A stretch of 64,000 nt of DNA, taken from contig JAGFIS010000014.1 in NCBI GenBank assembly GCA_024103425.1, positions 2,637 through 66,636 of the forward strand. The letters are read 5' to 3'. Both the position numbers and the translations under genes were made by a program. Positions 1-64,000 of this stretch are shown here, in pieces. The DNA is from Chitinophagaceae bacterium. GTDB taxonomy: Bacteria; Bacteroidota; Bacteroidia; Chitinophagales; Chitinophagaceae. How positions within the stretch are numbered: position 1 is the first letter of the stretch; each line of letters opens with the position of its first letter. Under the pieces are notes generated by a model that was given only the letters and a program-made list of their open reading frames with translations, was not told the origin of the DNA and did not search any database.

Positions 1-468
1 TTCCCTGATTTCTCTCATGTCTTGCACCTCTTTTTCGAGGTCGTATTCTGTACCGTCGATCAGGTGTTCGCAGAGGCGAACTGCCGATTTTGCCGCATAA
101 ACACCCACGTCTTCCTCCATATAATCGAAGATGACGAAGTACTCGCCGGGCTTCCCCGTTCCTCTCGTTCTTCCGAAACCCATATCCATCCCTGCAAGGG
201 TCTGCAACTCAAGCGCTACGTGCTCGATGACGTGGCCCATCCAGGTGCCTTCTTCCACTCTTTTGAAGAATCCGCCCGGCACACCTTCACTGCATCTGTG
301 TTGATACAGGCCGGGAAGCAAAGCTTCTAACCGTTCTCTGAAACCTGCGATTTTGTTGGTGGGTCTTTCTTCTAAATCTTCAAGGTCCAGGGTCATCTGG
401 ATGAGCTTGGGCCTCCGGATACTCCAATAATTTGGACCACGAAGCACTCTGATGTTTACGATCTTCAT
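1..468 (-). CDS. cphA: Cyanophycin synthetase, N-terminal part (runs off the window start; not in the ORF track)
   Basis: Manual translation from the ATG at 468: MKIVNIRVLRGPNYWSIRRPKLIQMTLDLEDLEERPTNKIAGFRERLEALLPGLYQHRCSEGVPGGFFKRVEEGTWMGHVIEHVALELQTLAG. This is the characteristic CphA N-terminus, open to position 1 and divergent from a cyanophycinase. Confidence 0.9.
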   Translation of the reverse strand, partial: MKIVNIRVLRGPNYWSIRRPKLIQMTLDLEDLEERPTNKIAGFRERLEALLPGLYQHRCSEGVPGGFFKRVEEGTWMGHVIEHVALELQTLAGMDMGFGRTRGTGKPGEYFVIFDYMEEDVGVYAAKSAVRLCEHLIDGTEYDLEKEVQDMREIRE

Positions 469-636
469 TCTGAGATATTTGTTGTGGAAAAGTTTGCGGG
501 TAGAAAAATAAGAAAGAATGAAAATCTTTTCAAATAAATATTTTTTACACAATGCTTTCCTGCAGATTCCGTTACATTTGTGACTAACCTTATATAAACG
601 GAAAATACCGGCTTTGTTTCATCAAATGAAATTTTC

Positions 637-1545
637 ATGGAAGGACCTCGCGGAAAACTATTTTCAATCGGAGGAGCAGAAGATAAAGGAGTAGATTTAG
701 AGAAAGGAAAAATAGAAAGAAACAACCTCAATTTTTTTGAACTGGGCATCCTGCGCAGGCTGGTTGAAGAAGCCGGCGGAACCGAGAAGCGGATAGAAGT
801 GATTACCACGGCATCGATGATGCCCGTGGAAGTTGGTGAAAACTATCTGAATGCCTTTGGAAAGATCGGCTGTACGAATATTGGGGTGCTGCCTATCCGT
901 AACCGGACTGATGCCATGAAAGAAGAATACGTTGAGCGCATCAGAAAATGCGATGCGGTGATGTTCAGCGGCGGTAACCAGTTGCGGCTGACTTCCTGCT
1001 TCGGCGGGACGGAATTTTTGGCGATTATCCAGAACAGATATTTGAATGAAGACGGCTTCCTGATCGGCGGCACATCTGCCGGCGGTATGGCTATGAGCAA
1101 TACCATGATTTATGAGGGGAATGCTTCTACGGCTCACTTGAAAGGCCAGGTAAAGCTGACAACCGGACTGGCATTTATGAAGGATGTCATCTTCGATAGC
1201 CATTTCGAAAAGCGTGGAAGATTCGGTCGTTTGGCTCAGGCTGTAGCGAGCAATCCTTCGGCAATCGGAATCGGATTGGGTGAAGATACGGGTATGCTTA
1301 TTCGTGAAGGCAATATTATGGAAGCTGTTGGCAGCGGGCTCGTTGTAATTATTGACGGCCACGACATCCGCCATAATAACATTGCTGATATTCCAGATGG
1401 CAACCCGATAAGCGTAGAGAATATCAAGGTGCATTTTTGCGAAAAAGGAAATGGATACCTTGTCAAAGAGAGGAAATTCATCACCGATATTTCGGCCTAC
1501 CTCGAAAGGTATGAGGAGGAAGAGGTTAAAGCAAAGGCTAAATAA
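637..1545 (+). CDS. cphB: Cyanophycinase (peptidase S51)
   Basis: IGGAEDK, FSGGNQ, GTSAG nucleophile elbow, DSHF and GIGLGEDTG motifs; adjacent to cphA. Confidence 0.9.
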   Translation: MEGPRGKLFSIGGAEDKGVDLEKGKIERNNLNFFELGILRRLVEEAGGTEKRIEVITTASMMPVEVGENYLNAFGKIGCTNIGVLPIRNRTDAMKEEYVERIRKCDAVMFSGGNQLRLTSCFGGTEFLAIIQNRYLNEDGFLIGGTSAGGMAMSNTMIYEGNASTAHLKGQVKLTTGLAFMKDVIFDSHFEKRGRFGRLAQAVASNPSAIGIGLGEDTGMLIREGNIMEAVGSGLVVIIDGHDIRHNNIADIPDGNPISVENIKVHFCEKGNGYLVKERKFITDISAYLERYEEEEVKAKAK

Positions 1546-1554
1546 CCATATCTG

Positions 1555-2664
1555 TTACGTAGGATTTTTCTTCAAGACCTCATACAATAATTGTTGCTGT
1601 TTAATATAGATCGGGTCTTTTTCGCCTCTTACCATCCTTACAAAATTGATGTACCCCTTAAGGCGATTAATGAATGTTGCCTTCTGGCCTTCAGAAGGTT
1701 GCCTGTTTAATTTGAAATGTTTTTTTGCTGCTGATTCAGGACCGTTGACAGAGAGGTCATGCAGCATAGCCCTGATTTTCTTCAGTAATTTTCTGTCAAC
1801 ATTTATTTTATTATTTACTGTAAGGCCGGTTACTGTCTGCTTCCTGCCCGCATTGCGTACCCTCAGTTTTTTCTCATTGATAGCGAAATCATTTTTTCTG
1901 ATCTCATTGATGATATCCAGAATAAGGTCGGTAGATATGTGTTCTTTAGAGGAGAAAGTAAGGTCGTCAGCATAGCGCGAGTAGGAGAGTCCATGAAGAA
2001 AGGAAAATGCTTTCAGTTCCTTGTCTAACTGATAACAGATAAAATTGGATAGTACGGGAGAGCTAGGGGCTCCTGTCGGCAGATGCCCGTTGTAAGTGGT
2101 CAGCAGGGCGAGTACTGTAGCCATTTGACGGGTGAAGCCGAAGAACTCAGAGGAGAAAAGCCGGAACACTCTGTTTGCGGTAACTCGGGGGAAGAAGTCT
2201 TTCAGGTCGATGTTCAATACCGCTTTCTTTCCTGTATGTCTCTCTGCATTCGCAACGATGTTACAATTATCCTCGGTGAGGAGAGCATTGATGACAAAGC
2301 CATGAACTTCATCCGGTTTTATCCAGAAATAATAGGCCTGCAGATAATGGTTGAGCTTCTTTTGTAATTCCTTTAGTCCTTCTTCAGGAGCCAGTATTTC
2401 TCTGTATCCGCCTCTCTTTTTGGGGATTTGAAACGCTCTGTATGAAGGATAATTGATGATATGTTCCAGTTGGGACATAGGAATTTCTAAGAGACGACAA
2501 AGTTCGCCGGGAGTGCCAATCGAAAGGAAAAGAAGTGCATCCGTCTGGTATTTCTGAAACCCGGCCAGCGTGGAGGACCTGTGCTCAGGTTTCCCGAAGA
2601 AAATTTGATGCAGCCGTTTCTTTTGCATCTCAGAGATGGAGCGTATTTTTCTTACTTTCTTCAT
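1555..2664 (-). CDS. Retron-type reverse transcriptase (369 aa)
   Basis: IPKKRGGYREI, NAERH (retron region X NAxxH, aa 139-143), IDLKDFF, LPTGAPSSP, YADD (aa 231-234) and VTG (retron region Y, aa 278-280). No maturase/endonuclease or Cas1 domain seen. Confidence 0.92.
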   Translation of the reverse strand: MKKVRKIRSISEMQKKRLHQIFFGKPEHRSSTLAGFQKYQTDALLFLSIGTPGELCRLLEIPMSQLEHIINYPSYRAFQIPKKRGGYREILAPEEGLKELQKKLNHYLQAYYFWIKPDEVHGFVINALLTEDNCNIVANAERHTGKKAVLNIDLKDFFPRVTANRVFRLFSSEFFGFTRQMATVLALLTTYNGHLPTGAPSSPVLSNFICYQLDKELKAFSFLHGLSYSRYADDLTFSSKEHISTDLILDIINEIRKNDFAINEKKLRVRNAGRKQTVTGLTVNNKINVDRKLLKKIRAMLHDLSVNGPESAAKKHFKLNRQPSEGQKATFINRLKGYINFVRMVRGEKDPIYIKQQQLLYEVLKKNPT

Positions 2665-2679
2665 GGCTGATAAATAAGA

Positions 2680-2845
2680 GAGCCGCTGTCCCGATTATCT
2701 TTGAAAACTTTCGCTATTGATGAGAGCGCAGCGAAGCGAGCACCGATAGCAATAGCGGAATGACTTCGCCCGTTTTCTCATGGGTTGCAGGAACACAACC
2801 GCCTTGTCTTTACAGTTTGACAACATAATTTTAAGGCAGCGGCTC
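2680..2845 (-). ncRNA. Candidate retron ncRNA (msr-msd)
   Basis: Terminal inverted repeats GAGCCGCTG (2845-2837 on minus) and CAGCGGCTC (2688-2680). Two small msr-like stem-loops (2804-2823, 2783-2800) and a long msd-like hairpin (2709-2760). Lies directly upstream of the RT start. Confidence 0.8.
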
Positions 2846-2853
2846 AATATTTT

Positions 2854-3903
2854 TTATTCAAAAGGATTGTCTAACTCATCCAGTCTTTTTTGAATGACAA
2901 ACAAATCTCTTTTTTCTTCTTTATAATCATAGAAACAGGTAAACTCTTCATCTGCCTTCAATATCACCTTACCCGCCTTTCCGTTTCTGTTCTTTGCAAA
3001 GATGATTTCAACTTTTCTTTCCGTATCATTCCCAAATTCGTCTAAAGCATAACCGTAGTATTCGGGGCGATAGAGCAGCAGCACCTTATCTGCATCCTGC
3101 TCGATAGCGCCACTGTCTCTGAGGTCAGACGGTATCGGCCGCTGACCTGTCTGGGTGCGGTACTCGGCAGCACGGCTTAGTTGGCTTAAGGCTATGACAC
3201 ATACATTAAGGTCTCTGGCAATGTTCTTCAGTTCGCGTGTGATATAACCGATTTCTATCTCCCGGTTATGCCGGTATCTGTTGGTGCTCATCATTTGCAG
3301 ATAGTCGACTATTATCACTTCTACTCCGTTTTCCTCTGCCTGTTTCCGGCATTCATTCTTTAATGCTTGTACAGAGTAATTACAAGTGTTGTTAATAAAT
3401 ATTTTTTTATCCTGAAACTCTTTTAAAACATCTCTCAGAGATTTTGCAGCATCTTCCGGGTAGCTGCCATCCAAAATTTGATTTACGGGTATGCCTGACA
3501 GACAGGATATAAATCGCTGAGCCAAGAGTGTGTCTGAAAGGTCAAACGTAAAATACAGTACCGGTGCCCGGTCTGCAATGTTAAGTGCCAGGTTGACCAT
3601 CAGTTGTGTCTTGCCCATGGCGGGCCTGCCTCCGAGTACTACTAATTCGCCCCGGGCTAACCCGCTGTAGTTTTCATCAAAGTCTTTGAACCCGGTGGTA
3701 ATGATATCCCTCCCCTGTTCTCCCTTTTCAAGTCGTTGAATATTCTCCGCCACCAGGGTACTTATAGGAACGGATTCTCCGATTTCCTTTGCAAACAATT
3801 CGTTGTTGAGCAGCAGCTGTCTCAAATGCAGAATTAATTCTACCTCAGAAAGGGACGGGTTTTCAATCAGGTTTTCAATTCTCTTTTTAATACCGGGTGT
3901 CAT
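2854..3903 (-). CDS. DnaB-like helicase, C-terminal RecA domain only (349 aa), putative retron partner
   Basis: Walker A GRPAMGKT, Walker B IIVDYLQ, ALSQLSR, DLRDSGAIEQDAD and AKNRNG finger. Lacks the N-terminal primase-binding domain. H1a reads FTFDLS instead of FSLEMS. Confidence 0.85.
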   Translation of the reverse strand: MTPGIKKRIENLIENPSLSEVELILHLRQLLLNNELFAKEIGESVPISTLVAENIQRLEKGEQGRDIITTGFKDFDENYSGLARGELVVLGGRPAMGKTQLMVNLALNIADRAPVLYFTFDLSDTLLAQRFISCLSGIPVNQILDGSYPEDAAKSLRDVLKEFQDKKIFINNTCNYSVQALKNECRKQAEENGVEVIIVDYLQMMSTNRYRHNREIEIGYITRELKNIARDLNVCVIALSQLSRAAEYRTQTGQRPIPSDLRDSGAIEQDADKVLLLYRPEYYGYALDEFGNDTERKVEIIFAKNRNGKAGKVILKADEEFTCFYDYKEEKRDLFVIQKRLDELDNPFE

Positions 3904-4042
3904 GCGATAAAGTTAACCCAAAGACCGGGTATTTTTATTAACATTTCCGGAATACAATCAACAATCTATACTCCTGCGTATGTGGAAAAACGAAAATGGA
4001 GAATGAATTTCTGCAGACCGGTAAAAATGAATTTGTGTAAAA

Positions 4043-4897
4043 TTAGAAGACCCCCTTTGCAAAGGTGTTACCCTGATTCAGATCGCCTGTTTCGAATCCT
4101 TTTTTGAACCAATACATTCTCTGTTCAGAAGTTCCATGGGTAAAGGAGTCGGGGGTTACAGTACCCTGATATTTTTTTTGCAGCCGGTCATCTCCGATGG
4201 CATTGGCAGCTTCAAGGGCTTCGCGGATGTCCTGAGCGTGGATAACATTTTTCATCTTCTGATTATAATGCGCCCATATTCCGGCGTAGAAATCGGCTTG
4301 TAACTCTAGTCTTACGCTGTATTTATTGTATTCAGTTTCTGAAACCTGTCCCCTGATTTGGTTCATCTTTTCAGTAAGACCTAGTAGATCCTGTACATGG
4401 TGCCCGATTTCGTGTGCAATAACATAGGCCATTGCAAAGTCTCCCTTTACACCGAACTCCTGCTTCAATTGTTGTGCGAAAGAGAGGTCAATATATACTT
4501 GCTTATCGGCAGGGCAATAAAATGGGCCGGTAGCCGCAGTAGCCCCGCCACATGCAGAAGTGGTACTACCTCTGAACATTACGAGGGTAGGCTCCTGATA
4601 GGTGCGCCCCATCTGGCGGAAAAGTTCGTTCCACACGTCTTCGGTATCTGCCAGTACTACTTTCACGAAGGCAGCCTCTTCTTCGTCGGCGGCCTCTTGT
4701 TCGGGGGTCATTGTAGTCTGCCCGAAACCATCCGGCGGGAAAAGCTGCTGGAGATCATTGATATCACCACCACCTAAAAAGAGTTGTGCGAAGATGAATA
4801 ACAGTCCGATGATACCGCCACCTAACGCCAATCCGCCGCCGCTGATGGCTCTCCTGTCGTCGACATTGCTGCTCTCCCTGCGTCCTTTCCAGTCCAT
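4043..4897 (-). CDS. Neutral zinc metallopeptidase (YpfJ family)
   Basis: N-terminal GRRESSNVDDRR, Gly-rich TM segment, GPFYCPAD, AHEIGHHVQ (HExxH), ELQADFYAG, FTHGTSEQR. Confidence 0.9.
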   Translation of the reverse strand: MDWKGRRESSNVDDRRAISGGGLALGGGIIGLLFIFAQLFLGGGDINDLQQLFPPDGFGQTTMTPEQEAADEEEAAFVKVVLADTEDVWNELFRQMGRTYQEPTLVMFRGSTTSACGGATAATGPFYCPADKQVYIDLSFAQQLKQEFGVKGDFAMAYVIAHEIGHHVQDLLGLTEKMNQIRGQVSETEYNKYSVRLELQADFYAGIWAHYNQKMKNVIHAQDIREALEAANAIGDDRLQKKYQGTVTPDSFTHGTSEQRMYWFKKGFETGDLNQGNTFAKGVF

Positions 4898-5160
4898 AAC
4901 GTTGAATTAAAGAGGTAATTGAAAGTTCAAATATATCTTATTTTAAAAAAAACTAATCAGGGCTTTGCTCCCGGTACCGAACCGGGCTGCACAAAATATT
5001 CTAAGCCCCGGACCCTGTGAATGCCCTTTTCGGGGTTTAAAAAAGGTTAAAAAAGCCGGCCATTATTTTTTCGAGTCAATTTTTATATAGATTATCAATG
5101 AGTTATGAAGGTGCGATAAAAAAAGTGCCCAAAAATCATACGAATGAGAGAAAGCAATCA

Positions 5161-5168
5161 TACCTTTG
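5161..5168 (+). promoter_or_regulatory. Bacteroidota -7 promoter element (TACCTTTG) for the rplM operon
   Basis: Exact TAnnTTTG match ~70 nt upstream of rplM; no clear -33 TTTG seen. Confidence 0.65.
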
Positions 5169-5238
5169 CACTCCTTTTTAAAAATGCCGGGTTAGCGGCA
5201 TTAGTTTTCACCGGCAGCAATGCCAAATAAAAAACAAA

Positions 5239-5694
5239 ATGAGTAAACTACATTTCACAACAAAACATGCGAACGAGGCTGGCATACAGCGCAACTGGTA
5301 TGTTGTAGACGCCACTAATCAAACCGTAGGCCGCATGTGTGCAAGAATTGCATCTGTTCTTCGCGGAAAGAACAAGGCCTATTATACTCCACACGTAGAT
5401 TGCGGAGATTATGTAATCGTGGTAAATGCGGAGAAAGTAAAATTCACCGGAAACAAACTGGATGAAAAGGAATACCTGACTTACAGCGGTTATCCCGGAG
5501 GCCAGAAGCGTGTTATCGCTGCAGATCTGCAGGCAAGACGCCCCGAAGTAATTATCGAAAGAGCAGTAAAAGGAATGCTTCCTAAAAACCGTTTGGGACG
5601 TAAGATGTTCAAAAAACTGTTTGTTTATGCAGGCAATGAACATCCGCATACAGCTCAGAATCCTCAACCATTAATCACTCAAAAACAAGGGTAG
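5239..5694 (+). CDS. rplM: 50S ribosomal protein L13
   Basis: [41 protein letters not shown]. Confidence 0.98.
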
Positions 5695-5724
5695 TAAGTT
5701 ATTACCCGTTAATAATATTGTACA

Positions 5725-6114
5725 ATGGAAAAACAGAATAACGCAACCGGTCGCAGAAAAGAAGCCGTAACACGTGTATTTATCAAGAGTGGCAAAGGAA
5801 GTATTACTGTAAACGGTAAAGATTACAAAACATACTTTCCGCTGATGTACTTACAGAATCAGTTGGAACTCCCTCTTAAGACTGTAGAATCTCTGGACAA
5901 ATTCGATATAGTTATCAACGCCACCGGCGGGGGGGCTAAAGGGCAGGCAGAAGCTGCAAAACTCGGAATTGCCCGCGCATTGATTAGTGTAAACCCTGAG
6001 TTCAGGCCGGTACTTAAAGATGCCGGATTACTGACAAGAGATCCCAGAAGCGTGGAGAGAAAGAAACCCGGTCAGAAGAAAGCAAGAAAGAGCTTCCAGT
6101 TCTCTAAAAGATAA
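5725..6114 (+). CDS. rpsI: 30S ribosomal protein S9
   Basis: ATGRRKEAV start, C-terminal RKKPGQKKARKSFQFSKR. Confidence 0.98.
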   Translation: MEKQNNATGRRKEAVTRVFIKSGKGSITVNGKDYKTYFPLMYLQNQLELPLKTVESLDKFDIVINATGGGAKGQAEAAKLGIARALISVNPEFRPVLKDAGLLTRDPRSVERKKPGQKKARKSFQFSKR

Positions 6115-6174
6115 TCTATACGTTTTAACTATTAAGAAATTATTCTCTTACCTGAGAAGGAAAAAACAAAATAA

Positions 6175-7044
6175 ATGGAAAACAACACTTCATTACAACA
6201 GCAACTTTTGGAAGCCGGTGTTCATTTCGGGCACCTGAAGAAAAAATGGAACCCCAAAATGTTGCCGTACATTTTTGCGGAGAAGAAGGGCATACACATC
6301 ATCGATCTCAATAAGACTGTAGAAGGACTTGAAGAAGCTGCTGCAGCGCTGAAGTCTATCGCCAAGAGCGGTAAGAAGGTCATGTTTGTTGCTACCAAGA
6401 AGCAGGCGAAAGAAATCGTGACCGAAGCTGCCAAAAGAGTAAACATGCCCTATGTGACCGAGCGCTGGCTGGGTGGCATGCTTACCAACTTCAACACAGT
6501 TCGTAAGAGCGTGAAGAAAATGCAGAACATCGACAAGATGCTGAACGACGGTACATTAGACAGTATCACAAAGAAAGAGCGCCTCACGCTGACACGCGAT
6601 AAAGAGAAGATGGAGAAGGTGTTGGGTGGTATCGCTCAAATCAGTAGGGTGCCAGCAGCTTTGTTTATCGTTGACATAGGTCACGAGCACATAGCTTTGG
6701 CAGAAGCCAGAAGGTTGAACATCACCACTTTTGGGATGGTAGATACCAACTGCGATCCTAACAAAGTTGAGTTCTCTATCCCTGCAAATGATGATGCTAC
6801 TAAATCAATAGCTATCATCACCAACTACATAGCAAACGCTATTGCTGAAGGTTTGGCCGAAAGACAAGCAATGAAAGAAGAAGAGGAGGCCGAAGAATCT
6901 GAAGAGCCCACAACAAAAGAGTTTAAAGTAGATGATGATGATGAAACAGGGGGACGCCAGAAAGGAAGAGGCAGAGGCGCTGCAGGAACTCAGAGAAGAA
7001 AAGTTCCGGCAGGAAGCCGCTCATCTTCAGCAAGCAAAAAATAA
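6175..7044 (+). CDS. rpsB: 30S ribosomal protein S2
   Basis: [37 protein letters not shown]. Confidence 0.98.
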
Positions 7045-7106
7045 AAAAACAGGTTTTTTAAATTAAAAAAAGGCCGGAGTGATATCCGGGCCGAAAAAAT
7101 ATAAAT

Positions 7107-7934
7107 ATGAGTACAGTAACAATTACAGCAGCAGATATTAACAAGCTTCGTCAGCAGACGGGTGCAGGTATGATGGATTGCAGAAAAGCACTTATCGAAG
7201 CTAATGGAGACTTTGAAGAAGCAATTGATTACCTGAGGAAGAAAGGTCAGAAAGTAGCTGCTCTTCGTGGAGACAGGGATGCAAAAGAAGGTGTGATTAT
7301 AGCACAGACTACGTCTGACAGAAAGAAAGGATACATCATCAACCTGAGCTGCGAAACCGACTTCGTTAGTAAAAATGAAGAGTTTGTAAAATTCGCTCAG
7401 TCTATTATGGATGCAGTGCTTTCAAATGAGGTAAATTCTCTTGACGAGCTGAACAAAGTGAAATTCGGAGATGAAACCGTTGCTGATAAAGTAAACGAGC
7501 AGGTTGCGAAAATTGGTGAAAAAATTGGAATTACCCGTTTTGAAAAACTGGAAGCACCTTATGTAGCATCTTACATTCACGGAGCCTACAGAATGGGAGT
7601 GCTGGTGGGTCTGGATAAAGAAAATGAGGAAGTTGGAAAAGACCTCGCAATGCAGATTGCGGCCATGAACCCGATAGCTGTAGACCAGGCTGGAGTATCT
7701 GCAGAAATTATAGAGAGAGAAAAGAACATTGCTATTGAGCAGGTGAAAGCAGAAGGCAAGCCGGCTGAAATGGCTGAAAGAATTGCTGCCGGAAAAATGA
7801 ATAAATTCTTTAAAGAGAACACACTTCTGGCTCAGGCTTTCGTAAAAGACGGTAATAAGTCAGTTGAAAACTATATTAAAGAAGTAGCTGGGGACCTGAA
7901 AGTAACAGGTTTTGTACGTGTTGCTTTAGGTTAA
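7107..7934 (+). CDS. tsf: Elongation factor Ts
   Basis: LRQQTGAGMMDCRKAL, CETDFV, AMQIAAMNP. Confidence 0.98.
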   Translation: MSTVTITAADINKLRQQTGAGMMDCRKALIEANGDFEEAIDYLRKKGQKVAALRGDRDAKEGVIIAQTTSDRKKGYIINLSCETDFVSKNEEFVKFAQSIMDAVLSNEVNSLDELNKVKFGDETVADKVNEQVAKIGEKIGITRFEKLEAPYVASYIHGAYRMGVLVGLDKENEEVGKDLAMQIAAMNPIAVDQAGVSAEIIEREKNIAIEQVKAEGKPAEMAERIAAGKMNKFFKENTLLAQAFVKDGNKSVENYIKEVAGDLKVTGFVRVALG

Positions 7935-7954
7935 AGAGATATAATTGAAACAGG

Positions 7955-7980
7955 AGGCTGCCGGTGGCAGCCTTTTTTTT
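7955..7980 (+). terminator. Intrinsic terminator of the rplM-rpsI-rpsB-tsf operon
   Basis: AGGCTGCC-ggt-GGCAGCCT hairpin followed by a T run. Confidence 0.85.
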
Positions 7981-8093
7981 GCAGTTTGGTTTTAGGCTAT
8001 TTTATTATCTTCGACTTTTCGATGATATGACGCTTTTTTGCGAAAAAAGTGGAGTACAGATTATGAACAGATTTAAACAACAACTCAGAAAAA

Positions 8094-9659
8094 ATGGAAG
8101 AACAAATACTGCTGATAATAGTAGGTGTGGTAGCATTGGTGGCAGGAATCATACTTGGAAAATTCATCTTTGCGAAAAACACAAAACAGCTATTTGAAAC
8201 AGCACAACAACAAGCACAGCAGATTGTAACAGACGCCGAAATTAAGGCAGAAACAATCAAGAAAGAAAAACAACTCGAGGCCAAAGAAAAATTCGTTCAG
8301 CTAAAAGCAGAACACGACCGGCAGATTCAGCAACGTAATAACAAAATAGCGGATGCTGAAAACCGTATAAGGCAGAAAGAGCAATCGCTCAATCAGAAAG
8401 ATCAGAATCTCGAGAAGGCCATACGCGAGAATGAGAATCTGAAAAAGAACCTCAGTCAGCAGATAGAAACAGTGAACATCAAGCGAGCCGAGCTTGAGAA
8501 ACATCAGGAAGAACATATTAAAAAACTGGAAAGGGTTGCCCAGCTGACCGCTGAGGAAGCCAAAGCTCAACTTTTGGAAATCCTGAGAGGAGAGGCTAAC
8601 TCGCAGGCCCTCAGCATGCAACAGGAGATTATTGACGAGGCAAAGCAGAAAGCTAATAAGGAGGCACGCAAGATTATTATCCAGACCATCCAGCGCACAG
8701 CTGCAGAACAGGCTATTGAAAATGCCATTACGGTTTTTAATTTGGAATCTGATGAAATCAAAGGTTCAATCATCGGCCGTGAGGGACGAAATATCCGTGC
8801 GATTGAGGCGGCAACCGGTGTTGACCTGATAGTAGACGATACACCCGAAGCAATTATCCTTTCCTGCTTTGATCCGCTGAGGAGAGAGGTAGCCAGGTTA
8901 TCGCTTCAGAGATTAGTTACCGATGGCCGTATCCATCCTGCCAGAATCGAGGAGGTGGTAGAGAAGACTAAAAAGCAATTAGAAGAGCAGATTATGGAGA
9001 TAGGCGAGCGCACGGTAATCGAGCTCGGTATCCATGGGTTGCACAAGGAATTGATCAGGATGGTGGGAAAGATGCGTTTCCGCTCCTCTTACGGTCAGAA
9101 CCTGTTGATGCACAGCAGGGAAGTGGCTAATCTGTGCGGCGTCATGGCCTCCGAACTGGGACTGAATGCAAAGCTTGCCAAAAGAGCCGGACTTCTTCAC
9201 GATATCGGTAAGGTGCCTGATGAAGAAACAGAATTGAGCCACGCCCTGTTGGGGATGCGGCTGGCTGAAAAATACGGCGAAAACCCTGCGGTGTGCAATG
9301 CCATTGGTGCCCACCACGATGAAATAGAGATGGAGTATGTAATCAGCCCTATAGTACAGGCATGTGACGCCATGAGCGGAGCAAGACCGGGTGCAAGAAG
9401 GGAGATTATGCAGCAATACCTGCAGAGAATCAAAGACCTGGAGAATCTGGCAGTCGCCTATGAGGGAGTTGAAAAAGCCTATGCCATGCAGGCCGGGCGT
9501 GAATTACGTGTGATTGTAGAGGCCGAAAAGGTGTCAGATACCAAGAGTGAACAGCTCAGTTTTGAGATAGCCCAGAAGATACAGAATGAAATGGTTTATC
9601 CCGGTCAGATTAAAGTGACTGTAATCAGGGAAAAAAGAGCTGTTAATGTCGCTAAATAG
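8094..9659 (+). CDS. rny: Ribonuclease Y
   Basis: N-terminal TM helix, coiled coil, KH domain ([10 protein letters not shown]), HD domain (GLLHDIGK). Confidence 0.97.
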
Positions 9660-9690
9660 GGCGTTTTGACGCTTTTTTCGCTGAAAAAAC

Positions 9691-9723
9691 TTTGTACTCT
9701 TAAGTAATTTTATGTTACCTTTG
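9691..9723 (+). promoter_or_regulatory. Bacteroidota primary-sigma promoter for rplS
   Basis: TTTG (9691-9694), 21-nt spacer, TACCTTTG (9716-9723). Confidence 0.75.
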
Positions 9724-9746
9724 CAGTCCTTAAAAAATTAAAGGTG

Positions 9747-10097
9747 ATGAATCCGATTAATTTTGTTCACGATCAATTGACGAAGAAGAACGATATTCCT
9801 GAATTCAAAGCAGGTGATAATATTACTGTAAACTACAGAATTATTGAAGGGGCTAAAGAGCGAATTCAGAGTTTTAAAGGAGACGTTATCAAGCGTCAGG
9901 GAGAGGGTGGCACCGCCACTTTCACAGTTAGAAAAATCAGCGACGGCGTAGGCGTCGAGCGTCTTTTCCCGCTGTATTCTCCGAATATTGAAAGCATCAA
10001 GTTGCACAAAGTAGGTAAGGTGCGCAGATCTAAGCTTTACTACCTCCGTGAGAGAAGCGGTAAGAGTGCCAGGATCCGCGAGAAAAGGGTTAGATAG
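9747..10097 (+). CDS. rplS: 50S ribosomal protein L19
   Basis: [42 protein letters not shown] at 9747 is preferred over GTG at 9744. Confidence 0.97.
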
Positions 10098-10111
10098 TAG
10101 AAGATTTTCAA

Positions 10112-10152
10112 ATAAAAATGCCGGGGTGCTCTTGCATTCTGGCATTTTTATT
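10112..10152 (+). terminator. Terminator after rplS
   Basis: ATAAAAATGCC...GGCATTTTTAT inverted repeat with A/T tails. Confidence 0.7.
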
Positions 10153-10206
10153 TATATTATTGTCTTCCATTTTACGATAAAGCACTTTTACGCTAACTGA
10201 TAATAA

Positions 10207-10326
10207 ATGAAAAAAATCCTTCTGATTCTGATAGTTGCAGGACTCTATCTGTCATCCTGCTCAAGAGGTATTACTCCGTACGAAGCAGCACACGGCAAGG
10301 CTAAGTGTGGGCGGTATATAAAATAA
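10207..10326 (+). CDS. Small putative lipoprotein (39 aa; below the ORF-track cutoff)
   Basis: Manual translation MKKILLILIVAGLYLSSCSRGITPYEAAHGKAKCGRYIK: basic N-terminus, hydrophobic core, lipobox LSSC, A-rich leader. Confidence 0.7.
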   Translation: MKKILLILIVAGLYLSSCSRGITPYEAAHGKAKCGRYIK

Positions 10327-10512
10327 TTCAATGGTGAAGTTTTACGGGATTCTACCTTTGTAAGAGTGGCCATATTGTGTGCTTTAGCTTTTCTGTTATT
10401 TTCTTTCAGGCGCAGGTTTGTAGTAACTCAAGTGGTTTCCTATTAAAATTGTTGTAAACCTTTCATTGCGCCAAAATTTTCAGTTAACTTTACAGGATAA
10501 ATTTATAATGAG

Positions 10513-10749
10513 ATGAACTTCTTAACTCATTTTTTTCTTTTAGGGATACCCAGCGGAATGGAATTATTATTAATCCTTCTGGTAGTACTCTTGTTCTTTG
10601 GCGGAAAAAAGATTCCCGACCTGATGAGAGGTTTGGGAAGAGGAGTGAAGGAATTTAATGATGCCAGAGGCAAATCGTCGGGCGACAAAGAAATTTCTGG
10701 AAACAAAAAGCAGGATAGCATATCAGAAAAAGTTGAGAGTAACTCCTGA
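10513..10749 (+). CDS. tatA: Twin-arginine translocase TatA/E subunit
   Basis: TM helix ending [23 protein letters not shown]. Confidence 0.93.
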
Positions 10750-10765
10750 TTTATTTTTCTAAAGA

Positions 10766-12202
10766 TTGTTTCAGTTTACTAACATTCCGGCCTATCAGAA
10801 AGCCTTAAGTACAGGAGAGGTGACTTGTGTACAGGCTGTTCGTTATTATTTGGACAGAATTAAAGAGCGTGTTAACATTAATGCTTATGCGCATGTCTTT
10901 GGTGAAGAGGCGATCTCCCGTGCAGAAGAGTTAGATGCAAAGCGAAACGAAGGAAAGCCGGTTGGAAAGTTACACGGGATAGTTATCAGCATCAAAGATG
11001 TTTTCAGTTATGCCGGACATCCGCTGACGGCATCGTCAAAAATGCTTTCGGGATTTGAAGCGCTTTTCAATGCCACCGCAGTACAAAGAATTCTTGATGA
11101 AGATGCAATCATCATAGGTTCTTGTAACTGCGATGAATTTGCCATGGGCAGTACAGGTGAAAGATCGATATATGGGAATGTGAAAAATCCGGTTAATCTT
11201 TCTAAAGTTGCAGGAGGCTCTTCGAGTGGATCTGCAGCGGCTGTTGCAGCAGACTTGTGTATGATAAGTCTGGGAAGTGATACAGGCGGATCTGTCCGTC
11301 AACCTGCAGACTTTTGTGGGGTAGTGGGGTACAAGCCTTCCTACGGAAGAGTGAGCAGATACGGCGTGTTGGCTTATGCTTCTTCATTCGATACTGTAGG
11401 TATTATTGCAAAGAACATAACTGATATTGAACCGGTGCTCGATGTAATAAGTGGGCCTGATGGGCTGGATAGCACAGCGAGAACCGATGCTCTGTTCACC
11501 CGGGAAGACCCGGCCCGCGAAGAAGATTTTAAATGGGCGGTATTGAGGAAAGCTTTGTCGCATCCGTCATTAGATGGTGAAATCCGAGATAGTATTGTCA
11601 ATTTGGTTGAACAGTTAAGAGGAGAAGGAGTGAATTTTGAAGAAGAGGATATTGGGTTGATGGATTACCTCACATCGATATACTATGTTATATCTTCAGC
11701 AGAAGTTACCTCTAATATGGCCAGATATGATAGTATCCGTTACGGCTACAGAACTACAAAACCTATTGAAAATCTGGAAGACTTATACAAGATAAGTAGA
11801 AGTGAGGGCTTTAGCAGAGAAGTTAAGAAGCGAATCTTATTGGGTAACTACCTGTTAAGCGAGGGTAACTATGATACATACCTGGTACAGGCACAAAAGA
11901 TAAGACAGAAGTTGATAGACGAGGTGAATGGTCTTTTTACCAGACATGATTTTCTGATCCTGCCTACTACACTTTCTACTGCTTATGATCTGGGCAGCGC
12001 ACAGAAGGGAGATACATCGAGATATACGGCCGATATTTTCACCGTAATTGCTAACCTGACTGGCCACCCTGCAATCAGTCTGCCGCTTTTTAGGCATTCC
12101 AACGGGATGCCCTTCAGTTTGCAGATTATAGCTGCAAAAGATAATGAGATAAATTTGTTGAAGGCAGCAGAAAACCTGATGAACCGTTTCCACAGGTTAT
12201 GA
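10766..12202 (+). CDS. gatA: Glu/Asp-tRNA amidotransferase subunit A (amidase signature family)
   Basis: IKD, GGSSSGSAAAV, GSDTGGSVRQPA, GRVSRYG, EVKKRILLG. Confidence 0.85.
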   Translation: MFQFTNIPAYQKALSTGEVTCVQAVRYYLDRIKERVNINAYAHVFGEEAISRAEELDAKRNEGKPVGKLHGIVISIKDVFSYAGHPLTASSKMLSGFEALFNATAVQRILDEDAIIIGSCNCDEFAMGSTGERSIYGNVKNPVNLSKVAGGSSSGSAAAVAADLCMISLGSDTGGSVRQPADFCGVVGYKPSYGRVSRYGVLAYASSFDTVGIIAKNITDIEPVLDVISGPDGLDSTARTDALFTREDPAREEDFKWAVLRKALSHPSLDGEIRDSIVNLVEQLRGEGVNFEEEDIGLMDYLTSIYYVISSAEVTSNMARYDSIRYGYRTTKPIENLEDLYKISRSEGFSREVKKRILLGNYLLSEGNYDTYLVQAQKIRQKLIDEVNGLFTRHDFLILPTTLSTAYDLGSAQKGDTSRYTADIFTVIANLTGHPAISLPLFRHSNGMPFSLQIIAAKDNEINLLKAAENLMNRFHRL

Positions 12203-13293
12203 CAAAAATGAAGCTCATATTATTTGTATTGGGCGTTTTAGCCTCTTTTTCTGTTTTCGCTCAAAATCGGGATACTACTTTAATCGAAGAAAAGAGTGTG
12301 ATTGAAGAAGTGATTGCATCTAAAGACTCAGTGGCACCGGATAAAGAGAAAGTATCTGCAATTCGAGAGATTACAAAATACGGATTCAAAGATCTCTTTA
12401 CTGATTACAGTTATAATCCTGCGATTCCTTACTCTCAACAGATTAACCCCTATGCCGAAGGGTACATGGCAGATTATCTGCAAACCCATACCGCTCATTT
12501 GAAAAACCTCAAAAAGAGCGCAACACCATATTTTAATTTTATTGACGGTATCCTCTCCCAATACGGTCTGCCTCACGAGCTGAAGTATCTGGCAGTGATC
12601 GAGAGTGATTTAAAATCTCACGCTTTATCGAGCGCAGGCGCCAGAGGGCCGTGGCAGTTTATGCCGTCTACTGCTCGCAATTATGGTTTGCGTGTAGGGC
12701 AGGGGGTTGATGAGCGCACAGACTATGAAAAGAGCACTCGTGCGGCTGCAAAATATTTACTCAATCTCTATAAGGATCTTAACGACTGGCTACTGGTGAT
12801 TGCGGCATACAATGGAGGCCCGGGCAGGGTGACCGCTGCAATAAAGAAGAGTGGCAGTACTGATTTCTGGAAATTGCAATATTATCTGCCGCAAGAATCG
12901 CGCAACCACGTGAAGAAATTCATAGCCACACATTTTGTGATGGAGGAGAATAAAGATCCCGAGTCGTTTTATGCCAAAGAGTTGAATACGGAAGATAATT
13001 TGCCGGATTCTATTAAGAACATGCTCTCTACTATTGTGATTTCGGGCAGATACAGCGCTAAAGCGGTTGCCTCTGTTATTGAAGTTGAACAGGATTTTTT
13101 TTCGATGATTAACCCGAAGATGGAACAGGTCCTCGCTTCCGGAGAGGAGTATAACCTGCGATTGCCGGCGGATAAGGTGGGTGTGTTTGAAGAGCGGAAA
13201 AATGAAATCCTGAATCGCTCGGTACAGGAACTCCTCAATCAGGCAATAGAAGGTGCAAGGCCTAAATATGAAAGGGAAAAGAAAAAGAACTGA
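12199..13293 (+). CDS. Lytic murein transglycosylase (MltD-like SLT domain)
   Basis: LAVIES, GPWQFMP, AAYNGGPG, LPQESRNHV; signal peptide. Confidence 0.88.
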   Translation: MTKMKLILFVLGVLASFSVFAQNRDTTLIEEKSVIEEVIASKDSVAPDKEKVSAIREITKYGFKDLFTDYSYNPAIPYSQQINPYAEGYMADYLQTHTAHLKNLKKSATPYFNFIDGILSQYGLPHELKYLAVIESDLKSHALSSAGARGPWQFMPSTARNYGLRVGQGVDERTDYEKSTRAAAKYLLNLYKDLNDWLLVIAAYNGGPGRVTAAIKKSGSTDFWKLQYYLPQESRNHVKKFIATHFVMEENKDPESFYAKELNTEDNLPDSIKNMLSTIVISGRYSAKAVASVIEVEQDFFSMINPKMEQVLASGEEYNLRLPADKVGVFEERKNEILNRSVQELLNQAIEGARPKYEREKKKN

Positions 13294-13345
13294 TTACTGT
13301 TCTCTTAAATTCCTCTATAATTTTTGAAAGGATTATCGAAATAAA

Positions 13346-13373
13346 AAATCCCGGTCTTTTCAGAACGGGATTT
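13346..13373. terminator. Probable bidirectional terminator between convergent genes
   Basis: AAATCCCG...CGGGATTT inverted repeat flanked by A/T tracts. Confidence 0.6.
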
Positions 13374-13460
13374 AATTAACTACGTTTAAGGTCAGCTGTT
13401 ATACAACTGGTTTTTGATTATTAGCAATTGGCCGGTATGCAGACTTGGTGACATTGATTT

Positions 13461-13877
13461 TTAAAAATCATCGTCCATGTTGTCGTCGAAAGTGTCGTCT
13501 TCGAAAAAGTCCATATCCTCATAGTTGTCACCCATGAAGAGGTCGTCATCGTCATCATCGCCTTTCTTGCCCGATTTCTTTTTCTTTGACATTGGGATGT
13601 CAAATTCGTCGAAGTCAGGATCGTAATCGTCATCTTCATCAGGCTTGTTCCAGTCATCCTCAATTTCGTCCTCATCATCATAGTCGTCCTCGTACTTCTT
13701 CTTCTTACTTTCTTTTTTACCTTTTCCTTTTTTGGGAGCAGGCATTTCGTCTTCATAGAAGTCTTCATCTTCAAAATCGTCATCAAAGTTTTCTTTCTTT
13801 TTTGATGATGATTTAGTGGTGGTTTTACCGGGCTTTTTACTTAAATCTTTTTTGCCCTTTTCGGATTTTGCTTTCAT
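13461..13877 (-). CDS. Low-complexity Lys-rich / Asp-Glu-rich hypothetical protein (138 aa)
   Basis: ORF with an ATG, co-oriented downstream of purA; alternating basic and acidic blocks. Confidence 0.7.
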   Translation of the reverse strand: MKAKSEKGKKDLSKKPGKTTTKSSSKKKENFDDDFEDEDFYEDEMPAPKKGKGKKESKKKKYEDDYDDEDEIEDDWNKPDEDDDYDPDFDEFDIPMSKKKKSGKKGDDDDDDLFMGDNYEDMDFFEDDTFDDNMDDDF

Positions 13878-13981
13878 AATTTTCTCCGGAATTTTAATAG
13901 GTTTTTTTCTCTTTCAAAAATTGGTAAACCAAAAATAATAAATATTTCGAAAGAAGTTTTTTCAATGAAAATTAGTAAAAA

Positions 13982-15256
<1,275 letters not shown>

Positions 15257-15345
15257 TTAAGGTGTTACTGATTACAGGGTAAAAATAAATGAAAACATCC
15301 ATCTTTTGGATGGATGTGGAAGAATATGATATCAGAAAAATATTA

Positions 15346-16590
15346 TCACGCTACCCGGAGCATATTGAGCTTGCTCACACTGAATTTTCCTTCAGCATAG
15401 TCCTTGGTCAGTGTGAAGGTTTTTACCTTTTGAGAGGGCAATTCGTACATCGCGTCTACCAGGATACTTTCGCAGATACTGCGGAGGCCACGGGCTCCCA
15501 ATTTGTATTCTATGGCTTTATCAACCATAAAATCGTAAACATCCTCTTCTATAATAAGGTCAATTCCCTCGAGCTGGAAGATCTTCTTATACTGCTTGAT
15601 GAGAGAATTCTTAGGTTCTGTGAGGATTTTTCTCAGTGCATCTTTATCTAATGGGTTCAGGAAAGTGATAACGGGCAACCTTCCGAGCAATTCGGGAATC
15701 AGTCCGAAATGCTTCATATCCTGAGCGTTTACAAATTGCAGCAGGTTATTTCTCTGCAGCTCCTGCATATCTTTATTTACATTGAAGCCTATAGCGTTGG
15801 TATTGATTCGCTTCCCGATAATCCGGTCTATACCATCGAAGGCTCCTCCGCAGATAAAGAGAATGTTAGAGGTGTTGATTTTAATCAGTTTCTGTTCGGG
15901 GTGTTTGCGTCCGCCCTGTGGAGGCACCAATACATCTGTTCCCTCGAGCAGTTTGAGTAATCCTTGCTGAACCCCTTCGCCGCTTACGTCTCTCGTGATA
16001 CTGGGGTTGTCGCTCTTGCGTGCAATTTTGTCGATCTCGTCGATGTAAACTATCCCTTTCTGTGCAGCATTTACATCAAAATTGCATACCTGCAGCAACC
16101 TGCTGAGGATGCTTTCCACATCTTCACCCACATATCCTGCTTCGGTAAACACCGTTGCATCGACAATAGTGAAGGGTACGTTCAATATCCTGGCTATAGT
16201 TTTTGCCAGCAGGGTTTTACCGGTCCCGGTCTCTCCGACCATAATGATGTTGCTCTTTTCAATTTCAACGTCATTATTGCTATCCGTTTTCTGGTTGAGT
16301 CTCTTGTAGTGATTGTAAACAGCTACGGCAAGTACTTTTTTTGCTTCGTCCTGCCCGATGATGTATTCGTCGAGATACTTTTTAATCTCCATCGGCTTTT
16401 TGACGGAGAGTTTAAAATTGCTGTTTCCGCTGCTCTTTTCAGCATTCTGCGGGAGTTCCTGCAGAATGATTTCCCTGGCATGTTCAACACAGTTTTCACA
16501 AATATGCCCTTCCTGGCCGGCAATGAGAATCTGAACCTCATCGCGTGTGCGGCCACAGAATGAACAATGTAACGGTTGTTGTTTTGCCAT
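15346..16590 (-). CDS. clpX: ATP-dependent Clp protease ATP-binding subunit ClpX
   Basis: Zinc finger CSFCG...[29 protein letters not shown]. Confidence 0.98.
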
Positions 16591-16656
16591 AATCCTATAA
16601 CGATTATATCCTCAAAGTAATATTTAATTCCTAAACTAAAAGCAAAATTACATGTA

Positions 16657-17286
16657 TCAGATCTTTTTCACGATATGGTCTACTATACCGTATTCCTTGC
16701 TCTCTTTAGCATCCATCCAGTAGTCTCTGTCGAAGTCTTCCATTATTTTTTCAACCGGCTGTCCGCAGTTCTCAGCAAGAATCTTAGCTCCCAACTCTTT
16801 AACTTTCTGCATTTGCTTTGCGATGATTTCAAGATCAGCACTTGTACCTCTTCCACCTCCGCTCGGCTGGTGAATCATTACTTCTCCATGAGGATAGATA
16901 TATCTCTTACCTTTTGCGCCTCCACTTAAAAGGATACTACCCATACTGGCAGCCATTCCCATACAGATAGTGCTTACAGGTGATGATATCAGTTGCATAG
17001 TATCATAGATAACCATACCGCTGGTAACTCCACCACCCGGGCTGTTGATGTAGAATTTGATTTCTTTACCGGGATCAATAGCATCGAGGTACAAAAGACG
17101 ATTGGTGATGTCTTTTGCAGACTTATCATTCACTTCTCCCCAAAGGAAAATTTTGCGTTGCTCTAAAAACTTCTTGTCATAGAGAAAAGCACCTTCCATC
17201 ATCCGCTCCATTGTATTCGACGGAGACTCGGGTTGCTCTGTTTCTGGCTCTTCGTCAAATGCAGGAGTTGAATTAAATATTTTCAT
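16657..17286 (-). CDS. clpP: ClpP protease, second paralog
   Basis: INSPGG, AASMG (Ser), MIHQP (His), DRDYWM (Asp). The ATG at 17286 avoids overlap with the upstream clpP. Confidence 0.93.
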
Positions 17287-17305
17287 ATAGCTTATTATCT
17301 GGTTA

Positions 17306-17998
17306 TTATTCGTTGTTTGATTTTCTGGCATTGGTTACGAGTACTTCGTCGATCAGGCCGTATTCTTTAGCCTCCTGGGCTGTCATCCAGAAGTCTCGGT
17401 TAGAATCTTTCGCAATCTTGTCGAAGGGCTGACCGGTATGCTGGCTTAGGATTTCGTATAGCTCGTTTTTAATCTTTACGATCTCTTTTACGGTGATTTC
17501 AACATCACTGGCCTGGCCTACGGCGCCGGCGCTCGGTTGATGCATCATAATCCTGGCGTGCTTCAGGGCACTTCTCTTTTCGGGAGTTCCGGCTGCCATA
17601 ATTACTGCTGCCATACTTGCAGCCATACCCGTACAAATGGTTGCGACATCGGGTGTAATGAACTGCATGGTGTCGTACATACCTAAGCCTGCATAAACAC
17701 CTCCACCCGGTGAGTTAATGTATAATTGGATATCGCGGCTGCGGTCGGTACTCTCTAAAAACAGCAGTTGTGCTGTGATAATATTAGCTACTTCATCATT
17801 GATTGGATGGCCAAGGAAGATGATCCTGTCCATCATAAGACGGCTGTAAACGTCCATCACAGCTACGTTCATCGGCCTTTCTTCAATAATATTAGGGGTA
17901 AGGTTAGTTACATTATGCTTGATGTATCCGTCCAGTGTATTACTGCTGATCCCACGATGCTTTACTGCGTATTTCTCAAATTCTTTTCCGGTATTCAT
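17306..17998 (-). CDS. clpP: ClpP protease, first paralog
   Basis: [37 protein letters not shown]. Confidence 0.96.
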
Positions 17999-18098
17999 GT
18001 ATTTAATTTGTTTGTTGCAAAGTATTCTTACTCCGGTGAAGTTCCAAATATTGTGCTAACAAAAAAAGTACGACAAAATGGCGAACGCCAAACCGGAA

Positions 18099-19472
18099 TT
18101 AGTGATGGTGGTTATGACTCTTGATGATTTCTACGAATTCATCCTGCCCTACGTTCTTCTCTTCTATCTTTACCTGAGTCTTTAACCAATCGATAATTTT
18201 ACCGCTCATGATTCTGTCATAACGGCTTTCAATCTGGTCTTTTTCCGACATCATTCTTTTTACATAGCCGTCAAGCCATTGGTATTCGGGAGACTCCAGG
18301 TCGGCTCCACCGAAGTATTGCTGCAATTCCCTCTTGATTTCCTCTTCTATTTCTTTTTGATCTACCTTAAGATTTTGCTCTTTAATAATATGAGAAGTGA
18401 TGAGGTTTGTTCTGAGGCCGTTCACAAAGCGTGGGAATTGCTCTGCCGACTGTTCTTCAGTGATATCTTTATTCTCTTCTTTGAAAAGTCTCTTTAAAAA
18501 TTCTTCAGGCAGTTCGAGTGGCAAATCCATCAGCACGTGCTGAAGCGAGTGGTCGAGATTGTTCTCAGCCAGCTGATCCCATTGCTTTTGAATATCTTCT
18601 TCAACTACTTTGCGCAGTTCCTCAGCTGTTTTAATGCCCCTGCCGGGATACGCTTTTTCAAACAACTCTTCGTTTAGTTCGTGTTTTTCAGATAAGCTTA
18701 CCTCTTCGATTTTTATACGCACAGAAGATTCAGTTACTGCGGTATCGGCGGGGTTAAGCTCCATGTTATCGTAAACTTCAGGCGATTTTTCAGGATCGAT
18801 CACATTCTTCATAACAGAAGTCAGTTCATCATCCTTTTTGGCACCTTTCAGTTTCTCCTGGAATTCTGGGGTGAAGACTTTAACAAAGAATGATTTATTT
18901 ACCTTAAACCCTTTTTCGATCTCGTTGCCATCTGCATCGAGTTGAGCCAGGTTGAATTTGATAATGTTTTCAGGACCTTCAACCGAATCCACGGGTTTAA
19001 GTGTTCCCAATTCAGTCTGGATTCTGTCGATTTGATTTTCAGTTTCTTCAGCTTTAGGCTGGATTTTATAGCGTGTTACCTTCAGATCAGCAGGAATCTT
19101 AATTTCCACTTCAGGGTACAGTCCTACTTCAAACTCAAAAGTGTAAGAACCGGGTTCTTTGAAATTAAGTTCGGGGAAAGTGCTTCCCTCTGCAGAAAGA
19201 GGGTTTCCCAACAACCTGATTTTCTGTTCCTCCAGAAACTTCTTTATCTCATTATCAACTGATCTCAGTACGGCTTCACTGAAGAATTCCTGACCGTACA
19301 TCTTTTTAATCATTCCTACCGGTACCATTCCCTTTCTGAAACCGTGGATATTGGCTTTTTTACTGAAAGCCTTAAGATCTTTTTCAAATTCAGGCATATA
19401 GTCCTGATTGTTAACTGTCAATACCAGCTTTTCATACAAGTCACTGATTTTCTCCCTTGTAACACTTGCCAT
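18099..19472 (-). CDS. tig: Trigger factor
   Basis: GFRKGMVP ribosome-binding motif; position upstream of clpP-clpX. Confidence 0.93.
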   Translation of the reverse strand: MASVTREKISDLYEKLVLTVNNQDYMPEFEKDLKAFSKKANIHGFRKGMVPVGMIKKMYGQEFFSEAVLRSVDNEIKKFLEEQKIRLLGNPLSAEGSTFPELNFKEPGSYTFEFEVGLYPEVEIKIPADLKVTRYKIQPKAEETENQIDRIQTELGTLKPVDSVEGPENIIKFNLAQLDADGNEIEKGFKVNKSFFVKVFTPEFQEKLKGAKKDDELTSVMKNVIDPEKSPEVYDNMELNPADTAVTESSVRIKIEEVSLSEKHELNEELFEKAYPGRGIKTAEELRKVVEEDIQKQWDQLAENNLDHSLQHVLMDLPLELPEEFLKRLFKEENKDITEEQSAEQFPRFVNGLRTNLITSHIIKEQNLKVDQKEIEEEIKRELQQYFGGADLESPEYQWLDGYVKRMMSEKDQIESRYDRIMSGKIIDWLKTQVKIEEKNVGQDEFVEIIKSHNHHH

Positions 19473-19521
19473 TTCTTCGTAATTATGTTAAGGCCGGATG
19501 GCCTCATTGATTTTGAAAAAG

Positions 19522-19603
19522 TGCGCATGGAGGGAGTCGAACCCCCACACCTTGCGGCATCAGATCCTAAGTCTGACGTGTCTACCAATTCCACCACATG
19601 CGC
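19522..19603 (-). tRNA. tRNA-Leu(TAG)
   Basis: Acceptor stem GCGCATG/CATGCGC, D loop GGTGGAATTGGTAGAC, anticodon arm TCAGA-CTTAGGA-TCTGA, long variable arm, GGTTCGACTCC; CCA not encoded. Confidence 0.97.
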
Positions 19604-19613
19604 AGAAGGGCGG

Positions 19614-19621
19614 CAAAATTA
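19614..19621 (-). promoter_or_regulatory. -7 element (TAATTTTG) for tRNA-Leu/tig
   Basis: TAnnTTTG match 10 nt upstream of the tRNA 5' end. Confidence 0.65.
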
Positions 19622-19761
19622 AGACAATTGTATATAAAATGGAGGATTGGAGATTATAAATTATTTTCAATTATTATCCTGTCGGAGCGGACAGAAAATG
19701 CCGGCTTAAGGCAGGAATAATTTTGCAATTACGCTTTATTATTGTTTGTAAATTCGTAGGG

Positions 19762-21993
19762 ATGGACAAAGTATTGAATATTCCTCAGTACGAGATGAAT
19801 GAGGAACAGGAGAAAAAAGAGATTTTGCGGAAGTACAGAGCTCTGTTGCGTGCCTTGAAACCCAAACTGAAACCGGGCGACAAAGAGCATGTGCGAGCAG
19901 CTTTTGAAATGGCTGTTGAGGCACACAAAGACATGAGGAGAAAGAGCGGTGAGCCTTATATCCTTCATCCTATAGCGGTTGCTACTATTTGTGTGGAAGA
20001 GATTGGCCTCGGTGTCAGGAGTACCATATGCGCACTCCTGCACGATACTGTTGAAGATACAGATGTAACCCTGGAGGAAATTCAGAGAGAATTCGGTTCA
20101 GAAATTGCAAAGATTGTTGACGGGCTGACCAAGATCGCAAATGTTATTGACACCAACCTGTCGAAACAAGCCGAAAACTTCAGAAAAATTCTGTTAACAC
20201 TGACAGATGATCCGCGTGTAATCCTGATTAAGCTGGCAGACCGCCTGCACAACATGCGTACGCTGGAAAGCATGAAGCGTGAGAAGCAATTGAAAATTGC
20301 TTCGGAAACTATTTACGTATATGCACCGCTTGCGCACAGGATGGGGTTATATAATATTAAGACAGAGTTGGAAGATCTGGCAATGAAATACATGGAGCCT
20401 GACAGCTACAAGTATATTGCGCAAAAATTAGATAATACCAAGAGAGAGCGTACCCGGTACATCAACGACTTTATCCGTCCGTTGAAGGAAAAGCTTACCA
20501 AAGCGAATTTCAAGTTTGAAATATACGGCCGTCCTAAGAGTATTCACAGCATATGGAATAAGATGAAGAAGAAAGGGGTCACATTCGAAGAAGTTTATGA
20601 TCTCTTTGCAATTCGTATTATTCTCGACTCTCCGCCTGAAAAAGAAAAAGAAGATTGCTGGAAGGTGTATAGTCTGGTAACAGATGAGTATATACCTGCG
20701 CCTGAAAGGCTGAGAGACTGGCTGAGCAACCCGAAGAGCAATGGGTATGAAGCCTTACATACGACGGTGATGGGCCCCCACGGAAAATGGGTAGAGGTGC
20801 AGATAAGGACACAAAGGATGAATGATATTGCAGAAAAAGGGCTTGCTGCACACTGGAAGTATAAAGAAGGAAATTCAGAGGAGAATCGCTTTGATAAATG
20901 GTTTCAGCAGATCAGGGATGTGCTGTCAAACCCTGAAGCGAACTCGGTGGACTTCTTGCAAGACTTCAAGCTTTCATTCCTTGCAGAAGAGATTTACGTA
21001 TATACACCGAAGGGAGATATCAAAATGTTACCCGTAGGTTCGTCAGCATTAGACTTTGCATTTTCTATCCACACTAAGATTGGAGAGAGTTGTATTGGCG
21101 CCAAGGTGAATCACAAACTGGTACCCATAAGCCATAAGCTGCGCAGCGGAGATCAAATTGAAATCATCACTTCTTCTAAACAGAAACCGAAGGCGGAGTG
21201 GCTGAAGTTTGTTGTTACCACAAAGGCGAAGACCAAGATTAAAGACTCTCTTAAAGAAGAAAAGAGAAAGATAGGAGAGGAGGGAAAGGCCGCATTGGTC
21301 AAGAAACTGGAATCTCTGCACATTCCTGCAACCCAGCAACAGTTTGAAGAAATAGCTTCTTATTTTAAGATTAATTCTTCGCTCGATCTGTTTTATGAAA
21401 TAGCCATTAAGAAGATCGATCTGACAGAGATGAAAAGTTGGTCGTATAATGGTGATAAAATTGTTTTTCCGAAACAGGATAAACCCGGTTTGGATGACAA
21501 GGGAGATAAGCCATTATCCAAGAAAGATACTGAACTCATCATCTTCGGGGAAAGTAGCGATAAGATTATGTATTCGCTTGCCAACTGTTGTAAGCCGATT
21601 CCGGGTGATGATGTCTTTGGGTTCATCACACAGGGTGAAGGGTTGAAAATTCACAGAACCAACTGCCCGAACGCTGCCCGCCTTCTTGCAAACTATGGAC
21701 ACCGGGTGGTGAAGACGAAGTGGGTTAAGAATAAGGAGATATCCTTCCTGACCGGGATTAAAATTATAGGTCTAGATGATGTCGGTGTCATAAACAAGAT
21801 AACCAACCTCATCAGCGGTACCCTTAAGATTAATATCAATGCGCTGACAATCGAGGCTAAAGAAGGTGTTTTTGAGGGTAACCTAAAGGTGTATGTGCAC
21901 GATAAAGAAGAACTGGAAACTCTTGTCGAGGAGTTATTGAAACTGCCCGGTATTGAGAAAGTAGAGAGGTTTGACTCTGAACCGTCACCATAA
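19762..21993 (+). CDS. relA: Long bifunctional (p)ppGpp synthetase/hydrolase (RSH)
   Basis: RKSGEPYILHP, LLHDTVED (intact HD), GRPKSIHSI, NGYEALHT, TGS and ACT domains. The track's TTG at 19723 lies within a TAATTTTG promoter element (19718-19725), so ATG 19762 is preferred. Confidence 0.95.
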   Translation: MDKVLNIPQYEMNEEQEKKEILRKYRALLRALKPKLKPGDKEHVRAAFEMAVEAHKDMRRKSGEPYILHPIAVATICVEEIGLGVRSTICALLHDTVEDTDVTLEEIQREFGSEIAKIVDGLTKIANVIDTNLSKQAENFRKILLTLTDDPRVILIKLADRLHNMRTLESMKREKQLKIASETIYVYAPLAHRMGLYNIKTELEDLAMKYMEPDSYKYIAQKLDNTKRERTRYINDFIRPLKEKLTKANFKFEIYGRPKSIHSIWNKMKKKGVTFEEVYDLFAIRIILDSPPEKEKEDCWKVYSLVTDEYIPAPERLRDWLSNPKSNGYEALHTTVMGPHGKWVEVQIRTQRMNDIAEKGLAAHWKYKEGNSEENRFDKWFQQIRDVLSNPEANSVDFLQDFKLSFLAEEIYVYTPKGDIKMLPVGSSALDFAFSIHTKIGESCIGAKVNHKLVPISHKLRSGDQIEIITSSKQKPKAEWLKFVVTTKAKTKIKDSLKEEKRKIGEEGKAALVKKLESLHIPATQQQFEEIASYFKINSSLDLFYEIAIKKIDLTEMKSWSYNGDKIVFPKQDKPGLDDKGDKPLSKKDTELIIFGESSDKIMYSLANCCKPIPGDDVFGFITQGEGLKIHRTNCPNAARLLANYGHRVVKTKWVKNKEISFLTGIKIIGLDDVGVINKITNLISGTLKININALTIEAKEGVFEGNLKVYVHDKEELETLVEELLKLPGIEKVERFDSEPSP

Positions 21994-22004
21994 TCCTCTC
22001 GCCA

Positions 22005-22499
22005 ATGGATATCCATTCTGATATTAAATGGGTTTGTAAACCATTTGCAGACCTCAGCCTTAAGCAGCTTTATGAAATCTTAAGACTGAGAAATGAAGTT
22101 TTTGTGGTTGAGCAGGACTGCCCTTATCAGGATTGTGACGGCAAAGATTTTTCCGCGCGTCATGTTATGGGCTTTTTGGATAATAAGTTAGTTGCATATA
22201 CAAGGGTCCTTCCGGTCGGAATCAGTTATTCTGACGGTGCATCTATAGGCAGAGTCGTGACGGCTGCCGATATACGTCGCCTGGGAGTAGGGCGATTACT
22301 AATGCAGCAATCAATAAAACTAGTCTGGAAATTTTTTGGAGAAACAGATATCATTATCAGCGCCCAGACATATCTGATTCCTTTTTATGAGAGTATCGGG
22401 TTTAAAAAAGAAGGTACTGTATATCAGGAAGATGAGATAGACCACATAAAGATGCGCAAAGCCTTTTCGGGCCCCGATCACAATAATACTTGCAAATAG
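22005..22499 (+). CDS. GNAT acetyltransferase (ElaA family)
   Basis: LYEILRLRNEVFVVEQDCPYQD, IGRVV, SAQTYL, EDEIDHIKM. Confidence 0.9.
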   Translation: MDIHSDIKWVCKPFADLSLKQLYEILRLRNEVFVVEQDCPYQDCDGKDFSARHVMGFLDNKLVAYTRVLPVGISYSDGASIGRVVTAADIRRLGVGRLLMQQSIKLVWKFFGETDIIISAQTYLIPFYESIGFKKEGTVYQEDEIDHIKMRKAFSGPDHNNTCK

Positions 22500-22566
22500 C
22501 ACGTTTTAGGTTTTGTTGTTAATCAGATTGAGAGTAATCGATATAACACCATAATCTGACTGCCAT

Positions 22567-23538
22567 ATGAAAGCGAACCTTTACGTGCTCTATATCTTAC
22601 TGTTGTGTGTCGTTTTGAGGCCGCAAGAAACGAGCGCCCAGTCATTCGCATTTGATATCAAGAATCTTAAAGTAGAAGCCGGAATTAACATTGGTCCTTC
22701 CTTTTTTCTTGGAGACCTTGGCGGTAACCGTGGTGAGGGAACGCGTTTTATTAAGGATATTAACTTCTCGCTTACTAATATTATGGGCGGAGCTTTTGTT
22801 GTTGTTCATCCCAACGACTGGTTAGGCTTTAGAGTAGCTGCGCAATACGGTAAACTGCAGGGAGATGATACCAAAATTAAAAGGAACGGAGGTGCAGAAT
22901 TGTATCGCAAGCAGAGAAATCTTGACTTTCGTACAAAACTTGCTGAAGCATATATTGCCGCAGAGGTTTACCCTCTGGAGTTTTTATTTGGTGAGTATCA
23001 GGACTTCCGTTTGTCTCCGTATGGAGTGATAGGCGTAGGTGTTTATCACTACAATCCTCAAGGGTCGTTAACAGATGCAAACGGAAATAAGACCTGGCAT
23101 TACTTAAAACCACTGCATACCGAAGGTCAGGGATTTGATGAATACCCCGATCGTAAAGAATACAGCCTTACCCAGATTAACATCCCTATGGGCGTGGGTA
23201 TTAGGTATCATGTAACAGAGCAATTTAACATCAGCCTTGAAATGTTACTGCGTAAGTCGTTCAACGATTATGTAGATGATGTGAGCACTGATTACGTAGA
23301 CCCCGTTTTATTTGATAAATACCTCACTCCGCAGCAGGCAGCTATTGCTAAGAAAATAGCGGATAAATCTAACCAGATTGCTATACCGGGTATGACCAGG
23401 TATGCACCCGGCGAGCAAAGAGGTAATCCGAACCAAAACGATTCATGGTTTACCACATTTATTAAGCTGGGATGGAAATTCACGAGGAATGAGTATAAGA
23501 GCAGTCTGAGTAAAATGCGCTGCCCCCACAGATTTTAA
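22567..23538 (+). CDS. Outer-membrane beta-barrel protein (DUF6089/PorT-like)
   Basis: Signal peptide, FLGDLGG, RNLDFRT, TEGQG, DYVDDVS, amphipathic beta strands. Confidence 0.7.
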   Translation: MKANLYVLYILLLCVVLRPQETSAQSFAFDIKNLKVEAGINIGPSFFLGDLGGNRGEGTRFIKDINFSLTNIMGGAFVVVHPNDWLGFRVAAQYGKLQGDDTKIKRNGGAELYRKQRNLDFRTKLAEAYIAAEVYPLEFLFGEYQDFRLSPYGVIGVGVYHYNPQGSLTDANGNKTWHYLKPLHTEGQGFDEYPDRKEYSLTQINIPMGVGIRYHVTEQFNISLEMLLRKSFNDYVDDVSTDYVDPVLFDKYLTPQQAAIAKKIADKSNQIAIPGMTRYAPGEQRGNPNQNDSWFTTFIKLGWKFTRNEYKSSLSKMRCPHRF

Positions 23539-23683
23539 TTGTAACCCCGAAAAATATCAGTTATCAGAAGAACAAAGTACATAAGAGAAGAATGAGATAG
23601 CCTTAATGCTCTCTTAGACTCCACTGAAACCACAAATCTTTTCGTCTTTCCTTCTCCTGATTGTGCTTTGTTCTTTTGGTATT

Positions 23684-26557
23684 TTAACCTCCGTTCAGTT
23701 CGGGTTTCAGAAATTTTCCGGTATAGCTTTTCTTACAGGATATTATCTCTTCAGGTGTTCCCTGAAATACGATCTCGCCTCCTTTGTTTCCACCTTCCGG
23801 GCCAATATCTATGATATTGTCAGCGACTTTGATGATATCGAGGTTGTGCTCGATTACGAGAACGGTGTTTCCTCTGTCAACTAATTTGTTGAGAACTTGT
23901 ACCAACATTCCAATATCCTGAAAATGCAGACCGGTCGTGGGTTCGTCGAGAATATAGAATGTCTTGCCGGTATCTCTTTTGCTCAGTTCAGTTGATAGTT
24001 TTACTCGCTGTGCCTCACCTCCACTTAGTGTGGGCGCACTCTGTCCGAGAGTAATGTAACCAAGGCCGACTTCCTGAAGAACTTTGATTTTTCTGTACAA
24101 CGAGGGTACGTTGACGAAGAAATCTACTGCTTCATCAACCGTCATCTCCAGAACATCGCTTATGGATTTTCCTTTGTAGCGGATTTCGAGTGTTTCGCGG
24201 TTATATCTTTTCCCGTTGCATTTCTCACACTTCACATATACATCGGGTAAGAAATTCATTTCGATAACCCTCATACCTCCGCCGTGACACAGATCGCATC
24301 GTCCGCTCTTGACATTAAATGAGAATCTTCCCGGTTTATAACCCCTGATTTTTGCTTCGGGTACAGATGCAAACAGTGTTCTTATTTCTGTGAAGAACCC
24401 GCAGTAAGTAGCGGGATTGCTTCTTGGTGTGCGGCCAATTGGAGATTGGTCTATTTCAATAACCTTGTCGATGAGGTCAAGCCCTGTTATTTTTTTATAG
24501 GGTAATGGCCGGGTTTTGCTGTTATAGACATGGTGCTTAAGGATTGGGAAGAGCGTCTCGTTGATCAGCGTTGATTTCCCGCTGCCGCTTACACCGGTTA
24601 CACAGATGAACTTTCCGAGAGGAAAGGTTACATCCACATTCTTAAGATTATTTCCTGTTGCGCCAAAGAGTTTGATTTCATCTCCATTACCCGGCCGTCT
24701 TTCCTTCGGAATGGGTATTGCTTTCTTACCGTTAAGATAAGAAGAAGTGAGGGTGTTGAGTTTTTCAAAATCATGAGGATCGCCGGTGGCCATGATTCTA
24801 CCTCCGTTTTTTCCGGCAGCGGGGCCGATATCAATCAGATAGTCTGCCGATAACATAATATCCTTGTCGTGTTCTACTACAAGAACACTGTTACCGATAT
24901 CTCTCAGACCTTTTAAGGCATTAATCAACCTGTGATTATCCCGCTGGTGCAGGCCGATACTTGGTTCGTCGAGTATGTATGTAATGCCCTGGAGTTTTGA
25001 GCCGATTTGCGTTGCAAGTTTGATCCTCTGAGATTCACCGCCGCTCAAAGAGCGTGAGGGACGGCTCAGGCTGAGGTAAGACAAGCCTACTTCGAGAAGG
25101 AAGTGCACTCTGTCGCGGATTTCCTTCAATACGTCTCTAGCTAACTTGTTTTGCTTGTCAGATAAACGGTCTTCGATATTTGTAAACCATTTATAGAGCT
25201 CGTCCAGGTTCATATCGCTCAGTTCTGCGATGTTCTTATTATCGATTTTGAACCACAGGCTTTCCTTTTTCAGTCGTGCTCCGTTGCATTCTGGGCATGG
25301 CATCAATTCCATGAACTGCTCAGCCCATGATTGCGTATTCTCTCCTGAGTACCCGGAAGTAAACCACCGGTAGATCATATTCACTATTCCCTCATAGCCG
25401 GAAGAAGATTCGTCTTCATTATTATTATACCATTCGAAATCCGAGTCCGGACGGATTTCCTGTTTTTCTTTGCTGCCGTATAATACCAAATTCAATGCTT
25501 CTTCAGAAAGTGAAGAAATGGGAGCATCCAGTGAAAATTTGTATTTCTTGGCAAGTTTTACGACTTCTTTGAACGAATAAACATCCCGCTCTTCTCCCAA
25601 CGGTGCAATACCCCCCTCGTTGATAGAAAGTGACGGATCGGGGATTATGGCATCGAGGTTAACCTGGTAAATATTCCCGATACCGCGGCAAACAGGGCAC
25701 GCCCCGTAAGGACTGTTGAATGAAAAGGAGTTGGGAGAAGGCTCTTCATAGCTGATTCCTGTGTCTTCACACATCAGTTTACGACTGTACTGTACCAGGC
25801 GGTCATTTTCCTGCAATAACAAAAACATCAGCCCATTGCCTGTTGAAAGAGCATTCTGAATACTGCTGCTGATCCTGTGTTTTTGCTCAGCCTTAACCTC
25901 CACGCGGTCTATCACCAGTTCAATATCGTGAATCTTGTATCTATCGACCTGCATTTTAGGGGCGAGGTCCTTGATCTCGCCATCGATCCTCACCTTCAAA
26001 AAACCTTTCTTCCTGAAGTCTTCAAACAATTCCCTGTAATGTCCTTTTCTACCGCGGATCACAGGAGCAAGGATCGTCATTTTCTTCCCCTCAAATCTTT
26101 GAAAGATGTTGTGCACGATCTCGTCTTCCGACCACTTTACCATCTTCTTGCCCGTGTTGTAGCTGTAAGCCTCGCCGGTACGCGCAAAAAGCAGCCTCAA
26201 AAAGTCGTACACCTCTGTGATGGTTCCAACCGTGCTTCGCGGATTTTTGTTGGTAGTTTTTTGTTCTATAGAGATAACCGGGCTGAGTCCTGAAATCTTG
26301 TCTACATCAGGCCTTTCCATGTCGCCCATAAACTGCCTGGCATACGCAGAAAAACTTTCCATATACCTTCTCTGCCCTTCGGCAAAAATGGTGTTGAATG
26401 CAAGTGATGACTTTCCGCTTCCGCTGATTCCGGTAATGACGACAAGCCTGTTTTTAGGTATGGAAATATCAATGTTTTTCAGGTTGTTTTCTCTGGCACC
26501 CCAAACCTCAATGAAATCGTTATTCTCCGTCGTAAAATTTGTATCCTGTATATGCAT
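23684..26557 (-). CDS. uvrA: Excinuclease ABC subunit A
   Basis: Two ABC modules (GISGSGKSS, LSGGESQR; GVSGSGKST, LSGGEAQR) and zinc fingers. The track's TTG at 26569 overlaps a TAATTTTG element (26569-26576). Confidence 0.97.
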   Translation of the reverse strand: MHIQDTNFTTENNDFIEVWGARENNLKNIDISIPKNRLVVITGISGSGKSSLAFNTIFAEGQRRYMESFSAYARQFMGDMERPDVDKISGLSPVISIEQKTTNKNPRSTVGTITEVYDFLRLLFARTGEAYSYNTGKKMVKWSEDEIVHNIFQRFEGKKMTILAPVIRGRKGHYRELFEDFRKKGFLKVRIDGEIKDLAPKMQVDRYKIHDIELVIDRVEVKAEQKHRISSSIQNALSTGNGLMFLLLQENDRLVQYSRKLMCEDTGISYEEPSPNSFSFNSPYGACPVCRGIGNIYQVNLDAIIPDPSLSINEGGIAPLGEERDVYSFKEVVKLAKKYKFSLDAPISSLSEEALNLVLYGSKEKQEIRPDSDFEWYNNNEDESSSGYEGIVNMIYRWFTSGYSGENTQSWAEQFMELMPCPECNGARLKKESLWFKIDNKNIAELSDMNLDELYKWFTNIEDRLSDKQNKLARDVLKEIRDRVHFLLEVGLSYLSLSRPSRSLSGGESQRIKLATQIGSKLQGITYILDEPSIGLHQRDNHRLINALKGLRDIGNSVLVVEHDKDIMLSADYLIDIGPAAGKNGGRIMATGDPHDFEKLNTLTSSYLNGKKAIPIPKERRPGNGDEIKLFGATGNNLKNVDVTFPLGKFICVTGVSGSGKSTLINETLFPILKHHVYNSKTRPLPYKKITGLDLIDKVIEIDQSPIGRTPRSNPATYCGFFTEIRTLFASVPEAKIRGYKPGRFSFNVKSGRCDLCHGGGMRVIEMNFLPDVYVKCEKCNGKRYNRETLEIRYKGKSISDVLEMTVDEAVDFFVNVPSLYRKIKVLQEVGLGYITLGQSAPTLSGGEAQRVKLSTELSKRDTGKTFYILDEPTTGLHFQDIGMLVQVLNKLVDRGNTVLVIEHNLDIIKVADNIIDIGPEGGNKGGEIVFQGTPEEIISCKKSYTGKFLKPELNGG

Positions 26558-27059
26558 TTCTGAGAACACAAAATTAGTCAGTTATTGAATCGGTTTTTCT
26601 TACAAAAGGCTAATATTCCGGTTTAGGGAAAAGGGCAGAAAAACTATAAATTAACATAAAAAATATACGGTTGTGCAATAAAGTACGCAAAGTCATTATA
26701 TTTGTTCCCCTCAAAAAAATAAATTGTAAAACGGGGCGTTAGATTGGACGCGAAAGTTGTATAAGATTCGGTCAGAAAAACAAGAGGAACAGGAGATTAT
26801 TAACTAAATTTTTTTAAGAGGAAACGTGAAAAGCTTGGCAGATTTGAGAGTATTTCCTTAGTTTTATCTTCCTATCGGGTAATTGATTGAATCATCAACT
26901 CAGAAACCATCCAAAAGGAAACATTTATTTGATACTTTTCTACAATAATTAACTTTTTTACTCGTTTTAATTTTCGGTACCGATTGGTCTATGAGACAGG
27001 TATCTGCAAAATCTACTAATTGAATGAAAAAATTGTCCTTACCCGTAAAGTCAATTACT

Positions 27060-28346
27060 ATGAAGAACAGTCTGTTGGCTATGCTTGGATGCACTGCTAT
27101 TGTGCTTTCCGGCTGTGGAAAGTTTGGGAAGTCAAAAAGCAGCGTTCCTAATGACGGTCAGCTGCATGGAGTGGCTCCGGCAAGTAAATACACTTTACCT
27201 AAACCTCCGGGAATGGTATATATCCCACCGGGAACATTTCATATGGGGCCCAGCGATGAAGACATTAATTATGCCTTCACAGCGAGAAACAAGCAGGTTT
27301 CTATCAGTGGCTTCTGGATGGATGCGACCGAAATCACAAACAACGAGTATCGTTTCTTTACCAATTGGGTAAGAGACTCTATCGCAGCCAAGCTGCTTGG
27401 CTATGTTAAGCAGTCTGAAGGCGATGTACAGTATATCGATTGGGAAAAGGCAAGAACCATCAAGTGGGATGATAAAGACATCTTCGAAAGAGTAGAGGCA
27501 ATGACAGTGACTCCCGACAATAGAATCTTCGGACGTAAGGAGATCGATCCGCAGAAGTTAATTTATCATTCAGAGACTTTCGATTATAAAGAAGCAGCAA
27601 AGCGCGAGAATATCAATGTACCCCGCGGTCAGTTTATAGTGAAGTACGATCTTCCGATCTATCCTGACACACTCGTTTGGGTACGCGACTTCTCTTATTC
27701 GTATAATGAACCGATGTCTAAGCAGTATTTCAGCCATCCTGCATTTGGAAACTACCCGGTTGTAGGTGTTAGCTGGAAACAGGCCACAGCGTTTTGTGAG
27801 TGGAGGACACTCTATCTGAACAGCTTCCTGGAGTCTAAGAAAAGATCAACAGAATCAGGCTTCAGGCTTCCTACAGAATCCGAGTGGGAATATGCTGCAC
27901 GCGGCGGCCGTTCACAGGCTCCTTACCCATGGGGTGGCCCTTATCTGAGAAACAGAAAGGGGTGTCTGATGGCTAACTTCAAACCCGGACGTGGGAACTA
28001 TCCCGAGGACGGAGGTCTGTACACAGTACGCGCCGATGCATACTGGCCTAATGATTTCGGGCTGTATAACATGGCAGGTAATGTATCAGAATGGACATCT
28101 TCATTGTTCTACGAAGGCGGATATAATTTCCAGCACGACTTGAACCCCGATATTCGCTGGAATGCAAAAGAGCAGGATCCTCCAAGGATGAAACGAAAGG
28201 TAATTCGCGGCGGTAGCTGGAAAGATGTAGGATACTTCCTGCAGGTAAGCTCACGTGCTTACGAGTATCAGGATACTTCTAAGTCTTATATTGGATTCCG
28301 CAGTGTGATTGATTTGCCGCCGGCTGTCGGAAAGAAAGGTAAATAA
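27060..28346 (+). CDS. gldK: T9SS/gliding lipoprotein GldK (PorK)
   Basis: Lipobox VLSGC from ATG 27060, SUMF1/FGE-like domain (RLPTESEWEYAARGG, GLYNMAGNVSEW); first gene of gldKLMN. Confidence 0.92.
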   Translation: MKNSLLAMLGCTAIVLSGCGKFGKSKSSVPNDGQLHGVAPASKYTLPKPPGMVYIPPGTFHMGPSDEDINYAFTARNKQVSISGFWMDATEITNNEYRFFTNWVRDSIAAKLLGYVKQSEGDVQYIDWEKARTIKWDDKDIFERVEAMTVTPDNRIFGRKEIDPQKLIYHSETFDYKEAAKRENINVPRGQFIVKYDLPIYPDTLVWVRDFSYSYNEPMSKQYFSHPAFGNYPVVGVSWKQATAFCEWRTLYLNSFLESKKRSTESGFRLPTESEWEYAARGGRSQAPYPWGGPYLRNRKGCLMANFKPGRGNYPEDGGLYTVRADAYWPNDFGLYNMAGNVSEWTSSLFYEGGYNFQHDLNPDIRWNAKEQDPPRMKRKVIRGGSWKDVGYFLQVSSRAYEYQDTSKSYIGFRSVIDLPPAVGKKGK

Positions 28347-28516
28347 TAAAAAACCTTGACCCCAAATAACCTAAAAGAAAACATTTTATAGAATAAATTT
28401 TTAGTTTCTCAATCTTACGGCCTGTATTAATTGTTCATTTAAGGATGAATTAATATGGGCTTTTTATTGTGGAAACGCTATAATCCTAAAACCCAGAAAT
28501 TTAAAACCAGTAAGTT

Positions 28517-29293
28517 ATGTCTCAGACTCAGCAACAACCCAGAAGAAACTTTCTCACATTAGTTGACGTATTTGTGAGTGCCGGTGCCGGTGTAGTTATT
28601 TTCGCCGCATGGGCAAAATTGACCCACCAACCTTATGCAGATACTATGCTGACAATAGGTATGTGGACAGAAACAGCCATCTTCCTTATTTATGCAGTAA
28701 TCGAGTGGGTAAGACCGCACGATCACCAATCCAGCCACGTTAAAGCTGCTGTAGCGCCTTTGACCGGTAAGGAATCACCGCTTGATGCGATGAACAAAAT
28801 GATGGAAGATGCAGAGATTAATGCAGTAAACATGAAGAAACTCGGCGAAAGCTTCCAAAAGCTTGATACCACTGTTTCTCAGTTGGGTGAAGTAGGCGAT
28901 GTGGTTAGAAACACATCTGAATTCACCTCAAAAACAAAAGAAGCTAATAATGCTTTAGGTATGATGAAAGATGCTTTCATGAACTCAGCAAACGCAATGA
29001 GCAGCTTTAACAGTGCAGCAGACGAAGCCCGCGGGTTTAAAGAGCAGGTAGAGCGTCTGGCGCAGAATATGGGATCGTTGAACAGCATCTACGAACTGGA
29101 ACTTAACGAAAGCAATAATCACCTGAAGGCGTTGAACGCATTCTACGGTAAAGTAGCTAAAGCAAGCGAAGTGATGGCTGATACCGTTGAAGATGCTCAG
29201 AAGACTAAAGAGCAAATCAATGCACTTGCAGGTAATCTTGGCAGACTGAACCAGGTGTATGGCAATATGCTGAGTGCCATGCAGGCAAAGTAA
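28517..29293 (+). CDS. gldL: T9SS motor protein GldL (PorL)
   Basis: Two N-terminal TM helices (WAKLTH, MWTETAIF), coiled coil, SLNSIYELEL, YGNMLSAM. Confidence 0.92.
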   Translation: MSQTQQQPRRNFLTLVDVFVSAGAGVVIFAAWAKLTHQPYADTMLTIGMWTETAIFLIYAVIEWVRPHDHQSSHVKAAVAPLTGKESPLDAMNKMMEDAEINAVNMKKLGESFQKLDTTVSQLGEVGDVVRNTSEFTSKTKEANNALGMMKDAFMNSANAMSSFNSAADEARGFKEQVERLAQNMGSLNSIYELELNESNNHLKALNAFYGKVAKASEVMADTVEDAQKTKEQINALAGNLGRLNQVYGNMLSAMQAK

Positions 29294-29347
29294 TGCCTTG
29301 ATTGATCTTTGTTAATACTAATCCTAAAGACCAAAAAATATTAAAAT

Positions 29348-30877
29348 ATGCCATTACCTAGAGAACCGAGGCAGAAGATGATTAACGTTATGTACCTGGT
29401 GCTGACAGCAATTCTGGCACTCAACGTATCTAACGAGGTGATCACTGCTTTTAAAGTGGTGGACAAAAGCCTTATGACCTCCAATGAGGTAATTTCGGAA
29501 GGAAATGAGACGATTTACAAATCGTTGAAGGCTAAGGTTGAAGACCCACAGACAGCTAAGAATGCAGCCATCTGGGAACCCAAAGCAGCTAAAGCAAAAG
29601 AACTTTCAAGTGAAATGTATGTTTATATCGACTCACTGAAGGCACAATTGAAGAGACAAGCCGGGCTGAGAATTAAAGACGACGGAACCGAAGACTTCCG
29701 TGAAGATAACCTGGATGCTTCTACGAGGTTATTTATAACAGAAGGAAAAGGAAAAGAACTGGAGAAGAAGCTCAATGATTATAAAGAAGCAATGCTGAAT
29801 ATTGATCCTTCTATCCGTGAACGTTTCGCAGCCAGTTTTCCCGTGAGTACCAATACAGAGTCGTTCAAAACCAGAGAGGGTAAATCCAAAGATTTTTCAC
29901 AGACCTTCTTTAATATGACGCCGACTGTATCTGCACTTACGATGTTGAGTAAATTCCAAAACGGAGTAAAGACTGCAGAAAGCGAGATCATCACTTATTG
30001 TCATAACCAGATCGGAGCAGTTAAAGTAGTTTACGACCAGTTTGCTGCCCTGGTGGGACAGACTTCTAACTACCTGATGCCCGGACAGAAAATGACCATC
30101 ACTGCAGGCGTGGGTGCATACAGTACAGCCGCACAGCCTGAGATTACTATCGGCGGTACAAGAGTGCCGGTTAGTTCTGACGGTGTAGCTACTCAGACAA
30201 TTACTGCGATGGGTGCAGGGGTTCACAAAGTGCCAGTAACGGTAACCTACACTAAGCCGGATGGTGAGAAAGAAACCAAGAGTTTCCCGGTTGAATATAC
30301 TGTAGGAACACCGGGTGGCGCAGCCGTGATGCTCGATAAGATGAATGTATTCTACAGATTTGTCGATAATCCCGTTACTATCTCATCCGGAACCGGATGG
30401 GATAAAACCAAAGTGTCTATGACAGGCGGTAGCCTTGTCAGCGCAGGTGGACCCGGCAAATATGTAGTAAGAGTAGAAAAGCTGGGTAACGCTTCCATCA
30501 CTGTAAACTCTGACGGAAAGATCAGTACCTACTCTTTCAGAATTAAGGATATTCCGGATCCTGTTTTCAAAGTAGGACCTAATGCCAGCGGACGTGTACA
30601 GTCTGTAGTTTTCAAAAATCAGAGATTCGCACGTGCAGACCTCGAGAATTTTGATTTTGAATATAAATACAATATCGTAGGGGCTACTGTTTATTTCACA
30701 GGAGCTAACTTCCCCAACCCGCAGCAGGTAACTATTACAAGTTCTAGCCTTGCTCCGCTGGATGCGATGTTGCAGAAATGTATTCCGGGAACCACTGTTA
30801 CATTTGATAATGTGAGAGTACAGGGGCCTGGTGGTCCGGTAAGGAGTATTCCGGGAGGAGGATTCCTGCTGTATTAA
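29348..30877 (+). CDS. gldM: T9SS motor protein GldM (PorM)
   Basis: PREPRQKMINVMYLVLTAILALNV, KMNVFYR. Confidence 0.95.
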   Translation: MPLPREPRQKMINVMYLVLTAILALNVSNEVITAFKVVDKSLMTSNEVISEGNETIYKSLKAKVEDPQTAKNAAIWEPKAAKAKELSSEMYVYIDSLKAQLKRQAGLRIKDDGTEDFREDNLDASTRLFITEGKGKELEKKLNDYKEAMLNIDPSIRERFAASFPVSTNTESFKTREGKSKDFSQTFFNMTPTVSALTMLSKFQNGVKTAESEIITYCHNQIGAVKVVYDQFAALVGQTSNYLMPGQKMTITAGVGAYSTAAQPEITIGGTRVPVSSDGVATQTITAMGAGVHKVPVTVTYTKPDGEKETKSFPVEYTVGTPGGAAVMLDKMNVFYRFVDNPVTISSGTGWDKTKVSMTGGSLVSAGGPGKYVVRVEKLGNASITVNSDGKISTYSFRIKDIPDPVFKVGPNASGRVQSVVFKNQRFARADLENFDFEYKYNIVGATVYFTGANFPNPQQVTITSSSLAPLDAMLQKCIPGTTVTFDNVRVQGPGGPVRSIPGGGFLLY

Positions 30878-30917
30878 AAATTAAAGAGCTGACAAGAAAA
30901 GTATAAAATCAATACAC

Positions 30918-31889
30918 ATGAAAAGAAGTTTCGTAAAGTGTGCTGTGTTATCGTTTTTCCTTGGAGGATTCACCTTTGCAGTGAATGCCCAGAATGTTGC
31001 AAGAGCAACAAAGACTGATACAACACCTGTGGACACAGTTGTGGTGCCTTCTATCCCTGATAGTGTACCCATACCTGTTATTAAGAAGTCGCTGAGGAAC
31101 GATAATGCTATTGAGCGTAACCTGGTAAGAGACAGAGTGCCTTTAGCGTATGAGAACCTGCGTGAAGATGATGCAGTTTACCGCCATAAGGTTTGGAGGG
31201 ATATCGATACTCGTGAGAAAATCAATATCGCTTTTAGATACTCTGCCAATGAGGATGCCGGTAATCAGCGCTTTATCTCTGTATTGCTGAAAGCAGTACA
31301 AGACGGTCCGGATAATGGTGGTGTGACAGCGTTCAGCGCTATTGACGACCGCTTTACCACCCCGATGACCAGAGCTGAAGTAGCCAAGCAGATTCTCGGA
31401 GAGCCGGTAACAGTGCCGATTTACGATGAGGATAATAACATTGTTGAGTATAAAACAACAATGCCCGAGATCAACCTCGATTCTTTCTACAAATTCAGAA
31501 TTAAAGAAGAAGTGATCTTTGATAAAGAAAGCAGCAGATTGTTCTGGAGAGTATTGGGAATTGCTCCTCTGAAGAGAATCATTACTTCTTCAGGTGTGGA
31601 TCTGGGAGAGTCCGAAATGTTCTGGGTTTATTATCCTGACATCAGAGCCACCTTTGCGAAATACGAAGTATATAACGGTAAGAACTACGGTGCCAGAATG
31701 AGTTGGGAAGAGTTGTTTGAAAGCCGGATGTTCTACGGGAGAATAGTGAAGAGCACAATCGACAATCCGTTTAATCTTTATTTAGATCAACAACCCGGAT
31801 TGGCCAATAATAGAATTCTTCAGCTCCTGGAAAGTGAAAATATTAAGGACAAGATATTTAACTACGAACAGAACCTTTGGTCATATTAA
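30918..31889 (+). CDS. gldN: T9SS protein GldN (PorN)
   Basis: LREDDAVY, KEEVIFDKESSRL, FWVYYP, FNYEQNLWSY. Confidence 0.93.
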   Translation: MKRSFVKCAVLSFFLGGFTFAVNAQNVARATKTDTTPVDTVVVPSIPDSVPIPVIKKSLRNDNAIERNLVRDRVPLAYENLREDDAVYRHKVWRDIDTREKINIAFRYSANEDAGNQRFISVLLKAVQDGPDNGGVTAFSAIDDRFTTPMTRAEVAKQILGEPVTVPIYDEDNNIVEYKTTMPEINLDSFYKFRIKEEVIFDKESSRLFWRVLGIAPLKRIITSSGVDLGESEMFWVYYPDIRATFAKYEVYNGKNYGARMSWEELFESRMFYGRIVKSTIDNPFNLYLDQQPGLANNRILQLLESENIKDKIFNYEQNLWSY

Positions 31890-31916
31890 CGCCGCCGGAT
31901 TGTTATTGAAAAAATT

Positions 31917-31943
31917 AAGGCACGGAGTAACCGTGCCTTTTTT
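31917..31943. terminator. Terminator between gldN and the acyl-CoA dehydrogenase gene
   Basis: AAGGCACGG-agtaa-CCGTGCCTT followed by a T run. Confidence 0.85.
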
Positions 31944-31960
31944 AATTCATTTCGTTTCTG

Positions 31961-33103
31961 TTATTTTTTGAATTCCTCGCGGGCGATAACCAGCTTCTGA
32001 ATCTCACTCGTACCTTCACCGATGGTGCATAGCTTGCTGTCGCGATAAAATTTCTCTACGGGGAAGTCTTTTGTATAACCATACCCGCCGAATATCTGCA
32101 CGGCATCCGTTGCCACCTTAACTGCCACCTCGCTGGCATAATACTTAGCCATGGCTGAAGCCTGAGTGACGTTTTCATTGTTCATCTTTTTATCGCAAGC
32201 CTGATCAATTAACAACTCGGCTGCTTTAATCTCGGTAGCCATATCGGCAAGCTTAAAACTGATTCCCTGGAATTCGGCGATGGGTTTACCAAATTGTTGC
32301 CTTTCTTTCGCATAGTTTACCGAGGCCTTAAACGCACCTTTAGCAATGCCGAGAGATAAAGCAGCGATGGAGATACGCCCACCGTCCAGCACTTTCATCG
32401 CCTGGATAAACCCTTCACCGACTTCGCCCAACCGAGCGCTGTCGGGAACGCGGCAATCTTCAAAAATCATTTCCGCAGTTTCGCTGGCACGCATACCCAG
32501 CTTGTTTTCCTTCTTACCGCTCTTGAATCCCGCTGTGCCTCTGGGTACAATAAATGCCGTAGAGTTATTGCGGGTATGCGGTTCGCCTGTCCGGCACATT
32601 ACTACCGCCACGTCTCCTGTTTTACCGTGGGTAATCCAGGTCTTGGTACCGTTGATAACCCAGTCATCTCCGTCTTTTACAGCTATGCATTGCATATTTC
32701 CTGCATCACTTCCGGTGCCGGGCTCTGTGAGCCCCCAGGCGCCGATAAATTCGGCAGTGGCCAGTTTGGGTAAATAAGTACTTTTTTGTCCTTCATTGCC
32801 GAAAGCAAGAATGTGTCCGGTGCAAAGAGAGTTATGGGCAGCTAACGATAAGCCGATAGAACCATCGACCTGAGCAATCTCCTGAATGATCGCGCTGTAT
32901 TCAAAGTATCCTAATCCCGACCCTCCGTATTGTTCGGGAACGAGAACCCCCATCAGCCCCAGTTTTCCCATTTCTTTAAAAACCTGAACGGGGAACTCCT
33001 GGCTTTCATCCCACTCCATTACATGGGGACGAATATTTTTTTCTGCAAACTCTTTTGCTGTTGCTGCTACTTGTTTTGTGATCTCACTTACTGAAAAATC
33101 CAT
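31961..33103 (-). CDS. Acyl-CoA dehydrogenase
   Basis: WGLTEPGTGSDA, INGTKTWIT, KLGMRAS, QIFGGYGY, IGEGTSEIQ. Confidence 0.95.
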   Translation of the reverse strand: MDFSVSEITKQVAATAKEFAEKNIRPHVMEWDESQEFPVQVFKEMGKLGLMGVLVPEQYGGSGLGYFEYSAIIQEIAQVDGSIGLSLAAHNSLCTGHILAFGNEGQKSTYLPKLATAEFIGAWGLTEPGTGSDAGNMQCIAVKDGDDWVINGTKTWITHGKTGDVAVVMCRTGEPHTRNNSTAFIVPRGTAGFKSGKKENKLGMRASETAEMIFEDCRVPDSARLGEVGEGFIQAMKVLDGGRISIAALSLGIAKGAFKASVNYAKERQQFGKPIAEFQGISFKLADMATEIKAAELLIDQACDKKMNNENVTQASAMAKYYASEVAVKVATDAVQIFGGYGYTKDFPVEKFYRDSKLCTIGEGTSEIQKLVIAREEFKK

Positions 33104-33178
33104 AACTCCATATCATTGAGGGGTGCAATTTAATTGTTTCGCAACGCAATTCAAAAGACAAAGAAGTTAAGCAATATG

Positions 33179-34183
33179 TTAATCTACAGCCAGATAAGGG
33201 ATAAGTTTTTCAATCAGTGCATCATTCAGAGAGTGTAGTTTCCTGAGATCTTCAAGGCTTTTGAAATTACCGTGTTGATTTCTGTATTGGATTATGGTGT
33301 TGGCCAGTGTATAACCGAGATAGGGATGGGTTTTAAGAGTATCGATATCAACGGTATTCAGGTTGAATTTTCTTACCGAATAGGATGTAATCGTCAGATA
33401 AGGCTTTATCTTCCGGAAGACAGAATCGGGTAACGGCCATACTTCCGCAACCTGATCGATCGAGACAAAACCGCCAAGGCGCTCGCGATAGTTGATGATC
33501 CTGTTTGACATCTTGCTTGCTATCCCCGGGAAGGTTTGAAAAGCGGTGGTATCTGCGAGATTGATATCTACCATACGGTATTCCTTTTTGGGATAGCGAA
33601 ATGAATTGTTAGATACAGGAGGAGGTGCAGGTGTTTCACGGGTGGTTGTTTCAACTATTTCAGCAGGACTTTCGCCGGTTGTTTCAGCAGCGTGAATAAA
33701 CGGGGCTTTTTTCTCTTCGGGGATAACGATATACGGAATCAATTTCTCCGCCGTCGAAGCCGGTAGTGTGTATATCCTGGTGATGTCTTCGGGCTTCCTG
33801 AATTTGCCTCCTTTAGAAATGTATTTGTGGATTGTCTTCGCAGTTTTCTCTTTTACGCCGAGTCGTACCCATTCTTCTATGGTTGCCGTATTGGGATTAA
33901 AGTAAAATGGCTTAAAAGTTTCAGGCGAAGAATTCAAAGCCTCAGTTTCATTATGTACCGTGGGGACAAAAGCGGTTCTCTGTTCCGGTTTAAACGTCTT
34001 TGTAGGATTGAGAGATTGCTCAAAATTTTTGACTACTTCTGTTTTAAGAACAGGAGTTTTTTTTAGCGAAGGAAAAACCTTTGGCAACAGAACGATAAGA
34101 AATATGGAAATCAGTAGTGCCAGGATGCCTGTCCTGTCTCTCTTTGTGAACGTGAGATAATCTTTTAAAAACTTCTTCCACAT
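33179..34183 (-). CDS. ComEA-like helix-hairpin-helix protein
   Basis: N-terminal TM helix; repeated HhH units (FNPNTAT, DINLADT, FNLNTVD). Confidence 0.85.
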   Translation of the reverse strand: MWKKFLKDYLTFTKRDRTGILALLISIFLIVLLPKVFPSLKKTPVLKTEVVKNFEQSLNPTKTFKPEQRTAFVPTVHNETEALNSSPETFKPFYFNPNTATIEEWVRLGVKEKTAKTIHKYISKGGKFRKPEDITRIYTLPASTAEKLIPYIVIPEEKKAPFIHAAETTGESPAEIVETTTRETPAPPPVSNNSFRYPKKEYRMVDINLADTTAFQTFPGIASKMSNRIINYRERLGGFVSIDQVAEVWPLPDSVFRKIKPYLTITSYSVRKFNLNTVDIDTLKTHPYLGYTLANTIIQYRNQHGNFKSLEDLRKLHSLNDALIEKLIPYLAVD

Positions 34184-34294
34184 AGCTGAAGAGATTTAGT
34201 AAAGGATTAGGGCGCGAACTAAAAACCGAACTCACGTTATAAAGATAGAAGTTGCCCTTAGCGAATTTGCAGGTTAAATAACCCTTTTTTGGTA

Positions 34295-34768
34295 CTAAGG
34301 CCAGATTCCGAGAAGTCTTCTGAGAACGACTACTTCGCCGGTATGGTAGCTGTTGTGCCTTGCTGCTTTAAGTATCAGATCCAAAGTTGATTGTCCGTTG
34401 GCATAAGTCAGCGGAACCGTGAGAACATCTTTCTTCTCAGAAATAAGATAAGCCAGCGACTCCCTGTCGCGATGGATATCGTTGATACATTGGTTCCATT
34501 CAGCCTCTGAAGGATTGTTTGCTTTTGGCCAGAATTCGTCAGGCCATTTCAGAGGCGTGAAATTGGCGCTTTCGGCCATTTGCAAATAATTATGCTGTGC
34601 TATGCGGATATGTGTCGCAAGCTCCCAAATGCTATAGGGCAATCCGGCAGGGCGGATGGAAACTTTGTCGTATGGAATAAATTCAAAGGCTTTGTCGAAA
34701 GACAGAACGGGGTTCACCATCCTGACGGCTGCAGCCAGCTGGTTTGTATAACTGTAATCTCTCTCCAT
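34295..34768 (-). CDS. DinB-family protein
   Basis: YSIWELATH and RHNSYHTGE metal-binding His pattern. Confidence 0.85.
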   Translation of the reverse strand: MERDYSYTNQLAAAVRMVNPVLSFDKAFEFIPYDKVSIRPAGLPYSIWELATHIRIAQHNYLQMAESANFTPLKWPDEFWPKANNPSEAEWNQCINDIHRDRESLAYLISEKKDVLTVPLTYANGQSTLDLILKAARHNSYHTGEVVVLRRLLGIWP

Positions 34769-34930
34769 TATCGTGGTATTTAATGAATTAAAAAGGTTAT
34801 TACCTTGTAGATAATGGAGAATACAAATTTTGTGCGAGGAAATGGGAAGGGAGAAAATAGAGTTTTAAAAATTACCCTTGGCGGTCAGTTTATTTTTAAT
34901 TGTTGCCTATGAGGCCTTTCTTGCCCACAC

Positions 34931-35414
34931 TGTCTGAATCACGGATTTTTAGGATTGAAGGATTGCGCTGATTTATTGGTATAAACTAGCCTTTTGAATT
35001 CTAAACTCTTTGATCCAAAGTTTATAAGCAGTCCAACTTCTAATCTGTACGCTTTTAAATAATTCAGTGCTTGGGCAAGATGAACGTCGTCTAATTTAGA
35101 TACAGCCTTCAACTCTACTAATACCTTACTTTCTACCACAAAATCCGCACGCCGTGTACCAATGGGTTCGGGTAATTCTTTATAATAAATATGCTGTTCA
35201 ATTTCTCTTGCAAAGTCCAAACCCACCTGCCTCATCTCCCAGGCAAGTGCTCGTTGATAAATAACTTCCTGAAAACCGTTTCCCAAAAACTTATGCACTT
35301 CAAAAGAAGCGCCAATGATCTTTTCAGTTATGGCTTTGTGTAGTAATTCGTCTGTCATTCTTATAATTGCTAATCTGTGAAATCACTAAATCAGAGTAAT
35401 CCGTGCTTCAGACA
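34931..35414. mobile_element. Inverted-repeat-bounded cassette carrying the GxxExxY gene (candidate mobile unit)
   Basis: TGTCTGAA(T/G)CACGGATT 17-bp terminal inverted repeats at 34931-34947 and 35398-35414, each followed inward by GATT units spaced 8-9 nt apart; no target-site duplication seen. Confidence 0.55.
34939..35358 (-). CDS. GxxExxY protein (PD-(D/E)xK nuclease-like)
   Basis: GFQEVIY motif, RADFVV, LVELKA, YLKAYRLEVGLLINFG. Confidence 0.92.
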   Translation of the reverse strand: MTDELLHKAITEKIIGASFEVHKFLGNGFQEVIYQRALAWEMRQVGLDFAREIEQHIYYKELPEPIGTRRADFVVESKVLVELKAVSKLDDVHLAQALNYLKAYRLEVGLLINFGSKSLEFKRLVYTNKSAQSFNPKNP

Positions 35415-35478
35415 TTTTCTCCGGGTTGTTGGGGAGGCAGTTGACAGAATTCTGCACCCCGTTGAATGGAGTCAGACT

Positions 35479-36339
35479 TTAATACCTAAACCCCTTCAAA
35501 TAATCAGCATCCAGTTTCGCGGCTTCCAGGCTGGTCATATCATCGTATTGTTCCTGCTCTACGATGTTGTAATCGAAGTTGCCGGCTTTAATAATTTTCT
35601 TAAAATCTATTTCGCCGGTACCTAAAACACAGGTAACATCTTTCTCGGAAAGCGGCTTGTTTTTCTTGCGGTCTTTGACGTGTGAAAGTTTGAATCTGCC
35701 GGGATATTTGTTGATCCACTCAACCGGATCGTGGCCTCCGGTAACTACCCAGTAGATATCCATTTCGAAATCGACTAGCTGCGGGTCGGTGTTTTGCATG
35801 AGGACATCTTGTGGGACTTGTCCGTCCAGATTTACGAAAGTATAATCATGATTATGGTAGGCAAACCTGATTTCGTTTTGTTTACATATCTCACCGCATT
35901 TATTAAACTTATCAGCAATTCTCTTGTAGTCGTCAATTGATTTCTGTGCTCCTTCCCAGGGGTCGATAAGGTATTTCATCCCGATAGCCGCTGCTTCAGC
36001 AGCTTTCCTCTCAAAATCATTATTGACATCGGTATGGCTTGATACAATGGTCATCCCCAGATCGTCCATCAGTTTTTTGAATTCGGTATTGCTCATGCCC
36101 CAGAACATACCCTTAGGGCCTTCGTAACTTTCTATCTGCTTGTAGCCCATACCTGCAACTTGTTTCAGCACATCGGATGTATTGTTGCCGATTACGTCGC
36201 GAATGGTATAAAGTTGTAGCCCGAAAGCTTCTAATCTCTTCTTGCTCTCACCGGCGCAAGCCACAAGTGTCTTCGGTAATGTATAGGCTAATCCAGCCGC
36301 AGCAGATATTTTCAAAAAGTTTCTTCTGTCTAATGCCAT
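35479..36339 (-). CDS. Tat-exported sugar phosphate isomerase/epimerase (xylose-isomerase-like TIM barrel)
   Basis: DRRNFLK Tat signal, GLQLYTIR, YHNHD, EMDIYW, HVKD. Confidence 0.85.
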   Translation of the reverse strand: MALDRRNFLKISAAAGLAYTLPKTLVACAGESKKRLEAFGLQLYTIRDVIGNNTSDVLKQVAGMGYKQIESYEGPKGMFWGMSNTEFKKLMDDLGMTIVSSHTDVNNDFERKAAEAAAIGMKYLIDPWEGAQKSIDDYKRIADKFNKCGEICKQNEIRFAYHNHDYTFVNLDGQVPQDVLMQNTDPQLVDFEMDIYWVVTGGHDPVEWINKYPGRFKLSHVKDRKKNKPLSEKDVTCVLGTGEIDFKKIIKAGNFDYNIVEQEQYDDMTSLEAAKLDADYLKGFRY

Positions 36340-36351
36340 AGTTGTATTTTT

Positions 36352-36912
36352 TTAAGCCCAGGCTTTGTCTCCTTTTTTATACGGTACGCATCCGTCGTAA
36401 CTCCCGGGGCGCTCTACATATCTGCGCGCCTGGGTGCAGCCGATTTCTGAAGTAAAGTAGCCCAGCAAAGTGAGCTCTTTCATCATTCTAAAATAGTGCG
36501 AGCGCTCTTCAGGTTTTTTATTCTTCTGGAATTCTTTCTGTTCTGCGTCTAGTGCGGTCAGCAATGCTGTCCTTTCTTCCGGAGTCATTTTCATGAAGCC
36601 TTTTTTGTATTGATTCTTTGCCGCTTCATCTAACTTCTTAATTCCTTCATGGAAGATCTCCTGATCCTCTTTTTCGTAACAGTCGTTTACCATCACGGTC
36701 ATGAACTCGCCGACTTTCGCAGCCTTTGCACCCGGCGTGCTGGTCTCGGGTAGAATGGTATCTGCTACTTCATCTAAGAAGGCGATATCTTCTTTAGAGA
36801 ATGTCAGCATCGTGCTTTCATTGGCTTTACACCCCGTGAGGAAATACGTGCCACCGACAACGGTTCCGCCGAGCAGTACTGAAATGGCTTTGATAGCTTC
36901 TCTTCTGTCCAT
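36352..36912 (-). CDS. Gluconate 2-dehydrogenase subunit 3 family protein (Tat partner of the GMC enzyme)
   Basis: MDRREAIK signal, ADTILPETSTPGA, LTLLGYFTSEIG. Confidence 0.88.
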   Translation of the reverse strand: MDRREAIKAISVLLGGTVVGGTYFLTGCKANESTMLTFSKEDIAFLDEVADTILPETSTPGAKAAKVGEFMTVMVNDCYEKEDQEIFHEGIKKLDEAAKNQYKKGFMKMTPEERTALLTALDAEQKEFQKNKKPEERSHYFRMMKELTLLGYFTSEIGCTQARRYVERPGSYDGCVPYKKGDKAWA

Positions 36913-36915
36913 AGT

Positions 36916-38373
36916 TTAAAGTTTAAAGTCGAGACTATAACCTTCGCGGTATTCTCTTTTTACAAATTGGTTAGCGAGATCGAAGTTAGTCACCTTCATA
37001 TTTTTGTTATCCCACACGAGCTCCAGATATCTTCCCGGATAATCGTAACCTCTTCCGTTCTTTTTGGGAACACGGATATCAAAACCTCTGATAGCGAGAT
37101 TGCTCATCAGCAATGCTTCGGTAAGCGGACCTGCAATTTCGAACGGAGAGCTAACCTCCATATTTCCGTGTCCTGCTATGCTGGCTTCTACCCATTGAGC
37201 ATAGTGCCCTCCGGCACCGCCCGGCACTCTTGCATATTTCTGTGGAACGGTCGTTTCTTTCGTCTTTGATGTAGGCAGTAATTGCGGATCTTCACCGTAA
37301 GTACCACACATCATTTTCCCTTTCGTACCGATGAACAGGACCCCGTTGCCACCATCGCCAAATACTTCGTTCGGACCAAGTTCATCCGGACGCATTGGCT
37401 GAATCCCCCCATCCATCCAGTGTACTTCTACCGGGCCTTGTGTGCGTTCGCCTTTTGGGAATTTCATGATTACATGGCTTGACGGCGGACAACTCTCGGG
37501 GAAGTATCCTCTCTGAAATTCATCCACGTAAACACTACCGACACTTGCCTGAACAGAGTTGACATAGCTTAACCCCAATACACTGAACGCAGGCTCAACT
37601 ATATGGCAACCCATGTCTCCGAGTGCACCGGTTCCGTAATCCCACCAGCCACGCCAGTTGAAGGGCACCAGTTTGTTGATGTAGTCTTTAAAGGGAGCGG
37701 TACCCAGCCAGAGATCCCAGTCTAATTCGGGAGGTACGGAAGCCGTTTCTTTCGGCCATGGAATACCCTGTGGCCATACCGGGCGGTCGGTAAAACAATA
37801 AACAGTATGTACATCGCCTATGATGCCGGCGTCATACCATTCACGGAGCTGACGAACACCTTCACCGCTGGCTCCCTGGTTACCCATCTGGGTGACGACC
37901 TTATATCTTTTCGCAGCCTCAGTCAATACCCTTGCTTCATAAACGTCATGTGTAAGCGGTTTTTGAACATAAACGTGTTTACCGAGCTGCATAGCCGCGA
38001 GTGTGGCTACCGCGTGGGTATGATCGGGTGTAGAAACAGAGCAGGCATCAAAGTGCTTGTGCTCTTTTTCCAGCATCTCGCGCCAGTCTTTGTAATATTT
38101 TGCTTTCGGGAAGTTCTTCCTGCTTGTAGCTGCCATACGATCATCTACATCGCACAGGAAGCCGATCTCGGCCTTGCCGCTCTTATAAAAGTTAGCAATA
38201 TCACTTTGTCCTTTACCTCCGGCGCCGATTCCTGCAACTACCAGTTTATCACTTGGAGCAGTATATCCCTTACCACCGAGAACATGCCGGGGTACGATCA
38301 TAAAGCCTGCAGCAGTAAGCGAAGAATTTTTCAAAAATTTTCTTCTGGTGAGTTTATGTTTCTTCTCTGACAT
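36916..38373 (-). CDS. Tat-exported Gfo/Idh/MocA NAD(P)-dependent oxidoreductase
   Basis: TRRKFLK, GIGAGGKG, STPDHTH, QKPL, WDYGTGALGDMGCH. Confidence 0.9.
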   Translation of the reverse strand: MSEKKHKLTRRKFLKNSSLTAAGFMIVPRHVLGGKGYTAPSDKLVVAGIGAGGKGQSDIANFYKSGKAEIGFLCDVDDRMAATSRKNFPKAKYYKDWREMLEKEHKHFDACSVSTPDHTHAVATLAAMQLGKHVYVQKPLTHDVYEARVLTEAAKRYKVVTQMGNQGASGEGVRQLREWYDAGIIGDVHTVYCFTDRPVWPQGIPWPKETASVPPELDWDLWLGTAPFKDYINKLVPFNWRGWWDYGTGALGDMGCHIVEPAFSVLGLSYVNSVQASVGSVYVDEFQRGYFPESCPPSSHVIMKFPKGERTQGPVEVHWMDGGIQPMRPDELGPNEVFGDGGNGVLFIGTKGKMMCGTYGEDPQLLPTSKTKETTVPQKYARVPGGAGGHYAQWVEASIAGHGNMEVSSPFEIAGPLTEALLMSNLAIRGFDIRVPKKNGRGYDYPGRYLELVWDNKNMKVTNFDLANQFVKREYREGYSLDFKL

Positions 38374-38385
38374 AGGTCGAGTGTT

Positions 38386-40065
38386 TTAAAGGTTTCTTTT
38401 TTTAAGTTCTTTGACGGCATAGTCTGCTGCACGTGCAGTGAATGCCATATAAGTGAGCGATGGGTTGACACAGGAAGCTGATGTCATGAACGATCCATCT
38501 GTTACAAACACGTTAGGTGCATCCCACACCTGGTTCCACTTGTTGAGTACTGAAGTTTTAGGGTCATGCCCCATGCGGGCAGTTCCCATTTCGTGAATAC
38601 CTCTTCCAATCGTACCATCGCCATCGTAACCGTAAACATCTTTTACTCCGGCCGCTTCGAGCATTTCCATGGCGTCGTTTTGCATATCCTTCCTCATCTT
38701 TAGTTCATTTTCCTTCAGTTCTGCATCAAATGCAATAGTGTTGAGTCCCCATGCATCCTTCTTGTCCTTATCGAGTGTCATTTTGTTTTCGTGATATGGA
38801 AGTATCTCCCCGAATCCACCCATTCCGATAGTCCAGTTGCCCGGCTCGCTCAGAGCGTCTTTGAAAGCTCCGCCAATATTTAATTCGGCAACTTCGCGGC
38901 TCCATCCCTGTCTGCTGGCAGATCCCTGGTATCCGAATCCTCTCAGGTAATCTCTCTTATCGCCAAAAATATTTCTGAAACGCGGGATGTAGAATCCGTT
39001 TGGTCTGCGGCCGTAATAATACATGTTTTCGTATCCGTCTACTCTCCCGCCGGCACCTACGGCTAAGTGATGATCCATGATATTGTGCCCCAGTTCTCCG
39101 CTGCTGCTTCCCAGGCCGTCGGGCCAGATGTCGGTAGCAGAGTTCATAAGTATCCAGGTACTGTTGAAAGTGGAAGCATTGAGAAAGATTATTTTTGCGA
39201 GGTACTGATAGGTCTGATGTGTCTCTGCATCTATTACTTCTACACCTTTGGCTTTTCCTGATTCTTTGTCGTAGAGGATCTGTGTAACAATACTAAAGGG
39301 CCTTACTGTGAGGTTACCTGTTGCCATTGCAGCCGGCAGCGTACTCGATTGAGTGCTGAAGTAGGCCCCGAACGGACAACCCAGCCAGCATTTATTTCTG
39401 TACTGGCAATTTACCCTGTTCTGAATCGGCTGAGTAATATTAGCTACGCGCCCGATAATAAGATGGCGATTGTTATTGTAGTGTTTCTTAATTCTTGCTG
39501 CTACATCCTTCTCAACACAGTTTAATTCCATCGGAGGCATAAAGAAACTATCAGGGAGGTGTGGCAGGTTTTCTTTTGAGCCACTAATACCTGCAAATTT
39601 TTCGACGTAAGTGTACCACGGTTCGATATCCTTATATCTTACTGGCCAGTCGATGGCGATACCATCTTTAGCGTTAGCCTCGAAGTCGAAATCGCTCCAG
39701 CGGTAGCTTTGTCTGCCCCAGAGCAATGAACGACCGCCCACCTGATATCCGCGAAACCAGTCCATCCGCTTGATTTCTGTGTAGGGGCATTTTTTTTCAT
39801 CTGTCCACCAGTCGAGATTGGTTTCGTTAAGCGGGTAATCCCTTTTTAAGACAGGATAGTCTTCAATCATTTTCTGTGTCCGCCCGCCCCGATGTGGAAA
39901 TTCCCACGGCCCTTTGGTAGCGTTGACATAGTCTTTGATGTGCTCAATGTTCTTTCCACGCTCGAGCATTATGGTTTTTAGTCCTTTCTCTGTGAGTTCT
40001 TTAGCAGCCCATCCGCCGGAAATGCCCGATCCGATTACGATTGCATCATAGGTATTTTCAGCCAT
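38386..40065 (-). CDS. GMC-family FAD oxidoreductase (glycoside 3-dehydrogenase-like)
   Basis: IGSGISGG FAD motif, GGRSLLWG, HEMGTARMG, VNPSLTYMA. Confidence 0.9.
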   Translation of the reverse strand: MAENTYDAIVIGSGISGGWAAKELTEKGLKTIMLERGKNIEHIKDYVNATKGPWEFPHRGGRTQKMIEDYPVLKRDYPLNETNLDWWTDEKKCPYTEIKRMDWFRGYQVGGRSLLWGRQSYRWSDFDFEANAKDGIAIDWPVRYKDIEPWYTYVEKFAGISGSKENLPHLPDSFFMPPMELNCVEKDVAARIKKHYNNNRHLIIGRVANITQPIQNRVNCQYRNKCWLGCPFGAYFSTQSSTLPAAMATGNLTVRPFSIVTQILYDKESGKAKGVEVIDAETHQTYQYLAKIIFLNASTFNSTWILMNSATDIWPDGLGSSSGELGHNIMDHHLAVGAGGRVDGYENMYYYGRRPNGFYIPRFRNIFGDKRDYLRGFGYQGSASRQGWSREVAELNIGGAFKDALSEPGNWTIGMGGFGEILPYHENKMTLDKDKKDAWGLNTIAFDAELKENELKMRKDMQNDAMEMLEAAGVKDVYGYDGDGTIGRGIHEMGTARMGHDPKTSVLNKWNQVWDAPNVFVTDGSFMTSASCVNPSLTYMAFTARAADYAVKELKKRNL

Positions 40066-40430
40066 AGTACTAATTATGTTTTGGTGATAAGAATTTCTGT
40101 CTTGTTTCAGGACTGTAAAAACCGAAGAGACAGATATCAGCGTAGTGAAAGTAAAAATTTTTTATCGTATTACACTGAAATAAGAAGCTTTAATTTAAAC
40201 ATGCTTCAAAGGAACTAAATACTTTTACGCCTGAAAGGAAGAGGAAAAAAGTGCTTATTGTCTCATGAATCTTCAGATTATTGTCATTATGCGGCTGTTC
40301 ATACAATAATTTTTTATTGCTATTGTACTTAAACTATTTTTGATTTTTCAGCTCAAAACCACCACAGGAGGATGAGTTATTGAGATAAGGCTTCTTGAAA
40401 CAATTGTATCAATCTTTAAAGCAACACCAA

Positions 40431-40718
40431 ATGAACGGAGTAGATATTTTAGGATATAGTGCCGGTTTTATTACCACACTAACCTTTTTACCTCAAGTGA
40501 TAAAGACCTATAAAGAAAAAAGTGCCAGGGATATTTCGCTGAATATGTTTTTGATAGCAGCTATTAATGAAACCATGTGGATTGTCTATGGTTTCCTCAA
40601 ACCGGATATGGTTATTATTTTGACCAATATGGTGGTATTGGCAATGTCGCTAACGATGATTTACTTCAAACTCAGATATAACAACGCTCCGCTACAGGAA
40701 CCAAAACAGGAGGTTTAA
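40431..40718 (+). CDS. SemiSWEET sugar transporter
   Basis: TTLTFLPQVIKTYKEKSARDIS (PQ loop), three TM helices; ATG at 40431 preferred. Confidence 0.88.
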   Translation: MNGVDILGYSAGFITTLTFLPQVIKTYKEKSARDISLNMFLIAAINETMWIVYGFLKPDMVIILTNMVVLAMSLTMIYFKLRYNNAPLQEPKQEV

Positions 40719-41605
40719 ACGTCGCAAATCTGAATAGCTTCTCTTAGGGAGTCCAGTTTGTCGGGGTATGTAGGGATAAACTCTTGTGCCACATAGCCCT
40801 TGAATCCTGTTGCAACAATGGCTTTCATGATAGCAGGGTAGTTCAGTTCTTGAGAGTCGTTGATCTCGTTTCTTCCGGGCACACCACCTGTATGATAGTG
40901 AGCGATATAAGGATGGTAATCTCTGATGGATTGAATGACATCTCCTTCTTCAATCTGCATGTGATAGATGTCGTAGAGCAATTTGAAGTTATCTGAACCG
41001 ATGCGCTTACACAGTTCTACCCCCCAAACAGTATGGTTACACATATAATCCTTGTGGTCGCGCTTACTGTTTAGTAACTCCATTATCATAGTAACGCCAT
41101 TCCTCTCTGCCACGGGCAGAATTTTTTCTAATGCCGCCTGGCAGTTTCTCAACCCCGTTTCATCGTCCATTCCGTTGCGCGCACCGCTGAAGCATATCAG
41201 ATTCCTGTATCCGGCTTTCTTCATTAAGGGGATGACTTCCAGATATTCCGAGATCAGCTTTTCGTGATAATCAGGGTTGTTCAATCCTTTGTAAAGACTG
41301 TTATCACCCATGGTATAACACATTGAACTGTAGATGCCATGTTTTTGCATGGTGGGCCATTCTTTCGGACCCGTAAGGTCGATGGCACTGAATCCGATAT
41401 CTTTAACTGCTTTGCACAAATCTTCTAACGATAGGTAGCTAAAGGTCCATTGAGATACAGAATGGTTGATGTTTCCCTTCAAAGGCCCTTTTTGCGGCTC
41501 AGTACACCCTGTTGCACCGAGAGACAATGCAGGAGAGAGGAGAACAGCTCCGCTCCCCAGTGTAATATTTTTTAGAACAGACCGTCTGGAATATTTTGCT
41601 TTCAT
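40715..41605 (-). CDS. Tat-exported hydroxypyruvate-isomerase-like TIM barrel
   Basis: SRRSVLK, ELLNSKRDHKDY, LYDIYHMQIEEGD, HTGGVPGRNE. Confidence 0.85.
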   Translation of the reverse strand: MKAKYSRRSVLKNITLGSGAVLLSPALSLGATGCTEPQKGPLKGNINHSVSQWTFSYLSLEDLCKAVKDIGFSAIDLTGPKEWPTMQKHGIYSSMCYTMGDNSLYKGLNNPDYHEKLISEYLEVIPLMKKAGYRNLICFSGARNGMDDETGLRNCQAALEKILPVAERNGVTMIMELLNSKRDHKDYMCNHTVWGVELCKRIGSDNFKLLYDIYHMQIEEGDVIQSIRDYHPYIAHYHTGGVPGRNEINDSQELNYPAIMKAIVATGFKGYVAQEFIPTYPDKLDSLREAIQICDV

Positions 41606-42843
41606 GATTTACTCAGTTCTATGTGCGTTTCATTTTTCTCTTTAAAGAGGAGAGCGAATAACAGGAAGACAACCAACGCTATCATTGAGGGGATAATCCA
41701 AATCATCTTCCAATCGAAAGAATTTTCGCCAAGTGTATAGGCGTCGAATATCATTCCTGCAATCTGAAAGCCTATCAGCATTCCTACTCCGTAAGTCGCC
41801 AGTGTGATCAGGCCCTGTGCTGCACTCTTGAATTTCTCGCCGGCTTTCTTATCAGTGTATATCTGACCGGAAACGAAGAAGAAATCGTAACAAACACCGT
41901 GTAATGCAATACCTGTAATAATCATGAATGCCAGTTCTCCGGAATTGCCATAGGCGAACAATGCATAACGAAGTGTCCATGCCAACATGCCTATCAGGAT
42001 GGTGTTCTTAAACCCGAAGCGTTTGAAGAAGACCGGTAATAGCAACATAAAAATAACTTCAGATGCCTGCCCAAGACTCATCTTCGCAGCTGGTTTGGGG
42101 ATATCAATATTTGAGAGGTACTGACTGGCATATTGATAATAAAAAGCCAGAGGAATACAGATGAGGATAGATGCAACAAAGAAGATGGCGAAGTTTTTAT
42201 CCTTCAACAATTTTAAAGCATCCAACCCTAAAATATCTGACACTTTCACTTTAGCACCTTTCTCGACTCTCGGTGGCGTTTTGGGAAGTGTGAAGCTGTA
42301 GAGTCCGAGGATGGCAGAAGCCACCGACGCCATCAGGAACGTGTTGCGCATCAAGCCTTCTTTTACATTCGATTCACTATCCCAGAAGAAAATATAGCTG
42401 ATAGAAACTCCTGCCACAATCCATCCTATCGTACCGAGTACACGGATGCTCGCAAATTGTTTCTCGGGATCCTGCATTTGATTAAACGAAATAGAGTTGA
42501 CCAGCGCAAGTGTCGGCATGAAGAGGATCATATACGACAATACGTACGGATAGAAGGAAGAAAAATCAGATGACTGATACATCTGATACATCAGGAATGC
42601 TCCTATCAGATGCAGGATAGCTAATATGCGTTCTGCATTGAAATAGCGATCAGCTATCAGTCCGATAATAAACGGAGCAATGATAGCACCCCAGGATTGG
42701 GTAGAAAAAACAGCAGCACTCTGAGAACCGCTGGTGTGCAGGTTGTTATCGAGGAAGATTCCGAGTGTCGCAAACCATGCGCCCCAGATAAAAAACTCAA
42801 GAAACATCATAAAGGCAAGCCGTAGCCAGGTAGTACTTTTCAT
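41602..42843 (-). CDS. MFS transporter of the nucleoside permease (NupG-like) family
   Basis: MMFLEFFIWGAW, IRVLGTIGWI, HGVCYDFFFV; about 12 TM helices. Confidence 0.88.
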   Translation of the reverse strand: MKSTTWLRLAFMMFLEFFIWGAWFATLGIFLDNNLHTSGSQSAAVFSTQSWGAIIAPFIIGLIADRYFNAERILAILHLIGAFLMYQMYQSSDFSSFYPYVLSYMILFMPTLALVNSISFNQMQDPEKQFASIRVLGTIGWIVAGVSISYIFFWDSESNVKEGLMRNTFLMASVASAILGLYSFTLPKTPPRVEKGAKVKVSDILGLDALKLLKDKNFAIFFVASILICIPLAFYYQYASQYLSNIDIPKPAAKMSLGQASEVIFMLLLPVFFKRFGFKNTILIGMLAWTLRYALFAYGNSGELAFMIITGIALHGVCYDFFFVSGQIYTDKKAGEKFKSAAQGLITLATYGVGMLIGFQIAGMIFDAYTLGENSFDWKMIWIIPSMIALVVFLLFALLFKEKNETHIELSKS

Positions 42844-42947
42844 ACGAAATTGTTGCGATTAGTATTTGTAAAGTTTAAATATACTATTTTTAAATACCGG
42901 CGAATTAAAAAATTTTTCTACCGGACAACACTACAAAACAGAAGAAA

Positions 42948-44105
42948 ATGAAAAGAAAACTTAGAATGGGAATGATTGGAGGCGGCAGAGGCGCATTCAT
43001 CGGAGCGGTACATCGCATGGCATCGGGGATTGACGGATTAATAGAATTGAAAGCAGGAGCTTTCAGCTCACACCCTGACGTGGCTTTAGAATCAGGCAGA
43101 GAGCTGTTTCTGGAGGAAAGCAGGATTTATACGGATTATAAAACCATGATAGAGAAAGAGAAGAACCTGCCGGCAGATGAACGGATTGATTTTGTGTCTA
43201 TCGTCACTCCGAATTTTGTTCATTTTGAACCGGCAATGATAGCCCTGGAAAATGGTTTTCATGTGGTGATAGAAAAGCCTATGACCTTCACCCTTGACGA
43301 GGCAAAACGGTTGCAGCAAAAAGTGGAAGAAACAGGTCTGCTGCTTTGCCTTACGCATACATATTCAGGTTACCCTATGGTAAAGGAAGCTAAGGAATTA
43401 GTGAAGAAAGGAACTATTGGTAAGGTCCGTAAGGTAATGGTAGAATATATTCAGGGTTGGTTAAGCAAGGCAGAGGAGAAGACAGGAAATATACAGGCGG
43501 GTTGGAGAACTGATCCGAAAAGATCAGGTGCGGCAGGCTGTATGGGAGATATAGGTACTCATGCCGCACATCTGGCGGAATATGTCACCGGCCTCAGGAT
43601 ACAGGAACTGTGTGCTGATTTGAATACAATTGTACCGGGCCGTGCGTTGGATGATGACGGTAATGTACTCTTGAAATTTGAAGGAGGTGCTTCTGGGACA
43701 TTGGTAGCTTCACAAGTAGCTGCCGGTGAAGAAAATAACCTCACTCTGAGAGTGTACGGAGAGACAGGAGGTCTGGAGTGGAGACAACAGGAACCCAATA
43801 CGCTGATTGTTCGTCACCTGGATGCTCCACCCGAAATGATAAGAACCGGGGTAGGACATCTCAGCAGCTATGCGACAGCCAATACCCGCACACCCGGAGG
43901 TCATCCGGAAGGATATCTGGAAGCGTTTGGGAACCTGTACAAAAACTTTGCGCTGACATTGATGGCAAGGCTGGAAGGGAAAGAAGCTTCGGCCGAAATA
44001 CTTGATTTCCCCACTGTTGAAGATGGCGTCAGAGGGATGGCATTTATTGAGAATGTTGTAGCATCAGGAAAAGAAGACAGGAAGTGGAAGATGTTTGAGG
44101 TGTAA
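42948..44105 (+). CDS. Gfo/Idh/MocA oxidoreductase
   Basis: GMIGGGRGAFIGAVH, VIEKP, GDIGTHA, GHPEGYLEAF. Confidence 0.9.
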   Translation: MKRKLRMGMIGGGRGAFIGAVHRMASGIDGLIELKAGAFSSHPDVALESGRELFLEESRIYTDYKTMIEKEKNLPADERIDFVSIVTPNFVHFEPAMIALENGFHVVIEKPMTFTLDEAKRLQQKVEETGLLLCLTHTYSGYPMVKEAKELVKKGTIGKVRKVMVEYIQGWLSKAEEKTGNIQAGWRTDPKRSGAAGCMGDIGTHAAHLAEYVTGLRIQELCADLNTIVPGRALDDDGNVLLKFEGGASGTLVASQVAAGEENNLTLRVYGETGGLEWRQQEPNTLIVRHLDAPPEMIRTGVGHLSSYATANTRTPGGHPEGYLEAFGNLYKNFALTLMARLEGKEASAEILDFPTVEDGVRGMAFIENVVASGKEDRKWKMFEV

Positions 44106-44231
44106 AACACTCTTTCTCTAACAGGGTTATCTACTCGTGGTATATTTAATGTTCAGGATTAAAAAAATAGGAGACGAATATTAAAAGGGTTTAAATTTGC
44201 GCGATTTTTTGAAAAACTAAACCCACATTTA

Positions 44232-45713
44232 ATGAAACCTATTTTTACATTCGTACTCTTTTTTCTGTACCTGAGTACTACCAACGGACAGGCGAAAATT
44301 ACCGCCATTACGAGTCATTCTGCCACAGCCGCTTCTTCGTATACCTATACGAGTGGCGGGAAAACCTACAACTGGGGCGTATCCCCAAATAACACTTTGT
44401 CATTTATTGATGAATTTACCTCCGGATCATTTCAATTTGAATATGCTGCTCATATTCCCGGACAGGTGAAAATCAGAAGGGTGAATAACGCTAGCATATC
44501 CGGGAATTTTACCCTTATATGGGCGAAGACAGTAAATTCTGGCAACGTATACAATTTGTTTCCCGAGTATGACAATGAGATGGAATCGGTTTTCAATACT
44601 AATAGTTTAGACAAGGGAACAGATAACCTATTCCAAAATACCGGCGACGCCAATATTAATAATATTGAAAGGCTGGACTGGATAGTCAATGCCGGCTTTT
44701 CTACTTATGCCCCCGACAAGGTTGGTTTTGCTGTTTTTGAACGGGGAAATACCGGCGCCCACGATAATTTTTGCATAGCAGCTATTACCGGTTTAGACGG
44801 ATCCGGTGACCCGAATGCATACGGACCCATTGTTCGTGTAAATTCAAGTCACTACGGCGATGTTACAAATGCTTTCGATTTTAATGTAGTAAAGGCTCAA
44901 TATCCTAACGATCTTCTGCATTCCACAACCATCAGCCAGAGAATTGGCGGAGTGTATATCGCCCTGCAGACCTTAGGTGTCGGAGCCGGAGAAACGGTGT
45001 ATGGTTATTCACTGTTTTCGGATGATTTGCCATCCGGTGCTACTTCTGCAAATTTGATTGACTATACAAACGCTACATATTTTCCTAATAATACATCTGT
45101 TGGCGGATTGGATTTAACAGCTATTACGGGTGTATTTATTGAGTCAACAGTACTTCCTGCGAGGTTTACATCCTTCAGTGCTTCTGAAAACAATCGCAGT
45201 GTTAACTTAAAATGGAGTGTTGTTAATGAAACGTCAGCCGATCATTATGTAATTGAAAGAAGTGCCGATGGTCAGAGTTTTGATGCTGTCGCTACTATAA
45301 AGGCTAAGGTAACCACCACAGGTGTAAATTCTTACTCTTATACAGATGATGTTAGCGGAGTTTCGGGGAACAGATTTTATTACAGAGTAAGACAATACGA
45401 TTTAAGTGGGGCCGGCTATCTTACACAGTCTGTACTTGTAAGATTAAATGGTGTAGCCGGCAGTACACTTCTGTATCCGAATCCGGTTAAGAATAATTTA
45501 TTCCTGAGTATTAACAGCCGTCAGAATAAAGAGATCAAAATTATGGTTACTAACACCTCAGGCCAACAGGTAATTTCTGAGCGCCGTTCACTGGTAGCCG
45601 GAAATAATTCCATTATGATTAATGCAGCAGGAAAACTGCCAGCAGGAATTTATACGCTGACAATCACTGATCAGGATGGAAACAGAGAAGTAAAACAGTT
45701 CATTAAGAAATAA
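44232..45713 (+). CDS. T9SS type A cargo protein of unknown function
   Basis: Signal peptide, LPARFTSFSA Ig-like domain, C-terminal LYPNP...GIYTLTI...FIKK CTD. Confidence 0.85.
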   Translation: MKPIFTFVLFFLYLSTTNGQAKITAITSHSATAASSYTYTSGGKTYNWGVSPNNTLSFIDEFTSGSFQFEYAAHIPGQVKIRRVNNASISGNFTLIWAKTVNSGNVYNLFPEYDNEMESVFNTNSLDKGTDNLFQNTGDANINNIERLDWIVNAGFSTYAPDKVGFAVFERGNTGAHDNFCIAAITGLDGSGDPNAYGPIVRVNSSHYGDVTNAFDFNVVKAQYPNDLLHSTTISQRIGGVYIALQTLGVGAGETVYGYSLFSDDLPSGATSANLIDYTNATYFPNNTSVGGLDLTAITGVFIESTVLPARFTSFSASENNRSVNLKWSVVNETSADHYVIERSADGQSFDAVATIKAKVTTTGVNSYSYTDDVSGVSGNRFYYRVRQYDLSGAGYLTQSVLVRLNGVAGSTLLYPNPVKNNLFLSINSRQNKEIKIMVTNTSGQQVISERRSLVAGNNSIMINAAGKLPAGIYTLTITDQDGNREVKQFIKK

Positions 45714-45747
45714 TATACAGATCATACGACCTTTCAGGGTCAATGCG

Positions 45748-45795
45748 AAAGCTTCAGGTAATATCCCATCCGGGAGATAAACCTGAAGCTTTTTT
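45748..45795 (+). terminator. Terminator after the T9SS cargo gene
   Basis: Perfect 12-bp stem AAAGCTTCAGGT/ACCTGAAGCTTT followed by T residues. Confidence 0.7.
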
Positions 45796-45869
45796 GTGTT
45801 TGAAGGGATGAAGGTAAAGAACCGTTTGTCTTTTCGTTATTAAAGCTTTTCGTATTCTGAAACTTAAAG

Positions 45870-46418
45870 TACCTTAACCATTCCTGGTCAAGGGTATGTA
45901 AATATTTGGGGATTACCTTCGGTGATCCCATTGAGTGGGGTGTCAAATCAAAAAAGCCAATCCCGCCTTTGGTGTGATTGGGTTTTCTATCCTTTTGTTT
46001 TCGCTCAATGTTAAAGTACAAGCTGTGATTAACGTATGTAACTCCTGAACTAAACGCTTAAACAAATAAACATCTAAACAGTTTTAAAGCGGGGATTACC
46101 TTCGGTGATCCCATTGAGTGGGGTGTCAAATCAAAAAAGCCAATCCCGCCTTTGGCGTGATTTGTTTTTTTAGTTCGTAGCCTTCACTCGAGCAAGCTCG
46201 GTTCGGCTTCGATAGTACCTTGACCATCCCTGGTCAAGGATACACTTGAATGTTGGGGATTACCTTCGGTGATCCCATTGAGTGGGGTGTCAAATCAAAA
46301 AAGCCGATCCCGCCTTTGGCGTGATTTGTTTTTTTTTAGTTCGTAGCCTTCACTCGAGCAAGCTCGGTTCGGCTTCGAACTAAAAAACCTTCGCTCTCAC
46401 GAAGGCTTTTTTGATTTG
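45870..46418. repeat. Array of three ~72-bp direct repeats plus shared hairpin modules downstream of tRNA-Ser
   Basis: GGGGATTACCTTCGGTGATCCCATTGAGTGGGGTGTCAAATCAAAAAAGCC(A/G)ATCCCGCCTTTGG(T/C)GTGATT at 45908-45979, 46091-46162 and 46255-46326. Confidence 0.92.
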
Positions 46419-46503
46419 CGGAGAGAGAGGGATTCGAACCCCCGGAGGTGTGACCCTCAACGGTTTTCAAGACCGCCGCTTTAAACCGCTCAGCCATCTC
46501 TCC
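46419..46503 (-). tRNA. tRNA-Ser(TGA)
   Basis: 5' GGAGAGA acceptor arm, anticodon arm GCGGT-CTTGAAA-ACCGT, long variable arm, GGTTCGAATCC, discriminator G. Confidence 0.97.
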
Positions 46504-46507
46504 GGCG

Positions 46508-46515
46508 CAAATATA
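46508..46515 (-). promoter_or_regulatory. -7 element (TATATTTG) for tRNA-Ser
   Basis: TAnnTTTG match 4 nt upstream of the tRNA 5' end. Confidence 0.65.
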
Positions 46516-46657
46516 AGTGCTGAATTGTATAGAAAGAATTTTTTAGAAAGTTTTTGAAAAGAATTCAAAACTCTTTTGATTTTCCGGAGAAATAAACACG
46601 GAAAGTAGACGTGAATACAAGCGAAACAGAAGAGAATAATTTTTGATGTGAAGCAAT

Positions 46658-46823
46658 AAAAAAAGGAGCCGCAATAGTACAGCTCCCCAACTAGTGGCTT
46701 TTCAATCGTCGGATAATAACATTATACTAATTGGTAGAGTTTATAGTCAATACGTAAAGGCTTTTAGGGAGTAAAAAGTAAAGGAAAAGGAAATTAAAAA
46801 TCTGTGATCTTAGACAGGATTGG
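46658..46823 (-). ncRNA. Candidate small RNA (~165 nt)
   Basis: Consensus promoter TTTG-N20-TAACTTTG (46860-46829) upstream and a terminator GGAGCUGUA-CUAU-UGCGGCUCC-U7 (46686-46658) downstream; the only ATG ORF is 6 codons. Confidence 0.55.
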
Positions 46824-46906
46824 ATACACAAAGTTATTAACACATGCCATGTTTACCAAATATTTTATTTGTACCTGTAAAATGCCTTATTGTATGCTGC
46901 CCGGTC

Positions 46907-49375
46907 TTAGAACGGATAGTTGATACCAATGGAAGCATTGAAGTTTTGATACCTCCATATACGATTTTCCAGTGCAGACCCGAAGAGATTCTTAAAGTTG
47001 ATATTCGGGAACTGCCATCCTGCATTTTCTGTCCATAAATCAGGTCTTTTAAATCTGAATCCCATATCAAACCGGATTAAAAAGTAGTCAAAATCAAACC
47101 TGAAACCAATACCGGAAGACATTGCAAGTTGCTTGTAGAGGTATTTGAGGTGGAATTGTGATGAGTCAGGAAGTCCGTCGGGTCGTGTGTTTTTCAGGTT
47201 CCAGATATTCCCTATATCTGTGAAGATGGCCATTTTAAAGAGTACTGCATTGGAGAACAACGGAGCCACATCGAATCTGTACTCAGCATTACCCTCAATC
47301 TGGATATCGCCTGTCCGGTCGTTGAAACGGGAAGATTTTGCGGTATATGGAGCCAGGGGCTGACCGCCGACACCCAAGCCCTGAACAGGCCATCCACGCA
47401 TACTGTTGGGGCCGCCACCGAAGTACTGTTTAAAGAACGGGAGAGTAGTATCACTTCTGCTGAGTGGTACACCAACCCCTGCGAATGTCCGGAATTGTAA
47501 AGAGGACTTTTCAAAGTCGATGCTGTGAATAAATTCGATATCTGCTTTTACAAATTCACGCAGGTATTTATTGAAGAAGTTACCACTCTGTGGCGGAGTA
47601 TTTTTCTTCTTCAGGAACCCCCAAAGCACGCCTGATTCTTCAAGAGTTATGTTGATTTTGTTGACAACATTAGGGTTTCTAAAGGCAGGTGTTGCTGCGG
47701 AATATGAAAGACCTGTACCCATAACCAGCGCAGTGTTGAAGGAGTATCGCAGAAAAGGAAATTCGTCCAGAGTACTGTCGAATCGAGCGCTTCTGTTGTA
47801 TAATCGCCTGAAGTCGAAGTTGATTAATTTGAGACTCCACAACCGGTTCTGTTGTTTAGAGAAGTTAAAACCAAATCCTGAATTGATGATTTGCTGATTA
47901 TAAAAGTCGAACCTGTTGATGAAAGAAATATTTGTGTTGATAAAACTTTGGTGCGTTACCCAATCTTGGTCGTTTAGCCTTGCAAACGGAAAGATAAACT
48001 TCGGAAATAGGAAGCTGTTATTAAAAGTTACTTCACGTGAATTGATGAACGTACCACCACTGTTTCTTCGCCTTGTATTAAACTCAAATCCCGCTTTAAT
48101 GGAGTTCGTCATCCTGATGGCAGAACGTGCGAAGTTTCTGTCGGTCAGACTCAGATTGGCAGACATACCCAATAGATTACCCGTAGCTACAGTAGGAAGA
48201 TTGGAGGTACTGCTGTTGGCCGAGTAGCTCATCTCGATGTTCCCCTGGAAGCCGAATCTTTTCATGGGTGTCATTTTGATGACCAGGTCTAACAGATTAG
48301 TATCAGGGTGCTCTATAATATCGATTGTCGGGCTCTCCCATGTTCCTATTTTGTATAATTCATTGATGGTTTTGTAATAATCTTTTTGCCTGAAAACAGT
48401 CCCTTCCTTTACATAAATATTTCGTTTGATCAATCCGTGACTAAATTTTTTTGTTTTGTATTTGATTGTAAAGCCCGGCATCTCCTGTGTATTCAGAGAA
48501 GAATCAGTGTAACTCTCGGTTGAAATAAAGTCAGGCAGTACAAAAATTTGATTTATAAAATATTTTTTTAAGCTGTCTCTTGCGTTTGGGTCGTTGAGCT
48601 GAATACCGAGCCTGATTGTAGGTTTTTCTCTTTTTTCAGCCGCTTCGGCCAATAATCGAAGTTGTTCAAACGGATCATCGGCTACTGTGGTCAGGGCTTC
48701 TATTGTTGTATCTCCGACTACCCTGAGTTGATCACCGGTGAATTTATAATACCCGAAGTTCCGGTAAAGGTCAACTAGTCGGTTAGTTTCATTGAAAATG
48801 CCGGCTCTTGTTACCGGGACGCCTTTCTGCAATACCGATTGCTTCCGGGTGCTTACCGCTATCTGTTCTAGTTCAGGTTGGTTTAGCAGATAAGCCACAG
48901 TATCGATAGTCGTTCTCTTCCCTGATATCACATAATAGTTAACTATAGTTCTGATCTGCTCTTTGGCAGGCATGTGTATGGTGTCGAACGAATAGCTCAC
49001 CTGCGGGTGATAGTATCCCTGGTTCTGCATGAAGGCGAGCATGTTAGATGCCGATTTGCTAATTTCTGCAGTGTCAAGAGCGGGTGGGTTCTTGATGTAA
49101 TGCAACACAAAGGCGACATCTTTAATTCTGACTTTTGCGCTGTCTTCTATTTGGTTGTAGAGCCGGGAAGTCATAGATGACACTTCATCTTTATCGGCCA
49201 TTTCAGCCTGAAGTGAAATATTATTTTTAAAGACGAAGGGTGTGTTTTTTTGATATTTTCGTACAAAGGTGAAGCCCGAGTATTCTTTCGTTGTAGAGCA
49301 GCTGAATAAAAAGATAACTGCCACAAACGGAAGAATCTGTTTTACAAAAGGGGTGCAGTCATCCGCAAATTTCAT
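46907..49375 (-). CDS. Omp85/BamA-TamA family outer-membrane protein with lipobox (TamL-like)
   Basis: LFSC lipobox, POTRA-like region, GGPNSMRGW, FRFDFDYFLIRFDMG, C-terminal GINYPF. Confidence 0.87.
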   Translation of the reverse strand: MKFADDCTPFVKQILPFVAVIFLFSCSTTKEYSGFTFVRKYQKNTPFVFKNNISLQAEMADKDEVSSMTSRLYNQIEDSAKVRIKDVAFVLHYIKNPPALDTAEISKSASNMLAFMQNQGYYHPQVSYSFDTIHMPAKEQIRTIVNYYVISGKRTTIDTVAYLLNQPELEQIAVSTRKQSVLQKGVPVTRAGIFNETNRLVDLYRNFGYYKFTGDQLRVVGDTTIEALTTVADDPFEQLRLLAEAAEKREKPTIRLGIQLNDPNARDSLKKYFINQIFVLPDFISTESYTDSSLNTQEMPGFTIKYKTKKFSHGLIKRNIYVKEGTVFRQKDYYKTINELYKIGTWESPTIDIIEHPDTNLLDLVIKMTPMKRFGFQGNIEMSYSANSSTSNLPTVATGNLLGMSANLSLTDRNFARSAIRMTNSIKAGFEFNTRRRNSGGTFINSREVTFNNSFLFPKFIFPFARLNDQDWVTHQSFINTNISFINRFDFYNQQIINSGFGFNFSKQQNRLWSLKLINFDFRRLYNRSARFDSTLDEFPFLRYSFNTALVMGTGLSYSAATPAFRNPNVVNKINITLEESGVLWGFLKKKNTPPQSGNFFNKYLREFVKADIEFIHSIDFEKSSLQFRTFAGVGVPLSRSDTTLPFFKQYFGGGPNSMRGWPVQGLGVGGQPLAPYTAKSSRFNDRTGDIQIEGNAEYRFDVAPLFSNAVLFKMAIFTDIGNIWNLKNTRPDGLPDSSQFHLKYLYKQLAMSSGIGFRFDFDYFLIRFDMGFRFKRPDLWTENAGWQFPNINFKNLFGSALENRIWRYQNFNASIGINYPF

Positions 49376-49381
49376 ATAAGA

Positions 49382-50119
49382 ATGTTGTCAAGAAATACAG
49401 TCAAATATATTCAAAGTTTATCCCACAAAAAATTCAGGAACAGTTCGGGATCTTTTATTGCTGAGACGCCTAAAGTTGTTGAAGAATTCCTGAGGTCTTC
49501 TTTGAAGGTTGAGCATGTTTACACTACCGAGCAATGGACCGGCCTGCATAATACTAACAAAGAACTTTCTCATTTTCCAATAACCGTAATTCCGCAGTCT
49601 GATTTAGAGAAAATTTCACAGTTAAAAACGCCACATGATATCCTTGCGGTTATGAAGATTCCTGAACCGCCACTCCCCAAAACGGTTAAGGGAAGGTTCT
49701 CTCTAGCGCTGGACGGAGTACAGGATCCCGGTAATTTGGGGACGATTATCAGGATAGCTGACTGGTTCGGTATTGAAAACATTTTTTGCGGCAGGGATAC
49801 TGCCGATGCTTATAATCCGAAAGTTGTACAGGCGACAATGGGCAGTCTGGCTCATGTGAATGTACATTATGTCGATTTAGAAACTTTTTTGCCGGGCACA
49901 GGTATTGAAGTGATTGCTACTGTTCTCGATGGTGAATCGCTTTATGAAACAACAAAGTCGAAGGAGGGAATTGTGGTAATAGGTAATGAATCTGCAGGTA
50001 TTAGAGAACCTGTTTTGAAACTGGCAAAGAAGAGGTTGACTATACCAAGGATTGGAAAAGCAGAATCGCTGAATGCGGGTGTCGCTGCCGCCATAGTATT
50101 ATCGCATCTGGTGAGGTAA
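49382..50119 (+). CDS. TrmH/SpoU-family RNA methyltransferase
   Basis: LDGVQDPGNLGTIIR, IGNESAGI, ESLNAG. Confidence 0.93.
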   Translation: MLSRNTVKYIQSLSHKKFRNSSGSFIAETPKVVEEFLRSSLKVEHVYTTEQWTGLHNTNKELSHFPITVIPQSDLEKISQLKTPHDILAVMKIPEPPLPKTVKGRFSLALDGVQDPGNLGTIIRIADWFGIENIFCGRDTADAYNPKVVQATMGSLAHVNVHYVDLETFLPGTGIEVIATVLDGESLYETTKSKEGIVVIGNESAGIREPVLKLAKKRLTIPRIGKAESLNAGVAAAIVLSHLVR

Positions 50120-51772
50120 TTACTGTACACTCACCTTCTCTGTGTATATATTCCTGTTATAGCCGTTGTAGATCTTAAGGATATACATACCTCTTGACAG
50201 GTGGCTCACATTGATGTCAAAGTAATCGGTAAAGCTTTTACCCTGCATTACCTGTTTTCCTGAAACTTCGTACAGGTAATAGTAGAGCGGTTTGTTGGTG
50301 TTCTTTTTACTTCTGACCTGGATCTTGGTAGTTGCAGGATTAGGAAACAACTGGAAGTCTGTATTCCTGTTATAAGTGTATCTGTCGTCAGATATTGCCA
50401 TTGGTGTGCCTGTAAAAGTAAATTCCAAAATCTTTCCTCGGTTTAGCGGAGTGCCGTAGGTGCCATCCGGACGCTTGGCTGTCCCTTCATAATCCGCAGC
50501 AGCATATAACTTCAGTCCGTCAGGAGATATAGCCAGGTCTCTGAACCGGCCCTGATATTCAGTAACAGGAATTGTAGATATATCTATTACGGATCTTCCA
50601 TCTTCACTAAGCTTTAGCCTGTAGATAAGCCCTGCTTTCAGAGAAGGAACGAGAAGAGATTTATTCCATCCCGGAATTACATTTTTCTCATAAATATCAA
50701 TACCTGAGGCAGCAACTGTTGGCCATGTCAGGTAGTTGCCGGATAATTGCTCCGGATTGCTATGAGTAAATAAAGTATAGATAGGCTCTATGGCATTTAA
50801 TGTTGTACAATTTTCTTCTTCGTCGCCAACATTTTGGTTAGCAAGTTTAAGATTGGTATAGTTGCCATCGCAATATCCCGATACTTTCGGCCACCCGTAA
50901 TTTCCTCCGGCTTCAATAATGTTTATTTCATCGTCAGTTTTGTCTTGCTGCTCACTACTGTATAGAGTACCGTCTTGACTAAACACGATGCCTTGCGGAT
51001 TCCGGTGTCCGTAACTCCAGACGGGATTTGTTTTGCCACTTGTAGTAAAAGGGTTGTCATTAGGAATCCATTTATCCCACTGATCAGTATCTGTATCCGG
51101 TTCAAGATTGAATCTCAGAATCTTTCCCTCAGCGGCGCTTGTGTTTTGGGCGTTATTCGTCCGGTTGATATTATTGAACTGACCTGCACCCATATCTCCA
51201 ATTGAGTAAAAAAGATAATTCACCCCATCTACTTTACCTATGGCCAGCCTGCCGGCGTTATGGTCGTTGCTTCCGTTTAAAGATTGTATTATTATCGAGG
51301 GGTTTGAGAGGGATTGTGTTGCCCGGTTATAAGTATACCTTACGATTCTGGTTTTGAAGGTACAGGGTTGGGTATTATTACAGGCATTGCCTCCGCTTGT
51401 ACTGTACTGATATACATAAGCGATATATACATAAGGCTTTGATGGTGACGGCCACTCAGAATACATGGATGGATGCAGCACCAGCCCCATAAGCCCTCCC
51501 TGTGGCCATTTTGGCGGATTGCTGAAGTTTTTCTCAGAATTCAAGTCTATCAACAACGTCTTAGTACCTGTAACCGGGTCTATACGGCTTACTGTATAAG
51601 CTTTGTTTTCTGTAATCCAAAGAGAATCATCCGGCCCATGAGTAATTTCCCATCCTGAATTCAGGTTATAATCTGTGTTAATAACACGCATGGTAAACGA
51701 TTCCTGCCCATATGAAAGTGAAGAGAGTAACAGACTGATAATCAGAGAGAAAGTATAATTTTTCATGGACAT
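50120..51772 (-). CDS. PQQ-dependent sugar dehydrogenase (soluble GDH/GSDH beta-propeller) with T9SS CTD
   Basis: WEITHGPD, GGLMGLVLHP, HNAGRL, YGHRNPQG, GNYGWP, RFRD; C-terminal LFPNP...GMYILKI. Confidence 0.85.
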   Translation of the reverse strand: MSMKNYTFSLIISLLLSSLSYGQESFTMRVINTDYNLNSGWEITHGPDDSLWITENKAYTVSRIDPVTGTKTLLIDLNSEKNFSNPPKWPQGGLMGLVLHPSMYSEWPSPSKPYVYIAYVYQYSTSGGNACNNTQPCTFKTRIVRYTYNRATQSLSNPSIIIQSLNGSNDHNAGRLAIGKVDGVNYLFYSIGDMGAGQFNNINRTNNAQNTSAAEGKILRFNLEPDTDTDQWDKWIPNDNPFTTSGKTNPVWSYGHRNPQGIVFSQDGTLYSSEQQDKTDDEINIIEAGGNYGWPKVSGYCDGNYTNLKLANQNVGDEEENCTTLNAIEPIYTLFTHSNPEQLSGNYLTWPTVAASGIDIYEKNVIPGWNKSLLVPSLKAGLIYRLKLSEDGRSVIDISTIPVTEYQGRFRDLAISPDGLKLYAAADYEGTAKRPDGTYGTPLNRGKILEFTFTGTPMAISDDRYTYNRNTDFQLFPNPATTKIQVRSKKNTNKPLYYYLYEVSGKQVMQGKSFTDYFDINVSHLSRGMYILKIYNGYNRNIYTEKVSVQ

Positions 51773-51887
51773 GGACAGACGGTTGGTTGTCTGTAGTAAC
51801 GTACGGTTATCTGGCTTTAGTATCTATATGGTTAATTTATAATAAAGCTCCCCCTAGAACGTTAATATGTTATGACAAAGACTGCCT

Positions 51888-54134
51888 ATGAGAACATATA
51901 TACTTTTAAGTTTAACCCATTTCACGAAAACCAGCCTGAAACTTGTTTTTATTGCTGTGTTAATGCTGTTTACAGTTGGTGGTTTAAAGGCACAGTACAC
52001 TTTCAGTTACACCTATCAGAATATCACTCGTAATAATGGAGGCGGCACTCTTGAAAAGGGAGATACTATCGAGATACGGGCCTTGATGAAAGTGGATAAA
52101 CAAGCTACTAACGTTTATTACAGAGATACCATTCCCTCAGGGTTAAAACTAATACCCAACTCGATGAAGATCGTGACTAATGAAGGCCTGAAATACAAAG
52201 GCGAATACACAGATGCGGGCGGGGATGATGTAGCGATGACCATTCTTTCAGGGTCAGATAAGGTTATGAAAATTAATTTGGGCAAGGGAGCATCCATCGT
52301 GGATTTTTTAAATTTCGGCACAGCGTCCGGAGGAGGAACGATTGATCCGGGTGATAAACCTAAATTTTATGGTACTACTTTGTTTGTGGTGGCATACAGG
52401 CTTGAGGTGACAGCAGACTTTGAAGAGACAATTAATCCCGGAGGAAAGTTTTATTATACCTACAAGAATAATAAGAATAAAGACGTTTCAGCACAATACG
52501 GGTTCAGATATGGGGATATATTAGTAACCCCTAACACCGGATTGTGCCAGAACTATGCAAGCGCGAGTTTTACGGCAGAGAGTAGCTTCGGGTCAGGTAT
52601 TATTCAAAACAGGGCAGCGGGAGCTAATGTTCCCGGATATCTAAAAGTCAATATGTCAATCAACCTGCCTAATGATGGTAAATATGCAATAGCAAATAAT
52701 ACCAGTGCAGACGGTACCACTGATAATACAGGACCATATCGTCCCAACCCCAACCCTCACAGGGTTTTCAATGGTTACTGGGATATTATAGGAGACCATA
52801 CCGGTGCTGCTGATCCTGAATTAGGGAATCCGGCAGTAGCTCCAGGTACTACAGGTGGCTATATGTTGGTAGTAAATGCTGCATATCCAACAGGAGAGGC
52901 CTACAATGATGTTATTTCAGGGCTCTGCCCGAATACCTATTATGAGTTTTCGGCATGGGTCAGAAATATTTGCGGATATTGCGGAATTGACTCTAACAGT
53001 GTTTCTACCAATAAACCGGGTGTGTTGCCTAACCTTGCTTTCACCATTAATGATGTGGACTACTACACCACCGGTGAAATTCCCTGGGACGGCAAATGGG
53101 TGAAGCGGGGGTTTATTTATAAGACCGGGCCCACTGAAACGTCTTTCAAAATAACGATTAAGAATAATGCAGCTGGTGGTGGTGGAAACGACTGGGTGCT
53201 GGATGATATCTCGCTTGCAACCTGTTATCCTAATCTGATTATGAATCCTAGCGATGTAGCCAGCGTATGTAAGGGGAGTACATTCTATCTGAGTGATACT
53301 ATCAGAAGTTATTTTGATAATTATATTTATTACTGCTGGGAAAAGAGTACCGATGGCGGTACGACATGGGCCAGCACCGGTAACTGTGGTATTGGAACAC
53401 CTGTACTAAAGAATGGCCTTTGGGAATATGTTGTTGATACTGCCTTTACGGCACAGCTTTCTGATAATGGTACTTATTTCAGAGTGAAGGTAGCCACCAC
53501 TTATGATAACCTGAGTCAGGCTGAATGTTCTGTTGACAACAGTCAGATGGTATTGTTGGAGGTATTTGAAAAGGATTGTGTCGTTCAGGCAAATGAGGTA
53601 AAAGACTTTGTGGCAAAACTCGATAATTCCAGGGCACGACTTTCATGGACGACACTTAGTGAAGGAGATCTGAAGAAGATAGAAGTACAAAAGAGTACTG
53701 ATGGGATGAATTTCTTTACTATCGCCACCCTTAACCCAAGACATCCGCAGGGAGGATCATATCAGTTTATCGAAAACGAAGATCTTACCAACATTGCTTT
53801 TTACAGGTTAAAGTTGATCAAGAAAGATTTGGATGCTGCAACGGTATCAGAAGCTTTGTCTTTACGCAACTATATGGGAGTGCTCAATCTTAAGGTCGTG
53901 AATCCGTTCCAAAACAATATAAAGATCGATTTCACCGCACCTATGGAGGGCACGGCAGAGTTGATACTGATGGATAATTACGGTCGTGTGGTTAAGAAAA
54001 CAGACAAACAAATACGCAATGGTGTAAGCACTTTGTTATGGGAAGGCGTGAGTGATTTACAACCGGGTGTTTATATCCTGAGTGTTCAGATTAATGACCG
54101 CAAATACAGGCAGAAGATTCTGAAGAATTATTAG
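51888..54134 (+). CDS. Large T9SS type A cargo protein
   Basis: Signal peptide, DUF11-like GDTIE start, beta-rich modules (GYMLVVNA, GNDWVLDDI), Ig-like domain and CTD (NPFQ...GVYIL...KILK). Confidence 0.8.
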   Translation: MRTYILLSLTHFTKTSLKLVFIAVLMLFTVGGLKAQYTFSYTYQNITRNNGGGTLEKGDTIEIRALMKVDKQATNVYYRDTIPSGLKLIPNSMKIVTNEGLKYKGEYTDAGGDDVAMTILSGSDKVMKINLGKGASIVDFLNFGTASGGGTIDPGDKPKFYGTTLFVVAYRLEVTADFEETINPGGKFYYTYKNNKNKDVSAQYGFRYGDILVTPNTGLCQNYASASFTAESSFGSGIIQNRAAGANVPGYLKVNMSINLPNDGKYAIANNTSADGTTDNTGPYRPNPNPHRVFNGYWDIIGDHTGAADPELGNPAVAPGTTGGYMLVVNAAYPTGEAYNDVISGLCPNTYYEFSAWVRNICGYCGIDSNSVSTNKPGVLPNLAFTINDVDYYTTGEIPWDGKWVKRGFIYKTGPTETSFKITIKNNAAGGGGNDWVLDDISLATCYPNLIMNPSDVASVCKGSTFYLSDTIRSYFDNYIYYCWEKSTDGGTTWASTGNCGIGTPVLKNGLWEYVVDTAFTAQLSDNGTYFRVKVATTYDNLSQAECSVDNSQMVLLEVFEKDCVVQANEVKDFVAKLDNSRARLSWTTLSEGDLKKIEVQKSTDGMNFFTIATLNPRHPQGGSYQFIENEDLTNIAFYRLKLIKKDLDAATVSEALSLRNYMGVLNLKVVNPFQNNIKIDFTAPMEGTAELILMDNYGRVVKKTDKQIRNGVSTLLWEGVSDLQPGVYILSVQINDRKYRQKILKNY

Positions 54135-55507
54135 TAGATATTAAACTCCTTTATAGTCACTGTCTCATTGTTTACAGCGTCCGTATAGAGTATGAGTCCG
54201 ACGTTTTTTGCGTACCAGGCTTCTGATAGCGCCATAAAGAAGACTCCGCCGGAGTAAAGGTCTGCCTTCACCTTAATAACATCAGGGAATGTAAATGGTC
54301 CCGCAGAAGCAACAACACCTTTTTCGAGTATTTGGTAGCGGATGTTGAGCGTCGCTCCTCCTAATTGTGGATTGGTGAAGTTAGGCCCGTTCCATGTTGC
54401 TCCGGTGGCAACATTGTCTTTCAGGAAGATTGTTTCGAGGCTCAGTGAATTTGTCAATCCGAATATCTCACCGTAGTTCATGAAGTCATAATAATTCCCT
54501 GATGCTTTCCTCACAGTAAATGCAGTATCGCTTCCCTGCATAATGACGCTATAGGTTTTACCAGCTATAGTTACCGTAGAAGTGGCTACCTGAAGAGTAT
54601 AGTCAGATGTGCCATCGGTATATTTCCAGTTGGAACGATTGGATGTCGGGAAGTAGTCTTTCGAGGGAGCTGCACCTGCCTCAAAGGTGATCTTGAAGGC
54701 ACACATGCTGTTGCCGTAGTGAACCGTGAAGGTAAACTCGCCGCCTTCTTCGGGAATACCGCTTCCTTTCAGGTTAACAGTCTGAACCCCGTTAGCGGTG
54801 AACTCACCTGTTGCAGAATAGATTACCCCGTTAACCTTGTCTGTAAAGATGCTGTATGTACCCGGCTCTGCCACTGCGGCCTGTACGCCTACTGTGTTAG
54901 AAGCATTGAGGGGGATACCCTGTTTATATTGCCCGTTAATGGTGGCGGGCATGCACTCGCCCGCTTCGGTTGTCAGAGTCCCCTCTGATTTTGGTTTTAG
55001 TACCGGACCGGCAAATACCGCACTAAATGATCCACTGAAGATATCGACAATGGTCTGACCATCTGCTGAGGCTTTGCCACTGAAAATCCCAGTTATAGTG
55101 TTCTTGTTAACCGAGGTAATAGTTACTGTAAATTCTCCAAATACCTGTGCGGCCTCATAAATATCTAATCTTCCACTGAAATAACTGAATGCAGACTGGA
55201 AATTACTGGTCTTATAGGTTCCCGGTTGGAACTCATCGGCGTAAAGCGTAAGGTGAAAGGTTTGCGATCCGTCCATACTCGTACCGATCAGATGCATTTC
55301 ATCGGTGGACAATCCGCTTCTGATATATGCAGTGTCGATATTACCCATGTATTCAGATGCCCCTTCTTTGAACTGCCATGTTCCGGCGGCCAGACTGGTA
55401 TCCACATTTTCCAGACTGTACTCCTTACCGCAGGAGGCAATGAGCAACATCAGAAAAACAGGAAGAGTGTATCTATACAAAGAGTTCAGGGCGGATAAGA
55501 CTTTCAT
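54131..55507 (-). CDS. Putative lipoprotein of unknown function
   Basis: Lipobox IASC; Thr/Gly-rich beta modules. Confidence 0.7.
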   Translation of the reverse strand: MKVLSALNSLYRYTLPVFLMLLIASCGKEYSLENVDTSLAAGTWQFKEGASEYMGNIDTAYIRSGLSTDEMHLIGTSMDGSQTFHLTLYADEFQPGTYKTSNFQSAFSYFSGRLDIYEAAQVFGEFTVTITSVNKNTITGIFSGKASADGQTIVDIFSGSFSAVFAGPVLKPKSEGTLTTEAGECMPATINGQYKQGIPLNASNTVGVQAAVAEPGTYSIFTDKVNGVIYSATGEFTANGVQTVNLKGSGIPEEGGEFTFTVHYGNSMCAFKITFEAGAAPSKDYFPTSNRSNWKYTDGTSDYTLQVATSTVTIAGKTYSVIMQGSDTAFTVRKASGNYYDFMNYGEIFGLTNSLSLETIFLKDNVATGATWNGPNFTNPQLGGATLNIRYQILEKGVVASAGPFTFPDVIKVKADLYSGGVFFMALSEAWYAKNVGLILYTDAVNNETVTIKEFNIY

Positions 55508-55588
55508 GGGAGGTTATTAATTCAATTATTGTATAAAATTAGAAAATCTAATTTTATTCCGGAAAGAGAGGAGGTGTTTTCAACTCTG

Positions 55589-56230
55589 TTATGACACTTT
55601 TTTAGCAGTATCTTCTTCTTTTTCAGACGTTTTAAAGAACTTTTTCTGAAAAACGAGGATAGTGATAATTCCCACGGATATAGACGCATCTGCTATATTA
55701 AAAATGGGACTAAAAAAGATAAAGTCCTCTCCTCCCCAAAATGGCAGCCATGAAGGGAAAGTTGAATCGATAATGGGAAAGTACAGCATGTCCACCACGT
55801 TTCCGTGCAGAAAGCCTGCGTATCCGTGCTCGGGAAAGATAGCGGCTACATTTCCGGTTATCGGACTGCTGTGTTCAAAAATCATCCCGTAAAACATACT
55901 GTCAATCAGGTTCCCCAGCGCACCTGCGAATATCAACGCAACACAGAATATAAATCCGGGATGCATTTTCTTTTTGACGATGTTGCGTAAGTAGAAAACT
56001 CCGAATACTACCGCAACCATTCTGAAACCTGTCAGCAACATCTTACCCCACTGGCCTCCGAATTTCCAGCCGTAGGCCATCCCTTCATTTTCAATAAAAT
56101 AAAGTTTGAACCAATCGCCAATCATATTGTGTGATTCGCCTATGTGGTAGTGCGTTTTTATGTAAATCTTCAGAGCCTGGTCTGCAATTACTATAAGAGC
56201 AATTATTAAGACAATCTTAAGTCCTTTCAC
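55589..56230 (-). CDS. lspA: Lipoprotein signal peptidase II
   Basis: ADQALK, ENEGMAYG, GALGNLID, VVDML, FNIAD. GTG 56230 is preferred because the track's TTG at 56326 overlaps a TATATTTG element. Confidence 0.92.
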   Translation of the reverse strand: MKGLKIVLIIALIVIADQALKIYIKTHYHIGESHNMIGDWFKLYFIENEGMAYGWKFGGQWGKMLLTGFRMVAVVFGVFYLRNIVKKKMHPGFIFCVALIFAGALGNLIDSMFYGMIFEHSSPITGNVAAIFPEHGYAGFLHGNVVDMLYFPIIDSTFPSWLPFWGGEDFIFFSPIFNIADASISVGIITILVFQKKFFKTSEKEEDTAKKVS

Positions 56231-56374
56231 GGGAAATGCTATTATGATTTTTATTTTATCTGTTCCTTCTGCTCTCTTTGAACCGTCAGGAGTTTCGGGC
56301 TCATACGTCAGAAATCGGCGCCGCAAATATAATATAAAAGGAAGCCTTTGAAAATGTGAAATAGCTTTTTTGGA

Positions 56375-56992
56375 TTATTTAAAGTTCAACAAGTCCAGCT
56401 TCTTGTCACAGAAAGAATACTCTTTTTCATCATTGCTGCTCACGATGATCAACCGGTCTTGAGTAAATCGGTCTATCAAGTTGTAATAACTGCTGACACC
56501 TTCTGCGTCGAGATTAGTTAGTGGTTCGTCCAGCAGCAGAACTGACGCATTGCAGAAAAAAGCCTGGGCCAGCTTGACCCTCTGTTTCATACCACTGCTG
56601 TAATATCTTATTTGTTTGTGTACCGCATTGGCAAGATTTACTTGTGCTGCTATTTCGGGCACAGAGATTCCTTCTTTCAGTCCCTTCATTTCGCGATGAA
56701 AATTCAGAAATTCTGCCAGAGTCATTTCCTCAATGAGTTCGAGGTAAGGTGCTGCAAGGGCAATCTCTTTGTAAATTTTGTCTGCAGTGAAAGTTTTTTG
56801 ATCGTTCTTCCATGAGATATCGCCTTCGTTGGGCAGCACATAACCGGCTATCACCTGTAGCAGTGTGGATTTCCCCGTTCCATTAGGGCCGACGATGGCA
56901 TACCTCGAACCCTTTGAAAATTCGAAGTCAATGTTTCTAAAGATCCACTCAGTATTGAAACGTTTGCCAATATTGGCAAGGGTGATATTCAT
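56375..56992 (-). CDS. ABC transporter ATP-binding protein
   Basis: GPNGTGKS, YSSGMKQR, LLLDEP. Confidence 0.9.
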   Translation of the reverse strand: MNITLANIGKRFNTEWIFRNIDFEFSKGSRYAIVGPNGTGKSTLLQVIAGYVLPNEGDISWKNDQKTFTADKIYKEIALAAPYLELIEEMTLAEFLNFHREMKGLKEGISVPEIAAQVNLANAVHKQIRYYSSGMKQRVKLAQAFFCNASVLLLDEPLTNLDAEGVSSYYNLIDRFTQDRLIIVSSNDEKEYSFCDKKLDLLNFK

Positions 56993-57012
56993 GTTGCAAT
57001 TGATTAATGCAT

Positions 57013-57822
57013 CTAATTGTTTTTCTGCATATTATCAAAGGCATCTTTGGATGCCACTTTCAGAATTCCTTTTTTGCTGGTAGAAATGAATCCAATGATT
57101 TCAGTTTTTTCCTCTGATTCAGGGAAGTTGTCCTGAATGAATTCCAGGGCCTGAGAGATATTATACCCTCTCTGATAGATCACCCTGTAGATTTCAAGAA
57201 TGTTATTTATCCTGTCACTCGAGAATCCGCGGCGGTGTAAGCCAACCGAGTTAATACCGACGTAGGAGAGTGGAGAGCGACCGGCTTTTACATACGGTGG
57301 AATGTCTTTTATGATTTCAGAACTTCCGGCAATATATGAGTGAGCACCGATTTTTGAAAACTGTATGGCAGCCGCCATTCCACCGATGCTGGCAAAGTCT
57401 CCGATTTCCACATGTCCGGCAAGTTGAACAGTGTTGGCAATGATTACGTTATTGCCGATGATACAGTCGTGGGCAATATGGCAGTAAGCCATCAGTAAAC
57501 AGTTGCTGCCGACGGTTGTCTTCCATTTATCCTTTGTGCCACGGTTGATGGTTACACATTCGCGAATGGTTGTGTTATCTCCGATTTCTACTGTAGTTTC
57601 CTCACCTTCGAATTTCAGATCTTGCGGAATACCTCCGATGGTAGCATGTGGAAAAATCTTACAATTATTACCGATGTAAGAATAATCCAGGACGACTGCG
57701 CCGGTCATGATATGACAGCCACTGCCAATGACTACTTTCTCGTCCACAGTGGCAAAGGCATCAATTCTGACGTCCTTGCCAATCTTTGCTCCCGGATGAA
57801 CATTTGCTAATGGGCTTATCAT
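57013..57822 (-). CDS. lpxA: UDP-N-acetylglucosamine acyltransferase
   Basis: Hexapeptide repeats, PQDLKF, IRECVTINRGT, MAYCHIAHDC. Confidence 0.96.
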   Translation of the reverse strand: MISPLANVHPGAKIGKDVRIDAFATVDEKVVIGSGCHIMTGAVVLDYSYIGNNCKIFPHATIGGIPQDLKFEGEETTVEIGDNTTIRECVTINRGTKDKWKTTVGSNCLLMAYCHIAHDCIIGNNVIIANTVQLAGHVEIGDFASIGGMAAAIQFSKIGAHSYIAGSSEIIKDIPPYVKAGRSPLSYVGINSVGLHRRGFSSDRINNILEIYRVIYQRGYNISQALEFIQDNFPESEEKTEIIGFISTSKKGILKVASKDAFDNMQKNN

Positions 57823-59240
57823 TTCGTTTCAGTACGTTTTATAATTTGTGCAATCAGCACAGCTTCGGCTACAACCTTATCACCTACAAATGCAGTCCCT
57901 TTCATCTCGCAGATACCTCTTCTGATGGGTGATAGTAATTCCATCTTTAGGATTAATGTGTCACCCGGAACAACCTTCTGTTTGAACTTACAGTTTTCAA
58001 TTTTCAGGAAGTAGGTGTCGTATTTATCTTCTGTATCTCTTGGTATTGCAATAAATCCACCGGCCTGTGCAAGCGCTTCAACAATCAATACTCCGGGCAT
58101 TACAGAGTTTGAAGGGAAGTGTCCTTGAAAGAAAGACTCATTATAGGTTACGTTTTTAATCGCTACCACATGTGTATCCGTCAGTTCAATAATCTTATCT
58201 ACCAATAAGAATGGGAACCTGTGCGGCAATGTGTCTTCTACCTGCTGAATATCGAGAAGCGGTGGCAGCGACGGGTCGTAATGAGGTATTGTTTCTTTGA
58301 AGCGATTTTTTTTGATATGCTCTTTTATCTTTTTTGCAAAGCGGATGTTGGTCGAATGTCCCGGTCTGTTAGCAATGATGTGTGCTTTGAACGGGAATCC
58401 TACAAGTGATAGGTCTCCCACTACATCGAGTAACTTATGACGGGCAGGCTCATTCGGAAAGCGGAGTGTAAGGTTGTTTAATATTCCTGCCTCGCTTACT
58501 TTAACATCCGCTTTGTTGAACACTTTTGAGATACGCTTTACTTGTTCATCGTCCACCTGCTTATCAACTACTACGATTGCGTTATTGATATCTCCGCCTT
58601 TAATAAGGTTGTTATTCACTAAGGCTTCCAACTCGTGGAAGAAACAGAAAGTGCGGCAGGAAGCAATCTCTGTTTTAAAGTCAGACATCTTCTTCAGGTC
58701 GGCGTGTTGTGTGCCGAGTACCTTGCTGTTAAAGTCTATAAGGGTATTAATGCGGTAGCCGTTGTATGGAAGTGCTACCATTTCTACTTTCTTATCGGGA
58801 TCTTCCAGAGAGATGTTGTGGTGTAATTTGTAGTACACTTTCTCTTCCTTCTGTTGTTCAATTCCGGCTTTGTCTAAAAGCTCGATAAACTCTCCGGCAC
58901 TGCCATCGAGAATGGGCACCTCTTCGGCATTGATTTCGATCAGTGCGTTGTCTATTCCCATGCCGGTAAGGGCTGCCATAAGGTGCTCAATGGTACCCAC
59001 TCTGCCCCCGTTGGCCTCAATGGTGGTACTGCGATTGGTATCGACAACGTTATCAACGTCCGCTTTGATCATTGGCCGGTTTGGCAGGTCTACCCTGCAA
59101 AACAGAATACCATGATTGCCCGGTGCAGGTTTAATTACCATAGTTACCGATTTACCGGTATGAATACCCGCACCCGAAATATTCACTTCCTCTTTCAAGG
59201 TGTGTTGATAATACTTTTCCTCTGGATGACTTTTGATCAT
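57819..59240 (-). CDS. lpxC: Bifunctional LpxC/FabZ
   Basis: TIEHLMAAL, HKLLDVVGDL (LpxC); LPHRFPFLLVD, FFQGHFP, MPGVLIVEALAQ (FabZ). Confidence 0.96.
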   Translation of the reverse strand: MIKSHPEEKYYQHTLKEEVNISGAGIHTGKSVTMVIKPAPGNHGILFCRVDLPNRPMIKADVDNVVDTNRSTTIEANGGRVGTIEHLMAALTGMGIDNALIEINAEEVPILDGSAGEFIELLDKAGIEQQKEEKVYYKLHHNISLEDPDKKVEMVALPYNGYRINTLIDFNSKVLGTQHADLKKMSDFKTEIASCRTFCFFHELEALVNNNLIKGGDINNAIVVVDKQVDDEQVKRISKVFNKADVKVSEAGILNNLTLRFPNEPARHKLLDVVGDLSLVGFPFKAHIIANRPGHSTNIRFAKKIKEHIKKNRFKETIPHYDPSLPPLLDIQQVEDTLPHRFPFLLVDKIIELTDTHVVAIKNVTYNESFFQGHFPSNSVMPGVLIVEALAQAGGFIAIPRDTEDKYDTYFLKIENCKFKQKVVPGDTLILKMELLSPIRRGICEMKGTAFVGDKVVAEAVLIAQIIKRTETK

Positions 59241-59325
59241 GAGGCGAAAATAGGAAAAGAATTGAAAGTGGGGATGAAATTACCGCCTGAAAAGGTGTTC
59301 GTTTGTATTTAACAGAAGCAGAGAT

Positions 59326-60378
59326 CTACTCGTTTTGTTTTTCTTTTTGAAGCTCCGAAATCGTTTTTTCCAATTCAATGATTCGCTTCTCGAGTTCCGG
59401 AAGCCTCCTGTTGAGAATCTGGCTGCGCAAAGCTTGTGTATATTCAAAAGCAGGTGTCCCGGTAACGGCAGTGTTCTTTGCTTTGATCGACTTTGTAACC
59501 CCGCTTTGTGCGTTGATTTTGACTCCATCGGCAATTTGCAGATGCCCGACAAGGCCTGCCTGCCCTCCAATCATTACGTTTTTACCAATTTTGGTACTGC
59601 CGCTGATGCCACTCTGTGCAGCAATTACCGTGTTACTCCCCACTTCGGCATTATGAGCAATCTGGATCAGATTATCCAGTTTAGCACCTGTTTTAATAAT
59701 AGTAGAACCAATAGTTGAACGGTCGATAGAGCAATTAGAACCTATCTCGACGTAGTCTTCAACTACAACGTTGCCAATCTGTGGAATTTTTTTGAAAGTG
59801 CCGTCCAGCTGCGGCGCAAAGCCGAATCCATCACTGCCAATAACGGTTCCGCCGTGAATACAAACAGACTTTCCGACGATACAGTTATGGTAAATTTTAA
59901 CTCCCGGAAAGAGTATGGAATCTCTGTCGACAATAACATTATTCCCAAGATAAACCTGAGGGTAGATTTTTACATTGTCTCCGATAACTACATTCTCGCC
60001 TATATATGAGAAAGCTCCAATGAAAACATTCTCTCCAAGTTTAGCAGTTGCATGAATAAAGACAGGCTGCTGGATGCCCACCAGTTTTTGTTGTTTAATC
60101 TTTTCGTATTCGGAGAGCAATGCTGCAAATGAAGAATAGGGATCGGGTACTCTTATCAGGGCAGGCTCAATCTTTTTCTCGAGCTGAAGATCCTGATTGA
60201 TAATAACAATGGAAGCCTTTGTGCTGTAGAGGTATTCTTCATACTTCGGATTAGCAAGGAAAGCAATATCGCCTTGAGTCGCTGTTTCAATTCTTCCGAA
60301 TCCCGATACTTTAGCTTCAGGATCCCCCTCTACTTTTCCACCAATTATTGCTGCTATTTGTTGAGCTGAAAACTCCAT
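59326..60378 (-). CDS. lpxD: UDP-3-O-acylglucosamine N-acyltransferase
   Basis: FLANPKY, GSDGFGFAP, KLDNLIQIAHN. Confidence 0.96.
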   Translation of the reverse strand: MEFSAQQIAAIIGGKVEGDPEAKVSGFGRIETATQGDIAFLANPKYEEYLYSTKASIVIINQDLQLEKKIEPALIRVPDPYSSFAALLSEYEKIKQQKLVGIQQPVFIHATAKLGENVFIGAFSYIGENVVIGDNVKIYPQVYLGNNVIVDRDSILFPGVKIYHNCIVGKSVCIHGGTVIGSDGFGFAPQLDGTFKKIPQIGNVVVEDYVEIGSNCSIDRSTIGSTIIKTGAKLDNLIQIAHNAEVGSNTVIAAQSGISGSTKIGKNVMIGGQAGLVGHLQIADGVKINAQSGVTKSIKAKNTAVTGTPAFEYTQALRSQILNRRLPELEKRIIELEKTISELQKEKQNE

Positions 60379-60400
60379 GTGTTATTTAGATATAAGTTGA

Positions 60401-64000: not shown

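Follow-up and report, generated by a model that had tools for sequence, protein, structure and literature searches.

A truncated DnaB-family ATPase as the conserved partner of a type XI-like retron: a candidate phage-defence cassette in a Chitinophagaceae bacterium

Retrons are phage-defence systems that also serve as genome-editing tools, and every new effector class has revealed another way to kill or arrest the infected cell. In the retrons studied so far, the accessory protein is the toxin and the complex of reverse transcriptase (RT) and msDNA is the antitoxin. To our knowledge, few retrons of Bacteroidota have been characterised. The main text of Mestre et al. 2020 (PMC7736814) contains no mention of the word "helicase", the pairing with DnaB is absent from its list, and no ncRNA was recognised there for type XI. 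[quoted passage not shown] The set comprises 29 curated loci, 20 of them with DnaB_C, and the lineage takes in Bacillota. The candidate ncRNA is located 22-104 bp upstream of the RT and was modelled there as a "double stem-loop" with 23 pairs.

The locus described here was found in a 64-kb stretch of DNA, hereafter the window, from a Chitinophagaceae bacterium (GCA_024103425.1, contig JAGFIS010000014.1, positions 2,637-66,636 of the forward strand). Judged from its sequence, the cassette is a genuine three-part retron, in which a shortened DnaB copy and a reverse transcriptase are joined by a structured template RNA encoded between them. The minus strand carries, in order, the DnaB-like gene (3903..2854), the RNA (2845..2680) and the RT gene (2664..1555), so that two proteins and an ncRNA occupy only 2.35 kb. 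The stop codon of the DnaB-like gene (2856-2854) is followed after 8 nt by the 5' repeat arm, and 15 nt separate the 3' arm from the RT start codon (ATG, 2664). A first-pass annotation of the window had described three co-oriented elements almost without slack, and its coordinates for the stop, the repeat and the RT start were exact.

The RT gene (1555..2664, minus strand; Pfam RVT_1, 1.4e-20) encodes a stand-alone retron RT of 369 aa that belongs to a type XI-like clade and carries no protease fusion. The motifs reported in the first-pass annotation (NAxxH, YADD and VTG) were all recovered, as NAERH at 2250-2236 (aa 139-143), YADD at 1974-1963 (aa 231-234) and VTG at 1833-1825 (aa 278-280). 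Its identification of the protein as a retron RT was borne out by both PADLOC and phylogeny. The top PADLOC model was RT-Protease_XI (1.8e-98), matched over profile positions 6-315 of 506, which cover the RT part only. RT-TIR_XII and RT-Toprim_I-C were further leading models, and the best 25 of the 67 matches were all to retron RT models. In the RT tree, the window RT is placed inside a 99%-supported clade of 101 RTs; fusions of the RT-TIR kind and of the RT-trypsin kind that defines canonical type XI make up the outgroups. Among these 101 RTs, 93 have a DnaB-like gene upstream; the others are one RT at a contig edge and seven that form a sister subclade.

The linkage between the two genes was assessed in RT homologues of at least 43% identity for which upstream sequence was available (n=43). 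A DnaB-like gene was observed directly upstream on the same strand in 43/43, and the conserved ncRNA was present in every such locus. Reciprocally, the RT was found downstream in 71 of the 78 closest DnaB-like loci. The distance matrices of the RT and the DnaB-like protein are correlated (r = 0.83; Mantel, 0/999), and the unit is carried by about 90 species, mostly Bacteroidota, with the order DnaB-like gene, ncRNA and RT retained in every carrier genome with readable sequence on both sides. With the gene order and a spacer of 170-210 nt shared by about 90 species-level genomes, the arrangement goes far beyond what chance would give. That unrelated genes merely happen to adjoin was considered and is ruled out by the reciprocal linkage and the distance correlation. 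These comparisons support the view that a DnaB-family ATPase without its N-terminal domain is the obligate, co-evolving partner of the RT, and that the three parts form one tight unit.

No recurrent third component was identified after clustering all flanking ORFs, the best cluster being present in 14 of 93 loci. Some of the neighbours resemble WYL-type regulators, as judged by eye from sequence. By DNA, the cassette is absent from 18 congeners, and among 120 other genomes from the host's taxonomic family just 2 have the RT; the flanks of the cassette are not syntenic. No clean empty site was observed in the 18 congeners, where the two flanking genes are far apart or on separate contigs. Such a sporadic, island-like distribution suggests defence. 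A role of helicase and RT in replicating a mobile element (phage satellite, plasmid or integrative element), and not in host defence, appears highly improbable. DnaB-like helicases of about 38% identity are indeed common in phage replication modules; against this, the 2.35-kb cassette is surrounded in the window by housekeeping-type genes (its two flanking genes encode a cyanophycinase and a zinc peptidase), neither an integrase or primase nor origin-like repeats are present around it, no neighbour gene recurs, and the RT is of retron type and accompanied by an msr/msd RNA. Carriage of the cassette by phages was likewise rejected, since no close RT homologue was detected among 2.9 million viral contigs (best match, 37% identity).

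The intergenic region encodes an msr/msd-type ncRNA of 166 nt, both closing arms included (2680..2845, minus strand). Its ends are formed by a closing inverted repeat, in which the 5' arm GAGCCGCUG (2837..2845) is a perfect 9-nt complement of the 3' arm CAGCGGCUC (2680..2688), and both-side changes were observed across homologues in 8 of the 10 pairs of the closing helix. Further inside, an invariant UUAU (2828-2825) pairs with AUAA (2698-2695) and is followed by G2824 (2824..2828 in all); T29, T30, A31, T32 and G33 are invariant in 34/34 sequences, and the UUAU/AUAA helix is 100% paired. Two msr stem-loops follow. The first, UUGUC ... GACAA (2804..2823), shows changes on both sides in all 5 pairs, and the second, GGUUGUGUUCCUGCAACC (2783..2800), has a near-invariant sequence that is 97% paired, with 2 pairs changing on both sides. 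The msd (template) region would span about 84 nt (2699..2782, limits inferred) and contains two crossing helices identified by covariation. Helix A joins AUGAGA (2781-2776) to UCUCAU (2725-2720) and includes an inner GC-rich part, while helix B joins UUCCGCUAUUG (2760-2750) to CAAUAGCGAAA (2719-2709). An inverted repeat was also picked up in this region. Beyond the 3' arm, a U-rich tract extends over 2679-2671, with T180-T182 conserved in at least 90%.

Both sequence and structure of this RNA are conserved across 34 aligned loci. In its helices, 96% of cells are paired and 15 pairs change on both sides, compared with 27-51% pairing in slid controls, and none of 500 shuffles reached this value. 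For msd helices A and B together, 77% pairing was obtained versus 40-49% in slid controls, with both-side changes in 18 of 22 pairs (0/500 shuffles); folds of the individual sequences gave long hairpins in nearly all homologues. With covariance model R1, the RNA in the window reached 151.5 bits (E = 7.5e-24); the model matched every DnaB+RT locus (45 + 68 matches) and 0/34 loci with other RT types. Rfam contained no family for the intergenic RNA; within positions 1-6000, the only match was a sub-threshold one to ylbH, located in the DnaB-like gene and put down to chance. The RNA thus combines the features of a retron ncRNA, namely a1/a2 inverted repeats, stem-loops in the msr, a hairpin in the msd and a conserved G where the closing stem ends. 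This is also where the branching G of studied retrons sits, and by analogy G2824 is the candidate guanosine for 2'-OH branching (priming). Because the 5' arm begins 8 nt past the stop codon, the RNA must either start from a promoter that lies within the DnaB-like gene or be processed from a longer transcript. The Bacteroidota -7 motif TAnnTTTG has no minus-strand site near 2846-2930 or upstream of 3903, and across 83 loci neither TAnnTTTG nor TTTG showed a preferred offset before the 5' arm.

The DnaB-family ATPase gene (2854..3903, minus strand) encodes 349 aa. A Pfam DnaB_C match (E = 1.4e-77) spans residues 68-325, and no Pfam match to the N-terminal (primase-binding/collar) domain of DnaB was obtained, in agreement with the description of a truncated helicase in the first-pass annotation. 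Consistently, its alignment to solved DnaB C-terminal domains (5e-47) begins at about residue 170 of those proteins. The AlphaFold2 model (pLDDT 87.5) had its best Foldseek matches to DnaB hexamer chains (9dls, 7t22 and 4esv), with a DnaB-hexamer fold match at E = 1e-29. The protein keeps the linker helix and, as motifs, the Walker A GRPAMGKT (3630-3607), the Walker B IIVDYLQ (3315-3295), ALSQLSR (3192-3172), the DLRDSG loop (3126-3109; DLR(E/D)SG in the family) and AKNRNG (2997-2980; AKxRNG), and it ends in an acidic C-terminal tail, ...LDNPFE (2868-2857). The DnaB "SLEM" motif is replaced by FTFDLS (3552-3535), which places Asp121 at the position of the catalytic Glu. Among 83 DnaB-like members, the Walker A Lys is present in 82 and the Walker B Asp in all 83; at the catalytic position, 64 members have Asp, 18 have Glu and 1 has Asn. 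With Asp in place of the catalytic Glu, the protein probably hydrolyses NTP poorly, although the ATPase may be fully active, Asp retaining a carboxylate. PADLOC has no model for the DnaB-like protein, its sole match being a weak one to mad8 (1.8e-08).

The motor domain also bears on a reading in which the DnaB-like ATPase would be a cofactor of msDNA biogenesis or use, unwinding the RNA/DNA hybrid or threading or handing over the msDNA, with no requirement for abortive infection. The ssDNA-contact loop DLR(E/D)SG is intact in 82/83 members, which speaks for such a helper, and strict co-occurrence and co-evolution are compatible with any obligate partnership. We nevertheless regard this as improbable: other retron RTs produce msDNA without a helicase, the sister RT subclade and the related type XI, XII and I-C RTs have no DnaB partner, and the island-like distribution suggests defence.

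The genome's own full-length DnaB (498 aa) is 34% identical to the DnaB-like protein, and a separate full-length DnaB is encoded in 16/16 genomes examined. In the tree, the DnaB-like proteins are kept apart from housekeeping DnaB, whose clade has 100% support, without pointing to a root or a donor. Phage DnaB helicases (about 38%) are no nearer to the DnaB-like protein than host DnaB. An acidic ...PF C-terminus was observed in 62 of 83 DnaB-like members and in the housekeeping DnaB of 28 of 30 sampled Bacteroidota. Furthermore, the identity between retron DnaB and host DnaB is higher within the same genome (37.4%) than across genomes (35.1%; 0/9999 permutations). This excess persists without the closest subclade (36.1% vs 34.6%) and is centred on two loops, at about residues 248-252 and 284-292 of the window's protein; it is small, and part of it could stem from shared amino-acid composition or from gene conversion. 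The window's own pair shows no same-genome excess over host DnaB (33.7% vs a row mean of 34.0%), and its tail ends in ...PFE rather than ...PF; the case for mimicry is therefore made by the family and not by this locus.

The anti-phage function of the cassette is, in our judgement, likely. As an explanation of the whole, a phage-defence retron with an effector that imitates the host helicase is our best guess, and one we hold to be reasonably probable. The RT would prime on the 2'-OH of G2824 and copy about 2699-2782 into an msDNA of about 80 nt. The RT-msDNA complex would then bind the DnaB-like protein and keep it harmless, with antitoxin and toxin roles assigned as in the retrons studied so far. 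Degradation, modification or coating of the msDNA by a phage factor might release the protein, which would be a defective look-alike of the replicative helicase and, without the N-terminal domain, could not bind primase. The mechanism suggested in the first-pass annotation, a helicase kept inactive by RT-msDNA and set free by phage, is plausible on this view. It may enter DnaB rings, or compete with them or with their partners, thereby stalling replication and aborting infection. Poisoning by helicase mimicry is put forward only tentatively as the mechanism, and is the least secure part of the explanation. It is likewise possible, if doubtful, that the protein is a paralogue tailored to its own host's helicase, with a ...PF tail, host-matched loops, an intact subunit interface, no primase-binding domain and weakened catalysis, and that it freezes replication by joining the replisome helicase or competing with it after phage disturbance of the RT-msDNA complex.

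The tail, loops and lost domain of such a paralogue would equally suit a bait for phage helicase loaders. The DnaB-like protein would in that case be a guarding decoy, a sensor that imitates the host C-terminal domain; binding of phage helicase loaders or inhibitors would alter either the RT-msDNA complex or the state of the ATPase, and growth arrest would follow, brought about by the ATPase or by the RT. Going by the titles of the fold matches 9oa1, 6bbm, 6kza and 8a3v, phage lambda P and the DnaC/DciA loaders bind the C-terminal tier of DnaB. A host-like acidic ...PF tail speaks for such a role, as does the same-genome resemblance in two loops, which would be expected of a bait for host-specific binders; retained ATP-binding motifs, combined with Asp for the catalytic Glu in most members, would suit a switch. 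This explanation is nonetheless unlikely, given that a two-protein system offers no separate output domain, that the toxin is the accessory protein in studied retrons, and that the window's own protein lacks host-specific resemblance.

Should helicase mimicry by the effector prove true, retron immunity would be tied directly to the replication fork through a sole partner that is a cut-down replicative helicase. The cassette would be a compact two-protein system of about 2.35 kb from Bacteroidota, and its DnaB-like protein the first retron effector acting by mimicry of a core replication protein, as opposed to nuclease, NADase, membrane or protease activity. The RNA architecture is now concrete, with a candidate branch G and inferred msd limits, as needed for use in msDNA production.

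Compared with DnaB, the DnaB-like protein shares the RecA-fold C-terminal domain, the linker helix, Walker A and B, the ssDNA loop, AKxRNG and the Bacteroidota-type acidic ...PF tail. It differs in lacking the N-terminal primase-binding/collar domain of about 170 residues and in having Asp for the catalytic Glu in 64/83 members; by the combination of N-terminal domain and C-terminal motor with catalytic Glu, it does not qualify as a functional DnaB. The ATPases of type I-A and I-B retrons are ABC/SMC-like and paired with a nuclease domain (HNH or Toprim), whereas here the ATPase domain is of the RecA-fold ring-helicase kind and no nuclease is present. What the cassette has in common with type I-A Ec78/Eco7 PtuA-PtuB and type I-B Eco8 ATPase-Toprim (compare PMC13376987) is the combination of RT, msDNA and an NTPase accessory, which here co-evolves with the RT. 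Canonical type XI, an RT fused to a trypsin-like protease, provides the closest catalogued RT profile (RT-Protease_XI), and one of the nearest outgroups in the tree, L079, is an RT-trypsin fusion. The window's system differs from it by the absence of a protease domain, a separate ATPase partner and a clear msr/msd RNA.

The closest match is the protease-less, DnaB_C-associated type XI-like lineage TXI_noncan_h, to which the cassette very probably belongs, an assignment made by shared features only: a type XI-like RT without protease fusion, a DnaB_C protein within two genes and an a1/a2 ncRNA within about 100 bp upstream. The first-pass annotation had called the system a candidate new retron, a label that, by a condition set in the annotation itself, has to be given up because the architecture is already catalogued as TXI_noncan_h (PMC13712802); its retron with a DnaB-like partner stands as a real, conserved and co-evolving unit, and not as a new class, given Toro 2026 (PMC13712802). 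Since this class has already appeared in print as a computational candidate, the value of the window is confirmatory. Both descriptions share a stand-alone RT scoring best against type XI models, a separate adjacent DnaB_C protein, Bacteroidota hosts and an a1/a2 ncRNA just upstream of the RT, its 3' arm lying 15 nt before the ATG here. The offsets of TXI_noncan_h follow genome coordinates and not strand, so that the window's DnaB gene would be Toro's "+1". Some relatives there adjoin Cas1/Cas2, as observed here in the sister-subclade locus L063. TXI_noncan_h includes Bacillota, whereas the two Bacillota/Mycoplasmatota loci observed here, L059 and L073, were placed by a quick tree outside the main clade and gave no match to the RNA model. 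The two descriptions also differ in extent, with 29 loci there and the unit in about 90 species genomes here, and in the RNA, to which the present analysis adds an extension with invariant UUAU-G/AUAA and a pair of msd helices that cross each other.

In the window, a DnaB-like gene (349 aa; 3903..2854, minus strand; stop codon 2856-2854) and a reverse transcriptase (RT) gene (369 aa; 2664..1555, minus strand) are separated by a 189-nt spacer containing an msr/msd-type ncRNA. The 5' repeat arm, GAGCCGCUG (2845-2837, minus strand), begins 8 nt past the DnaB-like stop, and its perfect complement, the 3' arm CAGCGGCUC (2688-2680, minus strand), is followed 15 nt further on by the RT ATG at 2664. 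The co-orientation and these distances, described in the first-pass annotation with the stop at 2854, are exact by coordinates. The cassette is flanked by a zinc-peptidase-like gene (4043-4897, minus strand) and by a convergent cyanophycinase-like gene (637-1545, plus strand), whose stop (1545) lies 9 nt from that of the RT (1555). The end of a cyanophycin synthetase-like gene occupies 1-552 (minus strand), and ribosomal protein genes lie farther out from the cassette than its two flanking genes. The EF-Ts showed 77-78% identity to Ginsengibacter and Hanamia, placing the organism in the Chitinophagaceae.

The RT was matched by Pfam RVT_1 in a profile search and contains NAERH, YADD and VTG, the retron motifs (NAxxH, YADD, VTG) attributed to it at first pass. 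PADLOC and an RT phylogeny, both proposed there as checks, were run. The best 25 of 67 PADLOC matches were all retron RT models, led by the fused types XI (RT-protease, 1.8e-98), XII (RT-TIR) and I-C (RT-Toprim), each aligning across the RT portion only. A single clade with 99% support in the tree unites 93 DnaB-linked RTs with one RT at a contig edge and a subclade of 7 that lacks DnaB; RT-trypsin and RT-TIR fusions fall outside it. This sister subclade comprises stand-alone RTs without a DnaB partner (L063 at 5025-8552, L054, L057, L058, L069, L071 and L074); downstream of the RT in L063 are two ORFs, of 328 and 100 aa. A second retron-type RT was identified on another contig of the same genome (C11, L172:1348-2637, minus strand; 429 aa, 38% identity to the window's RT). 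It is followed by a 424-aa ORF of no assigned function (60-1334, minus strand), with which it probably constitutes a second, different retron.

The proposed neighbour count was carried out from both sides. Upstream sequence could be read for 43 of the 46 closest RT homologues in species-representative genomes (43-62% identity), and in 43/43 a DnaB-like gene lies immediately upstream on the same strand, mostly with a spacer of 170-210 nt. Such an upstream gene is lacking where RT identity drops below about 43%, except at two loci from Bacillota/Mycoplasmatota (a Bacilli MAG, L059:4109-5972, and a 'Tenericutes' MAG, L073:3232-5069), where a shorter and much more divergent DnaB-like gene (27% identity) directly precedes the retron RT. 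In a quick tree, the RT of this pairing falls beside an RT-trypsin fusion and not in the main Bacteroidota clade; the pairing could have arisen a second time, or the rooting could be at fault. Among the 80 closest DnaB-like loci, the RT is downstream in 71, the contig ends in 2 and the RT is missing in 7. By tree, four of these seven are housekeeping-type DnaB and three are retron-type orphans (L103, L134, L142) whose downstream sequence, as far as available, contains no RT; the latter may be orphaned or decayed cassettes. Pairwise RT and DnaB-like distances are correlated (r = 0.83; Mantel 0/999), and no third gene recurs near the cassette, the commonest flanking cluster occurring at 14/93 loci. 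Given this reciprocal linkage, the shared RT clade, the correlated distances and the lack of a recurrent third gene, the DnaB-like gene, ncRNA and RT form one unit.

An alignment of 34 spacers revealed strong conservation; all elements described here are on the minus strand. The closing helix of 9-10 pairs (2845-2837/2688-2680) has 8 pairs that change on both sides across homologues. Past an internal loop, UUAU (2828-2825) pairs with AUAA (2698-2695), both invariant, followed directly after UUAU by an invariant G (2824), a candidate branching guanosine at the position that this residue occupies in studied retrons. Stem-loop 1 (2823-2804) covaries, stem-loop 2, GGUUGUGUUCCUGCAACC (2800-2783), is almost invariant, and a variable region of ~84 nt (2782-2699) holds two covarying helices. 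At least 90% of sequences have a U-rich tract 3' of the closing arm. Across the closing stem and msr part, 96% of cells are paired (slid controls, 27-51%), with both-sided changes at 15 pairs, a covariation reached in 0/500 shuffles. The two variable-region helices are 77% paired versus 40-49% when slid, with 18/22 pairs changing on both sides; since they cross, either they make a pseudoknot or they are alternative RNA and DNA conformers. The covariance model built from the alignment detected the RNA in all 45 + 68 DnaB+RT loci, always in the intergenic gap and on the coding strand, bearing out the conserved intergenic ncRNA anticipated at first pass. It had no match in 34 loci with other RT types or in the seven sister-subclade loci, and no Rfam family matched the ncRNA.

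The DnaB-like protein matches Pfam DnaB_C (1.4e-77, residues 68-325), with no Pfam match to the N-terminal domain. Solved DnaB helicases align from about residue 170 on, corresponding to the linker helix and RecA-fold domain, and the AlphaFold2 model (pLDDT 87.5) matches DnaB hexamer chains (E = 1e-29 to 1e-30). A full-length DnaB (498 aa) is encoded on a separate contig and shares 34% identity across the common domain. Walker A (GRPAMGKT), Walker B (IIVDYLQ), SQLSR, DLRDSG and AKNRNG are retained, motifs presumably serving nucleotide binding, ssDNA contact and the arginine finger, as in DnaB structures generally; FDLS replaces the DnaB 'SLEM' motif, placing Asp where the catalytic Glu is expected. 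All 83 full-length family members are 320-389 aa and therefore lack the N-terminal domain. Among them, the Walker A Lys (82), Walker B Asp (83) and DLR-loop Arg (82) are kept; at the catalytic position, 64 have Asp, 18 have Glu and 1 has Asn. An acidic C-terminal tail with terminal ...PF is present in 62/83, and the window's protein ends in ...LDNPFE. The housekeeping DnaB of Bacteroidota likewise carries a C-terminal extension with an acidic stretch and terminal ...PF (28/30 genomes sampled phylum-wide, L202-L231); that of the same genome (C25, L081:1414-2910, minus strand) ends in ...NYDEDSPF. This tail recalls the SSB C-terminal tip, and we know of no description of it.

The cassette is a retron with a defined RNA architecture and an obligate DnaB-like partner, and its best-supported reading is a defence unit in which RT-msDNA would restrain the DnaB-like protein. 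Once freed, the protein would act as a defective look-alike of the host helicase and block replication. The main rival is a decoy model, in which the look-alike would lure phage proteins directed against host DnaB. Roles as a helper in msDNA handling or in mobile-element replication are less likely. To compare retron DnaB-like proteins with the housekeeping DnaB of the same genome, 16 genomes were searched and 15 pairs were scored: same-genome identity was 37.4% versus 35.1% cross-genome (0/9999 permutations, row and column effects removed), and 36.1% versus 34.6% without the subclade closest to DnaB (0/9999). This excess is small, concentrated near residues 248-252 and 284-292 of the window's protein, and could include contributions from composition or gene conversion; between the window's protein and its own host DnaB there is no excess (33.7% versus a row mean of 34.0%).

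A DNA search found no cassette in 18 same-genus genomes, and the RT was found in 2/120 other genomes of the family (one close relative at 53% identity and one 40% match of another type). Synteny of the flanking genes is not kept elsewhere, and 2.9 million viral contigs yielded no close relative. Such patchy, context-free spread seems typical of defence cassettes. Hosts are overwhelmingly Bacteroidota, with cultured carriers including Flavobacterium branchiophilum NBRC 15030, Bergeyella porcorum CECT 9006 and Flavobacteria bacterium BAL38. The few cassettes in MAGs labelled as other phyla (Bifidobacteriaceae, Akkermansia, Candidatus Kuenenia and Bifidobacterium breve; L001/L090, L007/L136, L109, L135) are near-identical to, or nested among, Bacteroidota copies; mis-binning or mislabelling of contigs is a likelier cause than inter-phylum transfer. 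Three MAGs each contain two copies on different contigs: Tannerella Gx485_bin193 (L014 + L115), Bacteroidia Deming_bin.278 (L004 + L020) and Bacteroidetes Aved MAXAC.142 (L138 + L141).

Mestre et al. 2020 (PMC7736814) nowhere mention a helicase partner and describe type XI as an RT-protease fusion with no recognisable ncRNA. The same RT/DnaB_C pairing was described by Toro 2026 (PMC13712802; preprint May 2026) as a purely computational candidate lineage, TXI_noncan_h; of its 29 curated loci, 20 have DnaB_C, and an a1/a2 ncRNA precedes the RT by 22-104 bp. The '+1/-1' neighbour offsets in that study run by genome coordinates, so its 'mostly downstream' DnaB_C agrees with the uniform DnaB-upstream order observed here. 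Of the 'candidate new retron' proposed at first pass, the retron identity stands, on motifs, PADLOC and RNA, and the novelty does not. Judged by shared features, the cassette appears to be a further case of this recently published kind; the locus contributes confirmation and detail rather than discovery, and experiments on the class remain well worthwhile. The likeness extends to the occasional CRISPR-Cas neighbours of TXI_noncan_h, which are paralleled here by at least one sister-subclade RT (L063), whose two downstream ORFs are, by eye, Cas1-like and Cas2-like.

What the first reader, a model, noticed from the sequence alone, without database searches (positions are those of the whole stretch)
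2680..2845. Complete retron-like msr/msd architecture in the DnaB-RT intergenic region
On the minus-strand RNA, 5' GAGCCGCUG (2845-2837) pairs perfectly with CAGCGGCUC (2688-2680) and can extend through a C-A mismatch and G-U pairs. Stem-loop 1 is UUGUC-10 nt-GACAA (2823-2804). Stem-loop 2 is GGUUGUG-UUCC-UGCAACC (2800-2783); its G-U pairs work only on the minus strand, matching the RT orientation. A long hairpin follows (2760-2709). Candidate branching G: 2824 (first unpaired G, just before stem-loop 1) or 2837. Predicted msDNA is ~70-75 nt with plus-strand sequence from about 2691 to 2765.
Basis: partly seen in the sequence, partly recalled or inferred. Interest (0 to 1): 0.8.

Follow-up and report, generated by a model that had tools for sequence, protein, structure and literature searches.

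The report
Retron template RNA beside DnaB-like gene
The 170-base stretch between a shortened DnaB-type helicase gene and a reverse transcriptase gene is a real, conserved structured RNA with the full layout of a retron template (the RNA that bacteria copy into small single-stranded DNA, usually for phage defence). This gene combination was already described by computer in 2026 but has never been tested at the bench.

Summary
Observation confirmed and interpretation largely supported.

- **Structure:** the 9-bp terminal inverted repeat, both small stem-loops and the long hairpin sit at the stated coordinates on the minus strand.
- **Conservation:** the same layout lies between a DnaB_C-like gene and a protease-less type XI-like retron RT in 45 loci of other species. 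A structure-naive alignment gave 97% pairing, with compensatory changes in 13 of 21 pairs. A covariance-model alignment gave 25 of 33, and 0 of 500 shuffles matched either.
- **Branching G:** G2824 is invariant (45/45) and directly follows the closing helix, so it is the better candidate. G2837 covaries inside the stem and is rejected.
- **msDNA start:** it is more likely templated from A2700 than from about 2691, because 2694-2698 belongs to an unreported, covarying helix (AUUAU/AUAAU).
- **New details:**
  - a G·U-rich alternative RNA helix competes with the long hairpin;
  - a d(C-GNA-G) mini-hairpin signature sits at the hairpin tip in cDNA sense.
- **Novelty:** the system matches the published description of 'TXI_noncan_h' (Toro 2026, mSystems), which is computational only, so this is a new member of a known kind. 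This scan has already found the same system on several other genomes.

The parts
2854..3903 (-). DnaB_C-like ATPase gene (349 aa). It lacks the N-terminal primase-binding domain and is the conserved partner and presumed effector.
   Evidence: Pfam DnaB_C 261 bits at residues 68-325. TIGR00665 scores 279 bits, below its 385 cut-off. The genome has a separate 498-aa DnaB on another contig. A homologue lies directly upstream of the RT on the same strand in all 43 related loci with upstream DNA, plus L087 and L088. Walker A/B, SQLSR, SDLRxSGxIEQDAD and KNRxG are conserved.
2676..2849 (-). Whole msr-msd non-coding RNA, as delimited by the covariance-model hit.
   Evidence: R1 hit of 133.9 bits, E about 1e-29, the only hit in the window. 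No Rfam family matches.
2837..2845 (-). a1, the 5' arm of the terminal inverted repeat (GAGCCGCUG). A weaker extension runs to 2833.
   Evidence: pair I4. Helix 1: 99% of cells paired and 7 of 9 pairs with compensatory changes.
2825..2829 (-).
   Evidence: Pairs with 2694-2698. C-G replaces A-U in 5 loci and U-A replaces A-U in 1 locus.
2824..2824 (-). Candidate branching (priming) G.
   Evidence: G in 45/45 aligned loci, immediately 3' of the closing helix. The position matches the branched rG15 that follows the inverted repeat in Retron-Eco2 (PMC12405507). The 2'-5' branch itself is not shown.
2804..2823 (-). msr stem-loop 1 (UUGUC / GACAA).
   Evidence: A hairpin at this place in essentially all loci, with different stem sequences. 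All 4 modelled pairs have compensatory changes (helix 3).
2783..2800 (-). msr stem-loop 2 (GGUUGUG-UUCC-UGCAACC), the most sequence-conserved element.
   Evidence: 100% of cells paired, 3 of 6 pairs with compensatory changes, and the U.G wobble invariant in 43/43 (helix 4).
2764..2781 (-). 5' arm of an alternative RNA helix (AUGAGA...CGGGCGAAG) that pairs with 2720-2736 inside the msd hairpin loop.
   Evidence: Part of the MFE fold. Found in the window's clade and a sister clade with 12-22 bp and 2-5 G.U pairs per locus. 74.9% paired against 69% in shuffles and 42-50% in slid controls.
2709..2760 (-). msd hairpin (core CGCUAUUG 2755-2748 / CAAUAGCG 2719-2712), with a 30-nt apical region.
   Evidence: pair I2. 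A hairpin at the same place in 44/44 loci with unrelated stem sequences, beating shuffles at p <= 0.05 in 40/44, and only 3.3% G.U pairs. All 8 modelled pairs have compensatory changes (helices 5 and 6).
2726..2737 (+). Two overlapping heptamers in cDNA sense, GCGCAGC and GCGAAGC, of the d(x-C-GNA-G-x') mini-hairpin type, at the hairpin tip.
   Evidence: Read. The same heptamer is present in 34/44 loci, with N variable (C 18, A 11, G 10, T 1) and the outer pair switching A:T (16) / G:C (17).
2699..2700 (-). Invariant G2699, opposite the branching G, and A2700, the predicted first template base (msDNA 5' dT).
   Evidence: G in 45/45 and A in 41/45 loci. Placing the start here is an inference by analogy: Retron-Eco2 begins with dT1 joined to rG15.
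2694..2698 (-). 3' arm (AUAAU) of the inner closing helix P1b.
   Evidence: helix 2.
2680..2688 (-). a2, the 3' arm of the terminal inverted repeat (CAGCGGCUC). It ends 15 nt before the RT start codon.
   Evidence: In 44 loci the repeat ends 5-26 nt before the RT ATG.
1555..2664 (-). Retron reverse transcriptase (369 aa), type XI-like but with no fused protease.
   Evidence: RVT_1. PADLOC RT-Protease_XI 329 bits, over model positions 6-315 of 506 only. NAERH at 139, YADD at 231, VTG at 278. NCBIfam retron models score 195-272 bits, against group II intron 50 and Drt2 37.

Best explanation
The spacer at 2676-2849 (minus strand) encodes the msr-msd RNA of a three-part retron. The order is a DnaB_C-like ATPase gene, the non-coding RNA, then a protease-less type XI-like reverse transcriptase.

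Shown by comparison of loci:
- The RNA is closed by a two-segment stem: a1/a2 plus AUUAU/AUAAU.
- Inside it are two msr stem-loops and an msd hairpin.
- All of these are kept by compensatory changes.
- The two genes and the RNA travel together as a self-contained unit of about 2.3 kb.

Inferred from established retron biology and the solved relative Retron-Eco2:
- The RT binds the folded RNA and uses the 2'-OH of the invariant G2824 as primer.
- It copies the template from A2700 towards the 5' end, through the hairpin.
- It stops a few bases 3' of stem-loop 2. The product is a branched single-stranded DNA of about 62-83 nt (plus-strand sequence from 2700 to about 2761-2782, best guess about 2773).
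- The DNA carries a Watson-Crick hairpin tipped by a GNA-type mini-hairpin.

Further inference, weaker:
- The RT-msDNA complex holds the DnaB-like ring ATPase inactive.
- A phage that disturbs the msDNA, or that targets DnaB-type helicases, releases it. It then interferes with replication and aborts the infection.
For: - Retron RT identity.
- Architecture at the stated coordinates.
- One strong, strand-specific covariance-model hit in the window.
- The spacer between the DnaB-like stop and the RT start is 168-210 nt in 41 of 44 loci, although the proteins are only 35-59% identical.
- Terminal repeats in 44/44 loci.
- On a structure-naive MAFFT alignment, 97.1% of cells are paired, 13 of 21 pairs have compensatory changes, 0 of 500 shuffles reach this, and slid controls give 28-59%.
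- On the model-fitted alignment, 94.7% are paired, 25 of 33 pairs have compensatory changes, and 0 of 500 shuffles reach this.
- G2824 and G2699 are invariant.
- The msd hairpin is in all loci and almost free of G.U pairs (3.3%), as expected if its DNA copy must also pair.
- A GNA heptamer with a covarying outer pair is found in cDNA sense.
- Two loci not used to build the model (L087, L088) show the same gene-RNA-gene order.
- No third conserved gene is present.
- RT and DnaB-like divergence are correlated (r = 0.83, 0 of 2000 permutations).
- Distribution is patchy (0 of 24 sampled congeners, 2 of 16 other families).
- Experimentally characterised relatives of this RT clade make msDNA. Retron-Eco2/Ec67 has rG15 joined to dT1 (PMC12405507). 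A retron census reports validated ncRNAs for clade 8, type XI (PMC10849725).
- The same gene combination, with an upstream a1/a2 RNA, was reported computationally by Toro 2026 (PMC13712802).
Against: - No msDNA, transcript ends or phenotype are available.
- For this sequence alone, the RNA MFE fold prefers the competing helix over the msd hairpin.
- The predicted msDNA folded as DNA is not better than shuffles (z = -1.05).
- No promoter stands out. One sigma-70-like site ends at 2846, which would start transcription inside a1, and the number of sites is at chance level. The RNA may therefore be cut from an operon transcript.
- The model-fitted alignment leans towards the structure it was given.
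- The loci are related, so shuffle counts overstate significance.
- The role of the DnaB-like protein is entirely inferred. Toro 2026 leaves it open.
Confidence: 0.78

Rival explanations
1. The RNA is a conserved RT-bound structured RNA, but the product is not a canonical branched msDNA. The RT could make another kind of cDNA, as the defence RTs of the DRT class do. Or the RNA could serve only as a scaffold that assembles the RT with the DnaB-like ring.
For: - Type XI retrons long lacked any recognisable ncRNA (Mestre 2020).
- The competing G.U-rich helix shows the RNA has conserved states that a simple template does not need.
- The predicted DNA fold is weak in this sequence.
Against: - The layout is the canonical one: terminal repeats, an invariant G at the end of the closing stem facing an invariant G, and a Watson-Crick-only hairpin.
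- The RT matches retron models far better than Drt2 or group II intron models.
- Clade 8 relatives make msDNA.
Confidence: 0.12
2. The structured spacer is a cis-regulatory or processing element of a DnaB-like/RT operon, such as a leader, attenuator or RNase site, and is not a template.
For: - It sits between two co-oriented genes with only 8 nt and 15 nt of slack.
- A U-rich tract follows a2 in most loci.
- No convincing separate promoter was found.
Against: - A long-range closing stem spanning 150-180 nt, with three to four internal hairpins and invariant unpaired Gs, is not the form of an attenuator or terminator.
- The hairpin avoids G.U pairs and carries a motif that is meaningful in DNA sense.
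- The element co-occurs strictly with a retron-class RT.
Confidence: 0.04
3. The helicase and RT form the replication module of a small mobile element (a retro-plasmid or integrative element), and the RNA is its origin or primer.
For: - DnaB_C-only helicases are common in phages and plasmids (TIGR03600 phage_DnaB 238 bits, below its cut-off).
- The distribution across genomes is patchy.
Against: - No integrase, replication initiator or other mobile-element gene is conserved next to the pair.
- In the window the flanks are housekeeping genes: cyanophycinase, cyanophycin synthetase and a Zn peptidase.
- The most conserved RNA element has no match in 2.9 million viral contigs.
- The unit is only about 2.3 kb.
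Confidence: 0.03

Closest known systems
TXI_noncan_h: candidate protease-less type XI-like retrons with DnaB_C accessory proteins (N. Toro, mSystems 2026, PMC13712802; bioRxiv 10.64898/2026.05.14.725207)
   Same: - The RT is type XI-like without the protease.
- A separate DnaB_C protein is adjacent.
- The hosts are Bacteroidota.
- A covarying RNA with a1/a2-like repeats lies just upstream of the RT.
- Nothing has been tested experimentally.
- The same genome also carries Toro's other lineage (WYL plus HisKin-conflict) on another contig.
   Different: - Toro reports the DnaB_C gene mostly 'downstream (+1)'. In all 45 Bacteroidota loci here it is upstream on the RT strand, with the RNA between the two genes.
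- Toro describes a 'compact double stem-loop' of 23 bp, 22-104 bp from the ATG. He names no branching G and no msd hairpin.
- Here five helices (33 modelled pairs), two invariant Gs, an alternative helix and a DNA-sense mini-hairpin are resolved.
- The Bacillota/Mycoplasmatota DnaB-linked loci in my set (L059, L073) have a different, shorter RNA. They are not hit by my model.
Retron-Eco2 / Ec67 (type I-C, RT-Toprim fusion, RT clade 8; PMC12405507)
   Same: - It is a related RT (NCBIfam retron_Ec67_fus 252 bits, PADLOC RT-Toprim_I-C 308 bits).
- The branched G directly follows the inverted repeat.
- Its msDNA begins with dT, as predicted here.
   Different: - In Eco2 the effector is a Toprim nuclease fused to the RT. 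Here it is a separate DnaB-like ATPase encoded upstream.
- The Eco2 msr has one stem-loop. Here there are two (three in one clade).
Canonical type XI retrons (RT fused to a trypsin-like protease; Mestre et al. 2020, PMC7736814)
   Same: The RT domain gives its best match to these models (329 bits).
   Different: - The protein ends after the RT domain (369 aa against about 506-510), so there is no protease.
- Mestre et al. found no ncRNA for type XI. Here one is clear.
Replicative DnaB helicase
   Same: - The RecA-type C-terminal domain has all NTPase and DNA-binding motifs.
- An acidic C-terminal tail ending in PF matches that of the genome's own DnaB.
   Different: - The N-terminal domain is absent.
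- It scores below the DnaB equivalog cut-off.
- The catalytic acid is Asp in 30 of 40 family members, where DnaB has Glu.
- The genome has its own full-length DnaB.

Membership tests
Retron (RT + msr/msd ncRNA + accessory protein; Mestre et al. 2020) | RT of the retron class with NAxxH, YxDD and VTG motifs | tested here: met
   NAERH at 139, YADD at 231, VTG at 278. The top 25 PADLOC matches are all retron RT models. NCBIfam retron models score 195-272 bits, against group II intron 50 and Drt2 37.
Retron (RT + msr/msd ncRNA + accessory protein; Mestre et al. 2020) | Non-coding RNA directly upstream of the RT on the same strand, closed by inverted repeats a1/a2 | tested here: met
   A perfect 9-bp repeat at 2845-2837 / 2688-2680. 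Present in 44/44 loci. 7 of 9 pairs have compensatory changes.
Retron (RT + msr/msd ncRNA + accessory protein; Mestre et al. 2020) | Conserved branching G at the inner end of the a1 arm | tested here: met
   G2824 is invariant in 45/45 loci and immediately 3' of the closing helix. This tests conservation and position only.
Retron (RT + msr/msd ncRNA + accessory protein; Mestre et al. 2020) | msd region forming a hairpin that is copied into DNA | tested here: met
   A hairpin at the same position in 44/44 loci, with all 8 modelled pairs covarying and 3.3% G.U. That it is copied into DNA is not shown.
Retron (RT + msr/msd ncRNA + accessory protein; Mestre et al. 2020) | Production of branched msDNA (2'-5' link) | not testable with these tools
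Retron (RT + msr/msd ncRNA + accessory protein; Mestre et al. 2020) | Co-inherited accessory (effector) gene | tested here: met
   A DnaB_C-like gene lies upstream in every locus with enough DNA. Its divergence correlates with that of the RT. No other conserved neighbour exists.
TXI_noncan_h (Toro 2026) | Type XI-like RT without the fused protease | tested here: met
   The best PADLOC match is RT-Protease_XI, but only over model positions 6-315 of 506. The protein is 369 aa.
TXI_noncan_h (Toro 2026) | DnaB_C-containing protein as a separate adjacent ORF | tested here: met
   PF03796 at 261 bits. Its position is upstream, whereas the paper reports mostly downstream.
TXI_noncan_h (Toro 2026) | The published upstream RNA motif (double stem-loop, 23 bp, a1/a2-like) | tested here: inconclusive
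   A covarying RNA with a1/a2 is present. The published model and sequences are not held, so equivalence cannot be checked.
TXI_noncan_h (Toro 2026) | RT falls inside the published monophyletic lineage | not testable with these tools
In my own tree the Bacteroidota and Bacillota DnaB-linked RTs are not resolved as one clade.
Canonical type XI retron | RT fused to a C-terminal trypsin-like protease | tested here: not met
   The protein is 369 aa and has no domain after the RT.
Replicative DnaB helicase | N-terminal primase-binding domain plus C-terminal RecA domain, above the equivalog threshold | tested here: not met
   Only DnaB_C is present, at residues 68-325 of 349. TIGR00665 scores 279 bits against a 385 cut-off. 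A separate 498-aa DnaB is in the genome.
Rfam RNA families | Match to any curated covariance model | tested here: not met
   No match in 2600-2900 at E <= 10.

The most novel reading that the evidence does not exclude
The RNA is a two-state template. Before reverse transcription, a G.U-rich RNA-only helix (2764-2781 with 2720-2736) hides the tip of the msd region. Copying into DNA then yields a Watson-Crick hairpin capped by an unusually stable d(C-GNA-G) mini-hairpin. That DNA tip is the specific ligand that plugs or loads the DnaB-like ring. The ring keeps the host helicase's acidic ...PF tail and so acts as a decoy for phage proteins that hijack DnaB. On this reading the retron is a guard of the replicative helicase.
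Probability: 0.12. Interest if true: 0.75.

Novelty: new member of a known kind. Interest (0 to 1): 0.4.

Why it matters
Type XI-like retrons were the main retron group with no defined template RNA, and the DnaB-linked lineage is known only from one computational survey.

This locus, together with 45 relatives, gives a base-by-base model that can be tested:
- the priming G (2824);
- the first template base (2700);
- five covarying helices;
- a competing RNA helix;
- a DNA-sense mini-hairpin.

With this model, msDNA detection, point-mutant tests and engineering of the msd loop can be designed directly.

A retron whose only partner is a look-alike of the replicative helicase also bears on a general question: how do retron effectors stop phages, and do some of them guard the replication machinery? 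As a discovery it is not new. The scan has met the same system on several other genomes and the pairing is published.

Tried and rejected
- **Rfam:** a scan of 1-6000 at E <= 10 found nothing in the spacer.
- **Supplements of Toro 2026:** none are held, so lineage identity could not be checked.
- **Promoter and terminator scan:** the counts are at chance level. One sigma-70-like site ends at 2846, which would start transcription inside a1, so it was not used.
- **G2837 as branching G:** rejected, because the position covaries as a stem pair.
- **msDNA start near 2691:** rejected, because 2694-2698 is a covarying helix arm.
- **Third conserved gene:** clustering of flanking ORFs in 44 loci gave only local synteny among close relatives.
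- **Phage carriage:** the stem-loop 2 sequence has no exact match in the viral contig collection.
- **Extension to non-DnaB relatives:** the model does not hit L047-L080 or the genome's second type XI-like RT locus.
- **Single-sequence folding of the predicted msDNA as DNA:** not better than shuffles, so it gives no support either way.
- **Both helices at once as a pseudoknot:** considered unlikely. The 3' arm of the alternative helix abuts or overlaps the 3' arm of the hairpin, which leaves no connecting loop (read).
Full report
**Locus.** On the minus strand the window holds three elements in a row:
- a 349-aa ORF (2854-3903) with a DnaB_C domain at residues 68-325 and no N-terminal DnaB domain;
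- a 189-nt spacer;
- a 369-aa reverse transcriptase (1555-2664).

The RT's best matches are retron RT models: RT-Protease_XI at 329 bits, then RT-TIR_XII and RT-Toprim_I-C. These matches cover only the RT part of those fusion proteins, so there is no fused effector. The RT carries NAERH, YADD and VTG. NCBIfam places it with retron RTs (195-272 bits), far above group II intron (50) or Drt2 (37), but below every curated cut-off.

The flanks are housekeeping genes: cyanophycinase, cyanophycin synthetase and a Zn peptidase. The genome has its own 498-aa DnaB on another contig, so the 349-aa protein is a paralogue.

**Observation.**
- a1 GAGCCGCUG (2845-2837) and a2 CAGCGGCUC (2688-2680), perfectly complementary;
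- stem-loop 1 at 2823-2804;
- stem-loop 2 at 2800-2783, with two G.U pairs;
- a hairpin with arms 2760-2750 and 2719-2709.

A perfect repeat of this length and span arose in 5 of 1000 shuffles. The MFE fold closes on a1/a2 with z about -2.6. No Rfam family matches.

**Related loci.** A scan of species-representative genomes with the RT found 80 loci.
- All loci with RT identity of at least 43% and enough upstream DNA have a homologue of the DnaB-like gene directly upstream on the same strand. That is 43 loci, nearly all labelled Bacteroidota.
- The spacer is 168-210 nt in 41 of 44 loci, window included, although the proteins are only 35-59% identical.
- Every one has a terminal inverted repeat of 8-17 bp spanning 149-184 nt and ending 5-26 nt before the RT ATG.
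- No other gene is conserved next to the pair.
- RT and DnaB-like divergence are correlated (r = 0.83, 0 of 2000 permutations). Co-inheritance as a unit would give the same result.
- The RT was not found in 24 sampled genomes of the same genus. It was found in 2 of 16 other families of the order.
- Those two loci were not used for any model. Both have the DnaB-like gene, the RNA and the RT in the same order.

**Structure.** A plain MAFFT alignment (A1) already shows the invariant motifs UUAUG and GAUAA. It also shows an unreported inner segment of the closing stem: AUUAU (2829-2825) pairs with AUAAU (2698-2694). In that helix five loci have C-G in place of A-U, and one has U-A in place of A-U.

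| Alignment | Pairs tested | Cells paired | Pairs with compensatory changes | Shuffles reaching this | Slid controls |
|---|---|---|---|---|---|
| A1, structure-naive (a1/a2, inner helix, stem-loop 2) | 21 | 97.1% | 13 | 0 of 500 | 28-59% |
| A3, realigned to covariance model R1 (all helices) | 33 | 94.7% | 25 | 0 of 500 | 27-56% |

- The model R1 was built from A1 with all helices. It was used to realign 45 loci into alignment A3.
- In A3, every pair of stem-loop 1 and of the msd hairpin has compensatory changes.
- A3 is fitted to the model, so it leans towards the structure it was given. The loci are also related, so shuffle counts are not probabilities.
- The model hits the window once, at 2676-2849 on the minus strand (133.9 bits). 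Reverse-strand scores anywhere are at most 23 bits, against 68-169 bits forward.
- The U.G pair in stem-loop 2 is invariant. The strand assignment is therefore secure.

**Branching G and template start.** G2824 is G in 45 of 45 loci and directly follows the inner closing helix. Across the helix it faces G2699, which is also invariant. A2700 is A in 41 of 45. I reject it.

In the solved relative Retron-Eco2 (type I-C, same RT clade), the branched rG15 follows the inverted repeat and is joined to dT1. An 11-bp RNA-DNA duplex lies 9 nt after the msr stem-loop (PMC12405507). From my own memory of the Ec86 sequence, not checked here, the branching G likewise faces a G, and the first template base is the one 5' of that G.

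By analogy, the msDNA here would begin with dT opposite A2700. It would end somewhere between 2761 and 2782, giving 62-83 nt, with about 2773 as the best guess. The 3' end cannot be set by computation.

   - It is present at the same place in 44 of 44 loci, with its 3' arm ending mostly 10-14 nt before the invariant G.
   - The stem sequences are unrelated between loci. It beats shuffles at p <= 0.05 in 40 of 44.
   - It has only 3.3% G.U pairs.
2. A competing helix:
   - In the window's clade and a sister clade, a second helix pairs the stretch just after stem-loop 2 with the apical region of that hairpin. In the window this is 2764-2781 with 2720-2736.
   - It has 12-22 bp with 2-5 G.U pairs per locus.
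   - It is what the MFE fold chooses for the window.
   - On A3 it is 74.9% paired, against 69% in shuffles and 42-50% in slid controls. About 19% of its pairs are G.U.
   - Its 3' arm abuts the hairpin's 3' arm, so the two cannot form fully together.
   - A third clade lacks this helix and has a small third stem-loop instead.
3. A mini-hairpin at the tip:
   - In 34 of 44 loci the hairpin tip contains, read in cDNA sense, a heptamer x-C-GNA-G-x'.
   - N varies (C 18, A 11, G 10, T 1) and the outer pair switches between A:T (16) and G:C (17).
   - The window has two overlapping copies, GCGCAGC and GCGAAGC, at 2726-2737.
   - From general knowledge, d(GCGAAGC)-type GNA loops are unusually stable DNA mini-hairpins, while the RNA-sense UNC loop has no such reputation.

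A hairpin that avoids G.U pairs, together with a motif that makes sense in DNA, fits a region selected to fold as DNA. The G.U-rich competing helix can only be an RNA feature. This is suggestive, not proof. For the window alone, the predicted msDNA folded as DNA is no better than shuffles (z = -1.05).

**The partner protein.** Across 40 family members, Walker A (GKT/S), Walker B (D..Q), SQLSR, SDLRxSGxIEQDAD and KNRxG are conserved. The catalytic acid is Asp in 30 and Glu in 9. Most members end in an acidic tail with PF, as does the genome's own DnaB. It therefore looks like an active ring ATPase that lacks the primase-binding domain. What it does is unknown, and the sequestration-and-release model is inference from other retrons.

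**Literature.**
- Mestre et al. 2020 do not mention DnaB and found no ncRNA for type XI.
- Toro 2026 (mSystems, PMC13712802) describes 'TXI_noncan_h'. [quoted passage not shown] A covarying 'double stem-loop' RNA with a1/a2-like repeats lies upstream of the RT. The paper states that msDNA synthesis remains to be shown.
- The window fits that description. The same genome also carries Toro's other lineage on another contig: RT plus HisKin-conflict plus WYL.

Differences from the paper:
- The DnaB-like gene is always upstream here, whereas the paper says mostly downstream.
- The RNA resolved here is larger and more detailed.
- The two Bacillota/Mycoplasmatota DnaB-linked loci in my set have a shorter DnaB-like gene and a different 130-nt spacer with two hairpins. 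My model does not hit them.
- In my RT tree these two loci are not resolved as one clade with the Bacteroidota loci.

A retron census reports validated ncRNAs for clade 8, type XI (PMC10849725). RT-DNA production in this clade therefore has experimental precedent.

**Earlier notes of this scan.** The same system has been reported and followed up on several other genomes, each time matched to Toro's lineage. I found the paper independently. The notes on this window gave me the lead to the GCGAAGC motif and to the Glu-to-Asp change, and I checked both against the family.

**Verdict.**
- G2824 is the branching G, not G2837.
- The closing stem has an extra helix, so the template starts at about 2700.
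- The hairpin competes with an alternative RNA helix.

It is a new member of a computationally known, experimentally untested kind.

Noticed in passing
own genome, other contig: L089:60-3960 (G000:C11:14546-18505): A second type XI-like, protease-less retron RT (429 aa). A HisKin-conflict protein (424 aa) lies downstream and a divergent WYL+WCX protein (327 aa) upstream. This matches Toro's other lineage, TXI_C2like. The DnaB-type RNA model does not hit this locus.
   Followed up: partly
window 2764-2781 with 2720-2736 (minus strand): A conserved, G.U-rich alternative RNA helix that competes with the msd hairpin. It is present in two of the three clades, and the third clade has a small third stem-loop instead. 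Its role is unexplained.
   Followed up: partly
window 2726-2737 (plus-strand / cDNA sense): Overlapping GCGCAGC and GCGAAGC heptamers. The x-C-GNA-G-x' pattern recurs in 34/44 loci with a covarying outer pair, which points to a DNA-level mini-hairpin at the msDNA tip.
   Followed up: yes
window 2854-2901 (C-terminus of the DnaB-like protein): The acidic C-terminal tail ending in PF is kept in most of the 40 family members. It resembles the tail of the genome's own replicative DnaB (...EDSPF), so the paralogue may mimic a partner-binding site.
   Followed up: partly
L059:3109-4972 and L073:3207-5044: Loci from a Bacilli MAG and a 'Tenericutes' MAG also pair a much shorter DnaB-like gene (213-246 aa, 27% identity) with a related RT. 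Their 130-nt spacer holds two simple hairpins and is not hit by the Bacteroidota RNA model. It may be the 'double stem-loop' form of the published lineage.
   Followed up: partly
L054, L057, L058, L063, L068, L069, L071, L074: A well-supported clade of eight Bacteroidota stand-alone RTs (345-411 aa). They have no DnaB-like neighbour and no hit to the RNA model. Their partner genes were not examined.
   Followed up: no
L021, L024, L087 (RT ORFs of 473 aa): In one sub-clade the RT carries a C-terminal extension of about 100 aa that is absent from the window's RT. The extension was not characterised.
   Followed up: no
L017:1808-2333: A 524-nt insertion with repeated sequence and a masked run of N lies between the DnaB-like stop and a1. 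The RNA and the RT behind it are intact.
   Followed up: partly
L001 and L007 (record titles): Two loci that sit with Bacteroidota loci in the RT tree come from MAGs labelled Bifidobacteriaceae and Akkermansia. The cause could be a binning error or recent transfer, and it was not examined.
   Followed up: no
window 2846-2873 (minus strand): A sigma-70-like site (TAGACA-16-AATATT) ends one base before a1, and an ATATT motif precedes a1 in many loci. The number of such sites is at chance level, and Bacteroidota promoters differ from this consensus. The transcription start stays open.
   Followed up: no

What the first reader, a model, noticed from the sequence alone, without database searches (positions are those of the whole stretch)
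2854..3903. Truncated DnaB paralog with the catalytic Glu changed to Asp
Seen: only ~60 aa precede the RecA fold, so the primase-binding N-terminal domain is absent, although a linker-like helix (PISTLVAENIQRLEK) remains. Walker A, Walker B, H3, H4 and the KNRNG finger are intact. H1a reads VLYFTFDLS (D121, codon 3543-3541), where replicative DnaBs have VLIFSLEM with the catalytic glutamate. Inference: a slow or ATP-trapping, ssDNA-binding DnaB mimic. It could act as a dominant-negative subunit on host or phage helicase rings, or as an msDNA-gated switch.
Basis: partly seen in the sequence, partly recalled or inferred. Interest (0 to 1): 0.65.

Follow-up and report, generated by a model that had tools for sequence, protein, structure and literature searches.

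The report
Retron partner: truncated DnaB with Asp
This gene is a shortened copy of the bacterial replication helicase DnaB whose water-activating glutamate is replaced by aspartate, and it is the fixed partner of a retron (reverse transcriptase plus template RNA), a gene combination predicted by computer in 2026 but never tested at the bench.

Summary
ORF 2854-3903(-) encodes 349 aa that align with residues 134-498 of a Bacteroidota DnaB, so the whole N-terminal (primase-binding) domain is missing. The linker helix, Walker A and B, H3, the ssDNA loop and the KNRNG finger are intact. D121 (GAC, 3541-3543) aligns with the catalytic Glu E241 of Geobacillus DnaB. All 108 true DnaBs examined have Glu. 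Of 92 family loci, 87 have Asp, encoded by both Asp codons.

A full-length dnaB lies elsewhere in the genome. The paralog is rare: 1 of 400 sampled genomes of the phylum and 0 of 40 species of the same genus. It is almost always followed by a conserved ~170-nt a1/a2-flanked RNA and a retron RT (68 of 70 loci). It is therefore the accessory protein of a protease-less type XI-like retron.

That lineage, TXI_noncan_h, was described computationally in mSystems (September 2026) without mention of the active site. This scan had also noted the operon and its RNA before, on this same window.

Most likely it is a slow-turnover ATP/ssDNA ring that msDNA keeps in check and that acts as the retron effector. 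That mechanism is inferred, not shown. Across the wider family the position toggles between Asp and Glu, and the ATP site sometimes decays.

The parts
2854..3903 (-). DnaB_C-only protein of 349 aa, the retron accessory and presumed effector protein
   Evidence: It is an intact ORF. Pfam gives DnaB_C at 1.4e-77. It aligns with residues 134-498 of Bacteroidota DnaB. The AlphaFold2 model has mean pLDDT 82.7, and its best Foldseek matches are DnaB structures 4esv, 6t66 and 7t22.
3724..3768 (-). Linker-helix equivalent, residues 46-60
   Evidence: The model has a helix at residues 47-60. This stretch aligns with the DnaB linker region just before the RecA core. L50 is invariant in the family.
3607..3633 (-). 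Walker A motif GGRPAMGKT, containing K98
   Evidence: It is invariant in alignment A1. K98 aligns with K216 of Geobacillus DnaB.
3541..3543 (-). Codon GAC for Asp121, at the position of the DnaB catalytic glutamate
   Evidence: Supported.
3088..3129 (-). SDLRDSGAIEQDAD, the equivalent of the ssDNA-binding loop of DnaB
   Evidence: D260, L261, R262, S264 and G265 are invariant in the family. R262 and E268 are identical in all 108 true DnaBs examined. Its role in contacting ssDNA is taken from my own knowledge of the DnaB-ssDNA structure 4ESV.
2980..2997 (-). AKNRNG motif, carrying the trans-acting Lys304 and the Arg306 finger
   Evidence: K304, N305 and G308 are invariant, and R306 is present in at least 90% of sequences.
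2857..2886 (-). Conserved C-terminal tail RLDELDNPFE, an acidic tail of the '...PF' type
   Evidence: R340 and E343 are invariant. A terminal PF is present in 70 of the family loci whose end could be read. 24 of 28 Bacteroidota replicative DnaBs, plus the host DnaB, end in the same kind of tail.
2680..2845 (-). Retron msr/msd non-coding RNA. Its parts are a1 (2835-2845), a2 (2680-2692), the msr hairpin (2783-2800), the msd stem (2750-2757 paired with 2712-2719) and a 27-nt conserved core (2721-2747).
   Evidence: A fold of the region shows the long-range stem. The intergenic length is 185-197 nt in 11 of 12 loci. Alignment and RNAalifold support the structure. A sequence profile hits 73 of 80 metagenome loci. 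Among 71 unique sequences the a1/a2 stem is at least 99% canonical at nine of its ten pairs (83% at the outermost), with compensatory changes at 4 pairs. The msd stem covaries.
1555..2664 (-). Retron reverse transcriptase of 369 aa, type XI-like and without a protease domain. NAERH lies at 2236-2250, YADD at 1963-1974 and VTG at 1825-1833.
   Evidence: Pfam gives RVT_1. The best PADLOC hit is RT-Protease_XI at 1.8e-98, covering only the RT part of that model. The motifs were located.

Best explanation
SHOWN. The gene is the first cistron of a three-part retron on the minus strand. The parts are a DnaB_C-only protein (3903-2854), a ~166-nt a1/a2-flanked msr/msd RNA (2845-2680) and a type XI-like retron RT without a protease (2664-1555). 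The protein derives from a Bacteroidota replicative helicase by loss of residues 1-133, which is the whole primase-binding N-terminal domain. It keeps the linker helix, the P-loop, Walker B, the ssDNA loop, the trans-acting Lys/Arg fingers and the acidic C-terminal '...PF' tail. Its catalytic Glu is replaced by Asp, and that Asp is maintained by selection in the close family.

INFERRED. The trans-acting fingers and the linker helix are conserved, so the protein should still form DnaB-like rings with inter-subunit ATP sites. With Asp in place of the water-activating Glu, it should bind ATP and ssDNA but turn over slowly. That would make it a clamp or switch rather than a motor. In canonical type XI retrons the effector is a fused protease, and here this protein stands in its place. 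In other retrons, RT-msDNA holds the effector in check. I therefore propose that the ring is held inactive on or by the msDNA. When a phage alters or destroys the msDNA, or meets the ring directly, the ring would be released. It would then stay locked on single-stranded DNA at replication forks, or poison helicase assembly, and so stop replication of the phage and possibly of the host.
For: Module anatomy rests.

Linkage. The RT lies directly downstream on the same strand in 13 of 13 family loci and in 55 of 57 metagenome loci with enough downstream sequence. Among Asp-type loci it is 52 of 52. The RNA is present in 73 of 80 loci, with a1/a2 covariation.

Origin and truncation are shown.

Active site. 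Glu is present in 108 of 108 true DnaBs and Asp in 87 of 92 family loci, encoded by both Asp codons. The other ATP and DNA residues are invariant. D121 corresponds to E241 of Geobacillus DnaB. A glutamate beside the attacking water defines this ATPase class (PMC8421360).

Precedent. RecA-E96D binds DNA, lacks ATPase activity and is toxic through its DNA binding (PMC6182174).

Distribution. The paralog is sporadic: 1 of 400 phylum genomes and 0 of 40 species of the genus. Its flanks differ from locus to locus and often hold defence genes such as Abi_2, AbiJ, GmrSD, type I restriction-modification genes, PLD/SNF2 and TOTE. No copy was found in 2.9 million viral contigs.

Literature. The same pairing was published as the candidate lineage TXI_noncan_h (PMC13712802).
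Against: No activity, oligomeric state, msDNA production or phage phenotype has been measured for any member of the family.

Glu-to-Asp slows many RecA-fold ATPases, but this has not been shown for DnaB.

In the wider short family the position toggles: D 97, E 23, N 4 and other residues 5 among 129 cluster representatives. The Glu-types are scattered across the tree. About 9% of representatives lack the Walker A Lys, and many have replaced the Arg finger. The hydrolysis rate therefore cannot be critical in every lineage.

In this window the module does not sit in a defence island. Its neighbours are a Zn peptidase, a cyanophycinase and ribosomal-protein genes.

The identity to the host DnaB is only 34%, so mixed rings with it are uncertain.
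Confidence: 0.5

Rival explanations
1. The protein is a working motor. Asp serves adequately as the general base, and the protein is an active ring translocase or helicase. It might strip or unwind phage replication intermediates, or remodel the RT-msDNA complex. Asp versus Glu would only tune its speed.
For: Every other catalytic and DNA-contact residue is conserved under strong constraint. An acidic residue, D or E, is kept in about 93% of the short cluster representatives, and D and E interchange on the tree. This looks more like tuning than like inactivation.
Against: Glu is universal in the 108 true DnaBs examined. That argues Asp is not equivalent for a processive motor. The same substitution in RecA abolishes ATPase activity. 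Some family lineages have lost the Walker A Lys or the Arg finger entirely.
Confidence: 0.2
2. The protein is a decoy or guard. The ring imitates the C-terminal face of the host helicase, including its acidic '...PF' tail, and is displayed on msDNA as bait. Phage proteins that hijack or inhibit DnaB, such as helicase loaders, primases or inhibitors, would bind it. That binding would be the trigger. Toxicity would then come from the released ring or from the RT.
For: The protein is clearly derived from a Bacteroidota DnaB and keeps that helicase's C-terminal tail. The reference list of PMC13712802 cites a paper whose title reports phage helicases as triggers of another retron type. I did not read that paper.
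Against: There is no evidence for any binding partner. The tail's function in Bacteroidota DnaB is itself unknown. The primase-binding domain is missing, so primases are an unlikely bait.
Confidence: 0.15
3. The protein is a biogenesis or scaffold factor. It helps make or stabilise msDNA, for example by holding the single-stranded template or product, and is not an effector.
For: The gene order, protein then RNA then RT, is tight, and the RNA carries a near-invariant 27-nt core. [quoted passage not shown]
Against: From my own knowledge of retron biology, in characterised retrons the RT and the RNA are sufficient for msDNA synthesis, and the accessory genes are effectors. In this lineage the protein replaces the protease effector of canonical type XI retrons.
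Confidence: 0.1
4. The gene is a leftover replication helicase of a decayed plasmid or prophage, or a decaying duplicate with no function of its own.
For: Phages and plasmids often carry DnaB-family genes. TIGR03600 (phage_DnaB) scores 238 bits, which is below its cut-off.
Against: The family is under purifying selection. Many columns are invariant at 38-56% overall identity, and the Asp codon turns over synonymously. The gene is linked to the RT in 68 of 70 loci. No other mobile-element genes accompany it, and its RNA signature was not found in viral contigs.
Confidence: 0.03

Closest known systems
TXI_noncan_h, the candidate protease-less type XI-like retrons with separate DnaB_C proteins (PMC13712802, mSystems, Sept 2026; also a bioRxiv preprint of May 2026)
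   Same: The RT scores best against type XI models but has no protease. It carries NAxxH and VTG. A DnaB_C protein is encoded next to it. An a1/a2-flanked RNA lies just upstream of the RT. Members occur in Bacteroidota.
   Different: The paper reports 29 loci, 20 of them with DnaB_C, mostly at offset +1 from the RT. In my sample the DnaB_C gene lies upstream of the RNA and RT in 68 of 70 loci, so the offsets may not be strand-corrected or may describe other sub-lineages. The paper says nothing about the missing N-terminal domain, the Glu-to-Asp change or the PF tail. Placement of this RT in their clade could not be checked, because no sequences from the paper are held.
Replicative helicase DnaB (for example Geobacillus DnaB with ssDNA, PDB 4ESV, and E. 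coli DnaB, PDB 7T22)
   Same: It shares the RecA-type C-terminal domain, the linker helix, Walker A and B, H3, the ssDNA loop and the Lys/Arg fingers. Identity is 30-34%, and the best Foldseek E-value is 1e-25.
   Different: It lacks residues 1-133, the N-terminal domain. It has Asp in place of the catalytic Glu. It scores below the TIGR00665 cut-off. It is a second, rare, RT-linked copy.
RecA-E96D, a laboratory mutant of a RecA-fold ATPase
   Same: The same Glu-to-Asp change at the water-activating residue of the same fold. The mutant binds DNA, lacks ATPase activity and is toxic through DNA binding (PMC6182174).
   Different: It belongs to a different protein family, forming filaments rather than rings, and it is an engineered mutant. 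The transfer to DnaB is by analogy only.
Toxin-antitoxin-like retrons in which RT-msDNA restrains the effector (for example retron Sen2 and Eco1; cited from my own knowledge)
   Same: The tripartite layout of RT, msr/msd RNA and one accessory protein, and a sporadic distribution that is often close to defence genes.
   Different: The effectors known so far are nucleoside deoxyribosyltransferase-like proteins, ATPase plus HNH pairs, Toprim domains, proteases, TIR domains and two-transmembrane proteins. A DnaB-type ring has no characterised counterpart among them.
Canonical type XI retron (RT fused to a trypsin-like protease)
   Same: Its RT core gives the best PADLOC match, RT-Protease_XI at 329 bits.
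   Different: The match covers only positions 6-315 of the 506-position model, so there is no protease domain. The XII (315 bits) and I-C (308 bits) models score nearly as well, so the type XI call is marginal.

Membership tests
Replicative DNA helicase DnaB (TIGR00665 equivalog) | N-terminal primase-binding domain (PF00772) | tested here: not met
   Pfam finds no PF00772 hit. The family aligns with DnaB residues 134-498 only.
Replicative DNA helicase DnaB (TIGR00665 equivalog) | Score over the curated cut-off | tested here: not met
   The score is 279.3 bits against a cut-off of 385.25.
Replicative DNA helicase DnaB (TIGR00665 equivalog) | Catalytic glutamate after strand 2 (FS[LM]EM) | tested here: not met
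   The protein has Asp121. All 108 true DnaBs examined have Glu.
Replicative DNA helicase DnaB (TIGR00665 equivalog) | RecA-type C-terminal domain with Walker A and B, H3 and the Arg finger | tested here: met
   PF03796 scores 1.4e-77 and the motifs are invariant.
Replicative DNA helicase DnaB (TIGR00665 equivalog) | It is the genome's replicative copy | tested here: not met
   A separate 498-aa dnaB, with the N-terminal domain and a catalytic Glu, lies on contig C25.
Retron (RT + msr/msd RNA + accessory gene) | [quoted passage not shown] | tested here: met
   NAERH lies at residues 139-143, YADD at 231-234 and VTG at 278-280. PMC13712802 names NAxxH and VTG as marks of retron RTs. The top 25 PADLOC hits are all RT models, nearly all of retron types.
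Retron (RT + msr/msd RNA + accessory gene) | Structured RNA upstream of the RT, flanked by a1/a2 inverted repeats | tested here: met
   The a1/a2 stem has 10 bp. Across 71 unique sequences nine of the ten pairs are at least 99% canonical (83% at the outermost), and 4 pairs show compensatory changes.
Retron (RT + msr/msd RNA + accessory gene) | Production of msDNA branched from a 2'-OH of a guanosine | not testable with these tools
   This needs experiment. The tool for finding sequencing runs was not available.
Retron (RT + msr/msd RNA + accessory gene) | Conserved adjacent accessory or effector gene | tested here: met
   The DnaB_C gene lies directly upstream of the RNA and RT in 68 of 70 loci.
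TXI_noncan_h (PMC13712802) | Type XI-like RT without a protease domain | tested here: met
   The best PADLOC model is RT-Protease_XI, but only its RT part is matched and the protein is 369 aa long. The margin over the XII and I-C models is small.
TXI_noncan_h (PMC13712802) | Separate DnaB_C protein next to the RT | tested here: met
   Supported.
TXI_noncan_h (PMC13712802) | Placement inside the published monophyletic RT clade | not testable with these tools
   No supplementary sequences from the paper are held.
Canonical type XI retron | RT fused to a C-terminal trypsin-like protease | tested here: not met
   The RT is 369 aa, and Pfam finds RVT_1 only.
Divergent DnaB-like ATPases of conflict systems (PF20307 divDNAB; PADLOC mad8) | Score over the family threshold | tested here: not met
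   PF20307 scores 21.8 bits against a cut-off of 26. PADLOC mad8 scores only 32 bits and covers part of the protein.

The most novel reading that the evidence does not exclude
The protein is an immune mimic of the host's own replicative helicase. It would be a hydrolysis-attenuated DnaB ring without a primase-binding domain that keeps the host DnaB's acidic, SSB-like '...PF' tail. It would be parked on retron msDNA. It would either bait phage proteins that hijack DnaB or, once freed, lock onto fork ssDNA and stop replication. That would be a new retron effector class acting directly on the replisome rather than on NAD+, tRNA or membranes.
Probability: 0.25. Interest if true: 0.8.

Novelty: new member of a known kind. 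Interest (0 to 1): 0.5.

Why it matters
All characterised retron effectors destroy a metabolite or RNA, or damage the membrane. A ring helicase core with a weakened catalytic residue would be a different kind of effector, one that acts on DNA replication itself.

[quoted passage not shown] The features shown here turn that open question into specific bench tests. Those features are:
- a precise deletion of the primase-binding domain;
- a Glu-to-Asp change that is kept by selection;
- retained trans-acting fingers and the ssDNA loop;
- a retained helicase tail;
- near-obligate linkage to the RNA and the RT.

The tests that follow are D121E, K98A and tail-deletion variants, toxicity with and without RT plus RNA, and msDNA binding.

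For this scan the finding is a confirmation with added detail, not a new system.

Tried and rejected
1. The search for related loci on genome contigs with the family alignment. It used generic DnaB motifs and returned 78 true DnaBs and only 2 family loci. The true DnaBs were reused as the Glu/Asp control.

2. An empty-site or synteny test in species of the same genus. The Zn-peptidase orthologues have different neighbours there, with no rplM, S51 peptidase, RT or DnaB-like gene within 1.5 kb. The insertion boundaries could not be defined.

3. Base composition. The module has 43-45% GC, like its flanks, so it gives no signal of foreign origin.

4. Rfam. No known RNA family matches the intergenic RNA. 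The only hit, inside the coding sequence, is a chance-level ylbH match (E = 0.31).

5. Viral origin. The invariant 19-mer of the RNA has 0 hits in 2.9 million viral contigs. The same 19-mer is present in more than half of the family loci.

6. RT-DnaB fusions. Among the unusually long or odd representatives, P0253 is a full-length DnaB with an extension, P0258 is a tandem DnaB_C, and no fusion to an RT was found.

7. A tree of Asp/Glu states. The full-length DnaBs were not monophyletic in the quick FastTree, so no direction of change is claimed. I report only that Glu-types are scattered.

RNA or msDNA read evidence could not be sought.

9. I did not attempt a statistical test of defence-island enrichment on the 57 metagenome flanks, because it would have needed very long typed reference lists. 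Only the ten annotated contexts are used, and only qualitatively.
Full report
**1. Observation.**
The minus-strand ORF 2854-3903 encodes 349 aa. All quoted motifs are present at the stated places, and codon 3543-3541 is GAC, which is Asp121. Pfam sees only the C-terminal DnaB domain (PF03796, E = 1.4e-77, residues 68-325). The NCBIfam DnaB equivalog scores 279 bits, below its 385-bit cut-off, and aligns residues 42-328 with model positions 149-434. A global profile-profile alignment of 30 family members against 29 Bacteroidota DnaBs places family positions 1-348 on DnaB residues 134-498. In the host's own DnaB the PF00772 N-terminal domain covers about residues 30-130. The whole primase-binding domain is therefore deleted. 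At most the last hairpin helix, the linker helix and the RecA core remain. An AlphaFold2 model (mean pLDDT 82.7) shows helices at 3-13, 20-37 and 47-60 before the core. Its best Foldseek matches are DnaB structures: 4esv, which holds ssDNA, then 6t66, 9dls and 7t22, with E-values around 1e-25.

**2. The Glu-to-Asp change is real and specific.**
- A phmmer alignment against PDB chains puts K98 on K216 and D121 on E241 of Geobacillus DnaB, where 'VAIFSLEMS' corresponds to 'PVLYFTFDLS'.
- A glutamate beside the attacking water defines this ATPase class (PMC8421360).
- In the fetched loci, 108 of 108 true DnaBs carry Glu. All 14 family-type locus entries carry Asp (12 relatives plus two copies of the window's own locus). 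K98, D200, Q241, R262, E268, R279 and K304 are identical in both groups.
- In 92 family loci that are 38-56% identical to the window protein, the codon is GAT 52, GAC 35, GAA 3, GAG 1 and AAT 1. Asp is thus kept through synonymous turnover, which indicates selection rather than recent accident.
- The host DnaB (498 aa, 34% identical over residues 177-498) has FSLEMS at this position.

**3. Caveat from the wider family.**
A profile search of 1.84 billion cluster representatives lists about 129 short proteins (under 400 aa) among the best 150. At the catalytic position they show D 97, E 23, N 4 and G/K/R/S 5. The Walker A Lys is present in 118 of 129, and the Arg finger is often K, N, S or T. 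In a quick tree the Glu-types are scattered among the Asp-types. Some short Glu-types may be fragments of true DnaBs, so 23 is an upper bound. The carboxylate is usually kept, with Asp preferred, but the ATP site is under looser constraint than in replicative DnaB.

**4.
- A full-length dnaB exists on contig C25. It scores 345 bits against PF03796 and 107 bits against PF00772, and its ORF is 498 aa.
- The family is not a widespread stand-alone one. Among 400 other genomes sampled from the phylum, only one (G183, 349 bits) has it. All the others show only their replicative DnaB, at 200 bits or less with open frames of 470-580 aa.
- None of 40 other species of the genus has it, although only 17 of these are at least 90% complete.

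**5. What the gene belongs to.**
On the same strand, 189 nt downstream, lies a 369-aa RT (1555-2664). Its best PADLOC matches are retron RT models: RT-Protease_XI at 329 bits (RT part only), then XII at 315 bits and I-C at 308 bits. It carries NAERH, YADD and VTG, and PMC13712802 names NAxxH and VTG as marks of retron RTs.

The intergenic RNA folds with a long-range stem, GAGCCGCUGCC (2845-2835) paired with GGGACAGCGGCUC (2692-2680), which ends 15 nt before the RT start codon.

From the DnaB side, linkage to the RT is almost complete:
- All 13 family members examined individually have an RVT_1 gene directly downstream.
- The spacer is 185-197 nt in 11 of 12 loci.
- In 80 further metagenome loci, 52 of 52 Asp-type loci with at least 700 nt of downstream sequence have the RT. 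So do 2 of 4 Glu-type loci and the single Asn-type locus.
- The exceptions are decayed modules or too short to judge. L154 keeps an RT remnant. L182 keeps the RNA but has lost the RT. L201 has only 715 nt of downstream sequence.

A sequence profile of the RNA hits 73 of 80 loci immediately after the DnaB-like stop codon. Among 71 unique RNAs, nine of the ten a1/a2 pairs are at least 99% canonical (83% at the outermost) and four pairs show compensatory changes. The msr hairpin GGUUGU/GCAACC has one compensatory pair. A near-invariant 27-nt core is enclosed by an 8-10-bp stem whose sequence differs between loci while its complementarity is kept.

**6. Literature.**
PMC13712802 (mSystems, 11 Sept 2026; also a bioRxiv preprint of May 2026) describes exactly this pairing as the candidate lineage TXI_noncan_h. 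It reports 29 loci, 20 of them with DnaB_C, an a1/a2-type RNA 22-104 bp upstream of the RT, and an AlphaFold/Foldseek match to E. coli DnaB. [quoted passage not shown] The paper contains no occurrence of 'Walker', 'glutamate' or 'catalytic'. As far as the searched library shows, the missing N-terminal domain, the Glu-to-Asp change and the tail are not yet described. The paper places DnaB_C mostly at offset +1, whereas I find it upstream of the RNA and RT in 68 of 70 loci.

This scan had also flagged the operon and its RNA earlier, on this same window. I had found the paper before reading those notes.

**7. Context.**
The flanks differ at every locus and often hold defence or conflict genes. 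Examples are Abi_2 with an HSDR_N-domain protein and a PLD/SNF2 helicase, GmrSD, AbiJ, a type I restriction-modification HsdR, TOTE domains and large DEAD or AAA helicases. In this window the neighbours are housekeeping genes: a Zn peptidase, an S51 peptidase and the rplM-rpsI-rpsB-tsf genes. The GC content of the module matches its flanks. The RNA's invariant 19-mer is absent from 2.9 million viral contigs but present in more than half of the family loci. The module is therefore a chromosomal, horizontally scattered element and not a common phage gene.

**8. Mechanism.**
What is shown is the anatomy, the linkage and the selection on the protein.

What is inferred is the following:
- The trans-acting K304/R306 fingers and the linker helix serve only in an oligomer, so ring formation is expected.
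- The invariant SDLR(D/E)SG loop argues for ssDNA binding.
- Asp in place of the water-activating Glu should slow hydrolysis. The same change in RecA (E96D) gives a protein that binds DNA, lacks ATPase activity and kills cells through DNA binding (PMC6182174).
- The protein occupies the place of the protease effector of canonical type XI retrons.

From my own knowledge, characterised retrons work as RT-msDNA-restrained toxins. I therefore favour a slow-turnover ssDNA/ATP ring that msDNA restrains and that blocks replication when it is released.

The rivals are a tuned but active motor, a DnaB decoy that baits phage replication proteins, a biogenesis or scaffold factor, and a functionless relic. 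The relic reading is essentially excluded.

**9. Verdict.**
- The system is a new member of a kind that so far has only been predicted by computer.
- The active-site and tail features are new details that make that kind testable.

Noticed in passing
L004:394-1890 (host dnaB, contig C25) and loci L087-L114: Replicative DnaBs of this phylum end in an acidic tail with a terminal '...(D/E)(D/E)xPF'. This holds for 24 of 28 examined and for the host copy. The tail resembles the C-terminal tip of SSB, a resemblance I recall from my own knowledge. The retron paralogs keep a terminal PF in 70 of the family loci whose end could be read. The partner of this tail is unknown.
   Followed up: partly
window 2721-2747 (-), and the same columns in alignment A2: A near-invariant 27-nt core (consensus TGCGATGCTCACTTCGTTCCGCTTCTC) sits in the loop of the covarying msd stem. 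Its centre reads CTTCG, CTGCG or CTACG in different loci. In the cDNA these become C-GAA-G, C-GCA-G and C-GTA-G, which all fit a C-GNA-G mini-hairpin. This extends an earlier scan note on GCGAAGC in this window.
   Followed up: partly
L182:1376-3889: This is a Glu-type member of the truncated DnaB family with a full copy of the retron RNA (2488-2673) but no RT. A 240-aa protein with a phosphoribosyltransferase domain follows about 500 nt after the RNA (685 nt after the DnaB-like stop). PRTase is an effector type of type III retrons, which I recall from my own knowledge. The locus may be a decayed or rearranged module.
   Followed up: partly
L154:2926-5632: This is a Glu-type member of 392 aa, followed by only a 57-aa RT remnant (68% identical to RT residues 70-126) and then an AAA_14/DUF4143 ATPase gene. 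It looks like a retron module in decay.
   Followed up: partly
PMC13712802 compared with loci L005-L211: The published survey places DnaB_C mostly downstream of the RT (offset +1 in 14 of 20 loci). In 68 of 70 loci examined here it is upstream, in the order DnaB_C, RNA, RT. Either the published offsets are not strand-corrected, or other sub-lineages (Bacillota) are arranged differently.
   Followed up: no
window 1-1545: The retron is flanked on its RT side by a convergent S51 peptidase gene (637-1545 +; Pfam Peptidase_S51, the family that holds cyanophycinase). Beyond it lies the start of a gene (1-552 -, running off the window) that I guessed might be a cyanophycin synthetase, but this was not checked with any tool. 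On the other side lie a Zn metallopeptidase gene (4043-4897 -) and the rplM-rpsI-rpsB-tsf genes. This is a housekeeping neighbourhood and not a defence island.
   Followed up: no
P0269 (454 aa) and P0258 (573 aa): P0269 has Asp at the catalytic position (FTLDTS) and a 165-aa N-terminus with no PF00772 hit. P0258 is a tandem double DnaB_C with Ala at that position. Both are further DnaB-core variants with altered active sites, outside the retron-linked size class.
   Followed up: no
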